From contig OZ024746.1 of NCBI GenBank assembly GCA_964016885.1, positions 34,348,001 to 34,412,000 on the forward strand: a stretch of 64,000 nt of DNA, given 5' to 3'. The notes under the pieces were generated by a model, which was not told where the DNA came from, ran no database searches, and worked only from the letters and a program-made list of their open reading frames with translations. Origin of the DNA: Eledone cirrhosa. Its lineage: Eukaryota. Below, in pieces: positions 1 to 64,000 of this stretch (positions are counted from its first letter, which is position 1; each line of letters begins with the position of its first letter). Both the position numbers and the translations under genes were made by a program.

Positions 1-1662
1 TCTAATATGTATTATCTTTGTTGACATCTATAGTATACATATTTACAAAGTAGTGGTTTAGTAATATATAATAATGTTCATAATTCTTAAAATTAAACGT
101 ATATAACAATATCCTATATACTGATTCAGCAATATTCTCTCGATCTTTCTTTAAACACAACGAGTGCTACAAATGAATGCAGGCTCCAATCCAAAATCAA
201 CATATCACATTTCATCCAAATTGGCCTTGAAAATGTATGTTATCAGATATGAAATTGGATCTAAACTAAATTTTATGCAGAAACGTAACGCATCCAGATA
301 TGTTACGACCAGCATGTATGACATGTCATACAGCTATGCATGTGATTAATAATATAACAGAAACGATATCTCATATCATTGATGTCTACCAAATGAAACA
401 AATATCTCAAAGAGAGGTAATTCATTCTAAATAGTAACGGATGATATCGATCAATTGGAAGGAAAGTCGACGTCAACAATGAAATCCCGAAATGACAAAA
501 CATATCACCAATAGCACAAATCATTAAAAAGACAAAACATTATTTGAATATCATAAAGATTATATAGATTAACATTCTATATATCGTATTAAAAGTAATT
601 AAAACGTGTTGCATTGGTAATGACTCATATTATTTTAAATTACTCGAACAAAAATTAAAATTTATTATCAAATTTAAGAATTGGAAATTTATAATGTAGA
701 CACATCAACATTTATCCATTTTTAGAGCATAGTCGATTCTTGTAGACGCATCTATATTATGTATGATAGTAAAATCAAACTAGTGTTTAATTATATTCCC
801 TCAAATATGATCAGCCCGATTGGGATTAATTTTTACATATTTCAATAAATGATTTACAACCAATTTAAATACTCATATCCTTGTCACAAATAGTAATCAT
901 AAATAGTCGGTGACTGATTTCTCATAAAACGCGAAGCTTCTAAATATATATATGTGTGTAAGTGTGTGTGTGTATGTGCATGTGCGTGCGGGTCTGAGCG
1001 TGTGCGTGTGTGTATGTGAGTTTGAGTACCTTTGTATATGTATTTCTGTATATAAGTGCATTTGTTTGTGGTTGCCAACTCCGATTTAAGGACTATCATA
1101 TTCGTTACATATTTCTAATCAATTACACATTTCTAATCAATTATCTTGTTGTTAACTGCGATGCCTTGATATTGTCTTAACTGTTTTCGTGAGTTAAAGC
1201 TACAGCGCTGATACGGACTACATCCTTGGGCATTCAATTAATCCAGTTTGATGGAATTGCATAGGTGGGAAAATTATATGATGTGCTCCTAATATACCTT
1301 TTTCCAATAGTTGACAAGACCGGCTTTTGAAAATATGCTTCATTTAATACTGGTGAACAGTTTGTGGGTTTTTGTACCACAAAGAGGATGAACAACTTTT
1401 AGGTTTTGGGGAGTTTGTCTCATCATCGTTTCAGAAATTATAATTCTTATTTGCTAAAAAAAAATATATATATATATATATAAAAGAAAATATCGCTCTA
1501 CATGGCTGAATACAATAAATGTAATCTGAGTTTTTCGAGTATTAATAATAACATTCGATTTGTTTGCAATTATGCAAAGAAGCCAAAATTGTATACCCAT
1601 GTCAGTAGAATGAGCACTTCGTTCTTGCTCTTGTGTTGGCATGCGAACACAATGATAAAATA

Positions 1663-1855
1663 GGGCGGTAAATTGGCAGTATCGGTAGAGGGTTGGACGC
1701 CATGCTTTGACGCATAGAGTTACGGCCCTTGCCATTCTGAGTTCAAATCCCGCCGAGGTTAACTTTGCCTTTCATCCTTATGGGGTCGATAAAATAAAGT
1801 ACCAGAAATACACTGGGTAATTGCTGGCATTGGGCCAAAAGTAGAAACAATTATT
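1663..1855 (+). mobile_element. tRNA-derived SINE (~190 bp), copy 1
   Basis: A-box-like TGGCAGTATCGG and B-box GTTCAAATCC, a central GCCTTTCATCCTTAYGGGGTCGATAAAATAAAGTACCAG block (resembles the Meta/MESC SINE domain, from memory) and an ATTATT tail; recurs many times in the window. Confidence 0.85.
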
Positions 1856-1906
1856 AATATTGGAAAAAATCAGATTACATCATATATATATATATATATA
1901 TATATA

Positions 1907-2010
1907 TTGTTATGCTTTGGGAGGGTCATGTTGCCAATAAAAAACACGCACCAGTGCTTTCACTCCAATATATTATAAATTAAATTTATAAATTTAAGAA
2001 TTTAAGAATT
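1907..2010 (-). mobile_element. Isolated PLE terminal module (same family as 9341-12815)
   Basis: TTGTTATGCTTTGGGAGGGTCATGTTGCCAATAA...CACGCACCAG starts immediately after (TA)n, as at 9341 and 37746. Confidence 0.75.
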
Positions 2011-2942
2011 TAAGTCTATCATGGCATTTGGTGGGAGGTAGGGGTGGATGAACTTGCCTGTAGAACAATAGGGGAGTGAGTGGAGCGGCCAAGCGTTGAA
2101 AGTTATATATATACAGCAGATTCTAAGGCTAATGTATGAATTGGAGGAGGGAGGTTATAGAATAGGTAAATCGAATGAGAGTAGGAGACAGTAAAAGATA
2201 ATAGAATGAAATAAAAAAAATATATAAAATTAGATAGTGAGAAATGAATAAAAAATCACAATGCTATCTTACAATTACAGTTAATAAGTTGAGAATAGAA
2301 AAAAAACATGTAGAAATTGAGTAGTACCAGAAGTGATACAGAATTAAAGGGGTTTAACACGTCTGCTATAAGTAGTTAGTAAAACGTATTCGGCCAATTC
2401 TATCTTAAAATTACAGGGGTGGGGGAACCGATGCTACAGAGGCCCGATGGGCTGCATCGGGGTAGGCGAAGGGGAAAAGCAGACGAGGAAGAAAATAGGG
2501 GGTGGAACGAAACAAGGGAATAAGAAGACAAAGAGGAAAAGAAAAGAAAAGAGATACATCTACCTAAGTAACCAGGCCCTCAAGCGGAGTTGCTTCCGGG
2601 AGGAAATATCCTTTTATCCAGCTTCCCTTAGCGGATTAATTTCCCGTTATGAATCTAGATTCCTTGTAGTCTATATAAGATTGGTATTTCTCACTACTAC
2701 ACTTATCCCAACATTTTATTTAACCTTCGTTTTTAAAAACATTCTTTAATAACATCTAATTCTTATTTATCACATCCATGGGAATTAATATAAATTTATC
2801 CCTATAAGTATACCTATCAATTAATTTAATTTATTGTCATAGATCTAAACTCCTTGTGTTTTAAATAATATTGGTATTTCTCACTAATACCTTTACCCTA
2901 AAATGTTACTCTCCTTCGTTGTTAACATTATTCTTTAATAAT

Positions 2943-3134
2943 GAGCGGTGGATTGGCAGTATCGGTAGAGGGTCGGACGCCATGCTTTCCAGCATAGATA
3001 CGTCCCTTTACGATCTGAGGTCAAATCCCGCCGAGGTTAACTTTGCCTTTCATCCTTACGGGGTCGATAAAATAAAGTACCAGTAATGCACTGGGTAATT
3101 GCTGGCCTTGTGCCTAAAAGTAGAAACAATTATT
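2943..3134 (+). mobile_element. tRNA-derived SINE, copy 2, with 16-bp target-site duplication (TSD)
   Basis: Same sequence as 1663-1855; ATTATTCTTTAATAAT at 2927-2942 and 3129-3144. Confidence 0.9.
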
Positions 3135-3392
3135 CTTTAATAATATCAAATTTTGGTGTACTCTTCACCGGCTTGACCTCTTTTCATCCCCAAAGTATTC
3201 TTTTCATTCAAAGTATTCTTTCCATTCAAAACATAAATCTGCATTACTCTACCCCTAAATTAAATTTCTACTACTACTATTCTATCAACTTGACTTCTTA
3301 TTACTTTTCTATTGGTCAATTCAAAACCTGTTCCCAAACAGACCTATTATACTAAATCGTTGTTGGTTTTTTTCAATAAACAAATCTCATTA

Positions 3393-3514
3393 TTTCTGAA
3401 GACAGCATATATGTGAAGGTATGTATATTTCCTCTGATAGTTTGTAATATTTTTAAATAGATCTATATGATATACATACCAACACACACATATATACTAG
3501 AAAGGATCGTAAAA
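3393..3514 (+). ncRNA. Hammerhead ribozyme motif, type I, long stem II
   Basis: TTT-CTGAAGA-[CAG CATATATGTG..GGTATGTATAT...ATATACATACC..CACATATATA CTA]-GAAA-GGATCG-TA-AAA; stem II arms are complementary; stem III is one change from palindromic CGATCG. Confidence 0.55.
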
Positions 3515-3743
3515 GGATGACTTTTTAATATAATGAACTTGTTCTTTGTTTTTATTCATTGTTTTTATTAATTTATCTCGACTCTGTTTTTCCTGTGATT
3601 TCCATCGAACATTTTTGAATGCATCTTTTCTTTTCATGATATTTGGATTAAATTGAGTTCTTCATACGGATTGGATAGTACCGTATATTTTGGTAGATTT
3701 ATCTATCTATCTATATATATATATATATCTCTATATATATATA

Positions 3744-3807
<64 letters not shown>

Positions 3808-3998
3808 GGTTTGAGGTTCACCACTGTATAGAGCTGGTCTATTCCGTATGGTCAATCGTAATGCAATAATATAGAGAGTACTCAACGTAAAGCAGTTCAA
3901 CCGTCTTTGTTTTTGTAGTTGGTGGTGCTATTACGGAGTTAAATATTATAATGAAATGACAGGAGGCTGGATTTGTGTAAATCCTTGAAAGGTTTATT

Positions 3999-4056
3999 AT
4001 ACTATGATCATTTCAATGACCGGGTTCCGTATGAATCCGGTGATATCATCAGGTAT
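3999..4056 (-). ncRNA. Hammerhead ribozyme (pLTR copy 1)
   Basis: Minus strand: ATAC-CTGATGA-TATCACCGGATTCATACGGAACCCGGTCATT-GAAA-TGATCA-TA-GTAT-AATAAA; palindromic stem III. Confidence 0.8.
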
Positions 4057-4439
4057 TCGAAATATAATACGTGAATGTAATAGATAAAATCCATGGGGCT
4101 GAAAATCGAGGACCCGAGGGCGACCGCTATTCTGTTCCTTCAACTTCAGCCGGTCGCCCTGGAGTGACGTGGCTAAAGCTTATAGTATGCTACTACCAGT
4201 CAGATAAACGAAAACAGAAAGGGATGGGAACATAAGTTAATGTCGATCTCATGACACAAGGTAAAAGAAAGAAAGAAAGGAAGGAGATAGTAGAAGGGGG
4301 AAGAAAGAAAAAGAGAAGCCAGGGTTAATGTCAGTTAAAAGAAGAAAGGCAACTACTACCGGTCAGATATAGGCAAACAAGAGGGAGAAGGAAGATAAGT
4401 CTGCGGGAGGAAGACAGGAAGAGAGGAGAAGAGAAGGAA

Positions 4440-5455
4440 GAGAAGAGAGAAGTAGAAAAGTAAGGGTTGAGGCTACAAGAAGGAAGATAGAAAGAAAGAG
4501 AAAGAAAGGTCGATATTAATGTCAGACCACAGTCAAGCCAGGAGTGGCGCGAGAAAATTTTCACAGGGACCCGCATCTTAGCAGAGATGAATATATTGGG
4601 AGTCAGTGTGTTACAGTGTTTAGACTTCTAGGATGAAGTTAAAAAAGTTAATAATCAATATTCAATATTAAAGAGGTTAATAAATTTTAAGTTCAACAGT
4701 TTAACATTTTATTATATAATAGTTCCGATTTGTTCTGTAATTTAAAGGTACTATGTGGCGGTTAAAACACCGGCCGCGCCCCGGGCCCCATGGCGAATTA
4801 AGCTACGCCGAGTATTTTCATTTACCGAAAGAAGGGGAAATTTATTTTTCAAAGCACTCCAGGTGAGCTCGTTCGCCAGGGAGCTGGTCGCGCCGCCATT
4901 AAAACCCACCCAACAGTCCGACAGAAAGTTGGAACTTTAAAATTTTGCTTAGAGAAGTAAAAGAGTAGTGGTTGATAGCTACAAGAAGGAAGATAGAAAG
5001 AGAGAGGAAGGAAGGTTGATATTAATGTCACACCACAGTCGGGCCAGGAGTGGCGCGACAAAATTTTCACAGAGTCCCGCATCTTAGCAGAGGTGAATAT
5101 ATTGGGGGTCAGTGTGTTACAATGTTTAGACTTATAGGATGAAGTTAAAAAATTAATAATCAATATTCCATATTAAAGAGGTTAGAAAATTTAAAGTTCA
5201 ACAGTTTCAGGTTGATATATATAATAGTTCCGTTTTGTTCTGTAATTTAAAGGTACTATTTGGCGGTTAAAACACCGGCCGCGTCCCGGGCCCCATGGCG
5301 AACTAGGCCACGCCGAGTATTTTCATTTACCGAAAGAAGGGGAAATTTATTTTTCCAAGCACTCCAGGTGAGCCCGTTCGCCAGGGAGCTGGTCGCACCG
5401 CCGCTAAAACCCACCCAACGGTCCGACAGAAAGTTGGAACTTTAGAATTTTGCTT
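4440..5455. repeat. ~505-bp internal tandem duplication (2 copies)
   Basis: About 4440-4950 matches 4950-5455; paired small ORFs at 4755 and 5260 are near-identical. Confidence 0.85.
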
Positions 5456-5689
5456 AACTCTATCGGATGAAGTTGAAAGAATTCAGAATAACATTATAAA
5501 ACTAAGGAGTAAGAAGATTGAGAATTGAACAAACAGAAAATTGAAGATTAAACATTCAAATAACTTCTATGAGGTTTTGGGTTGCGGGGTTTAATTAAAT
5601 AGAGTCTTTTATGAAGAAACGTTAATTGTCTTATGTAATTTATCCTAGTGGGATGTAGAGTACGGGATATAGTCGTGTAATGTTTATTT

Positions 5690-6396
5690 TTGTTCTCAGG
5701 AGGAGACATTCTAGTGTCGTGTGCTAATGGGTACAGGTCCTAATGTGAGGAGTAGAAATACATGGATACATAGAAGTGGAATACGTGGAAGAGCACATTG
5801 GTACAGCAAAGGTATAAATATATAAACATATCAATATATAGGTATAAACATGTAAATAAACCAACAAGAGTGGTGTTGGAGTAAGATGGAGAAATCAAGA
5901 CATAGGAGAATTACAATATAGTTCAGGTTGCAGTATTTATGTTCCGGGGGGGGGGGGGGGGGGGCAATCCTGTGTCGTGTGCTAAGGGTGCACGCGAGTA
6001 AAAGTCCGAATAAGGGGAGTAAAAGTACATGGATGTATAGAGGTAGAGTACGTGGAAAGGCATTAATACAGCAAACAAAGATGTGAAGATATAGATAAAC
6101 AAACAATAGTCGTTGTCTAGTAAATGTAGAGTTCAAGACACAGGAGAAATACAATATAGTTCAGGTTGCGGTATTTATGTTCCCAGGGGAGATATTCCAG
6201 TGACGTGTGCTAAGGGTACACGCGAGTAAAAGTCCGAATAAGGGAAGTAGAAAGTACATGGATGTATTAAGGTAGAATACGTGGAGAAACATTAATACAC
6301 CAAATAAAGATGTAAAAATATAAATAAACAAACAAGAGTCGTTGTCTATTAAATGGAGAGTTCAAGACACAGGAGAAATACAATATAGTTCAAGGT
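5690..6396. repeat. ~230-270-bp internal tandem repeat (about 3 diverged copies)
   Basis: Recurring CGTGTGCTAA.GG..CA...TACATGGAT..A...GTAGA.TACGTGGA...CAAGACA.AGGAGAA.TACAATATAGTTCA blocks. Confidence 0.75.
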
Positions 6397-6891
6397 GCAG
6401 TCTGATAATGCATATAGATGTGGAAACAGTGTGTGTTCGAGTCTGGGAGTTCAGTGTGAGTTATACATGCCCAGAAGTATATAGTAGCCATTTAGTTAAT
6501 ACAGTGCAGTACAATACAAGTTATGGTCTAGTCCGTGGAGTTTCGTCGCAGTTCGGATATTCTGTGAGGGGAGTAGCAATGGGCCAGGCGAAAACACCGG
6601 GTAGCCAAAGTTCGAACTGTGGTTAGATATATTCAGTCCCATGCCGCTGTTCATTATTACATTTTGAAGTGCTCAACATTTCAAGAGCATTATTTATTCA
6701 GGTTTGAGGTTCACCACTGTATAGAGCTGGTCTATTCCGTATGGTCAATCGTAATGCAATAATATAGAGAGTACTCAACGTAAAGCAGTTCAACCGTCTT
6801 TGTTTTTGTAGTTGGTGGTGCTATTACGGAGTTAAATATTATAATGAAATGACAGGAGGCTGGATTTGTGTAAATCCTTGAAAGGTTTATT

Positions 6892-6949
6892 ATACTATGA
6901 TCATTTCAATGACCGGGTTCCGTATGAATCCGGTGATATCATCAGGTAT
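6892..6949 (-). ncRNA. Hammerhead ribozyme (pLTR copy 2)
   Basis: Same motif as 3999-4056. Confidence 0.8.
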
Positions 6950-7184
6950 TTGAAATATAATACGTGAATGTAATAGATAAAATCCATGGGGCTAAAAATC
7001 GAGGACCCGAGGGCGACCGCTATTCTGTTCCTTCAACCTCAGCCGGTCGCCCTGGAGTGACGTGGCTAAAGTTTATAGTATGCTACTACCGGTCAGATAA
7101 ACGAAAACAGAAAGGGATGGGAACATAAGTTAACGTCGATCTCTTTATGGATTTTATCTATTACATTCACGTATTATATTTCGA

Positions 7185-7242
7185 ATACCTGATGATATCA
7201 CCGGATTCATACGGAACCCGGTCATTGAAATGATCATAGTAT
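7185..7242 (+). ncRNA. Hammerhead ribozyme (inverted pLTR copy)
   Basis: ATAC CTGATGA ...ACCGG..CCGGT.. GAAA TGATCA TA GTAT followed by AATAAA. Confidence 0.8.
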
Positions 7243-7290
7243 AATAAACCTTTCAAGGATTTACACAAACCCAGCCTCCTGTCATTTCAT

Positions 7291-7346
<56 letters not shown>

Positions 7347-7718
7347 TATATGAATATATGTGTTCGTGTGTGAAATATAAAACATGATCATTATTTTAAA
7401 AAAAAGCATTAAGTATAACGAACCGCATTTCACAAATTCGATAAATGTATATTACAAATATATGATTATATGTCACATGAGAGTGTATTTTAGTATCATA
7501 CCTACCAGTCAATAATGTGTTAAACATAAATGAATTATTGCATAGAACTGTAATTCAAATGAAACTGCATCATATTCTTTGATAGGAATACTGCTGGCAT
7601 TTTAAATACTCAAAAAAAGAAAATGCTATCTAATGCATGTGCAGATTCAGCATAGTGATACATAGATGCATGCATGTATCTATATACTCACAGACACACA
7701 CACATATGTATATATACA

Positions 7719-7787
<69 letters not shown>

Positions 7788-7944
7788 ATATATATATATA
7801 TATTTAAAGGTTAAACAAGGTTCAATGCATAAATCAAAGAATGAGTTTTACAATAGATTGGAAGAACCCAACATTTGGCTTTCCTGAGACATTAATATTA
7901 ATTCGAAATATTAACAAAAATAGACATTCGTGTGATCAAGTATA

Positions 7945-8007
7945 TTTTATTATACATATTTCAGAGGTACTGAGCTATCTTCAACAGTACGTCCTCATCA
8001 GATAAAA
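7945..8007 (-). ncRNA. Hammerhead ribozyme motif in a probable solo pLTR (~7805-8250)
   Basis: Minus strand: TTTTAT-CTGATGA-GGACGTACTG(TTGAAGATAGCT)CAGTACCTCT-GAAA-TATGTA-TA-ATAAAA; 6-bp stem I; stem III is one change from TACGTA. Confidence 0.75.
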
Positions 8008-8373
8008 TAAGATGATGCATGACATACCCTTACTTAGTAGATGGTTACGATTCAGTCATGGTAGTGAATAAGATATGACAACACTGAATATCTATATACC
8101 ATAAGATTGAGACATGAACAAATTTGCCTATAATACAGAGGGTGCGTGTGAGAAAGCTTAAAAATACATAATAGCAATTTACATAACTGTTAGAGATTCA
8201 AATAATTTAAATTATTGAACAAAAGAAGAAAGAAAGAAGAAAGGAAAATATATATATGCGCGCGTGTGTGTATGTGTGTGTGTACGTATTATATATATAT
8301 ATATATATTATATCCGTATAAAAGCATACAAAGAGATCATATATATATATGTATTTGTATATATTTTTGTATG

Positions 8374-8411
<38 letters not shown>

Positions 8412-8539
8412 CTTATATACATATATGTACATACGTATGTATGTACTTCTGAATGTAGGTATGAATGTATCTATTCGTACGTAGCCGATCTATAATTAAA
8501 TTAAAGATTTGCGGAAAAGATTTTAACTTCTGTAAATAG

Positions 8540-8730
8540 AATAATTGTTTCTACTTTTGGCACAAGGCCAGCAATTACCCAGTGCATTACTGGTACTTTA
8601 TTTTATCGACCCCGTAAGGATGAAAGGCAAAATTAACCTCGGTGGGATTTGAACTCAGATCGTAAAGGGACGTAACTATGCTGGAAAGCATGGCGTCCGA
8701 CCCTCTACCGATACTGCCAATCCACCGCCC
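8540..8730 (-). mobile_element. tRNA-derived SINE, copy 3, with TSD
   Basis: Reverse complement of the SINE; TTCTGTAWATAGAATAAT at 8528-8545 and 8731-8748. Confidence 0.9.
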
Positions 8731-9239
8731 TTCTGTATATAGAATAATAGAAGGCTAGATGATCTATAGAATAAAAGAACAGAACTGTTCATATTTTCAA
8801 AGCCCCAAAATGTTATATTAAAAAGGAAAATTGAAACACATCGCATACACTCAGGCACACATATATGAATGCGTGCACATGCTTATGTATATAAGTGTGT
8901 ATGCATTCATGCATTATGTATGTATGTATGTATGTATGTATGTATGTATGTATGTATGTATGTATGTATGGATGGATGTATGTATGTATGCATGTTATAT
9001 GTTAATATATGTGTGTGCTTGTTTGAGTGTGTATGTGTATACTTGTGTGCATATCTATGTCTGCATGTGTGCGATTGTGTATGCACGCATATCAATTTAA
9101 ATTTTAGTTGACATGAAACGTTGCCAAATTTAACGAGAATGTTTCCTTGCAGTATATACATACTATCTTTCTATCAACAAGATTATATCTCTATTCGTCT
9201 AGCACATATGTTTCTTCCTATCTGTATTTCCCTATCTGA

Positions 9240-9294
<55 letters not shown>

Positions 9295-9496
9295 AATATA
9301 TATATATTTAAATATATATATATATAAATATATATATATATTGTTATACTTTGGGAGGGTCATGTTGCCAATAAGAAACACACGCACCAGTCGCTTTCAC
9401 TTCAATTTAATTTATTAAATATTTATAAATTTACAAATTTATAAATTTCTGGTTGGTTGGTTGGTTCCACAACCAGATAGTTGTTTATATATATAT

Positions 9497-9541
9497 AGTC
9501 ATAGTTCTTTCGTCACACACTCTGTGACCTCTTCAGTGACT
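9497..9541 (-). ncRNA. Minimal hammerhead ribozyme motif
   Basis: Reverse complement of 12554-12598. Confidence 0.6.
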
Positions 9542-9846
9542 GGGGATTTCTTTCTTCGTTTCTGTGCCTTTCCTTTCTTCTATCCTACGCCATTTTGTTT
9601 GTGTGTGGGTTGCGTGCTCAGTTTGCGCATGCGCCACATCCGGGTGTCTGTGTGTGTTTGTGTTCATTTTTCTATTTATCTATTTATATTTTTCTATTTG
9701 TTTGTTTATTTACTTATTTATTGTTGGTTGGTTGTTTGTTCTATGTGTGTGTGTGTTTTCATTTTGTCTTGTTTGTGTTTTCATTTTGTGTGTGTTTTCA
9801 ATTGTAAGTTGTTTGTTCTATGTGTGTGTGTGTTTTCATTTTGTCC

Positions 9847-11172
9847 TTAATTGTAAGTTGTGATGTTGCTGTTCCACTCATATTTTCTATTTAATTTTGG
9901 TTTTAATTCTTTTATGCTTACTGCCTCTGTAATTTGCCTAAACATTGCGTCTTTCTTGTGTGTGGATTCTATTTTTATTTCTATGCTCTCTAATTTACCC
10001 CTGTGTTCTATCTTAGCATGTTGGTAGAGCACAGATGATTCTTTACTAGCTTGGAGGTCTCGCCAGTGTTCATTTATTCGTTCCCCTATACTACGAGCTG
10101 TCTCACCTATGTACACTACATTTTTGTTTCTACATTGTCCTTCGGTACATCTTATGCTATATACCACATTTCTAGTTTTACAGTTAATATGGGGGCTTAT
10201 TTTACAGGTTATACATTTCTTATCTATACATGAGGGTCTTTGGAACGGGTATGTCTTGCTAATAAGTGTTTTTACGGAGGTACCAGGTCTTTCTACTATC
10301 TTAATATTGAGATTATGTTTCTTTAGGGCCCTTCTAAATTTGTAGGCTAGTTCGCCTCTAGGGGTTGTATTGATGAACATTACACTCTGGTATTTATTGC
10401 TATCATACCATGAGTTTATTCTATTGGCCTTGTTCTTAGTTCTTTCTATTCTATTCCAAAATTTGCTCCTATACAAGGGGCAGGTCCCATTTATGTCATT
10501 ATTTACCATTTTTTCCCATTTGGTTCTGGCTCCTTTATACACTCTGATTCTATCTCTCTGATTGTAGCCAGAGAACTGCATACGGTGGATGAAGTGTTGT
10601 ATGTGTCTCTCTAGTTCTTCGGGGTTGCACATGCGGGACACATTTCTCATCACCCGTACCAAATCCGCAATCAGTATGTTGATTTTGGTATGGTCCGAAA
10701 TGGCCGAGTTTCGGTGGATCAGATGTTTGTAAGTCATGGGTTTGGCATAATGGGAATGGAGGATTTGTTTTTGGTTGTTAATAGTATCTAACCAGAGCTC
10801 TGTGTCTAGTACAGGTAATCGATGGTTGGGGTGTCTACTTGGGTAGTCTATAGTAACTCTAATGCTCTGGTGGATGGAGTTTGCTATTTGCTGGATGCTT
10901 TCCATTGTGTTTTTCTCTAGTTCCTGACTGTTCTTTAGTGGGGGTGTCTTAACTACGATGTTTATATCATCTACGTAGCGGGAGTACATTATCAGGGTTA
11001 AGCTGTCTTCTAATTGTTCATTAAGTTTTTGTTTAAGTCTACTGTCCCACCATACCATGAATAAGTTAGCTATGTCGCCTGCAATGCTAACACCAATGGC
11101 TGCTCCTTCCTCGTGGGCATATGTTTTACCATTAAATTTGAACATATGTTCCTTAAGGGTTAGTTTTATGCA
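9847..11172 (-). CDS. PLE polyprotein fragment: RT motifs B-E, thumb and GIY-YIG endonuclease (5'-truncated)
   Basis: GAAIGVSIAGDIANLFM, YSRYVDDINI, LPVLDTELW, CITC/NCKTRNVVYSIRC, VYIGETARSIGERINEH, PKLNRK; the start at 11214 in the ORF track crosses the inversion junction. Confidence 0.9.
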   Translation of the reverse strand, partial: CIKLTLKEHMFKFNGKTYAHEEGAAIGVSIAGDIANLFMVWWDSRLKQKLNEQLEDSLTLIMYSRYVDDINIVVKTPPLKNSQELEKNTMESIQQIANSIHQSIRVTIDYPSRHPNHRLPVLDTELWLDTINNQKQILHSHYAKPMTYKHLIHRNSAISDHTKINILIADLVRVMRNVSRMCNPEELERHIQHFIHRMQFSGYNQRDRIRVYKGARTKWEKMVNNDINGTCPLYRSKFWNRIERTKNKANRINSWYDSNKYQSVMFINTTPRGELAYKFRRALKKHNLNIKIVERPGTSVKTLISKTYPFQRPSCIDKKCITCKISPHINCKTRNVVYSIRCTEGQCRNKNVVYIGETARSIGERINEHWRDLQASKESSVLYQHAKIEHRGKLESIEIKIESTHKKDAMFRQITEAVSIKELKPKLNRKYEWNSNITTYN

Positions 11173-11189
11173 TGGGTTAGTTTTATGCA

Positions 11190-12248
11190 ATGGAAAGCAT
11201 CCAGCAAATAGCAAACTCCATCCACCAGAGCATTAGAGTTACTATAGACTACCCAAGTAGACACCCCAACCATCGATTACCTGTACTAGACACAGAGCTC
11301 TGGTTAGATACTATTAACAACCAAAAACAAATCCTCCATTCCCATTATGCCAAACCCATGACTTACAAACATCTGATCCACCGAAACTCGGCCATTTCGG
11401 ACCATACCAAAATCAACATACTGATTGCGGATTTGGTACGGGTGATGAGAAATGTGTCCCGCATGTGCAACCCCGAAGAACTAGAGAGACACATACAACA
11501 CTTCATCCACCGTATGCAGTTCTCTGGCTACAATCAGAGAGATAGAATCAGAGTGTATAAAGGAGCCAGAACCAAATGGGAAAAAATGGTAAATAATGAC
11601 ATAAATGGGACCTGCCCCTTGTATAGGAGCAAATTTTGGAATAGAATAGAAAGAACTAAGAACAAGGCCAATAGAATAAACTCATGGTATGATAGCAATA
11701 AATACCAGAGTGTAATGTTCATCAATACAACCCCTAGAGGCGAACTAGCCTACAAATTTAGAAGGGCCCTAAAGAAACATAATCTCAATATTAAGATAGT
11801 AGAAAGACCTGGTACCTCCGTAAAAACACTTATTAGCAAGACATACCCGTTCCAAAGACCCTCATGTATAGATAAGAAATGTATAACCTGTAAAATAAGC
11901 CCCCATATTAACTGTAAAACTAGAAATGTGGTATATAGCATAAGATGTACCGAAGGACAATGTAGAAACAAAAATGTAGTGTACATAGGTGAGACAGCTC
12001 GTAGTATAGGGGAACGAATAAATGAACACTGGCGAGACCTCCAAGATAGTAAAGAATCATCTGTGCTCTACCAACATGCTAAGATAGAACACAGGGGTAA
12101 ATTAGAGAGCATAGAAATAAAAATAGAATCCACACACAAGAAAGACGCAATGTTTAGGCAAATTACAGAGGCAGTAAGCATAAAAGAATTAAAACCAAAA
12201 TTAAATAGAAAATATGAGTGGAACAGCAACATCACAACTTACAATTAA
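11190..12248 (+). CDS. PLE polyprotein fragment: thumb and GIY-YIG endonuclease
   Basis: Same protein as the C-terminal 352 aa of the minus-strand ORF except one residue (LQDSK vs LQASK). Confidence 0.9.
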   Translation: MESIQQIANSIHQSIRVTIDYPSRHPNHRLPVLDTELWLDTINNQKQILHSHYAKPMTYKHLIHRNSAISDHTKINILIADLVRVMRNVSRMCNPEELERHIQHFIHRMQFSGYNQRDRIRVYKGARTKWEKMVNNDINGTCPLYRSKFWNRIERTKNKANRINSWYDSNKYQSVMFINTTPRGELAYKFRRALKKHNLNIKIVERPGTSVKTLISKTYPFQRPSCIDKKCITCKISPHINCKTRNVVYSIRCTEGQCRNKNVVYIGETARSIGERINEHWRDLQDSKESSVLYQHAKIEHRGKLESIEIKIESTHKKDAMFRQITEAVSIKELKPKLNRKYEWNSNITTYN

Positions 12249-12553
12249 GGACAAAATGAAAACACACACACACATAGAACAAACAACTTACAATTGAAAA
12301 CACACACAAAATGAAAACACACACAAGACAAAATGAAAACACACACACACATAGAACAAACAACCAACCAACAATAAATAAATAAATAAACAAACAAATA
12401 GAAAAATATAAATAGATAAATAGAAAAATGAACACAAACACACACAGACACCCGGATGTGGCGCATGCGCAAACTGAGCACGCAACCCACACACAAACAA
12501 AATGGCGTAGGATAGAAGAAAGGAAAGGCACAGAAACGAAGAAAGAAATCCCC

Positions 12554-12598
12554 AGTCACTGAAGAGGTCACAGAGTGTGTGACGAAAGAACTATGACT
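12554..12598 (+). ncRNA. Minimal hammerhead ribozyme motif
   Basis: AGTCA-CTGAAGA-GGTCAC(AGAGTGT)GTGAC-GAAA-GAAC-TA-TGACT; stems I and II pair; stem III is vestigial. Confidence 0.6.
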
Positions 12599-12811
12599 AT
12601 ATATATATAAACAACTATCTGGTTGTGGAACCAACCAACCAACCAGAAATTTATAAATTTGTAAATTTATAAATATTTAATAAATTAAATTGAAGTGAAA
12701 GCAACTGGTGCGTGTGTTTCTTATTGGCAACATGACCCTCCCAAAGTATAACAATATCGGTTTCAACACACGATTTCAGATAAAGAATCTTGCTAAACAA
12801 ATTCAGAAACG

Positions 12812-12933
<122 letters not shown>

Positions 12934-12999
12934 AGGGAGATCGATTGGTAGATAGATAGATAGAAAGTAATATGGTACTCGAAGTCTACCACAATGTGT

Positions 13000-14280
13000 A
13001 ATGAATGGTAGATTTCGGATGAAATGAAAATAAGGGTAACACATATATTAATGGGTCACCTTTTCATCCTCTGTACCGGTCCTAATATTTCGGGTGTAAA
13101 ATTCTACACACGAAGATTACAATAAAACACTTGTTCAAGTCTTTGTGAGTTTTGTTACAGAAACATCATCTTACTTTCTTTCTTTGCGAGCGATTGTCTG
13201 TTGATAGCAGCTGGAAACTAATGGTGGGAAACGTCTTCTCTGGACTGATATATGCATAATGTTGTGGGTGCATGTGTGTCGGAGTGGGCAAATGTTATAT
13301 CTAGTCCCTCATTCCTGATGATTCTGTAGTATCCGTAGTAATATTTTCATTGAAGTTTGGTAATTTCACTTATATATCCGCGTTTAGAATTGAATGCGTG
13401 GATCGATTTGTAATTAACAAACAGGTCTATTCAGTTGGCGCTCCTGTAGACTTTGGCGTAGATATCACATCCATTGTCACACTCAGTTGGAATTCGAGTA
13501 GGGACAAACGACACATGTTGCGGTACACACTATATTATCCTCCATGTTCTCAGGCGTCATAGATATTCTATAAATCTTTTAATCGGAGGACTTGAGGATG
13601 AGTATATCATCTATGTACTTCGCGGAAAAGACACAGGAATGGCAGGTAATGGTGGTGCAACTTTCCAACTATATCACGTAGGTGTGGCTAGTAGGCCTGG
13701 GAGGTTGGATCCCATGGACAGAGTTGTTGTCTGTTGTTAAATGGGGTGTAGGAAGCTGAAGTAAATATTATCCAAGAGGATGGATAGGAGTTGGCCTATG
13801 TTGGGCATGATGAGACCGAGACATATAGGTTAGAAGAAATGAAGCAACCATTCACTAGGTTGAATGCTAGCTGGTGGGTACTGATGCCTTGGAGACAACC
13901 TTGAAGCTATTACATTGAAGGTGCTCTGGTGGTAGATGGCTGAGTCTATGACGTCATCGGAACTGCTGACAAGCAGTGGCTTCAGTATCTGAGAAAATAG
14001 AGAGAATATTTTATGAGAGTGAGCTCTCTATGCTAGAGTCAATGAGTCTAATCTGGTGTTCAGTACAGCTTTTGTGGGGTTTTATGGGGTGTGTGAATGT
14101 TGGTTGTCCACTGTTCCTAGTGGTGATTTTAACTTTATATTCATTACCAAGTTGTCTTAAGGTTCAGATATCAGATCAGTCCAGGTAGTGTTACCGTGGT
14201 GTCGATTGGGTTTCAAGTTGTGTCTGTTCTCTTTGTATATAGTCAATCGTCGCTGAGAGGTGAAAATGCCAGGTTGTTAT
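13000..14280 (-). pseudogene. Highly decayed PLE (RT relic)
   Basis: Minus-strand fragments SMGSNLPGLLA (motif B-like, ~13690-13720) and KYIDDILIL (motif C, ~13595-13620); many stops; boundaries approximate. Confidence 0.55.
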
Positions 14281-14528
14281 ATGTCTCATAAACGACAAAG
14301 CATAATACTTTTTTTTTATTTATCAGCAGGGAAGTATATGTGGATCTTCCCAATGTGTTTATTGCAACGCCACAGACATTTCCTTTTTGGGAGTTTCTAC
14401 TACTCGATTCGGCGTTTATTTAGGATATTTATATGTACCAGTTTTATTTTCTTGGTACATATAGACACAAACTACCCCTTGAAGAAGAAGAAGAAGAAGA
14501 AGAAGAAGAAGAAGAAGAAGAACTATAT

Positions 14529-14858
14529 AGCCTGCCCATTCGACACGAGAGTGCAAGAGAAGGAGAGGGAGAAAATTAACCGATACCAGGACTTGAAGTG
14601 GGAGGTAAAAATGATTTGGAACTGCCATGAGGTCAAAGTGGTCTCGATTGTCATAGACGCACTAGGTACTAGAGTTTCCAAGGATGGTTAAAGAAAATTG
14701 GTCCCGCCCCGCTTTTTGGAACACTTCAAAAGCATGTTTGCTGGGAACAGCAAGAACCCTCCGATACGTCCTGAATATCTGAGGCTGCAGGTAGTGGATT
14801 TATATTCATTTCAACAAACTGTCCAGTTAAATAACATCAATGATTGAGACTCAAAGAA
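14529..14858 (+). mobile_element. R4/Dong-type LINE 3' fragment (family A)
   Basis: ACPFDTRVQEKEREKINRYQDLKWEV restriction-like endonuclease (RLE) motif; same 3' UTR as the copies ending at 18880 and 23055; (TAA)n tail. Confidence 0.85.
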
Positions 14859-15289
14859 CAATAATAACAATAATAATAATAATGATAATAATAATAATCT
14901 AAACTATAATAACAAATCTAAACTATAATATAATAATAACAATTGCTTCTGATTTTGGCACGGGGCCAGCAATTGTCCCGGTGTGTTGCAGGTACTTTGT
15001 GGTGTCGGCCACGTAGGGATGAAAGGGAAAAAAAATTATAGAAAAAATTATAGTCGAAAAATTAGGGAACACAATCAGAAGCAAACGCAACAACAAACAC
15101 AGATTTTAAAAGTTAGCAGCAACAACAACACTAGTAACCAATGTTACTGGCATTATAAAACGAAAAACAAACAACAAAAAATGGGGGGGAAAAAACTAAG
15201 TCAGACATTCAAACATTAAAATGAAACTTATGTTTGTTTTTGTTTTTTTTTAGTTTTTTATCTATTTGTTTGTTTATTTATGTTCGTCT

Positions 15290-18200
15290 ACAGCGTGAGG
15301 GTGAAACGCTAAAATCACCAGTGCTGATGAAATCCCTTGGGGTGATGAGATCTCCGGTAGTTATGTAACCATACATTCACCAATCCTCGATATGAGTGCT
15401 TAAATGTCAAACTTAAACAGTTCGAATAACGGTGAAGTGAAGACTGGAATGTCATGTGACAGACTCTCACCCAGCAGGTGCTCCCAGGCCCAGCAGAAGG
15501 GACATGGCTGTCATCCAAATACTGTTGGTGTTGGAGGAAGAGGAAGAAGGAAAGGGACCAGAACCAACGGGACGAAATAATTGAATAGAACTGTTATGCA
15601 ATGTTACCTGAACAGTAACCCCAAGGAAAAAGGCTATAGGAAACGGATGCATGCCATCTGGAACGAGATTGGTCTATTTAAATTAGATGAGAAAAATTGG
15701 CCAGGCAGGCTCGGGTAATAAGAACTAATGGGTGGATAAGCGAGCTGGAACTGGAGGAACTGAGCATAGAGATTAGGTTGGAAATGGAGAGTGGAATATG
15801 CCAGGCAAACAAGCCAGTGGGAAATAAATGTGAAGAGGTTGAGAGAACGGAGGAAGCATCCGAAGCAGACAATGATCTGAATGCTGTAATAAATAATACC
15901 TGGAACAAAGATACGGCCATTGAGGAGATGAATGCTGACGGGCTAGGACAAGATTTGGTTGATATCCTAAGCTTAGTGTTAGATCAATTGAACACTGATA
16001 GTGGGAAACCTGTGAACCTAAGATTTGTAGACAGGAAAAAGTTAAAAGAAAGAACAGCTAAGGTAAACAAAGTCATCCCATACCTTGAGGCGAGGAGCCT
16101 TCCCACGTGCAACAATATCCTCAAAGCAACAGCAAATGCTGTGAGGAAATTACTTGACATAAAAAAGAGAGGAAACAACAGACAAGAAAGATCAGAACCT
16201 TGGTGGAAGAAACGACTGAATGGTCAAATCAGGGAAATGAGAAATGACATTGGAAAGCTTGAGTCCCTACTGAATGGGACACTAAAAAACATAGACACTA
16301 AAAATAAACTGGAAATAAAGTACAAAACTAGGAGTAAAAAGATAAATAGTATCATAGAGGAACTGAAGCAAGGCATTGTAGCAAAGAGTGCAAAGATTAG
16401 GCGATACAAGAGCAGAGTCAGTCAGTATAGACAGAACCGCATGTTTGACAACAACAAGAATATGTTGTTTGGACTGCTTGAAGGGAAAGAAAGAGGCAAC
16501 GACAAACAAAGACATTCTGGACAGGAATATGGGAGCAGGATGTTAAATATAATGGCCACGGCAGTGTGGATTGAGACAGTACAAAAGGAGATTAGTGAAC
16601 ATGCACAACAACAAACTGATTTGACTATCACGGTTTAAACACTTAAGGGGTAGGCCAAAAACTAATCAACTGGATATCACCAGGCCCAGGTGGGTGCAGG
16701 GGTATTGGATTAAACATATAACATCCCTCCACCCGAAACTGACAACCATGTTCAATGCCTGCTTGATGTTAGGTGAGGTAGCAGGGTGGTTGACAAAAGT
16801 ACCACAGTTATGGTAATGAAAGACCAAATCAAGGGTAATGACGTTACCAACTATAGACCTATCACATGCCGGTCCGTAATGTGGAAACTGTTGACAAGCA
16901 TTATGTCTGAGGAAATCTACCATCACCTCCACACAAACAACGTGTTACCGGACGAACAGAAAGGATGCCGAAAGAAGTCCCGTGGTACAAAGGACCAGTT
17001 ACTTATTGATAAGATGGTAATGAGGAATTGCAAGAGGATACAGACTGGTCTTGCCATGGGATAGATAGAGTACAAAAAGGCATTTGACAAGGTGCATCAT
17101 TCTTGGATCATCAAAAGCCTAGAGATCTTCAAGGTGGCAGATAACATCAGACAGTTGTTGGGCAAAAGTATGACGTCCTGGAAAACAGAGTTAACATAAG
17201 CTGGAGAATCCGTGGGAGGCGTGAAGATGAAGAGAGGTATCTTCCAGAGAGATAGTTTGTCCCCTCTGTTGTTTGTCCTTGCCCTGATGCCCCTGACCAT
17301 TATACTGCGAAAAGTGAGAGCAGGATACAAGTTGGGAAAAGGAGAGCTTACCATCAATCACCTCCTCTTCATGGACGATCTTAAGCTCTTCGGGAAGAGT
17401 GAGAAGGAGTTGGATGTGCTTGTTGATACTGTCCGTATTTTCAGCAATGATATATGTATGCAATTTGGTATTAGTAAGTGTGGAGTCCTTGTGATGAAGA
17501 GGGGGTAAATTGAGCAGAAGCAACGGAATCCAGGTACCAACAGGTGAGATGATACAGGAAATTGACACTGTAGAAGGATACAAGTATTTGGGTATTCTGG
17601 AGGCTGATGACATCAAGAATTAAAAAAATGAAGGAATTGATAAGATCTGAATACATTCGGACAGTAAGGAGCGTATTAAAGTCACATCTGAACAGTAGAA
17701 ATGCCATAAGTGAGGTAAATTCCCGAGCTGTGTCTATTATTAGGTACAGTGCGGGATTCTGAGATGGAATGTTGCTGAACAAAAAGAAATGGATAGGAAG
17801 ACTAGGAATCTATTGACTATCTACAACATGTTCCACAAGAGGAGTGATGCCGATAGATTCTACTTAAGGATATCTGAAGGTGGAAGAGGTCTTATCAGCA
17901 TAGAGGACTGTGTTCAGATGGAGAAAAACAACCTACACAAATAAGTGACTGATAGTAAGGAGCCAATGCTCAGAATTGTACTGAAGGACAGGACAATAGT
18001 CCAGGGGATGTGAAAGGAGGAAATAACAACAAGGAGAAAGAGCAGCCTTCATGAAAAATCCTTTCATAGTACCTTTTTTGAGAAATCTGAATTCAGAGAT
18101 CCACACACATGGAACTGGTTGAAAAGAGGAGACCTTAAAAAGGCTACAGAAGGAATGCTAATGGCTGCGCAAGAGCAGGCCTTCAAAACGAAGTGGTTGA

Positions 18201-18880
18201 AACACCATATTTACAAGGAGGGGGCTAGCCCACTTTGCAGGATCTGTGGAAAGAGAGGAGACAGTGGCTCACATTGTATCCGAGTGTAAACACCTAGCCC
18301 AGACTCACTATAAAGGCTGGAGACATGATGTGATGGGCAGGGTGATCCACTGGCACCTATGCAAAGTAAACAATTTACCACATTCTGAGAAGTGGTATGA
18401 GCATAAGCCAGAGTCGGTGATAGAAATCGATCAGGTGAAGGTGCTGTGGGATTTTAAGATACAGACGGACAAGAAACTGGAACACAATAGACCTGACCTG
18501 GTGGTTTGTGACAAGGAAAAAGATCGTGCCTGATTGTGGATGTGGCCTGCCCATTCGACACGAGAGTGCAAGAGAAGCAGAGGGAGAAAATTAACCGATA
18601 CCAGGACTTAAAGTGGGAGGTAAAAAGGATTTGGAACTGCCATGAAGTCAAAGTGGTCCCGATTGTCATAGGCGCACTAGGTACTGTCTCAAAAGGTTTC
18701 CAGGGATGGTTAAAGAAAATTGGCCCCGCCACGATTTTTGGAACGTTCAAAAGGCATACTTGCTGGGAACAGGAAGAACCCTCCAATACGTCCTGAATAT
18801 CTGAGGCTGCAGGTAGTGGCTCGATATTCATTTCAACAAACTTTCCAATCAACTAACATCAATGACTGAAACTCAAAGAA
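15290..18880 (+). mobile_element. Near full-length degenerate R4/Dong-type non-LTR retrotransposon (family A)
   Basis: VMQCY..GYRKRM, EPWWKKRL, YRPITC, QKGCRKKSRGTKDQL, GIFQRDSLSPLLF, FMDDLKLF, ETVAHIVSEC, RHD, RPDLVV, DVACPFD, KINRYQDL; many frameshifts; ends in (TAA)n; 5' end approximate. Confidence 0.88.
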
Positions 18881-18881
18881 C

Positions 18882-18917
<36 letters not shown>

Positions 18918-18918
<1 letters not shown>

Positions 18919-20939
18919 TGTTCAAAAACAACCAAATAAATTTCTACAGAAAAATTGGTAAGTCAACAATAACTGCTAAATCAATACCACCCAAGGAGGA
19001 AGTGCAAGAATTCTGGGAAAAGATCTGGGCCGAAGAAAAAGTTCATAACATACATGCCCCATGGATAGACAGACAAATGAAAGATACAGCTCACCTTGAG
19101 GAACAAATATGGGAAAATATAACAGTTGAAAAGTTGCGCTTGGCTCTAAGAAAAACCAGCAAATGGAAATCCCCAGGAAAAGACAAAATACAAAACTTTT
19201 GGATAAATGCCTTCACAGAGTCTCATGAGCTGTTAGCCCAACTTTACAATGAAATAGTTAAGGAGCCAGAAAAGATAGCATCATGGCTAGTTAACGCCAT
19301 TACATTCCTGCTTCCGAAGAATGATGAGACAAACAATCCCAAAAATTACAGACCAATAACTTGCTTGACCACAATGTATAACATTTTAACATCAGTCCTA
19401 ACTGAATACACATATGACCACCTGATAACAAATGACCTATTTCCCATTGAGCAGAAAGGGTGTAAACGAGGCTCATATGGCTGTAAGGATCAGCTTCTGG
19501 TTAACAAAATGATACTGGAAGATTGTCATAATAGACACAAACATCTATCGATTGTTTGGATAGATTATAAAAAAGCATTCGATAGTTTGCCACACAGTTG
19601 GATTGAAAAATGTTTAGAGATTTTCAAAATATCCCCCGTTGTCAGGAGGTTTTTGTCATTCAGTATGAAGACATGGAAAACGACACTTCTTTTGAATAGT
19701 GAAACAAAATCACTGGAAGCTGGAGAAGTTAATATTAATTGTGGAATTTTTCTGGGTGACTCTTTATCACCGCTTTTATTCTGCATCGCACTTATACCAT
19801 TTAGTAAAATGCTCAATGAAACAAAACATGGATATAAAGTCTATGACAAAACCATTAATCACCTGTTCTACATGGATGACCTGAAACTATTTGCAAAAAA
19901 TGTTGAACAATTGCAAGGGCTATTATCCACTGTGGAGCAGTTCAGTGATGACATTAAAATGGAGTTTGGACTAGATAAATGCGCCAAAGCAACGTTTACC
20001 AGAGGAAAGCTGCTGAAAAGTTCAGACATTAATCTTGATCGGGGGAACGTGATAAGAGAACTTGATCAAGAAAAGACTTACAAATATCTAGGTGTTTGTG
20101 AAGGAGACGGAATCAAGCACTCGACAATGAGGGAAAGGATAAGGAAGGAATGTTACCGCAGAGTAAGAGCAATCTTAAGAACGGAATTGAATGCAAGGAA
20201 TAGGATCGATGCCATAAACACGCTTGTCATACCAGTAGTAACCTACAGTTACAATGTCATCAACTGGTCAAGCACAGAGATCCGTAGGCTCGATACAAAA
20301 ATTCGAAAATTCTTAACCATGCACAGAATGCATCACCCTAAAGCAGATATAGATAGAATATATCTCCCTAGGAAAGAAGGAGGACGTGGGTTAATCCAGT
20401 TAGACATTGCGTTGAAAACTGCAACAATTGGATTATCTACACATCTAAGGGAATCATATGATTGGATGATCAAACTCGTTTTGAAACACGAAAGCATCAA
20501 AAGATCATATTTCATTACAAAAGATGCACAAAGATACAGTAATGGACTACAAATTTCAGAAGTCCCGTTTACTGCTGAAATGGAAAACACAGAAAAAGCA
20601 AAGCAGGTAAAAGTAACTGCAAAGAAAGAACTGCTACAGAAACTGGCTAAGAAATGGCAAGAAAAGCCTCTGTATGGAAAATACCCAGAGCGAGCTAACA
20701 ATCCTGATGTTGACAAAACTTTAACCCATCAGTGGTTGGCATCCTCTGGACTGAAATCGGAGACTGAAGGACTGATTATATCAGCACAAGATCAGTGTCT
20801 GCCAACAAAAATTTACCAAGCCAACATAATATGGATGCAGCCCATTATGCCGTGTATGCAAAAAACAACCAGAGACATTTGGCCATATAATTTTAACGTG
20901 CAGTCCTATAGCTCCAACCGAATACCTAAACAGGCATGA
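18918..20939 (+). CDS. Reverse transcriptase of R4/Dong-type LINE (frameshifted near the C-terminus)
   Basis: KSPGKDKIQNFW, NYRPITCL, EQKGCKRGSYGCKDQL, WIDYKKAFDSLPHSWI, GDSLSPLLF, YMDDLKLF, YKYLG, RIYLPRKEGGRGL, SAQDQCL. Confidence 0.9.
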
Positions 20940-21544
20940 CAGAGCTGCACAATACATACATTGGATAATGTGTAAGCATTTTGACCTGCCCCATCAAAAG
21001 AATTGGTGGCAGCATCAACCGCCTCCCATACTTGAAAAAGATCACATCTCAATCTTGTGGAACTTTAGCATCCAAACAGACCAAAAAATAGATGTAAATA
21101 GACCAGGACTTTAAAAAGAGGGTATGCCTGCTAATTGATATGTCTGTTCCAATAGACAAGAATGTATCTATAAAAACATATGAAAAATTGAGCAAGTATA
21201 AGGACCTGGAGATAGAAATTGGAAAAATGTGGAAATTGAGAACTAAAACAATACCAGTGGTTGTAGGCGCTCTGGAGATGATACCTAAGGAGTCTAATGA
21301 TTACTTATCGCAAATCCCAGGAAACCCGCGTATAGGAGAAATACAAAAGATAGTACTAATGGGAACTGCCTATATACTAAGGAAGATTCTGTCAATATAA
21401 GTACATCACAAGTCTAAACACTAAAGATGCATGTGTGAGTATGTATGTTCTTTCTTAAACATGGCAGACCTTGTTGTCTCTTGAGGTCACTGGTTGTGAC
21501 TTGGTGATAACTCGTATGAACATAAAGCAAGGTAAATGCAACTC
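18918..21544 (+). mobile_element. R4/Dong-type non-LTR retrotransposon (family B), 5'-truncated
   Basis: 673-aa RT ORF, then frameshifted RLE fragments (KLSKYKDLEIEI, IPVVVGAL); (TAA)n on both sides. Confidence 0.9.
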
Positions 21545-21574
<30 letters not shown>

Positions 21575-21577
<3 letters not shown>

Positions 21578-21820
21578 TTACTTATCGCAAATCCCAGGAA
21601 ACCCGCGTATAGGAGAAATACAAAAGATAGTACTAATGGGAACTGCCCATATACTAAGGAAGATTCTGTCGATATAAGTACATCACAAGTCTAAACAATA
21701 AGGATGCATGTGTGAGTATGTATGTTCTTTCTTGAAAATGGCGGACCTTGTTGTCTCTTGAGGTCTCTGGTTGTGACTTGGTGATAACTCGTATGAACAT
21801 AAAGCAAGATAAATGCAACT

Positions 21821-21821
<1 letters not shown>
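21575..21821 (+). mobile_element. Second short 3' copy of Dong family B
   Basis: Repeats ~21298-21544 with a few substitutions; flanked by (TAA)n. Confidence 0.9.
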
Positions 21822-21881
<60 letters not shown>

Positions 21882-21883
<2 letters not shown>

Positions 21884-23055
21884 GTAAATTCCCGAGCTGT
21901 GTCTATTATTAGGTACAGTGCGGGAATTCTGAGATGGAATGTTGCTGAACAGAAAGAAATGGATAGGAAGACTAGGAAGCTATTGACTATCTACAACATG
22001 TTCCACAAGAGGAGTGATGTCGATAGACTCTACCTAAGGAGATCTGAGGGTGGAAGAGGTCTTATCAGCATAGAGGACTGTGTTCAGATGGAGAAAAACA
22101 ACCTATACAAATACGTGACCTATAGTAAGGAGCCAATGCTCAGAGCTGTACTGAAGGAGGGGACAGTAGGCCAGGGGATGTCCAGGGAGGAAATAACATC
22201 AAGGAGGAAGAGCAGCCTTAAGGAAAAACCCCTTCATAGTACCTTCTTTGAGAAAACTGAATTTAGAGATCCACAGACATGGAACTGGTTGAGAAGAGGA
22301 GACCTCAAAAAGGCTACAGAAGGAATGCTAATGGCTGCGCAGGAGCAGGCCCTCAAAACGAAGTGGTTGAAGCACCATATCTACAAGGAGGAGGCCAGCC
22401 CACTGTGCAGGATCTGTGGAGAGAGAGAGAGGAGACTGTGGCTCACATTGTGTCCGAGTGTAAACACCTAGCCCAGACCCACTATAAGGGCTGGAGACAC
22501 GATGTGATGGGCAGGGTGATCTACTGGCACCTGTGCTAAGTAAACAATCTACCACATTCTGAGAAATGGTATGTGCATAGGCCAGAGGCGGTGATGGAGA
22601 ACAATCAGGTGAAGGTGCTGTGGGATTTTAGGATACAGACGGACAAAAAACTGGAACACAATAGACCTGACCTGGTGGTTGTGGACAAAGAAAAAAGATC
22701 GTGCCTGATTGTGGATGTGGCCTGCCCGTTCGATACGAGAGTGCAAGAGAAGGAGAGGGAGAAAATTAACCGATACCAGGACCTAAAGTGGGAGGTGAAA
22801 AGGATTTGGAACTGCCATGAAGTCAAAGTGATCCCGATTGTCATAGGCGTACTGGGGACTATCTCCAAAAGTTTCCAGGGATGGTTAAAGAAAATCGGCC
22901 CCTCCACGCTTTTTGGAACGCTTCAAAAGGCATGCTTGCTTGGAACAGCAAGAACCCTCCGATACGTCCTGAATATCTGAGGCTGCAGGTAGTGGCTTGA
23001 TATTCAATCCAACGGACTTTCCAGTTAACCAACATCAATGACTGAGATTCAAGGA
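21882..23055 (+). mobile_element. 5'-truncated Dong family A copy (thumb, zinc knuckle, RLE)
   Basis: RLYLRRSEGGRGL, AAQEQAL, CRICGE, RPDLVVVD, DVACPFD, KINRYQDL; parallels 17716-18880; (TAA)n tail. Confidence 0.9.
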
Positions 23056-23066
23056 ATAACAATAAC

Positions 23067-23098
<32 letters not shown>

Positions 23099-23101
23099 TG
23101 C

Positions 23102-23655
23102 TTTTTTATTAAACACAAGGGTTTACACAAAGTAGACAGTAAGGACAGTAGAGGACAATACAGAACGGTACAAAAGGGCATTTCTGAGTGTAAAAAAAAC
23201 CCCCAAAACAGAGAATGTAATAATAGAACAATGAAAAAAATTCCCCAATAGGGGGGAGACTTCCGAGGGACATTCGTGGAGAAAGCCCATTAAAAAGCCA
23301 CAGTGACCCTGACCACCAGGGCAAGTACCCCCTCCCTGTTTTCCACCTTTAATTTACAGACACATACTCAGAGTAGATCCATTAACTCGGGCCATACTTG
23401 CTTCTCTCACCCATCTTTCAACAAAATGCTGGGAAGAGAACAATTCCCTCTCTACCCTGATTTTCCTTTTCAAATGAAATTTGAAAAAGTTAATCAAGGC
23501 ATTACCGAAGAGGTAAGTGCGCGTCTTCAGCCTTTTCAAACTTGTCCACCATACTATCTCTTTCGCTATGGCCACCAGACAGATAAAAACTGCCTGCACT
23601 TCCTGGCTAAAGGAGGAGGATGGGGCAATCCTCACGATGGACTCAGCTGATAGCT
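23102..23655 (-). mobile_element. L1/Tx1-type LINE 3' fragment
   Basis: FICLVAIAKEIVWWT...FFKFHLKRKIRVER...FVERW is ORF2 C-terminus-like, similar to the 3' part of 50737-54620; AATAAAAA end on minus. Confidence 0.65.
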
Positions 23656-23656
23656 G

Positions 23657-23747
23657 AGAAGAAGAAGAAGAAGAAGAAGAAGAAGAAGAAGAAGAAGAAG
23701 AAGAAGAAGAAGAAGAAGAAGAAGAAGAAGAAGAAGAAGAAGAAGAC
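23657..23747. repeat. (GAA)n microsatellite
   Basis: Direct reading; another (GAA)n lies at 14481-14520. Confidence 0.95.
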
Positions 23748-25944
23748 ATATTGGATTACACACGAAACTATGGAAATTATGAAGTTATATTACACAGTAT
23801 AACCGAAGCTATTCGCTAACACATTGAAAAGTGAACTGTGAAGATGATATAGTTTAACTTAACACTCTTCCATCCACATACACACATATACACACTAAAA
23901 CACCAACATCAGCATTACGACCACTGGAATATTTAAAATGAATGTAAGTCTCCCATTATTTTATGCAATTGTCGAACGAAAAACTTATTTTTCTTAACTG
24001 ATATCATAAAATTCAGTTGCAGCAACCTTCCGAATGTTTTCTTCCTGTTCGCGTTTCTACTCCTTGCTATTGTTCTTTTCAGTATTCTCTCCTTTCTAAA
24101 TTATATACGAAGCATAGAAAATATACTTCAAATGCGCAATATCTCCAAAATAGTGGTGACATCGGGCACTGCCATCTACGTCACCAAACCCCATCATATA
24201 TTACAATTATCTTTTTCTGCATTTCCTCCATTTTGCTCCATATCACCCAACTCCATTCTTCGTCATCTCACCAACAAGAAATATTTGTCAGGTCAAACAA
24301 AGCCTTGTGACAACTATTCACCTGAAGTTTATTTAGCTGAAAAACACACCACATACGATTTATTTTCTATGAATTGATATTCAGGCACTAACCCACTTAA
24401 TTGATTTTATGTTCATTTATTTTTTTGTTTATCACTATCTCCTATTTATTATCATTAATAGATTTTACACCATCCTTTTCGACTGATTCTTAACATCATC
24501 ATCATGCGGATCTTTTATAATTTGATTTATTTTATTTTAATTTATTTCATTCTGTTTATCAACTTCGCTTATATATTATAATTCTCATCTCATACACCAT
24601 TACCATATACTGTTTCTTATCATAATCATCATAAGCACAATCAATTCAATAAATTCCATAGAAGTATCTTTTAGCTAATCACGATCGTATTTATTTATTT
24701 TCCATTAAATTATAGCCACTAGCTCATTTCACTTGTTTTATTTATCATCATCTCTTATTTACTATTATCATCATCATCTTAACAACTTATCTTTACTGGC
24801 GCTTCCTAGCTATTCATCAACATTCCCTCTCAAAACATTATTCTACATTCTTCCACTGCGTCTACCCCAGACTCATCCTTTCTATTGCCATTATCTTCCT
24901 TATTTCCTCTTCATTCTTTTTCATTTTTACACTCTATGTTTCTTTCGTATTTCATTTATTTTATGCTATTTTAGCTTGTGTTGTTCTTTTTGTCTCCATT
25001 AGACCATAGTCTACCTCTCTTTTGTTGTCTTCCCCTCCGTGATATTCTCTGTATACATTCTACTTTTCGTTTCTTCCTTCCTCATATGATCAATATTACT
25101 GATCATATCACCCATAAAACCATTCTCTTTATAAATCTATCCCATCCAAAAGAAGGTCCCACACTCCTGTGCTTTCATAATCATATGTCTTCTTTTTCTT
25201 TTTTGTTTTGCTCCGTGGGACAGGTGTCATACTGGGTCAGCTATATCAAAAGCGTCATCATGTGTAGAGCCGACTAAGTCCAGCAGTACCTTCTATTGCT
25301 GGTGATCCCGTGCCAGACACACTGCATCATCGCATGTGATGTTGAGCAACTGGAGATAATACTACGTTAGGTTTCTGCTCTATAGTGGAAAACGGAAAGA
25401 CCCGACACAATATAGATACGGAGCATTATCTCTCGAGATATAGATCAGTTGCGTCAAGGGGTTTCCATAGGGAATGCTTGACCCCGATTACGAGAACACA
25501 TCTCCGGTTGACTTTCGATGTCAGGTTTCCATTGTTGGGGACTGTCGAGACATGGAAAATGAATGAACTGACAAATTCCACGACGTCGGACCCAATACTT
25601 TTGCAGCACTCCAAAAGACCCATCTTCCCGTGTTCACGGGTTGAAACAACATCTGTTGATCTATAGTATACATCACTGCTCCCCGCTTCCATACATCTCC
25701 CACGTCATAACACTCAACGCTTCACCATCTAAGTATCCCACCCTAGACCTACCGCTACCATCCCCTCCCATCATTCACCTAACCCCACTTTCGCCATCTG
25801 TTACACCTATCGTGATCAACCCATATGTGCAATCATGGAAAGCTTATCAGGCTCTCCCATGATGCTGGGGACACGGCAACAATCTCCTAGTCCCCCAAGT
25901 AAGGTGCTCATGTTGATGCCATGATGAAAGTGAACTTAGTCCTT

Positions 25945-27584
25945 CCTTCTTTCTTCTTCAATGGCAATAATTACATACAAATTAGAGGCACAGCGATGGG
26001 AACGAAGTTTGCTCCCGTTTACGCGAACTCTGTAATGGGATACTTAGAAGAACAACTCTACCAAGAAATAGAGGAAACATATAGTACTGACTTTAGAAAG
26101 TACATTGAAAAATCTTGGAAGAGATACCTTGACGACTGTTTCATCACCTGGACAGAATCTCTAGATACTCTGGATGAGTTCAATATCCTCCTGAATAACC
26201 TACACCCATCTCTCCAATTCACAAAAGAGATGAGTAGGACCAAATTACCATTCCTAGATATAATGATAATCGAAAACGACACCACCATTACCACGGATAC
26301 ATATTATAAACACACAGACACCCATCAATATCTGAATTTTAAGTCGTGCCATCCACCTCATACAAAACGCAACATCCCATACTGCCTAGCCAGAAGAATT
26401 TGTACCATTGTAAAGATACGAATACCAGGTATAAACGCCTAACAGAACTAAGAGAATGTTTGCTCAAACAAAAATACCCATCCCTACTTATAGAAAATGG
26501 CATACAGCGGGCTATAAAAATACCTATACAACAACTTAGGACAACCCAAGGAAGAAGAAACCAAGAACTGGTCATACCATTTATAATGACACACAACCCA
26601 TGTCACCAGAATATCTTCAACACTGCCAAAGCAAACCTACCGATCATTGCTCAAAGTAATGAATTAAAAGGCTTAATCACAGATCGATCTTTGACTCTTA
26701 GTAAAAGACAGCCAAAAAATTTGAAGCAATTTCTAGCAAAAGCAAAGTTTGACCTTAACAACAAAGACCAATCATTCACTGTATCTAAATGCAATGATAG
26801 TCGATGCGGCACATGTAAATCCATACACGCCGGTCAATATATGAAAACAAAAACTGGAAAAATATTCCCAAATTCAAATATGAACTGCAATAAGCAGAAA
26901 TCTAATTTACTGCATTAAATGCCCGAATTGTGAAGAACTATATGTCGGTCAAACTGGAAATGCACTATCAGAACGTGCACGGGTACACCGTCAGAAAATC
27001 AGAGACCCAAATGTCCGTCAGATACCCCTAAGTAACCATCTAGCAACATGTGGTCAGGGAATATTTATAATATTCCAATTCTACACATTACACAGCCCAA
27101 GTGAAATCAAGAGAAACATCAAAGAAAAGAATGTTATTGATAAATTCAAACCCAAGCTAAATGAACAATAATAGTGCTTAGGGGTATTACTTCTACTATG
27201 ACTATGACTACGACCACTAACAACAACAACAATAACAATAATAAAAGTGATGTTGATGGTGATGATTATTAGAAAATATTATTTTCATCATTTCTTAAAA
27301 TAGCAAAACAATTGATGCTTTGGACAGGATCAATTAGTGGTCGTTAGTCATGCTCAACCAACCATGACGCCTAAACCAATCAGCTTTAGTAATTCAGTGA
27401 AACTACACACCGATTGGTCGAAATACAGTTTGCAAGATTTAGCATTCTGGAGCCACTTTTCACTGTATATAAGGTACACAATTTACCCATCTCATTACAG
27501 TTGAAAATTGCAAACATGACTGTCACCACACATTATGAACCTGAAGATTGCGAAAGCATGAAAGTATTGTACAAGTAACACTTA

Positions 27585-27585
<1 letters not shown>
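25945..27585 (+). mobile_element. 5'-truncated, frameshifted PLE (Neptune-like)
   Basis: GTAMGTKFAPVYAN, WKRYLDDCF, LPFLD, TDTHQYLNFKSCHP, CNDSRCGTC, CPNCEELYVGQTG, KPKLN; HHR-like motif at the 3' end next to (CA/TA)n. Confidence 0.88.
27536..27573 (+). ncRNA. Degenerate minimal hammerhead motif
   Basis: TGAAC-CTGAAGA-TTGC(GAAA)GCAT-GAAA-GTA-TT-GTACA; stem I has one mismatch. Confidence 0.5.
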
Positions 27586-27634
<49 letters not shown>

Positions 27635-28982
27635 GTGTATGTTTGTATGTATGTATACATATCCATACCTATACACACATATACAGTCAGACAGACAAAT
27701 ACACAAACATATATATGCATTTGTATTCACCGAAAATTGAACATAGGCGTACCAAATTAAACAGAATGTGGTATCATCGTTTGTTCTTTACATCGTTTCC
27801 CATTCAAAGCACATTATAAGAAACCAAATCCTTAATACCCAAATCATATGTGAAAAATTAAGAATTCTCGTGTAAATACAAGCTCATGATTTCTTTCTTT
27901 GCAAAATGTGTTCATTACTTGTTCTCAGTTTACATTTAATCCTATTATACATAGATGAAATAGGAAAAGGTGATTATAAAAGCTGAGAAACAGAAAAAAG
28001 TGTTTTCGTGAATTGATTTTTTTAAATTATTTTAGGTCTAATTTATTTAACAATCTTAAAATCTTTGCAGTAAGATGAAGAGGTAAATTTGAATTCATGG
28101 CGTAAACGTTTTCAGGAATTAAGAATATATGTTCTTATTTTTGGATCTTATATCTTGCATAACACCTTTTCCTATCGTTAAATTAATCTGTTTGGAACGA
28201 GTCGTGTATATAGAAGTTCCATATCTTCATTTGTACCATTTCTCTTGATTTTTGTTAATGTATTCGATAAATCTTGATGTTAGTGTTGCTGTTGTTCTTA
28301 TTGTTAGTGTTCATTCCTTTGTTTGGTGTTGCTATTGTTTACTCTATATAATTTATATTGTGGTATATGTATATATTTTTTATGTTATGATTGTTTTTGT
28401 TATTTTTCTTTTCTTTTGGTGTCTATTGAATAGCTAGTTTAAACTTTCTTATTTACACTACTTCAAAACATCAACTACACCAGTACCACAATCATGATGA
28501 CGATGATGTAGACACTGATAGAAATGATGATAATGATGATGATGATGATGATGATTATGATGATGATGATCATCATCATCATCCACATCAACATCATCGT
28601 CATCATCATCATCGTTTTTTTACAATCTATATCCACCTCACTCATACCATTAAGATAACGTTTGTGTGAAGTTAGAGCGTGTGGATATCTGTATATATGC
28701 GCCCTCGAGTATGTGTGCTATTCTATTTCCAAGTGTATCTACATTCATGCGAATATGTGTAAGTATCAAATGAATTGATAAAAAATATATTGTTGCACAT
28801 ATCAGTCTCATGTGAAGAATATTTTGATGTTGCTACCGTCACACACCCATACATACATACCTTATATACCAAACACACACAAACGTCTAGTTGTACATAC
28901 ATATAATACATATATACATATATAAATACACACACACTCACACACATATACACACATATATATATATATATATTTATTTATT

Positions 28983-29065
<83 letters not shown>

Positions 29066-29068
29066 ACG

Positions 29069-29108
<40 letters not shown>

Positions 29109-30045
29109 CATATATATACACATATATATATATATACATATACGTATATATATATATATATACATGTATACTGTGTGCGTTTATATATATATAGGGGGGT
29201 GTCAAGATGTAGTTTTCACACCTCATGTCTTAGATACATATCTACTAAAAGCCAGGTATAACAAATTAATGATGGATGATAAAAAAGCAAGAGCAGATCT
29301 GTACGATCACATATGCAAAGAGTGGTGTAAAATTACGATTCTTCCTCAAACAATTTTAGTGTCTTTTCTAATATTTTTGTGTTCTACTGTTCATTCTGTT
29401 TTGCGTGTTATCACCTAAGATTAAATGTGAAAATATTTAGAGATATATATTTATCTTCAGTTTCAAATGTAAAGGCGAAATGACGGACAGTTTTTAATAT
29501 ATATCTTTTGTCATATTTCAAATATACAAAAGAAATATCTGCACTGGAAGCATATACCAATGTGTGTTTGCATGAATATATGAATAATAGTAATATATGA
29601 ATACTAGTAATTGTTTCTGATTTAGATATAAGGCCAGCCATTTAGATGGAGGGGAAATCGATTAAATATAACCCAGTGCGTTATTGATTCTTTATGGTAT
29701 CGACCCCTTAATGATTAAAGGCAAAGTAATGCCAGCGCGGTGTGCGCTCCAAAGGCGAAAGGACGTAATTATGTTCCATAAACCTGTTGCCCGTATCTCT
29801 ACAGATGTTGCTAATCCCCACCCCATTTATGATTAATGATACTGATATCTACGTATCATTTAGGGTAGGTTAATGCTGTTAATATTGAACGCATTGCTCG
29901 ACTGAAAAGCAAAGTTAACATATGTGTTATGTGAACTCAGAACGTAAAGGCACCGATGGGATTACTGATAATTTCCCTGAAGCAGTACGTACTTTGCCAA
30001 CACCCTTGCACAGAACATGTTGAAGTATCGAAAGAGAAACATTTA

Positions 30046-30800
30046 TTTATTTATTAGCTACTGGGATCGAAATGTAGAGGACAATACAAAAACTTGGGAG
30101 AGTAGGAATTTACAAATAGCTTTTAAAACCGTGTAAAACGGGTAAGGGGTAACAATTATCAACAAAATGACAACAATAACATTCTCCAACAGGCGGGGGA
30201 ATCAGGCTGGCATTACCTCGGAGCCTCATTAATTCCAAATGACAGTAATCTCCAAGATGTACAAATGGTGACCACAACTATTCCCCGTTTAGAAATATCT
30301 CGCTATGCCATAGTCTTAGCATAAGTGTGCGCATCATATGTCAAGGCATGCTCAACCACCCATGTAAAGGGGGGTGGCAGCAGATGAACCGTCTCACAAG
30401 CGGAGACTGACTCTTCCACAAGAAGTAAAAGGGCATTCCTTGGAGGCTAGGTCTTCTTGCACCGGATTAAAGCATGATGGTCCGGAGTACTAGATGAGGG
30501 ACGCATCCACAACCTCCGTACAACCTTTCACGGATAGCCATTTTGTGTATGAGTGTGACTCTGTTCATTTTGCTATCCCGATTTCTGTACACCTTGTGGA
30601 GCGGACGTATCCAGGACCCAAGACATTTAACGGTTTCGTCAATCCATCGTCCAATGACGCTGTTGATGACATGGATTTGCTTGCCCAGGTACAGAGCTAA
30701 AAACACAGAGATTTATGCAAGCTGTTATTTGCACCCGTCAACGATTCATTTTAATCTAAGTAGCAATGGACGAACTCGATTTCCGAGTAATGGCTGGCGA
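30046..30800 (-). mobile_element. Decayed L1/Tx1 3' fragment
   Basis: 3' UTR resembles 23102-23300; minus-strand remnants VEHAL and GGCGCVPHL (GGLG-like); boundaries approximate. Confidence 0.5.
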
Positions 30801-31300
30801 ATCACCACATAAGAGAGCGGGTGATTTTAAACAACAGAGCGGGTTATTTTAAACGATTCCGAAACCATATATATAGGCAGAAACACTAGATGTCTAAGAA
30901 ATATGATCATGGTATCCATTAGTTTTATATACAAGACTTTCAAATATACGGAGCAAAATTCATTTTAAGCTTACATAATGATATAGTACAAAGATCATAA
31001 ATTGCACATTGTTCAAACTATTATCTCACCTTCGAAAAGACTATGCTCATTAGAAATCTATCAGTACGAATTAACATATTGAATGAAAGGTTGTTTTCAT
31101 TGGCTCACAATCACATGGTCATTGATGGAGGTTTTTTGAAATATTATTTGCAAAAATTGTATCCTGCGGATGACAACAGCTTTTACAAGAATTTCAATGC
31201 AGACATAATGAAATTGTATTCATGGCGCCATTTTACCAGAAAATTATAGATCGGTGACCCGAATAATCTTTTCGATTTAATATGTACATTTCTTATCATA

Positions 31301-31345
<45 letters not shown>

Positions 31346-31530
31346 GCAAATCTGTAAGAGTCTGTTGATTATACGACCAACCACTTATCGGCTCATTTGT
31401 ATATACATACATATATATGGATGTGTGTGTATATATATATATATATAGTTGTGTATAATGGTAGCTAAGGTGCTTCAATAAGCGGTATGCCAAAATTAGC
31501 ACTCGATATTCATCAGAATAGAATGTATAT

Positions 31531-31812
31531 ATTATAAAGAAAAAAAAAATCAGTGATGCATCTGGACTTAATTTATTGTGTGTTACAATTGTTTCTCCGG
31601 CAGGTAGCTCGAGACGTGGTCCTTATATGGATCCGGCTGATTCTACTTCTGTGATAAATTTTGCTCCTAACGAAATATTCGTTTCTGAATGAACCCGCAG
31701 AAATAGAATCAGCCGGTTCCAAATAAGGACCACGTCTCGGTCTACCTGGTGGAAAAATAATTTTAACACGCAATAAATTAAGTCCAGATGCATCACTTAC
31801 TTATCCTTTTCT

Positions 31813-31819
<7 letters not shown>
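31531..31819. repeat. ~120-bp-arm inverted repeat, probably inverted PLE pLTR remnants
   Basis: 31531-31651 is complementary to 31698-31819; the left arm on minus reads GAAA-CAATTG-TA-ACAC-AC-AATAAA (HHR 3' half plus polyA signal); abuts (TA)n. Confidence 0.7.
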
Positions 31820-31904
<85 letters not shown>

Positions 31905-31907
<3 letters not shown>

Positions 31908-33960
31908 GGTATAGGATTATCCAAGATGTAGTAATGGTTAATTACTACACTGGATATGGTTGACGTACGGTAAGAGGTTACTCTACGAGTTATGGAAGAA
32001 TTGTTGAAGAAACTTAATTCCTGATCCTTCTGTATTCCGGAGTGTATATAAAGAATGAATAATAACAGGTAGACATCATAAAAAGGTAATTTATTCCGTG
32101 TGCTTACAAGTGTTTCCACGGTGGTACTACAGCCGAGTTATGCTATGTGCAAATTCACAAGTACTTGCAGAACTCAAATATCCAATGCTGTGACCACTGT
32201 TTCCTCAGAGCAGAATGGTAAAATATACAATGTAAATACCCTTAAGTGGGGTTGTTGGGGAAGATAGAGTAGAAAAGGAAGAGAGAAAAGTAGAGGTTGG
32301 AGAAGTAGGAGAGAGTGGTTTGTAGATATCTTAATCAAAATGTTATGGTAGGGGTTTTATTATACTGGTTACTTTTGGAGAGATGCGTTGATAGTTAAGG
32401 TCGGAATTATTTATTGCCCCAAAGGGCAGGTTCATAGATGTTGAGAGGGAGGTAGGCTAAAGGCGAGAGAAAGAGAGTGTAATGGATGTAGAGAGAGAGG
32501 TAGAGAGGAGACAGACGAAGTTTGTGTGGTGAGTGAACTTTGGGTTTGTAGTAGTAATCTAGGAATTGCACTGAGTTACCATTTATAGTGATAAGCAGTG
32601 TATTGTCTTGTAGTGTGGGGGAAAGAGAAGGTGGTTAGCTAGAAAGCGGTGTTATAGTTACGGGTTCGAATGTTAAGTTATTATAGTGAGAGAATTTAGC
32701 TTTTAGTTTGTGGTTGCAGTATAATGATCGTTCAATTCTATCGTTAAGTAGTTTGTTTTTGGATTTGAATATGTAAAAGAGCTCAAGGTTACATAACCTG
32801 CAGTACTTCAATCCACTCCGATATGCATTTGCGCTGGAAAGTATATCCCATTTTAAGGTGAACTGTTGGTTGTGTTCACGGAGTTGCCAGGTCTTGTTGG
32901 CGAGCGTGGTCACAAAACGGTGATTAGGATGTTTGATTGAGAATCGATGACGGTACCAGCGAGATTTAAACGCGGTGGTGGTAATCCGATATAATACCAT
33001 TTCTGGTCGTTCGATTCAACCGTGCATTGGTAAACAATGTTGGACTTTAGGCATTCATTCTTCAATGGACATCTTTCAGGTAGATGGCAGTTACATTCTT
33101 TGTTGTGGGTAGCGGGTATACCATGGATAGGTTGTGATAGCGGTACAGGTGGGTTGTGTAATACCCGTCTCCCATTTAGTGGTTGGGAGGCAGATATTGC
33201 GTTCTGCCCATCTGTTATAAAATGTTTTGTTTTGTAGAGTTGTTTAATTGCCTTAAGTTAAGTTTTTTTATGTATGCTTCAAGGTTTGGTGCCGTGGAGT
33301 ATTATAGTCTAATAGTTTTAGAGTTCAGAATTTTGCTGTATTTATGGGAACTAGGGAAGTGTTTGTTGATTAACTTAAAGAATGAAAGAGATAGTTTTGT
33401 ACTAATCGAGGCATTAAAAATAGGATTGTACCAGATATACTTTCTACAACGTGATTTATTTGGTGGTGATTTTCTATTATTAGTATGTCTGGTAGTACTG
33501 TGTGTGTGTGCTTGTATTTTAGTCCACCGGTTACGTATTCCTTGATTTCGTGTAGAGCTATGTGTGTTATGGAAATTATTATCAATGTATTCTATTGTAT
33601 CCCGGTGGTCAGCATTCCTTAATGCATTATTGTAGTATTCAGCGTGTTCACTAAAAATATCAGAGTTAGACGATAGGCGAGAGATTCTAAGAGAAATACT
33701 CCGGGGAACTGATTTGATCATGGAGAGTGGGTGGTTAGAGTTAAAGTTAATATACGTAAGGTTCTCATTCACCTTGTGGAAGGGTCGCATCTGTCCGGTA
33801 TTTAAATTAAGAGTTACGTCCAGAAAGTTTACTACTTTGAGTTCTGCAAGTACTTGTGAATTTGCACATAGCATAACTAGGCTGTAGTACCACCGTGGAA
33901 ACACTTGTAAGCACACGGATTAAATTACCTTTTTATGATGTCTACCTGTTATTATTCATT

Positions 33961-33969
<9 letters not shown>
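31905..33969 (-). mobile_element. 5'-truncated PLE (possibly Hydra-type) with an inverted pLTR piece
   Basis: VNFLDVTLNL, SNHPLS, IWYNPIFN, CNCHLPERCPLKNECLKSNIVYQC, TAFKSRWYRH, CRLCNLE; inverted repeat 32045-32178 / 33836-33969; (TA)n on both sides; clade is tentative. Confidence 0.88.
32101..32212 (-). ncRNA. Hammerhead ribozyme with ~85-nt extended stem II
   Basis: Minus strand: TGCT-CTGAGGA-AACAGTGGT-CACAGC...GCTGTAGT-ACCACCGTG-GAAA-CACTTG-TA-AGCA, then AATAAA 5 nt downstream. Confidence 0.7.
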
Positions 33970-34017
<48 letters not shown>

Positions 34018-34197
34018 ATATAATAGAAAACGACACCTACAGAGATACGACATCTATTAGTTTTATTATTATTAGACTTTGTATTAAAAAGTGTAAAAGA
34101 TACAATGTATCGTAGTTAAACTCCTTCATCGGGAGAGTACAGTAGTTCAGAGACTCGATAAAACAAATAAAAAAGAGGGGCTATATATGTACGTATA

Positions 34198-34244
<47 letters not shown>

Positions 34245-34248
<4 letters not shown>

Positions 34249-34520
34249 TTTTTATATGTTTTGCCTGTTTCTTGGTGTAAACCCGTGTATTAAAACCGAT
34301 ATTGTTTTACATTTGGGAGGATTACTTTCCCATAAAAACGACCCTCGTCATCTGACGTTCATTTCATTTTCATCCATAATTATGCGATTAATATAAACCA
34401 CGGTTAGCAGATGTTTATTTTATTTTCATATTTAATTGTCTGCTCTCTTCCATCACTTTCTGATGTCATCTCAATGACTATTCCGGCTTCTCTGTGACTA
34501 TTCTTGTATTATTTTCGTTT
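34245..34520 (-). mobile_element. Old diverged relative of the 9341-family terminus
   Basis: AAAACCGATATTGTTTTACATTTGGGAGG matches the family tail/pLTR junction; decayed HHR-like segment near 34437-34480. Confidence 0.5.
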
Positions 34521-34803
34521 ATCTTGTTGCATCACCAAATACCTCAAAATATAATTATGTATACACACAACGGCACTCATACACTTATACACAAACATAT
34601 ACACTCACACACACACATACACACACGCAAACACACACGCACACACACAAACACATGGACACACACATACACACACAGACGCATACATATATGTATAAGG
34701 AGGAGAAGAATGTGTGATAATTAACTTCTCGCTCCATTGTGTGATTAGTAATTGCCTCAAACTACTTTAATAGTACCTGTGATGTGGCAGCTACAACTTC
34801 AGT

Positions 34804-34874
<71 letters not shown>

Positions 34875-34957
34875 GGAGGTGAGTTTTATTGTAGTACAAT
34901 AAAGCAATGCAGATATCGGATAAGAAGCACTCTACAGTTTGTGGGACTGGAGTATGC

Positions 34958-35295
34958 ATAATATAAGATCAAAAGATGGTTAAAGGAGTTCCATATATTT
35001 TATTATGCGCATTTCAAAAACAAACATCATCATGCAATAATATTTGTGTTTTCATCAGTTAAAATAGGAGAACATGATATGAAGGCTAAAAAACACTTGT
35101 GGATAGTGCAGTTTTAAATCAACATATATGTTGATTTAAAACTGCACTATCCACAAGTGTTTTTTAGCCTTCATATCATGTTCTCCTGTTTTATCTGATG
35201 AAAACACAAATATTATTGCATGATGATGTTTGCTTTTGAAATGCGCATAATAAAATATATGGAACTCCTTTAACCATCTTTTGATCTTATATTAT
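34958..35295. mobile_element. 338-bp near-perfect palindrome carrying a hammerhead on each arm
   Basis: Symmetry axis at 35126/35127 with no spacer; only a few mismatches; adjacent to (TA)n. Confidence 0.9.
35191..35253 (+). ncRNA. Hammerhead ribozyme (mirror copy at 35000-35062 on minus)
   Basis: TTAT-CTGATGA-AAACACAAATATTATTGCATGATGATGTTTGCTTTT-GAAA-TGCGCA-TA-ATAA; palindromic stem III. Confidence 0.8.
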
Positions 35296-36351
35296 ATATA
35301 TATATATACAGTTTGTCCCCAAAAATGTTTACACTCTTTCGTTACCTGTTCAGGCAATAGTTATTAGAATGTTGTTTAAGTATGTATATATTGGGAGGGG
35401 GCACCCTGAATAGATTTAATAAACGCCAACAGAAGGTCGCACTGTAAAATATGCTTTGACATTTTAATTCCGTGAAATCACTAACGTATTTCGATGTCCC
35501 AGTTTCATCATACAAATATGACTCAGGACGATCTGATCAGGCAACCTCGACATAATTACATAACAGTGTTACTTTGAAGTCAAACATATCATGGACTATC
35601 TATAAAAATCGGGTGTATGTGTAAGGGACTACCTTCTCAGAGGTACCTCTAAACGAACTATATCGTAACGACTGTGATGAACTTTTTTTACAAGTAATTA
35701 CTTAAAGCAGTCTCAATCTTAAGAACGTTTGAGAGATTATCTGAAAATAAAATATTTCTAAAATCATCATTTCGCAAACGTTTACTTGATATATCTCACA
35801 GGCAAATTATTAAACAAACGGAAATCACCGATCAAATTTTTAATTCCATTATAACCCATAGGAAATGTTTATCATCTATTTTCACTTGCTGAGTTAATTT
35901 TGGAGTGGACTTTATAGTTATTTATTTTTTATACAGTTTTCTTTTCGTAGAGAAAATATGAAAAATGCTTTGTTAGGTATGTTATTTTTTTTTTTTCGTT
36001 TCTGCCGGCAATATTGAATTGTTTGCTTCCATCTTAGCTCTGATTTTTGAGATAGATGATCAAATATGTGTTCCTCCGGTCCATATTTGTCATAGTAAGT
36101 TTTTGTTTTCTAATTTATGTCAGTGAAATGTGGCAGTCGCAAAAGCATTTGCAGTCCTTCCGAGAGCGTATAAATGAACACTGTTACCATTTGTCAAGGA
36201 CAAATTCATGCAATTTGTAATGAAATTCACAGAGAAATAGGTATGTGATAAAGAAAGATGTAACTGCTGAGACAAGCAAGTCGGGCGATTACGTATGTCG
36301 TCAAATTTTGTCCATAAATATGTTCATGGTCAACGTAATCAAAATGTTGGC

Positions 36352-36449
36352 ACCACGTAACCCAGTACAACCTGGTCGAGTAGTAGACCACGTAACCCGG
36401 TGTAACCTAGTCGAGTAGTCGACCACGTAACCCGGTGTAACCTAGTCGA
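36352..36449. repeat. 35-bp minisatellite, ~2.8 copies
   Basis: ACCACGTAACCCRGTRYAACCTRGTCGAGTAGTMG units start at 36352, 36387 and 36422. Confidence 0.9.
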
Positions 36450-36539
36450 ATCTGGTCTGATGGGAAGGGCAAATCGAATCCCAGCAGAACACTTCTAATA
36501 AGACTAAGTGAAGTGTATTATTTACTATTCAATTTACGA

Positions 36540-36730
36540 GGGCGGTGGATTGGCAGTATCGGTAGAGGGCGGACGCCATGCTTTGACGCATAGAGATACG
36601 TCCCTTGCCAATCTGAGTTCAAATCCACCAAGGTTAAATTTGCCTTTCATCCTTACGGGGTCGATAAAATAAAGTACCAGTAATGCACTGGGTAATTGCT
36701 GGCCTTGTTCCTAAAGTAGAAACAATTATT
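36540..36730 (+). mobile_element. tRNA-derived SINE, copy 4
   Basis: Matches the SINE consensus; ATTATTT(T)ACTATTC on both flanks. Confidence 0.9.
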
Positions 36731-36917
36731 TACTATTCTGTTTTGTTTTGATACAGCGTGTTTGCGCATGCCATCACTTAGATTTGGGAATATGTTGAAG
36801 GAAGCATAGCATTATTTTTGGTCTGCAGAGATATTTCGTAATTCGAGCACAATTAGCCGACTGACGTTTCGCTACGGAACATAATTTGTGTTCTAAACAT
36901 TTTATGCTATATATATA

Positions 36918-37741
36918 TTAGAATTGGTGCTCTGAAATAGCGATATATATATGAAAGTATATATAGTGTATTTTGCAATACACTGTATGCTTAATTAAAA
37001 GCATTTCAAGACCTTACGCTATTGTTTTTGAGTAGTGACAGTCTCACTTACTTTAAATGTTCAGCAAACAGGGGAGATAAAGCTGGCAGTGCTCAGTTTC
37101 GTACTGATTGGTACATATCAAAGCCAAGTACTCCACCTGTTTGCTGAAAATCATGAATGTTTGATTCTTATAGAATTCTAGTAATAATCAGGAACTGATT
37201 ATATAGAGCCAGTCAGGCAGAAATTGAAAATAATAATTGGTGCTCTGAAATAGCGACATATATATGAATGTATATATAGTGTATTTTGCAATTTAAAGTA
37301 AATTTAAAGTAAGTGAGACGGTCACTACTCTAAAACAATAGCGTAACGTCTTCGAAATGCGTTTAATTAAGCATACAGTGTATTGCAAAATACATTATAT
37401 ATACATTCATATATATATATATCGCTATTTCAGAGCACCAATTCTAATTTTCAATTTTTGCCTGACTGGCAATCGCTCTGTATAATCAGTTCCTGATTAT
37501 TTTTAGAATTCTATAAGAATCAAACATTCATGATTTTCAGCAAACAGGTGGAATACTTGGCTTTGATAAGTACCAAACAGTACGAAACAGAGCTCTGTCA
37601 GCTTTATTTGCCCTGTTTGCTGAACATTTAAAGTAAGTGAGACTGTCACTACTCTAAAACAATAGCGTAAGGTTTTCGAAATGCTTTTAATTAAGCATAC
37701 AGTGTATTGCAAAATACACTGTATATACATTCATATATATA
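36918..37741. mobile_element. Retrozyme-like ~313-324-bp HHR repeat unit in an inverted tandem arrangement
   Basis: About 1.2 units at 36918-37292 (period 313: 36922/37235) and about 1.35 inverted units at 37302-37741 (period 324: 37302/37626); one HHR per unit; many hairpins; (TA)n at both outer ends. Confidence 0.8.
37559..37603 (+). ncRNA. Hammerhead ribozyme, U3-A8 variant core (more decayed copy at 37081-37125 on minus)
   Basis: GGCT-TTGATAA-GTAC(CAAACA)GTAC-GAAA-CAGAGCTCTG-TC-AGCT; 10-nt palindromic stem III; GUC cleavage triplet. Confidence 0.75.
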
Positions 37742-37745
37742 TATA

Positions 37746-38142
37746 TTGTTATACTTTGGGAGGGTCATGTTGCCAATAAGAAACACACGCACCAGTAGCT
37801 TTCACTTCAATTTATTATAATAAATTTATAAATTTAGGAATTTATAAATTTTCAGTTGGTTGGTTGGTTCCACAACCAGATGGTTGTTTATATATTGTCA
37901 ACGTTCTTTCATCACACATTCTGTGACCTCTTCAGTGACTGGGGAATATTTTCTTTGTTTTTGTGCCCCTCCTTTGTTCTGTCCTACGCCATCTTGTTTC
38001 TGTGTGTGTGTTGTGACACGACACACACACAGAAACTGGTGCGTTTCTCGTTGGCAACATGACCCTCCCAAAGTATAAGAATATCGGTTTCAACACACGT
38101 TTTCAGATAAAGAATCTTGCTAAACAAATTCAGAAAGGAAAT
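37746..38142. mobile_element. Non-autonomous ~400-bp derivative of the 9341-12815 PLE
   Basis: Left terminus and HHR (37897-37940, minus), then inverted terminus 38035-38081 and the 60-bp tail; in (TA)n. Confidence 0.88.
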
Positions 38143-38143
38143 A

Positions 38144-38219
<76 letters not shown>

Positions 38220-38620
38220 AATACATATAGTAATCAGTATAATCAAAGATGCAGTATCATATGTGCACGTGTTTGTGTGTGTGTGTGTGTGTGTACCTGT
38301 ACATGTTTGTGTATAGTAATATTTCTTCTACGTATATGATTTGAAACTTGAATAATGTTCTTCTTATTCATCAACTGTAGGCGACATTGTGAATATCCAG
38401 GAAGGTGTATAAATACATTCTTGTGTGGTTTGTCAAATACACAAAACCCAGCATAATATATGTGCATAGAATATACATACATGATTTATACAGAAATGAT
38501 TGTGTCACCATACGCAAATACAAAAACAGATGCTACACATATGTAAACATGCTAGTCCAAATAATTCTATCTCTATTGCTCCTCTTCATTTTTTCTCTCT
38601 TTCTCTCATTATTTCTCAGA

Positions 38621-38810
38621 TGGATGGATTGTCAGTATCGGTAGAGAGTCGGACTCCATGCTTTGACGCATAGAGTTACGGCCCTTGCCATTCTGAGTTA
38701 AAAACCCCCCGAGGATATCTTTGCCTTTCATCCTTACGGGGTCGATAAAATAAAGTACCAGTAACGCTCTGGGTAATTGCTGGCCTTGTGCCTAAAGTAA
38801 AAACAATTAC
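38621..38810 (+). mobile_element. tRNA-derived SINE, copy 5
   Basis: SINE consensus; TSD ATTAYTTCTCAGAT. Confidence 0.85.
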
Positions 38811-38834
38811 TTCTCAGATATTATCATTCTCATG

Positions 38835-39366
38835 TTGGTGGAAGTACACACTGAGCGGACGAAGTTAATGAAATCCAGTATTTATCAATATCATTATTTT
38901 CCGGCAGAATAATAAGAGTGCCGGAGAAAATGCTTCGTGGCATTTATTTAGAATCTGTACATCTTCAGCTCTAATCCTGCCGATGCTTGCTTTGACTTTC
39001 ATCAATTGGGCGTCAATAAAATATAATCGTTTCTACTTTTGGCACAAGGCCAACAAATACCCAGTACATTACTGGTACTTTATTTTATCGACCCCATAAG
39101 GATGAAAGACAAAGTTAACCTCGACGGGATTTGAACTCAGAATAAAATATAATACTAAGCAGGTACTACGGGCGATGTAATGTCTTTTCCCATCCCAAGA
39201 AATGGTTGGCCTTGTGCCTGTATGAGAAAATATTATTTTCTTGCCATTCTGAGTTCAAATCCCGCCGACGTTAACTTTGCCTTTCATCCTTACGGGGTCG
39301 ATACAATAAAGTACCAGTAATACACTGGGTATTTGCTGGCCTTGTGCCTAACGTAGAAACAAGTAT
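38835..39366. mobile_element. Nested SINE cluster: an older SINE plus two 5'-truncated young copies
   Basis: Young partial copies at 39027-39143 (-) and 39241-39366 (+), within or next to a diverged related SINE. Confidence 0.7.
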
Positions 39367-39445
39367 TTTCTGATTCGTGAATTATCTTCTCCTCCACCGC
39401 TTCTTCTTCTTTCTCCATATCCTCCCTCCCCATATCCCTGCTCAT

Positions 39446-39493
<48 letters not shown>

Positions 39494-39823
39494 CACTACT
39501 ACTACTACAACTATGTATTTACTTGGACAACATGCAAGTATGTAAGAGAGGAGAGAACACATCAACAGGCTCATATACATATATGTATACCTATATTTCT
39601 GTGTCTGAGTGTCTGTGGGTATGTTTTAGCATCCACATTTATTTGTGTGAGTGTGTGTGACTGTTTGCGTGTGGGTGTCTGTAATTGTGTGTGAGTGGGA
39701 AGGTTTTAGTCCAAGGTCAGAAATGTAAAACAATCGCAGAGAATATTTACAAAACGATTTATTAGAAATGAAAGTTTCTTTAACGTATACGTCTTCCGTC
39801 ATTCATCGGGAGAGTAAAGGAGG

Positions 39824-39877
<54 letters not shown>

Positions 39878-40228
39878 TAGAGAGGGGAGAAATAGAGAAG
39901 GGAGAGATAGAGAGAGAGGGGAGATGTATAGAGAGAGGGGGAGAGGGAGAGAGACAGAGATGCGAAAGTTACAAGAGAGAGAACTTTGAAAACAATGATA
40001 TAGATAAATAGAAAGTGTGTCTCAATAGTGTGAGAGAAGTAGGTAGGAGTTGAGGGTGTGTATGTTTTGTTTTTCTGAAAGAATTGGAGTATGCACAAGT
40101 AGTGGTGCATGTGTGTTTCTGTGTGCGTTTTGGCGTTGCAATAGCTGGTTGTCAGTGTTTGAATGTGTATAATATTAGCACGTTTATATGTGTGTAAAAT
40201 TCGATCTATGTATGCATGCGCTTTAGAT

Positions 40229-40303
<75 letters not shown>

Positions 40304-40327
40304 CGTGTGTGTGTGTGTGTGTGTATG

Positions 40328-40391
<64 letters not shown>

Positions 40392-41160
40392 TGGCTGTGT
40401 GTATGTGTCACAAGTGGATTATTTGCCTTCGTATTTGTATGTGTTTGTGTATATGTATTTTTGTGTATGTTGTGCAGGGCAGGATTACCTGCGCGAAGTA
40501 TAATTGTTAGGGTTTGGTATCTTAATGTATGTGTGTTTATGCGAGTACTTATGTGTGTTTATGCAAGTATTCATTGTGTTTATGTATATGAATGTTTTTG
40601 TTTGCCTGTGTACCTGTCCTGATGTGTGCTTGTGTGTGTGTGTGTGCGTGTGCGTGTGCGTGTGTATGTGTGTGTGTGTGTGTGCGCGTTTATGTGTGTG
40701 TATGTTCGATTAAAGCTTATCTATAATTGGTGTCTCTAGCGGATCAACGTTAATCAGTTTTGTGTAATTAAAACACAATATCTCGTGAAAGTACAATTTA
40801 ATGTAACGTATTGTATATCAGAATTTAAACATCCAAGATATAATGAAATCTAACTATGCTTAAAAAAATTTATATGTGTGTGTCTCTCTTCAACAGTCTA
40901 TTGAATGAAAACCAATTCAATACTTTCCTTTTATCAGTTGTTTCTTTATAAACATAAATGCCCATGCGGGTGCTTTAAGAATCGCCAATTTATCAGACTC
41001 GTATTTTAACTAGCTGACTCATATCTAACTAAAACCAAATTCAGTTTGTTTCAATGCGATTAAGCCGATGAATTGTTTTATGAAACATGTTCGATATCTT
41101 ATACGATGTATATTTTAACTATAATTATTTAACGGTGAAATATATCTATAAATATTTGGT

Positions 41161-41752
41161 ACTAGCAGTGGTAGCCGGCGTTGCACGGGATAAAGTATTT
41201 TGGAACGCGGGAAATCGTGGAAAAACAGCATGCCTCGACAATATGTAAAGAAAATAAACCGAATACTCTGAAGACTGGATAATCTTTAAGATTTTCCTCG
41301 ATGAAGCAGGAAAAATGTAGGTTTTCACCAAATGCGGGCCCTAGGGCATCAAGAAAATTAGTTGTTTATGTGCATAATATGCCTTTAAATTTCGGGAAAA
41401 TCGGCTACACGTAACGCCTAAATTAAGCCCTAAAAAGCTGAAAAAATGAAGGTATTCATCCAATGCGGGCCCTAGGCCATAACAAATTTGGATTTTCTTT
41501 GCTCTCGGTATGAAGAAGAGACTGACTAATACATAGTTACACTTTCAAGGAATTAAATCTCACGTAACGCCTCAAAATACCCTTTAAAAGCTGAAAAAAC
41601 GCAGTTTTTCACCTAATGCCTTACGGCATCAAAAAGTTGAATTTTTTATGTGCATAATACACCCTGAAAGATAACGCGGGCCGCCAACAGAACTAATCGT
41701 GGAAAAACTGCATGCCTGGACAATATGTTAAGAAAACAAACCGAATAATCTA
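41161..41752 (+). mobile_element. Helitron/Helentron-like non-autonomous element with internal tandem repeats
   Basis: Starts ACTAGCAGTGGTAGCCGGCGTTGCACGGG, typical of invertebrate HINE-like ends (from memory); internal ~130-155-bp repeats (AATGCGGGCCCTAGG..., CACGTAACGCCT...AAAAGCTGAAAAAA); ~55-bp duplication at 41214/41695. Confidence 0.6.
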
Positions 41753-41858
41753 ATGCAATTAGTATTAAGTATATATGTACATATGCATATAAAAACAATG
41801 TGTACATTTGTTAAGTAATATTAACATAAATTATCAGTGATCATTATTTAATAATTGA

Positions 41859-42049
41859 GGGCGGTGGATTGGCAGTATCGGTAGAGGGTCAGACACCATG
41901 CTTTCCAGCATAGTTACGTCCCTTTACGATCTGAGTTCAAATCCCGCCGAGGTTAACTTTGCCTTTCATCCTTACGGGGTCGATAAAATAAAGTACCAGT
42001 AATGCACTGGATAATTGCTAGCCTTGTGCCTAAAGTAGAAACAATTATT
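41859..42049 (+). mobile_element. tRNA-derived SINE, near-consensus copy
   Basis: Matches the SINE consensus; ATTATTTAATA on both flanks. Confidence 0.9.
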
Positions 42050-43408
42050 TAATATGTTAATGCAATTCACGAATTAAATCAAATAAGTCATTAAAATTTG
42101 ATTGTCCCTATGCACATACCTGAGTTAATTTAGCACGAATTTCTCATCGAACGTATAAATATTGCATAGAGAATATAAGGGACTATAAGAGTTTATTCCA
42201 GAAGCGGTATGACACATGATTCTGATACGCTCAGACATGACATCCTTAATCTAATGTTGGTAGTATATTTATATATATATGTGTGTGTGTGCGTATCTGT
42301 GTGTGAGCGGGTGTGTATGGGTGTGTGTGTGTGGGGTGGGGGTGGGGGGTAGACTGGATTAGTAGCTTTTTTAACAAAATTTAGAAATCAAGTAGTCTAG
42401 AGTACAATACTTAAGAATTTAATGAACTACCTCAAATGGATTAAATATGTAATCCACTGTTTCAAACTACAGTAGCTAATACTATGAGAACATTAACTCA
42501 ATTACATAGTTTAACTTCAGAATTTTCACAAAGCCTTGGTTTCCTAAAATCATTTGAGCACTTCTTGTTTAGAAACGTCATTGGAATTACATCGGAAAGG
42601 TAGAAAAATAAATTATATAATGCCTAAACACACACACACACACTCATATATATAGGTGTGTGTGTGTGTATATATATGTGTGTGTGTATATATATATATA
42701 ATATATATATATATTTATATATATACATATATGTATATTTTAATGTTTATATATATATATATTTATGTGTGTGTGTGCGTGCGTGCGTGTGTGTGTGTGT
42801 ATATATAGTTGCTTTAATTTAACCGTAAATTATGTGTTTTATGGCGAATTCTTCTAATTAATTTTCCCGTTTTAAATCAACAAGTATAAACATATTGAAT
42901 TGTTTAATTTTCTTCGCCGTATATTGAGACTGTCATAGGAATTTGGAAATAATAAATTATATTAGAAAATAATCAATAATTAACTACATATGCAAATACT
43001 TCACACACACGCACACCGACATAGATACGTATATCTCTATATGTCTGTATGTGTGTAGGGGGCGATTAATAGCCCCTATCTCCAAACACACTCACTCTCA
43101 TCCGTCTCTTCATTTTACTTTCAAAATATAACCAAAACATTACCTATACGTCCCTCTTTTTGGCCTAGCCATTGCCTCTTAACATAATTTTACAGCATCC
43201 ACCCGTAACTAACTTTCTATTTTGTTAAATCGATGAAGCACGTGGACAAACCTCAACCCATTAGTATAGAGATTGCATTTTGATTTGTAATCTTCCGATT
43301 CCTCGTACCTCAGACACGCAACTAAAGAGAGAGAGAGAGAGAGATGTAAAACCACGACTGCGACGCCAAGCGTTTAAGCTTGTATGTTCAGAAATCCTTG
43401 AAGGACCA

Positions 43409-43460
<52 letters not shown>

Positions 43461-44899
43461 ATATATATATATATATATATGAAGGGGTTGGTATAAACAG
43501 GGAGATGCGAGTGTGTTTATGCATCAACTATCCTAGAATATCTTCCCATAATTTTGTTTAAACTAATACTACTGTATAAAATTAGATTATTATGTATGAT
43601 CTAATATAATGATTAAAACAATTATGTCGTATGAATAATATGTATGTGAGTTAATTGCATGAGGGAAATGTGGCACGTAATGAAACAATGTCATTATAAA
43701 ATCAAATAATTTGAAAACATAAAATATACGTTATACTAAAGTAATAGGAAGCATTCGTATCTGGACACGTTTGAATATTGTTTATAAAATAAATGACTAT
43801 ACAATAAATGTAAATAGTTCAATATATAGTTATCAACATATAGTTATCAAACGTTTTGTTATGTTTAATCGGCTCTCATCAAACATGTGAACTTTTACTG
43901 TTTTCAATTACAGGGTACTGAAGAACTAGTGGGAAAAGATGTTTACTGCTCTAAAGTAAACTTAGTTGAATGTAATAACTGAAAGGTTTAATAGTAAATG
44001 CTAATTAAAAAGTTCAATGATAAAATGAATATAATTAATGGCAGGGCTTTAATTTTGTCTATATCTAAATAATTAATTGAATATATTAAATTGCGTGTTT
44101 CTGATTGATTTTATATTCTGGTATTTTCAATGCTATTCTGTTGTTTCCACGCAAGACATTTATTAAATTAACTTTATATAATTATATAATGAGCTGCTGG
44201 AACTAGGAATATGTATAGTTCATGTAAATGAAAATATAATTCATGTTGAAGATGTTTTCTACCTAGCTAATTTTTAACTTTATTTGTTTTATGTCCCCAT
44301 GTAATTTTAATTTCTTTGAGCTGCAAATCCAGATATCAAATGATGGTGGGGCTTCAGCGTTTCACTTTAGGAATAGGCTTTGATACTGTAATTTCCGGAT
44401 TATAACACCAAAATAATTCTTTCTGATACTAATATTTTCACATTTTCTTAAAATAAACTTGCAAATTATGTTGCGTACTTACGTCTGCCAAGTGAATCTA
44501 TTGTTAAAAATTAGCCGGTTGTCATTTAGTTACATTTTATCACAAATTATTTATAACGTTGTAGTCGAATTTGGATATTTTCATTTGTAGTTGTGTGGAG
44601 CATACTGAAAATCATCGATGTTGTATAAATCAACGATGGATGAGATAGTATTTAAGAAATTCGAAGATACAAACACACACTTTAAATGTCCAATTGAAAT
44701 ATATATTTGATATATAATGAAATATTTGGAATCTTAAGAATGCCATATGTAGCATACATAGCATATATAGTAAACATAGCATATATAGGCTAGCAATATG
44801 TCGTTTATTTTTAGAATTTTGTATAATGATAGTCTGAAAATATTAGCATTATAACCTTTAACATCTCTGTGCAGTACGGTGTCGATTAGTTCATGTTGA

Positions 44900-45065
44900 T
44901 AAGCGGCGAACTGGAACAGTCCTTAGGACATCGACTAGAATGTTTTGTGGTATTTGCAGTCCTCTCCTCTCTGAGTTCCAATCCTGCAGATGTCAACTTT
45001 GCTTTTCTTCCATTCAAGGTCGATAAAAAAGTACCAGTCTGGTCTTGGCGTCGACTATCATCCTA
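44900..45065 (+). mobile_element. Old diverged SINE
   Basis: CTGAGTTCCAATCCTGCAGATGTCAACTTTGCTTTTCTTCCATTCAAGGTCGATAAAAAAGTACCAG; similar relics near 29640-29830 (-) and 46270-46390 (-). Confidence 0.6.
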
Positions 45066-45469
45066 TATGTCTTTTTCAATTTCTATCATTCCGTGAAAGA
45101 AATCTGTTGTATTCAGACCTTGAGGCAGTTACTGGAAAAAACAAACAACAGTATTTTCACGAAAAGGAAATTTTGATTTTACATACGCATTCAAATGAGT
45201 CAAAGGAAACCGATAACCAGGCCATTTTTTTTAAATTTTATTTTATTTTATTTCATTTTATTTTATTTTATTACCGAATAAATAATATTTTGTTTTATAT
45301 TGTGTAAAATGTTATATTTCCTTGCAAATAAAATTATTAATCATACATTTCCAAGGTTTAGAAAAATTATTTCACATAACATCGACTGAACTATTTAAAC
45401 ATGAATGTCTCTGAAAGGATATATGTACGATATATTTTTGGCCTTCACTGTCCTAACACAGAATATTCG

Positions 45470-45599
<130 letters not shown>

Positions 45600-45604
45600 A
45601 TAAT

Positions 45605-45647
<43 letters not shown>

Positions 45648-46754
45648 AAACGCAGGAGAGTGTGTGTTCATTTTTCATTTTCATTTATCTATTAATTATT
45701 ATGTTTCTCCTCTCTATATTGTATTCTAAAGTGCTCAGGAAAACTCTTTCCTTTGAGCTCATTGAATTACAGGTTCACATATATATATACGTAAATATGT
45801 GTATGTGTGTGGGTATGTAGGTGGTTGTGTATGTAGATGTTTGTGCATTGTTGTATGTATGCTGTGTGCGAGCAATGTCAGAACTGCCGTTTAGCTGTTA
45901 TCTCTTATTTAGTCAATTGGAAATTAAATGCCAAATGTATGAAGGTAGATACATGCAGCCACTTACACACTAACCCTTTTATTCATATGTATGAATATTC
46001 AGACACGCAAATTGGCACATATCACAGAGTGCTTACACATTAAGACGCGAAGCGTAAATCTCATTTAAACTGACATATGTGATTTAACTAATACGGATAT
46101 AATTATCCAAACAATTAATCTCGTCGGATTTTTTTTTATTCTTTATAGAAATAGATTATACCCCTCGAGGATTGCTTAAACAATAATAACACTATCACCA
46201 CTACGACTACAGCTACTAATATTATTACTACTGCTTCTACACAGAAAACTAATACAGTTGATAATTGGTTTTAGTTTTGGCACAGGAAGTTAGACTAAAT
46301 CGACCAAAGTGAATCAATCGTCTTTGATAGCATCGACACTGCAAAGATGAAAGGAAAGTTATCCACGGAAAGATTTGAACTCAAAATGTAAAATAACATA
46401 TTTTATATACTGAAGAAATATTTTTTAGAGTAAGCTGTCCATAAAATACGAAGATATTATATGGACCAAACGTATCCAGGCCATTAAGCGTTTTGCATCG
46501 AATATTTCATATTCAACCAATCAATAACTAAAAGATCAGTGAAATGGGAGACATCACAAACAAAGTTAGACGCTTGGTCGTCTTTATCAAACCCTTAAAT
46601 AATTTTGGCTTTTAAGAAATTTCTTTCGATTAACACACCCCTTCACACAGCACAAGCAAATTATGTGATAAGAATGGAAACGTTACATACATACATGTAT
46701 GCATACATACAGGCACATACTGACATGCACACACACACACACATGCCACCATTA

Positions 46755-46791
<37 letters not shown>

Positions 46792-47244
46792 TGCTGTGTG
46801 TGTGTGGGGGGGGGGGGGCTTATATGTATACGGTGTGGTTTTGAGAAAAAAACACGAGCGTTCTTCAAGGGCAGGTAATTTCGCATTTAGCGATAGATAA
46901 ACAAACCTTTTAGCTAATATTAAGCGAGATCCATATCCAAAATAACTACCAAGTGGGGGGACTTGTACAAAGATAGAAATTCAATGAAATTAAATGCCTT
47001 GCAATCAAAATCATTTAGTCTCGTCTATACCATTATGCTCGGAATAAATTTGACTTCGTGTTGATAGCAACTAAAGCAGTCGGGGCGGGCATTTAAGCAG
47101 TATTTCCATGAAGCAGGTTGCAAAGGTTTATGCATATGTCTATATATACACAATGTTAGCAGTGTGAGAATAATACGGTGTATATATGAGAGTAACCCGA
47201 CGAAAAAATCGTTATACTATCGTCGCATTATACGATATTTATAG

Positions 47245-47302
<58 letters not shown>

Positions 47303-47473
47303 AGAGAGAGAGAGGGGGGGGGGAGTGAGAGAGAGCGAGTGACAGACAGAGAATAGTCAGAGAGAGTGGGGGAGAGAGATATAGAGAGGGAGAGAGCGAA
47401 AATGAGAGAGACCGATTATAATTAATATGATAAATGAAATTATAAGGGAAGAGTTCTCAAGAGATTAAACCAA

Positions 47474-47546
<73 letters not shown>

Positions 47547-47961
47547 CAGGGGGGGGGGCGTATAAGTGTGCGTGCGTGTTCGTGTGATTGGTATATGTGT
47601 GTGTGCGTGTGTCTAAGGAAATGTAAATATTACGAATGTCATCGAGTGGTAAATATGAAGTGTGATACGAATAATATATATCAATATTATGAGAGTTAAA
47701 AGTCACGAAACATTGCGGAAAAAGTTTATAAAAATTATTAAATATATCGAAAGAATGCGAGTGCTCGCATCGAAAATAAAAGAACGAAAGTATGAAAGAA
47801 TAATGAATAAATCATGCCCGAAGGAAATGAATGAAAAAATTGAAAAGTGGTGAAAATAACAAGGGAAGTAAGAAAGACTTAAGAAATGAAAATGAAGAAA
47901 ACATAAAATCAAGATATCTAATAAATATATGTAATTTTATATATATATATATGTCTCTGTT

Positions 47962-48027
<66 letters not shown>

Positions 48028-48616
48028 GAAATGTAAAGAAATGTGATAGTAGTGTTAGAGAGAATCGTGTGGCTTAGAGTGAGAATAATAATAACGATAT
48101 TAACGATAATAACGATATTCAGAGATAATAAATAACCTGGCAAAAGCCAATGAATTTAAGCAGAATTTCTGTGATGTAACTACTTCTATATTTGCAGCTG
48201 CTGCTACACCAGTAGCAATATTTGAAGTTGTGTTCGTGATTCTGCTGATGCTGTTTCCGGTAGAAGTGTCGTTCATTTTTTCCTTTATGCGCCATTACTC
48301 ACACAGTGTTGAACAATTGAATAACACCGTAAGATTTTATTATCTCAACAGATATCGCTTAGGTAACTTAGCTAAGTAATTCGAGTATTCGACCATTTTC
48401 ATTTTGTTAACAATATCTATTCAGCTTTTTTGTAAAAATAATAATAAGTGATGATGTTTAGGCTTATAAATCTATATATGAATTTATAGATAACTAAAGA
48501 GCTACGTTATATGTTTGCACCTTGAAATGTGTGATTATATTTCTGTAGAATAAGGATGGGCGGTGGAATTTGACAAAAACATTAGAAGCAGAGATTTGCA
48601 CATATAGACGTAGAAG

Positions 48617-48758
<142 letters not shown>

Positions 48759-49414
48759 TAGAGAGAGAGAGAGGGTATGAGAAAGGAAAGCATGAAAGGT
48801 AAAATCTTGATCAGATACCAGGAAAAATAAATCTATTTAAGTGAGACCTGAACGTAAATAAGAAGTATAAATATATAAATGTATATATGTATTTTATGTC
48901 TAGAGTCAGTGGCGTTCTGTAGCGAAGTCCAACGAGAATGTTATTGATTGTATGTTGATAATGCAACACCATGCTGGGCATTGCGACTCCTGTCAATAAA
49001 CACTATTATCTTCCCATGGAGAGTTAGTATGTGAACGGCAATCTTCCATTAGCTATTAGTAGGTTGTTACCATATGGAGAAAATTACTGACAAAATCAAC
49101 GGTGGTAGCAATCTGAAGTAAACGAGTGTATGTTTTTATGCCACCAATTCTATGCCACCAAGTTTATATCACAACATTACACGAGATGTCTTGTGTAATG
49201 GTAATTTTGTGATTCACTTTCGACAACTTCACGAAATCTACTCCCCACTGTCGACCACCACTTTGATACACACCCACGTTGGGGAAGATTTCTAAACAGT
49301 ATTCTAATTGTACCAATGTAGAAATAGACAAACACCTCCCCATATATATATATATATATATATTTCTATCTACACACATATGGTTATATATTTATGTATG
49401 TACGCATGTATTCA

Positions 49415-49611
<197 letters not shown>

Positions 49612-49699
49612 ATAATAATACATTTGAAGACTAAAATGCAAAGAGGGCTCGATAAGGATATATATATATATCAAATATATATGGACCGTCAAGTAAGTA

Positions 49700-50583
49700 T
49701 ATTTTTTTTAAAAGAACAGATTAAAGTTGAAGCAAAGAATCGCTGCTTTCGCCCTTAACGGGATCTTCTGAATCTAACAAAGTCAATCTGTGAACGCAGA
49801 AGTGAATATTTCAAAAAAACGTTGCAACCGGAGGAAGACAGGAATACGATACTTTGGTTCGTGGAGACGTTCCCTGGCAAAGAACGGGGTTGATAGAATG
49901 AAGTGCCAGTAAAGCATTGGGTTATTGCTGGCCTTGTGCCAAGAGTAGAAACAATTATTTGGAGCGGTGAAAAACAATTACACGCAAAGACAAAACCACG
50001 TTTATGGTATAAAAGAAGTCGTAGACAAATATTCTATTAGGTGGTTCATAAAGACGTTCTCAGGCAATGGACGAAAAAAAACGAAGATAATACGTCATAT
50101 GTGGAGCTGGGAGAACAATTGCACGTAAAGTCAAAGCCACGTAAATGGTATAACTGAAGTCGTAGACTAACATTCTAACTAGGAAACCGAATGATTCTCG
50201 GCTTTAGAGTTAAGAATAAAGTAAATAAAATACAGAGGTAATTGAAATAAATACATACACGCATCCATATACGTACATACACAAGCATACACATAAACAC
50301 ACACCCTACATACGTACGAACGCGCATCCTCACACAGACGCAAAACTCACGTATACACATAACCAAAAGTATATGTACCAGAATATATAATATATACGCC
50401 ATAACACATACAATCAAATATACGTACGTACTTTCATAAAACATACAGGTGAAAATAGTTACCTATACAAATAAGTAATGGTATAAACATAACATATACT
50501 TAGCTATCACATCAATAGTTTCAGAAGATCCCGTTAAGGTTGAAGGCAGCGATTCTTTGCTGAAACTTTAATCTGTTATTTTA

Positions 50584-50590
<7 letters not shown>
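49700..50590. mobile_element. ~890-bp non-coding element with ~75-bp inverted HHR-like termini
   Basis: 49700-49776 is the reverse complement of 50516-50590; consensus AGTTT-CAGAAGA-TCCC(GTTAA)GGGC-GAAA-GCAG..TTGC-TN-AAACT; internal ~70-bp duplication near 49970/50113. Confidence 0.6.
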
Positions 50591-50618
<28 letters not shown>

Positions 50619-50621
50619 GAG

Positions 50622-50704
<83 letters not shown>

Positions 50705-50736
50705 TAGGGAGAGAGAGAAATAGAGAGATAGATAAA

Positions 50737-53700
50737 TTTCTTTATTAGCCACAACGGCACAAAAGAAGGGGACAAATACAAATGGGGAGTTACATATAGG
50801 TATATGAAAATAAAACTATTAATAAAATAACAATTAACAATTGAAATCCCTAATAGAGGGAAGGCGTTACACAGGGGTTGTCCACACCCCGAAAAAATGT
50901 ACAACCCTCATCTCCAGGAGCACCAATAGTGAGTACTCCCTTCCTCACTTTCTCTTTTTCCTCAACCTACAGGCTTATATGGAGAGAAGGCCCAACCACT
51001 TGGGCCATCATTGCCACATTCACCCACCTTTTATAAAATTTGCTGGTGTACAGCACCTCTCTCTCCATCCTGATTCTTCTCCCAAAATGATATTAGAAAG
51101 AACGAATCAGTTGCTCGCCGGAGAGAAAGGTGTCTGACCTCAGGCTTTTTAACCTCGATCACCATATAACCTCTTTCACCATAGCCATAACACATAGGAA
51201 AACCACCTCTCCCTCATTTTTGAATGAGGGTGGCGATTCGATCATGACAATGGGTCGGTGGTCCTACCCGCGACAATAGTCGTTCTACATAGCCCCACAG
51301 GTCGGTAATGCCCGAGCAGTGTACAAATGCGTGCGCGACGAGGAAACTGGACATATCTTTTTCGAAGGGTCTCTACCCGGGCGTCCGTGTCTGTAGAGCT
51401 TGTCTCTAACTGGTAGAGCTCCACGATAGCACTGTCAGCGACAAGAGGCATGGGAAGGCTCGCCTCACGAACGGTGCCCAAACCGGTTGTCTGGTGAGAT
51501 ATAAGTGAAGGTGCCGCAGACTGAGCGCCTGTTTGCGCTTCGTAAGCCACAGCATCCCCAGCCCTCCGTTTGAAGGGGTTGGCAGCAGAAGTATCTTCTC
51601 ACCAAAGGAGCCGGTTTCTTGCAAAGGAATTGGAAGAGCGCGCGCTCCATTTTGGTTGGCTGGACAAGGCACGACGGTCAAGCGGTAGTAGGTGACGAAC
51701 GCTATAAATGTGTTCGCCACCTCCGCTCGACCTTTCAAGGATAGTTTGCATTCGGCCCACTTCTGGGTGAGCGCAAACACCTTGGCCGTCACCTCGTTCC
51801 AGTTCTTCTCCACCTGGAGGTCCGGACTGAACTAGACCCCGAGCAGCTTTACCTGTCCTTCCGCCCAGCGTCCGACGACGCCATCGGAAGGCATCGGTTT
51901 GCCTCTCCACGTTCCGAGTTACAAACCGATGGATCTGTCCCGGTTCAGATTCGCTCCTGTGAACCTTTCGTATTCCTCCATTAAGGTGCCGACCTCCCCG
52001 ATATGCGATGTGCTCGACACCATTACTGCAACGTCGTCGGCGTAGGCCGACGCCGCTTTTCGCAGTCCCGGTTCCAAAAGAATGCCCTGCAATAGCTCTA
52101 ACTTCCGCAGGAGTGGCTCAAGAGTCAGTACGTACAGAAGAGAGGAGAGAGGGCATCCCTGTCGGATGGATCGCGTGATATGGAACGGCTCCGAGAGGTA
52201 GCCGTTCACCTTGACCCTTGAGCAGATGTTGCTGCTGTGCATTGCAGCAATCCAGCCCCTGAACGCGGGTCCAGCGCCTGCCACATCGAGCACCGCATCC
52301 AGGTAACAATGGTCAACCCTCTCGATGGCCTTAGACTGATCCAAGTTGATCAGGGCCCCTCCGAAGCCAGGTTTGCACCCAACCCTCTCTATGATGTATC
52401 ACAGGAGGTGGAGGTTGTCGTGTATGAACCTGGTCGAGATTGCGCACGTCTGCGCTTCTCCCACCACGTTTTCGACGACAAGCGCCAGCCTCTTTTCCAA
52501 CACATTGGCCAAAATCTGTAACTTTGTGTTGCGCAGAGTTATGGGCCGGAAGTTGCCTATGTCATCCCCTTTATTCTCGTCCTTCCTGACTAGCGTGACT
52601 ACGCCCTTGGTCACAAAACTGGGAATTCTCCCGTTCTGCTGCCAGTTGCAGTAGACCGTTTCCAGGAGGTCGGAGAACAAGTAAAATTCGTAGGGTAGAC
52701 AGTCGAGACCTGGAGATTTGCGTTTGTCGTATAGGCACAGCGCGTCCCTTATCTCAGCTGCCGAAATCGGCCTTTCGCAGAACTTTGCCGGGCTATCCGA
52801 GAGTCGCGGTAGGCCACCGAGTTATGGACCGAAATCCATAGCCCCTCCCGGCGTACCGCCCTGATTGAACAGTTGAGCAAAGTGCCGCTGAAAGACCGTG
52901 CACATCTGCTCGGCTCACGTATCACGCGTCCGTCTTGGTCCTTCAAAGACCGAATTGTGGACTTGTTTTCACTTTTCGCCTCCGTCACTCGGGCCCACCT
53001 AACAGCTTTGGCTCCCTCGTTTCGCAGAGCACGTATTTTGCTTCATACATCGCAGCCTTCATCCTTTGCGTTGAAGAGCTGGTCCAAGGCCGTTCTTGTC
53101 TCTAGCACGCTGGCTACGTTGCCACTCCTAAGTGCCTCTTCTACTTTATCTACCAGTTGCTTTTCGGTCTTATTTATAAAACACTAATTCTTTACTAAAA
53201 CCTATCGAGTCTAATCTAACTGCCCTCTTGAGAGAGTACCACTATCTGTTGTTGACAATGGCCCCCGTAAAGTGCTGCTTAACTAAAGTGTTAATCCGTC
53301 TACTGTAGGCTTTGCATGTCGGTAACGACAAGTTCAGCTTCTAGTAGCCGGGTCACAGCCTATGGGTTTTATCAAGGTTGACTAACCAGGTCACTAATTT
53401 GCGATCTGAATAGGCAACCATGAACATTTGTGGACAGCTTAATTAGAACCCTATCTAGGTACGATCCAATTGTTCCGCTATGATTAGTCCACGTCCACAG
53501 TGGCACAGTCGGAAAATCTAGTCGATATCTATCGGCCAGGTCAAATCGGCCGATTAACTGTTTGAGGCTGTTACACCCCCCTCTATCGGGACACGCTCCC
53601 ACATAGTCCCAACATGCATCTAGGATTCCATTCCAGTCCCCCACTAACAGCAGGGAACGGGACGTTTCCAGAAAAGTCTCTAGACGTTTGAAGAAGTCTG

Positions 53701-54620
53701 GCCGCGGTGTCCCGGAAGGGGCATATTCGGCCACCAGCCTGAAGGCTCCACCTTCACTACCTTCAACGTCTAGGACCACCAGTCGACTCTCCGGGTCCAG
53801 ATATACCGTCTGTGTTACGCGGTCCAGGTGTTTCCCCAGCAAAACGGCAACCTCACCCCCACCTCCCGGCTGACAGAGAGATGCGTAGATCTCAAAGTCG
53901 TCGATGATGGGAACCAGTTGTTGCTCGCTGTGGATCCTGGACTCGCAATTGGATACTACATCCATACTGTGCGACCTGAGGTCGTTTTAGAGTTTGCCCT
54001 GTTTCCAGGGCATCCCCAGGCCGCGTACATTCACACATCCAACTCTTATATTGGCCATGTTGGGGCTGAAAAGTTAAAAGAAGAAGAAAAGAAATCACTC
54101 ACCTCTTCGTCTCCTGGGGACCAGGCTGCACAATTTCCATGCGGGTGTTGGATGGGTTGTTTGGTGGGGTCGTGGTCTCTGTCGGGGTGGGGACGGAGAT
54201 GTTTGGTGGGGAGGGGGTGACTTGTGGGGTGGGGATATCTGGGGTGGGAGTGACTGGGATGGGGGTGGGGAAACATTTCAAAAGGACGCGGTTATAATGT
54301 TTGACGCAGGGGTTACCTACGTCGTTAGGAAATTTTTCTTTTAACTTTATGTGTGTCCATGGAGATCCTAATCATTTTAAGATTAGAATCCTCCGAAGAG
54401 TGTGTACAAGTTTTCCCTTCGGAGGAGACCGAAGGGTTTTTATATATGGTGTTTGTCAAAGTTTTATTGTTAGTATTTATGTAGGTGTAACATTTTTGTT
54501 GCGTTGTGTTCCTTTTTTTCTGTGGTTCTTGTGTGTTTACGTTTTGTAGTAGGTGTTTTGTTTTCATGAGGGGGTGTTTTTGTTTGTGTTGTTTGCGTCA
54601 CTTGTGTTGGTGTTTGTGCG
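50737..54620 (-). mobile_element. Degenerate L1/Tx1-type LINE (APE endonuclease and RT)
   Basis: LLLVGDWNGILD, SYLDRVL (APE); NFRPITLRN, DQSKAIERVDH, RQGCPLSSLLYVL, AYADDV (RT); LSLKGRAEVAN, GGLGM; frameshifted; 5' end approximate. Confidence 0.9.
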
Positions 54621-54692
54621 TTTATTGCATTATAGATAGATAGAAATATATATATATAGTTAGAGACATAAAGAGATAGGGAGAGAGGTATA

Positions 54693-55000
54693 GCTATAAT
54701 TTGGGAGTGTCATGCTGCTGAGTAAAAGGAGTTGCAGCAGTTTATTGTTGAGTAATTAACCCACCTATCAGTTAGTGTATTCATCAGATTGGCAAGTGTC
54801 AAAGCTCTTTCATGAAATATCCTCTGCCTTTCTCAATGACTATTTTTCATCTTCTGCCCTATTTCTGTTCTCTTCTTGTTCTATCTAATCTATGTTATCA
54901 CTTTGTGATGTGTCTTGTCTGCACATCTCTGTGCCTTTGTGACTATGTGTATATGTGTGTAACTAAGTCCTGCTAATTTTACGAACCTCCGTTTTAGGCA
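54693..55000 (-). mobile_element. Old diverged copy of the 9341-family terminus
   Basis: TATAATTTGGGAGTGTCATGCTGC matches the family end; TGTCAAAGCTCTTTCATG...CAATGACT matches a decayed HHR. Confidence 0.5.
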
Positions 55001-57485
55001 TGTGTGTATTGGTGTCTGTGCGTGCATTTCTGTCTGTGTGTCGTCCTTTTTTCAAGAGCAATATGGAAAAAAATCATAGAAAACCATGTTACGGGTATAT
55101 GCTCCATGAGAATAAGAAGAAGTTAAATGAAACGTACTCTATGTAGTATTTAAATTCGGAATCTAAGCAGATTATACGTAAAATAAAGCTATTAAATTGT
55201 TGTGTTGGGGTTTATATGGTGTGCGAGTGAGTAGGTATTTAACGTATTATGTTTAGGAAATTCGTAGATATGTACTCGGTGACCTGTAAGTTAATTATCT
55301 GAGTAACTCAGATTATATTTCGTCTTCTCTTGAATATCGATTTTGTTGGGTGATGCCACATCCATTAAAACTCAATTCACCAGATAATATTTGTGAGTGA
55401 TGAGTTATTTCTTGAAACGTTGACTCACTCTCAAGATACTTTCCGAGGTATGATAACATTTTGAATAATTACGAATACGAAAAATTGACCTATTTGTAGC
55501 TATACAATTTTAATCCCTCAGACATTGTAGGAGCAGATATTGTCTCTCTTTAAATCTAATATTATGACTCGGAAGATGGCTATCATTAATCGATTAAACA
55601 ATAATCAGCACATAAAAAACAACCTCACATATTTCTTTCGTTTATTGCCTCGTTCCCTAAATAGTCGGATCATTAATGTTTTATGATATTCGCAATCCGT
55701 CAGACTTGACCAGTTTGGTGTTTTGGTGACTGAGGCAATTTCGGAGATGGTCAACTATCAACATTTGAACAATTCCAAACACTCATCTGCGTCATACCTC
55801 TTCATGCAAACATAATTTAGTACGGATCACCTAGTTTTTAGAGGGAATCATTAGTATTTGTTTCAATTATGATGTCTAGACCATTAATTGTGGTTAATTA
55901 CCTTCATTAATATACGTCATGCACCATATGCGTACACTTTGAGCACCTTGCTTGGACAGATTGCTAGTCTTGTGTAAAGGGTAAAGTGTAAAGATGTCCT
56001 TTGGTCATGAATGATCTTGGGATTTGACATAGAAATTTCCCACCCGAAACTTTGTACACACATATGTAGCTCATTATATTTAGGATAAGGTACATAATTT
56101 AAGCTTGAAAAGGCATTAATCTCCTTAGTGTTCCATTTCACAGTTCGTAAGCCGAAACAGAAATTGATGTAAATAAGAAATATAATTTAACAACTATCAA
56201 TTTTTGTAAAGCTACGAATGACGAAAAATTAATCATCAGAGAGAAATCTAATTTGTATATATATTTATACAGACAAAACACATTTATAATTTTCGGGGTC
56301 TGATAGCTAGTTGAAACTGTAAACAGCATGGCGTAAAGGAATTTCTCCAGAGTACCGCCTTATACAAATAGGACTCGACGTCGAATCGAATCCGATGTCA
56401 AGACATTGAGTGCTCTACCACTAAGGAAATTACCTTCCAGTGTTCTACCTCTATCTCTCTCTCTATATATATATCCGTATGATTGAAATGTAGAAATGCT
56501 GTAGTATGAAAGACAATTTACTAGTTACGTCTACCATCATTAATATGGTGTACATTTGACACTATATATACTGATGCGTTTACCATACATATATGGGTGC
56601 CCATTGGTTCGAGAGATCTTTTATCTAACTTCTGTACGTTCAATTTGGAGAGTTATAAACTTCTTGATATAACGGATAGCTTGCTGTATGGCAAGCAACA
56701 GAAAACAAAAATACCTATTTGTTAATAATGATGCCCAACCCTTTATTCAGCATGATTGTATGTATCTATGGACGGTGGGGGAGGGCACATATATATAGTT
56801 ATGCAGAAGCTGTGAATGGGAATTAAATATCATAAGCATGGCGTCACAAGGATGAATTTACAAGTATCCCTTGAATATATAATCGTGTTATTACATTAAT
56901 ACATTATTGCTTTCAATATTCCCTTTCTTTTATCCTTCCTCTATACTATTGAAGCCTAAATGAACTTCAAAGAAAACGTTTCCTTTTTATAGTCAGTAAC
57001 TATCATATAATGAAAATAATAAACGTAAATGGCAGAAAAATAATGCACTTAATCACCAATTCAGGTTCCTTTGCCGTATATCTCAAATAAGCTCTAACAC
57101 AGTACAGAATTACCCTCTGCACAAGTTACATTTCTAAATATGCTCGTGGTTTCATGTGACTAAGTGTTGATATGTATGCTTATATGTAATGTAACATGCA
57201 TATGTTTATATTGATATGTATATATAAGGATGTGTATTATTTTTTTTATCCGTATCAAAATATATAGGGCTTATGTTTTGGTATAATCGGATGTATTGTA
57301 TAAGTGTATGTCTTTGTTCCATAACAATATTTATAGATTAAAGTCTTCTTCTGATGCATAGCGCAGAATACACTGATCGACTTGACACTAACATTTTTAT
57401 TACCGTATTTATTCAACGTCACACACAATTACATGATTGCATCCATGCTAGAAGACATACTTAAAATATACATACACACACAATA

Positions 57486-57555
<70 letters not shown>

Positions 57556-58324
57556 AGTGTGTGTGTGTGTAATAGTGTGTGTTTGTGACTTTGTGTGTGT
57601 TTTTGCCTTTGTGTTCGTTGGGTGCTTGTTCTTGTGCATGTGTGTGTGTGGGGGTATGTAGGTATCGAATGATATACGATATGATAGCATAAAAAACATT
57701 TGAAAGCTGTTAGTATGAATTTTAAATGTGGTGACTGACGCCAACCACATTGTTCAAGCCGAATCCATGGGGAAGAAACCCCAAAGAACAGCTGTATCTG
57801 GCTGTTTGGACATTGTCAATGTTATGCATCCCTTCCTTGCCTCAATTAAGCTTAAACCATATAGACTTTACTCTTAAGTATATATGGACCTATTTACATA
57901 CGGAGCTTTAGGTTGGGTTGTCCTGAACGTGAAATAGCATTGCAATGTTCGTTCCAGCATAGCTGTGTACATGCATATATGTAAAGTTTGTAAATCTAAT
58001 AATATAGTATATGTTTACATATATAATTACCGTATATTATCATCAGACCCAATGATGTAGGCGAAACTTCAGAGTAACAAGATTCACTATTTAGCCTTAC
58101 TACAATGATTAGCTATATCTGTATGAGAAGGAAGTCTGTTTGCTTTAGGTTGAGGTTAATAACACTAAATATAATTGATAATAATTAAGTTTGTTCGTGT
58201 GTTTTCAACTAATCTAAACTCAATCAAGCTCGCTGTCGAATTATTTTCCGGAAACAGAACGGGATGGCGAGTTGATGGGGATTTACTGCTCTTTCTACCA
58301 CCCAGGTACTGTCTGTCCCTTCGT

Positions 58325-58456
<132 letters not shown>

Positions 58457-59310
58457 CGAGCGAAATACTACATCAACTCTTAGTCATTCCAACACCTCAT
58501 CTCTCCAACTAACTAAAAGGTAATGTGTGTGTCCCTGTAGTCAAACATCTAACTAAATCTTACTCATATATACGTATATGAGTTCTCTGTCTTACGTTTT
58601 TATTTTTATTTTTTTTACAAAACAATGTTTAAGGTTCCTTTAAATAATTGATTTTCGTTTTTTTCCTTTTCTTCTTTTTGTTCGTTTCGTTGTCCCATCA
58701 GTTAGCTTTCTAAGTTTACCATTAAAAATATGTGACGAACGTCTTATCTCTTCCCCCCACTTAAATTAAATGGTTTACATTTTTTTTTAACACGACATCG
58801 AACTTTCTTCTTTTTATTTTCTCTTCCTTTTCTTCTTTTCTATTTAAAATCCTAGAATTTCGTTCTTTAATAAGAACCACATTTAAACTGACGTCACATG
58901 AATTCTATGTGCACTTGTTATAGCTTAATCGTTATAAATGAATGTTTGTTCTTTCGTCTCTGAATTCATTGGACAGTCGCAGAGAACTCAGGTGTACAAG
59001 CAGTATCTTCGGTAGAAATCGAAACTACAAAAGTCGACCATAACTGCTGATGACACCGGAGGTTTATAAAAACAAAAGAAAAACAACAGTTCTTAAGGCT
59101 ACCCTCAAAGTATTATTCCTTTCATATCAACTATTCTATACTAACGTTTATTGTAATTGCCTATCTGCATTGCGCATCATTTTATTAATCTAATTCATGT
59201 ATTGGAATCAATGGTGAGGCAATCAACACCAATAACAGATCTATCACTAACGCCAAATCCACCAACATCATCACAAACAACGAGAAACTCTCCACCAACA
59301 CCATCATCAA

Positions 59311-59345
<35 letters not shown>

Positions 59346-59367
59346 TTACTACTACTATTAATACTAC

Positions 59368-59417
<50 letters not shown>

Positions 59418-59460
59418 ATACCACCACCAACAACAACATCAACAATAACAGCAATACTAC

Positions 59461-59491
<31 letters not shown>

Positions 59492-59772
59492 ATAATTGCA
59501 ACAAAAGTAAATAGAAAATAGATATAATAATGAAAATTCCATTGGAAATAACTGGTGTATTATAATTAATTCCTTAACAGCAACAGACTAAAAATGATAT
59601 TAGCTAATCACTTAATCCTAATTTGATCGAGAATCCTTATATCCGATAAGGATTATTTCAAGAAGTAAAAACATGCAAACGGCTTAGACACAGAGACACA
59701 CAAGTCTATACATATATATTCAGATGCATATCTCTCTATCTCACCCTCTCTCGCTCTCTATTTCTCTGTCCC

Positions 59773-60220
<448 letters not shown>

Positions 60221-60912
60221 TCTGTGTGACAGTGTTTGTATTTGTGGCGTGTGCGTGTGTGTGTGTATGAGAGAGAGTATGTGTGTCTGTTTATATGCAT
60301 AATATGTATGCCAGAAGATAAAAGTTGCCATGGTGTGACTTCCCGTATTAACTTTGGTGGATTAGCCCAGATTGTCTAATTGTGTGGAAACGCCCCGCAA
60401 AAACATCACAATATCGCTCTATTATTAATACAATCGTGCAGTAATTAATATGTTGGAATTACAGTGCCGTAGTGTTAGTTTTACATTAACAGTTACAATA
60501 TTGGGTAAGTATCTCTATACACGAATACAAATTTGCCTTGTATAATATTTATTCCTTGTACGTAAAACCACTACACGTCTGTCTCTGTATATTCTTAATA
60601 ACTATGTAAATACTATGCTATCGCAATCTACTTCTGTATCCATTTCTAAAATCCTGCTTGCCCACAAAGTTGACACCAAAATACATTGTCGCTTTATAAC
60701 GTAGGCTTCTCTCCGTGGATCTCATGCCTTCAATTATTATCTCCTCCAGAATATTTATTTCATTACTATAGTTTATACGCATGCATTTATGCATGCACAC
60801 ACATATGCACGCATAACTGATGTCGAAAATTAGCATGGTTAAACTAATAAAAATATTTTGACGTACCAAAACGGAGAAAGCAGGCTTTGCTAACATGAAT
60901 TTCTGATGCATG

Positions 60913-60981
<69 letters not shown>

Positions 60982-61027
60982 TGTATATAACATGCATAAG
61001 AATTCATCTTAGCAAAGCCTCCTTTCT

Positions 61028-61060
<33 letters not shown>

Positions 61061-61269
61061 ACTAGAAATTGATTGACATATATATATATATATAAAGTAA
61101 ACATATGAAACAATCACAGGGAATAATTTGGAAAGTGTGTAAGCACACACAGCTAGGTAGGTAACTAATTAAAATTTAACTAGAACTTCAAATATAGATA
61201 CCTTTGAGAACGATTAATCTCTTTGTATATATTTCATTAAATAAAGAAATATATGTCAACATTAATCGG

Positions 61270-62380
61270 TAAATCAAATGTTTAAAGGAGTTAGTATTGT
61301 TGGGTATGTACTTAATCGGTTCGCTAAATCCGCTATTTTGAAGGGCTTTATTATAGTAGGGGTGTGCCTTATTGAGAATAGCTTCTGAGGAAGAGAGGGT
61401 GGAGATCATACGGCTAATATACAGGGTAAGATTTTTAAAAACTATAGGAGGATGGCAAGAACCTTTATTTATATATTTTAAATTTTAATTAGGTTCATGG
61501 TATGGTTTATAAGAAGCAGTAGGCAGATCTAAGTTTATATCTAGAAAATTAACATTAGAAAAGTTAGTGTCAATGGTAATTTTAAGATTAAAACTAGCGA
61601 AGGTTTTTATTAAGTCTTTCCTGAATCTATCTAAGTTATGGCCTATAGTGGTATGGAAAAGTTTTAGACCATCGTCGCGATAAAGCCCAAAGGTATGGTT
61701 AGGGAATTTATCTTTAAGTGTGTGTAGGAGGAATAGGCCGACTAAATCACACACGTCAGCACTGTCAAAAGAACCGATTGAGACATCGAATGTGTTCTCT
61801 GGGTTAGTGTAAATAGTAAAGTGTTTCTAGCATGCAAAATGACATTCTCTTCAATATCAGAAATATTGATAAATTTTCTAGCGAAATTTACGGCTTTCGT
61901 TAAAAGAGGGTGAGTAATAGACGGGTAGAAGTCTACAATGTCAAATTGGGGGAATCTAGAACTATTTTTATCTTTAAAATTATTAAACCAATGTACTACG
62001 GAAGAGTAATTCAGACTTACTTCTAATATGTTTGTTTATATTATTTAATATTTTTTATGGCTAGCAAGACCTATTTCAATCTTAGCAGGGTTGATTAATC
62101 TACAACTAGCACGATTAATAAAATGAGGTTTGTGATCTTTGAAGGTGATATAACCATTACGTTATGCACATTTTTCTGTTCTATTGTCTATTTTTAAAAA
62201 ACTAGAAAATTATTTAGCTTGCTTATTTATTTTATTATAGGTGTTTATATTAGCTATTTGCAATTTAGAGGTGATGTTATCTGTTAAGAGTTGGTCATGT
62301 AAGTTATTATTAAGTTCGTATAAGTTTTTAGTTTTGTCAGAGAAAATGAACTTATTTTTAGAAGATTTGAATATTGTATA
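61270..62380 (-). pseudogene. Decayed PLE RT (same type as 31905-33969)
   Basis: [76 protein letters not shown]. Confidence 0.85.
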
Positions 62381-62419
62381 TATAAACATATATATATACA
62401 TATATGTATATATATATAC

Positions 62420-62496
<77 letters not shown>

Positions 62497-62497
<1 letters not shown>

Positions 62498-62638
62498 ATA
62501 TATACATATCACATTATATCCGGAAAAAAAGGGTTCGAAAAATGCACCCTCTATATATATATGTATATATATATATATATATATATACAGGGTGCATTTT
62601 TCGAACCCTGTTTTCCGTATATAACGTGATATGTATAG
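62497..62638. repeat. Inverted pair of ~50-bp Tc1/mariner-like termini around (TA)n
   Basis: ...GGGTTCGAAAAATGCACCCT-(TA)n-CAGGGTGCATTTTTCGAACCC... Confidence 0.5.
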
Positions 62639-62678
62639 AACGTATTCTAACGTCCAGAATTTGTTCACTATATATATA

Positions 62679-63403
62679 TTAATCGGTCATTCTCAGCCCC
62701 TCACTCATCGACACAGTCTCCATCTCCTGCATCAAATCGTCTGCTTCCTTCACTGTGTTTGTCACCGGAACTGTGTCTTGGGAATATTCAGCATCCGATA
62801 TCTTTTTCGTCTTAACTCTCCTGCTCTGAGCCGGTGTTACAGTAAAGTCAGAGTCCCGGTGTTTCTCCAGCGCAAGGCGCATATAATAGTCGGCTGCGAT
62901 AATAAAAAGGTAAGGAGCCAGTGTATCTCCCTGGGGCATTCCAGCCAGTATCTCAAAGAAATCTGTCATCTCATCACCTGTTATGACTTCGACTTTGGTG
63001 TTGGTGTAGAGCAGTGATATGAGTTCCACTGTCTTCTTGTTGCTTCCATAAGCCTATATGAACTTCATCAGACAGTGATGGTCCACAGAATCAAAGCCCT
63101 TCCGCAAGTCAATGAAAATCATAACTGCAGGAAGGCACCTTTCTCTAGCTCCCACTAATATCCTTCTCAGCATCAAGATGTGACTGGTCGTTGATCATCC
63201 CTCTCTGAAGCCGTTCTGGTGATCCCTGACCTTCTTCTCCATCTCGGGTTGGATCCTGGTAAGAAACACCCTGTTCAGGGTCTTTACCACAGGTTACGTC
63301 AGTGAGATGCCCCTGTAGTTGTTGGTGTTAGAGAGATCCCTCATCTATGGCACTGGGACGATGTTACTGATCCTCTACTGATTCGGGGTAACTCCTTTCT
63401 CTA
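62679..63403 (-). pseudogene. RTE-like LINE RT, N-terminal half (inverted)
   Basis: NNYRGISL, HQNGFREG, FIDLRKGFDSV, GMPQGDTLAPYLFII, ends at GLRM. Confidence 0.85.
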
Positions 63404-64000
63404 GAGATTAAGACGAAGTATCTGGTAGAATATATTAAGAAGCCAGAGAAGATTAATAATGCAGGCGGGAAGCCGCTAGAATTGGTTGAGAACTTGCTGT
63501 ATTTGGGAGCAAATATTGCGAACGCGGAAGTTGATGTGGTCGAGAGGAGGAAGAGTAAAGCCTGGGCGGCGTGCCACTACTTGAGATTGGTGTGGAATAT
63601 GGACCTTCGTAAAGACCTGTAGATCCGTCTTTTTCTTGCTGTAGTGGGGTCTGTGCTGCTGTACGGGCCTGAGACTTGGACACTAACCAAGAAACTCACT
63701 CAGATGGTGGATGGGTGCTACACGAGAATGCTGAGGATGGCTCTGAACATTAATCAGTATACACTGAGGATGAAAAACTCAGATCTGTACGGGAGCATCC
63801 CAAAAGTCAGCTCGAAAGTGGCACAAAGGAGACTGAGGTTAGCTGCACATGCTCACTGACATCTAGATTTGGCACTTCACTCAGTGCTCCTGTGGGAGCC
63901 CCTACATGGACACACTGGAAGAGAAAGACCACGGTTAATATTTGTTGATGTCCTAAGGACAGACACTTCTCTCTTCGAGACGCAGGACATGGCAGTGATA
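63404..64000 (+). pseudogene. RTE-like LINE RT, C-terminal half (runs to the window end)
   Basis: KTKY, LLYLGA, SVLLYGPETWTL, DGCYTRMLRMALN, RRLRLAAH, VLLWEP..GRERP. Confidence 0.85.

What the first reader, a model, noticed from the sequence alone, without database searches (positions are those of the whole stretch)
36918..37741. Retrozyme-like ~320-nt structured repeat with a compensatory U3-A8 hammerhead core
Seen: a non-coding 313-324-bp unit, present as minus-sense then plus-sense partial tandems, with one HHR per unit. The core at 37563 is TTGATAA instead of CTGANGA, and the other copy also has T3/A8. Established: C3-G8 is a tertiary Watson-Crick pair in HHRs, so a joint change to U3-A8 preserves it and argues for selection on function rather than decay. 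Seen: stem III is a 10-nt palindrome (CAGAGCTCTG) and the HHR sits inside a 13-bp stem (TTCAGCAAACAGG/CCTGTTTGCTGAA). The rest of the unit is hairpin-rich (ATACAGTGTATT-GCAA-AATACACTGTAT with a GNRA loop, AGTGA/TCACT, ATGCTT/AAGCAT, TTGCC/GGCAA, ATAATCAG/CTGATTAT, AATAGCG/CGCTATT). Inference: a non-LTR retrozyme family that makes viroid-like monomeric or circular RNA and is mobilised by a PLE.
Basis: partly seen in the sequence, partly recalled or inferred. Interest (0 to 1): 0.8.

Follow-up and report, generated by a model that had tools for sequence, protein, structure and literature searches.

The report
Self-cutting RNA repeat riding Penelope retrotransposons
This is one slightly decayed copy of a 320-base repeat present thousands of times in this animal genome, whose RNA is predicted to cut itself with a hammerhead ribozyme and is likely copied into new sites by Penelope-type retrotransposons; it is a new variant of a known kind of element, with one subfamily that looks still active.

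Summary
36917-37746 is one insertion of a ~320-nt non-coding unit with a type I hammerhead (HHR), laid as back-to-back minus and plus arms. The plus core (37563, U3-A8) is intact; the minus core is broken. The two arms came from one template, so they alone show no covariation. The genome does: 7,116 exact matches to the unit's tail, at least seven subfamilies, and 306 of 318 sampled HHRs with U3-A8 (250) or C3-G8 (56). The pair switched at least twice on the tree, and all four stem II pairs covary. Insertions carry Penelope-like (PLE) anatomy: 102 of 157 are divergent arms, 81 of those have a ~25-nt tail at one end only, and 94 of 102 tails abut (AT)n. Recently active Neptune-type PLEs are present, three families with U3-A8 HHRs, but none is homologous to the unit. 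Arms read through the cleavage site, so the template was likely a circle or an uncut multimer. Subfamily D is near-identical and looks active. Cleavage, expression and circles were not testable. Verdict: a non-LTR retrozyme; the class and the U3-A8 core are both published, so a new variant. Interest 0.5.

The parts
36908..36918 (.). (AT)n target remnant at the left end
   Evidence: Sequence; 94 of 102 tail ends abut (AT)4 or more, against 813 of 7,900 random flank places
36917..36942 (-). 26-nt tail (unit positions 1-26), outer 3' end of the minus arm; present at this end only
   Evidence: 7,116 exact matches to the tail pattern in the genome, control 0
36917..37292 (-). Minus arm: a 35-nt unit fragment, one unit (313-nt period) and the tail; 3' end points left
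   Evidence: 19 of 309 positions differ from the subfamily A column majority
37060..37148 (-). Decayed HHR domain: core TTGATAT at 37121-37115, stem III and U16.1 changed
37293..37300 (.). Junction of the two 5'-truncated arms, a short duplicated stretch
   Evidence: Sequence; arm limits
37301..37746 (+). Plus arm: a 122-nt 3' fragment and one full 324-nt unit (37423-37746), ending in the unit's own (AT)n without tail
   Evidence: 13 of 309 positions of the full unit differ from the column majority
37536..37624 (+). Type I HHR domain inside the extended stem I (outer arms 37536-37548 and 37612-37624)
   Evidence: 5 of 11 outer-stem pairs change on both sides across subfamilies; weak Rfam HH9 match, 20.1 bits, E 0.059, below the cut-off of 52
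37563..37569 (+). Core 3-9, TTGATAA, with the U3-A8 pair
   Evidence: U-A or C-G in 306 of 318 HHR domains
37570..37583 (+). Stem II, 4 bp with a 6-nt loop
   Evidence: 4 of 4 pairs change on both sides
37584..37599 (+). GAAA, palindromic stem III (12-nt palindrome 37587-37598) and C17; predicted cleavage between 37599 and 37600
   Evidence: site by established HHR numbering, not tested
37632..37724 (+). Three accessory hairpins (37632-37653, 37681-37698, 37697-37724)
   Evidence: Found by RNAalifold on 21 copies; each has at least one pair changed on both sides
37733..37746 (.). Internal (AT)n at which tail-less arms end; shared border with the neighbouring HHR element
   Evidence: 109 of 134 such ends run into (AT)6 or more

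Best explanation
The locus is one insertion of a dispersed, non-coding ~320-nt repeat clan, a non-LTR retrozyme, whose RNA is predicted to self-cleave at a type I hammerhead and is likely copied into (AT)n sites in trans by a Neptune-type Penelope-like retrotransposon. Shown: the clan, its subfamilies, the conserved and covarying HHR, and the insertion anatomy. Inferred steps: (1) a tandem copy is transcribed; (2) the HHRs, probably as swapped dimers through the palindromic stem III, cut it to unit length, and a host ligase closes circles, as published for coral, mussel and axolotl; (3) the PLE GIY-YIG endonuclease nicks an (AT)n tract, and both strands prime cDNA on one template, one at the tail and one at the unit's internal (AU)n; (4) the RT runs through the cleavage site, often for more than one unit, as expected on a circle; (5) the two 5'-truncated cDNAs are joined back to back. 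U3-A8 is the clan's working core, interchangeable with C3-G8; individual copies then decay neutrally.
For: Copy number: 1,415 exact core-plus-stem II matches, control 1; 7,116 tail matches, control 0. Core: 8 core positions invariant among 7 subfamily representatives while 72 of 98 columns of the HHR domain vary; 3-8 pair kept in 306 of 318 domains; at least two coupled switches. Structure: 19 of 70 named pairs change on both sides (shuffles 12.4 +/- 1.7, slid controls 3-6). Stem III stays self-complementary with a spacer of at most 1 nt in the five commonest forms. Anatomy: 102 of 157 clusters are minus-then-plus, none only plus-then-minus; tail at exactly one end in 81 of 102, as described for PLEs (PMC8557442). 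Arms of one locus share a haplotype (A: 12 of 202 diagnostic mismatches against 43% between loci; D: 0 of 111 against 25%). 222 of 288 arms span a cleavage site, 43 span two or more, and only 8 of 288 5' ends lie at it. Neptune-type PLEs with RT and GIY-YIG are present, with copies up to 99.6-100% alike in three families and U3-A8 HHRs in three.
Against: No PLE pLTR among 50 PLE loci is homologous to the unit, so neither origin from a pLTR nor the partner family is shown; only 49 loci of 10,596 first-look GIY-YIG candidates were examined. The shared end with family N1 is only TTCTAAT plus (AT)n. In 4 of 4 units folded, the active HHR fold lies 2-7 kcal/mol above the best fold, and RNAalifold did not recover stem I. 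Antisense strands fold about as well as sense strands in 3 of 4 units. One tandem (L012) mixes two haplotypes, and same-arm mismatch in A and B is 21-32%, more than a single monomer circle predicts. 8 of 9 Xenopus retrozyme dimers did not cleave in vitro (bioRxiv 10.64898/2026.07.22.740005).
Confidence: 0.8

Rival explanations
1. Same element and same PLE partner, but the template is an uncut linear multimer, not a circle. The HHR only trims or releases the transcript, as proposed for PLE pLTRs, and circles are absent or by-products.
For: Read-through of the cleavage site fits uncut multimers equally. Long source-like arrays exist, about 14 units at C1:93.46 Mb. L012 holds a mixed tandem. The active fold is not the predicted best fold. 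PLE HHRs cleave weakly in vitro (PMC4209133).
Against: Random 5' truncation would shorten arrays at each round, yet the youngest subfamily has the longest arms (9 of 36 with two units or more, up to 5.2), uniform within a locus (0 of 111 mismatches). Related retrozymes form circles (PMC7229834).
Confidence: 0.3
2. The unit is an internally deleted, non-autonomous copy of the pLTR of a PLE family not sampled here; tandems are PLE partial tandems and the HHR is simply inherited.
For: Same anatomy and target as PLEs. U3-A8 in three Neptune pLTRs. In Xenopus 24 of 57 retrozyme families match known elements, mostly PLE ends.
Against: No homology to five sampled Neptune families. The clan's HHR has long stems I and III, unlike the compact pLTR HHRs. 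Among 25 loci picked by the tail alone, the nhmmer hits upstream of the tail were clan sequence, and a PLE 3' end adjoined a free clan 5' end without (AT)n in 1 of 93 cases.
Confidence: 0.2
3. A satellite or foldback DNA element spread at DNA level; the HHR is a decayed relic and U3-A8 is drift.
For: The minus HHR here is broken; A, B, E and F copies are 5.5-8% apart within clusters; a ~14-unit array exists.
Against: Fixed 3' ends with random 5' ends, dispersal over many chromosomes; coupled 3-8 changes and covarying stems; near-identical D copies with an intact core.
Confidence: 0.04

Closest known systems
Metazoan non-LTR retrozymes (Cervera and de la Pena 2020, PMC7229834: coral, mussel, axolotl)
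   Same: Non-coding AT-rich 150-450-nt tandem unit, one type I HHR per unit, palindromic stem III, thousands of copies, PLEs in the same genome.
   Different: U3-A8 core in most subfamilies; mostly 1-2 units per arm laid back to back, with a one-sided tail and (AT)n target. The main text has no occurrence of 'inverted', 'tail' or 'microsatellite'; its supplement could not be read. RNA circles are shown there, not here.
Vertebrate non-LTR retrozymes as non-autonomous PLE derivatives (Li, Clavereau, Pollet 2026, bioRxiv 10.64898/2026.07.22.740005)
   Same: Co-occurrence with Neptune PLEs; monomer, dimer and multimer copies; similar unit length.
   Different: There the link is sequence homology to pLTRs; here no pLTR homology was found and the link is insertion anatomy. 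No molluscs are mentioned in its main text.
Neptune/Naiad PLE insertions (Craig et al. 2021, PMC8557442)
   Same: Partial tandems, inverted 5'-truncated copy, tail at one end only, (TA)n targets.
   Different: No RT or GIY-YIG ORF; tail 22-33 nt rather than 30-40; canonical rather than minimal HHR.
Natural U3-A8 hammerheads (Perreault et al. 2011, PMC3088659; Schistosoma mansoni Cercyon PLE min-HHR, PMC4209133)
   Same: Same compensatory core pair, reported active in vitro; about 1,300 hits in S. mansoni.
   Different: Here it sits in a full-size type I HHR of a tandem retrozyme and can be followed switching to and from C3-G8 on a tree.

Membership tests
Type I hammerhead ribozyme | Core YUGANRA ... 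GAAA ... UH with a Watson-Crick 3-8 pair | tested here: met
   Plus copy intact; core positions 4, 5, 6, 9, 12-15.1 and 16.1 kept in 305-316 of 318 domains; 3-8 paired in 306
Type I hammerhead ribozyme | Three-way junction with closed stems II and III and open stem I, supported by covariation | tested here: met
   Stem II 4 of 4, stem I 2 of 4, stem III 1 of 3 pairs change on both sides; RNAalifold found II and III but not I
Type I hammerhead ribozyme | Self-cleavage 3' of N17 | not testable with these tools
   Needs in vitro transcription
Rfam Hammerhead_HH9 (RF02275) | Score at or above the gathering threshold | tested here: not met
   20.1 bits against 52; no Rfam family at threshold in the window
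Non-LTR retrozyme | Small (150-450 bp) tandem unit with one type I HHR per unit, many genomic copies | tested here: met
   313-324 nt units; 43 of 288 arms span two or more HHR sites; 7,116 tail matches
Non-LTR retrozyme | Non-coding, GC below 50%, no LTR-internal-LTR layout | tested here: met
   No ORF of 120 aa or more overlaps the locus; GC 0.36 in the 2-kb bin; layouts
Non-LTR retrozyme | No PBS or PPT | not tested
   No tRNA-complementarity search was run
Non-LTR retrozyme | Expressed as unit-length linear and circular RNA | not testable with these tools
   No RNA holder listed
Non-LTR retrozyme | Autonomous PLEs in the same genome | tested here: met
   938-aa RT plus GIY-YIG ORF between two HHR pLTRs in L121
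Non-autonomous PLE derivative | PLE insertion anatomy: inverted 5'-truncated arm, one-sided tail, microsatellite target | tested here: met
   102 of 157 inverted; 81 of 102 one-sided tail; 94 of 102 tails at (AT)n
Non-autonomous PLE derivative | Sequence homology to the pLTR or 3' end of an autonomous PLE | tested here: inconclusive
   None in 50 PLE loci; shared TTCTAAT(AT)n end with N1 only; most PLE candidates unsampled

The most novel reading that the evidence does not exclude
Subfamily D is a living 317-nt viroid-like RNA circle with a U3-A8 hammerhead that a Neptune reverse transcriptase copies round and round from both nicked strands of an (AT)n target. Its back-to-back, one-tailed insertions would be the first anatomical record tying animal retrozymes to PLE machinery, and a minimal substrate for working out how PLEs integrate.
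Probability: 0.4. Interest if true: 0.72.

Novelty: new variant of a known kind. Interest (0 to 1): 0.5.

Why it matters
What moves animal retrozymes is hypothesised (PLEs) but, in the two retrozyme papers read here, rests on co-occurrence and pLTR homology. This clan shows the PLE signature in the insertions themselves and has a near-identical young subfamily beside recently active Neptune ORFs. That makes three open questions testable with short constructs: whether a circle is the template, how PLE tails and inversions arise, and what the HHR is for. It is also a natural experiment on the 3-8 core pair, which switched at least twice without a mismatched subfamily. The class, the U3-A8 variant and the PLE anatomy are each already published, which caps the surprise.

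Tried and rejected
RNA evidence: no RNA holder listed (six runs of unrecorded kind, contigs only). Run X1 holds a single 347-nt contig equal to one D unit plus 30 nt and had no cover on the neighbouring SINE-like repeat that X2, X4 and X6 cover; library type is unknown and depth is 2.7, so this is a lead, not evidence. X3 and X4 hold 1,325 and 113,703 variant contigs, as genomic DNA would. Rfam gathering scan: nothing. pLTR homology by blastn and nhmmer: none. A wide pattern to list all sister HHRs could not be run; subfamilies were found stepwise, so their number is a lower bound. Chimeras as proof of the partner: L012/L137 (A dimer joined to an N1 arm, one tail in all, similar ages) fits a single event with template switches, but n = 1; L257 (A arm joined to an N4 end) has two tails and unequal ages, about 3% against under 1%, so two events are likelier; L076 has (AT)n between the parts. 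Target-site duplications cannot be read inside (AT)n. Folding z-scores are not strand-specific and were not used as evidence of function. Two look-ups of earlier scan findings returned nothing. The kinetic study of 3-8 exchanges (Przybilski and Hammann 2007) was not held; only its title was seen.

Full report
Observation. The window lies at G000:C6:34348001-34412000 of a 3.0-Gb animal assembly. I take it for an octopus from recall of its repeats; no call establishes this. The locus is a minus arm (36917-37292) and a plus arm (37301-37746), both with 3' ends pointing outwards. The plus HHR is complete: stem I, TTGATAA, a 4-bp stem II, GAAA, a palindromic stem III and GTC^AG. The minus HHR has lost A9, two stem III bases and U16.1. 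No ORF of 120 aa or more overlaps it. Rfam gives nothing at threshold and a weak HH9 match, 20.1 bits, E 0.059.

A clan, not a single repeat. A DNA search gave 2,587 first-look candidates; the 40 scored had full-length matches at 94-96% besides the window itself. The pattern YTGANRA-GTAC-N6-GTAC-GAAA has 1,415 exact matches (control 1); all 100 listed begin with T and 99 have A8. The 24-nt tail pattern has 7,116 exact matches, control 0. Following diverged neighbours gave subfamilies A (this locus), A3, C, D and F with U3-A8, and B and E with C3-G8; the six clustered are 11-30% apart. More variants appeared among 25 loci picked by the tail alone (30 fetched, 5 overlapping ones dropped). Copies differ from their column majority by 3.3% (A), 2.5% (B) and 0.3% (D). 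For D, 40 of 40 scored full matches were identical over 171 nt on four chromosomes, with arms of up to five units.

The 3-8 pair. The two arms here share three minority variants, so their common T3/A8 is inheritance. Across the clan the pair does covary. By cluster: A 101 of 106 U-A, A3 13 of 13, D 50 of 50, F 13 of 14; B 28 of 29 C-G, E 14 of 15. Of 318 HHR domains from non-overlapping loci, 250 are U-A, 56 C-G, 4 U-G and 8 other. These loci were chosen by similarity or pattern, so the proportions are not genome frequencies, and copies are not independent events. A tree from columns outside the HHR (20 copies; one short C copy left out) groups B, E and F at 100% and E with F at 94%. F has U3-A8 inside a C3-G8 group, so at least two coupled changes are needed, unless F took its HHR by recombination. 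Eight core positions are invariant among seven representatives, while 72 of 98 columns of the HHR domain vary.

Structure. On 21 copies, RNAalifold predicted 44 pairs, 16 with changes on both sides; it found stems II and III, the outer stem and three hairpins, but not stem I. For a named structure of 70 pairs, 94.4% of cells pair and 19 pairs change on both sides, against 12.4 +/- 1.7 in shuffles and 3-6 when slid. The structure was drawn from A and the copies are related, so these controls are generous; stem II (4 of 4 pairs) and the outer stem (5 of 11) are the strong part. The five commonest stem III forms are palindromes with a spacer of 0-1 nt, which favours a swapped dimer. Folded as circles, sense units score z -4.5 to -5.8 (30 shuffles each), but antisense strands score -1.9 to -6.9, and the active HHR fold lies 2-7 kcal/mol above the best fold in 4 of 4 units.

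Insertion anatomy. Of 157 clusters (158 loci, one at an edge dropped), 102 are minus-then-plus, 51 single-orientation, 4 complex, none only plus-then-minus. The tail is at exactly one end in 81 of 102, both in 1, neither in 20. 94 of 102 tail ends abut (AT)4 or more, against 813 of 7,900 random places; 109 of 134 tail-less ends stop at the unit's own AT run and continue in (AT)6 or more. This matches the published PLE layout: partial tandems, an inverted 5'-truncated copy, a tail at one end, (TA)n targets (PMC8557442 and its preprint, passages). Opposite arms of a locus share a haplotype in A (12 of 202 diagnostic mismatches; 43% between loci) and D (0 of 55; 25% between); B is less clear (18 of 63; 44%), and same-arm mismatch is 21% in A, partly from an old ~14-unit array and the mixed tandem L012. 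Of 288 arms, 222 span a cleavage site and 43 span two or more; 8 have their 5' end within 6 nt of it, about what an even spread gives (the 54 ends at positions 1-19 include artefacts of masking). A cut linear monomer would stop cDNA at that site, so the template was a circle or an uncut multimer (inference).

Partner. PF01541 gave 10,596 candidates, 150 scored; 49 loci plus one window copy fell into seven groups. [quoted passage not shown] Families N1-N3 have U3-A8 pLTR HHRs (24 and 15 motif hits), N4 has C3-G8. N1, N3 and N4 include copies 99.6-100% alike; N1 has 1,567 candidates. N1 ends in TTCTAAT(AT)n like the clan, a weak link. No pLTR is homologous to the unit. One composite (L012/L137) fits a single event that copied an A dimer and then N1 RNA; a second (L257) fits two events. 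The partner family is not identified.

Mechanism. Shown: clan, covarying HHR, anatomy, co-resident PLEs. Inferred: transcription, cleavage probably as a dimer, ligation to circles, priming from both strands of a nicked (AT)n tract, read-through by a Neptune RT, back-to-back joining. Confidence 0.8 for retrozyme plus PLE; circle versus uncut multimer is about 60:40.

Comparison and novelty. Non-LTR retrozymes, their circles and the PLE hypothesis are in PMC7229834 (parts 2-4 of 6 and passages read; supplement unreadable, and it may list further species). Homology to pLTRs is in bioRxiv 10.64898/2026.07.22.740005 (parts 1-3 of 5 and passages; supplements closed). Natural U3-A8 cores are in PMC3088659 and PMC4209133 (passages). 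A comparable footprint study exists for cave-cricket satellite HHRs (PMC2837043, passages). PMC10886601 and PMC2920678 (passages) added nothing. Searches for octopus or cephalopod with hammerhead, retrozyme or Penelope, for U3-A8 and for Neptune with non-autonomous hammerhead elements showed no description of this clan; subscription journals and repeat databases were not searchable, so it may already be catalogued as an unclassified repeat. It works like a retrozyme and meets every sequence-level feature tested; expression and cleavage are untested. New are the U3-A8 core in a full-size retrozyme HHR with repeated switches, the PLE anatomy of its insertions and a young subfamily. Verdict: new variant of a known kind, interest 0.5.

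Noticed in passing
window 37749-38141 (also 9344-9546 and 12549-12813): A second, unrelated HHR-bearing element abuts the plus arm at the shared AT run, with the same back-to-back arms and a one-sided tail of about 60 nt; its C3-G8 core is on the minus strand near 37929-37939 and decayed here. Seen in 17 of 206 clan loci.
   Followed up: partly
window 25949-27584 (+): Decayed Neptune-type PLE of family N4, 94% to L124, with GIY-YIG at 26902-27162 and a pLTR HHR at 27541.
   Followed up: partly
window 57672-57870 (-): Old, highly diverged relative of the clan (nhmmer E 1.4e-6); its core is not recognisable.
   Followed up: partly
window 34953-35300: Perfect foldback, 174-nt arms at 97% with no spacer, next to (AT)n; a repeat found in about ten fetched loci, several also as foldbacks. 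Possibly another back-to-back PLE-type insertion.
   Followed up: partly
L012 and L137 (G000:C1:173.727-173.734 Mb): Mixed-haplotype A dimer joined without (AT)n to an N1 PLE arm; the composite has one tail, as a single insertion would. A young D element sits beside it.
   Followed up: yes
L257:1498-2130: A arm joined through a 3-nt microhomology to a young N4 pLTR; two tails and unequal ages point to two events.
   Followed up: yes
L014, L036, L003, L055, L076, L117: At least four further HHR families with C3-G8 cores and different stems occur in the flanks, so the genome is rich in HHR elements.
   Followed up: no
window 36545-36735, 38625-38812, 39015-39143, 39240-39368: Very abundant SINE-like repeat, several copies (depth); recalled as an octopus SINE, not tested.
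   Followed up: no
window 18870-20939 (+) and 51919-53986 (-): LINE-type RT ORF of 689 aa, and a broken element with RT and AP endonuclease pieces.
   Followed up: no
run X1, laid on L150:1400-1780: A run of unrecorded kind holds one 347-nt contig equal to a D unit plus 30 nt, as a closed loop or tandem would assemble. Worth checking whether it is an RNA library.
   Followed up: partly
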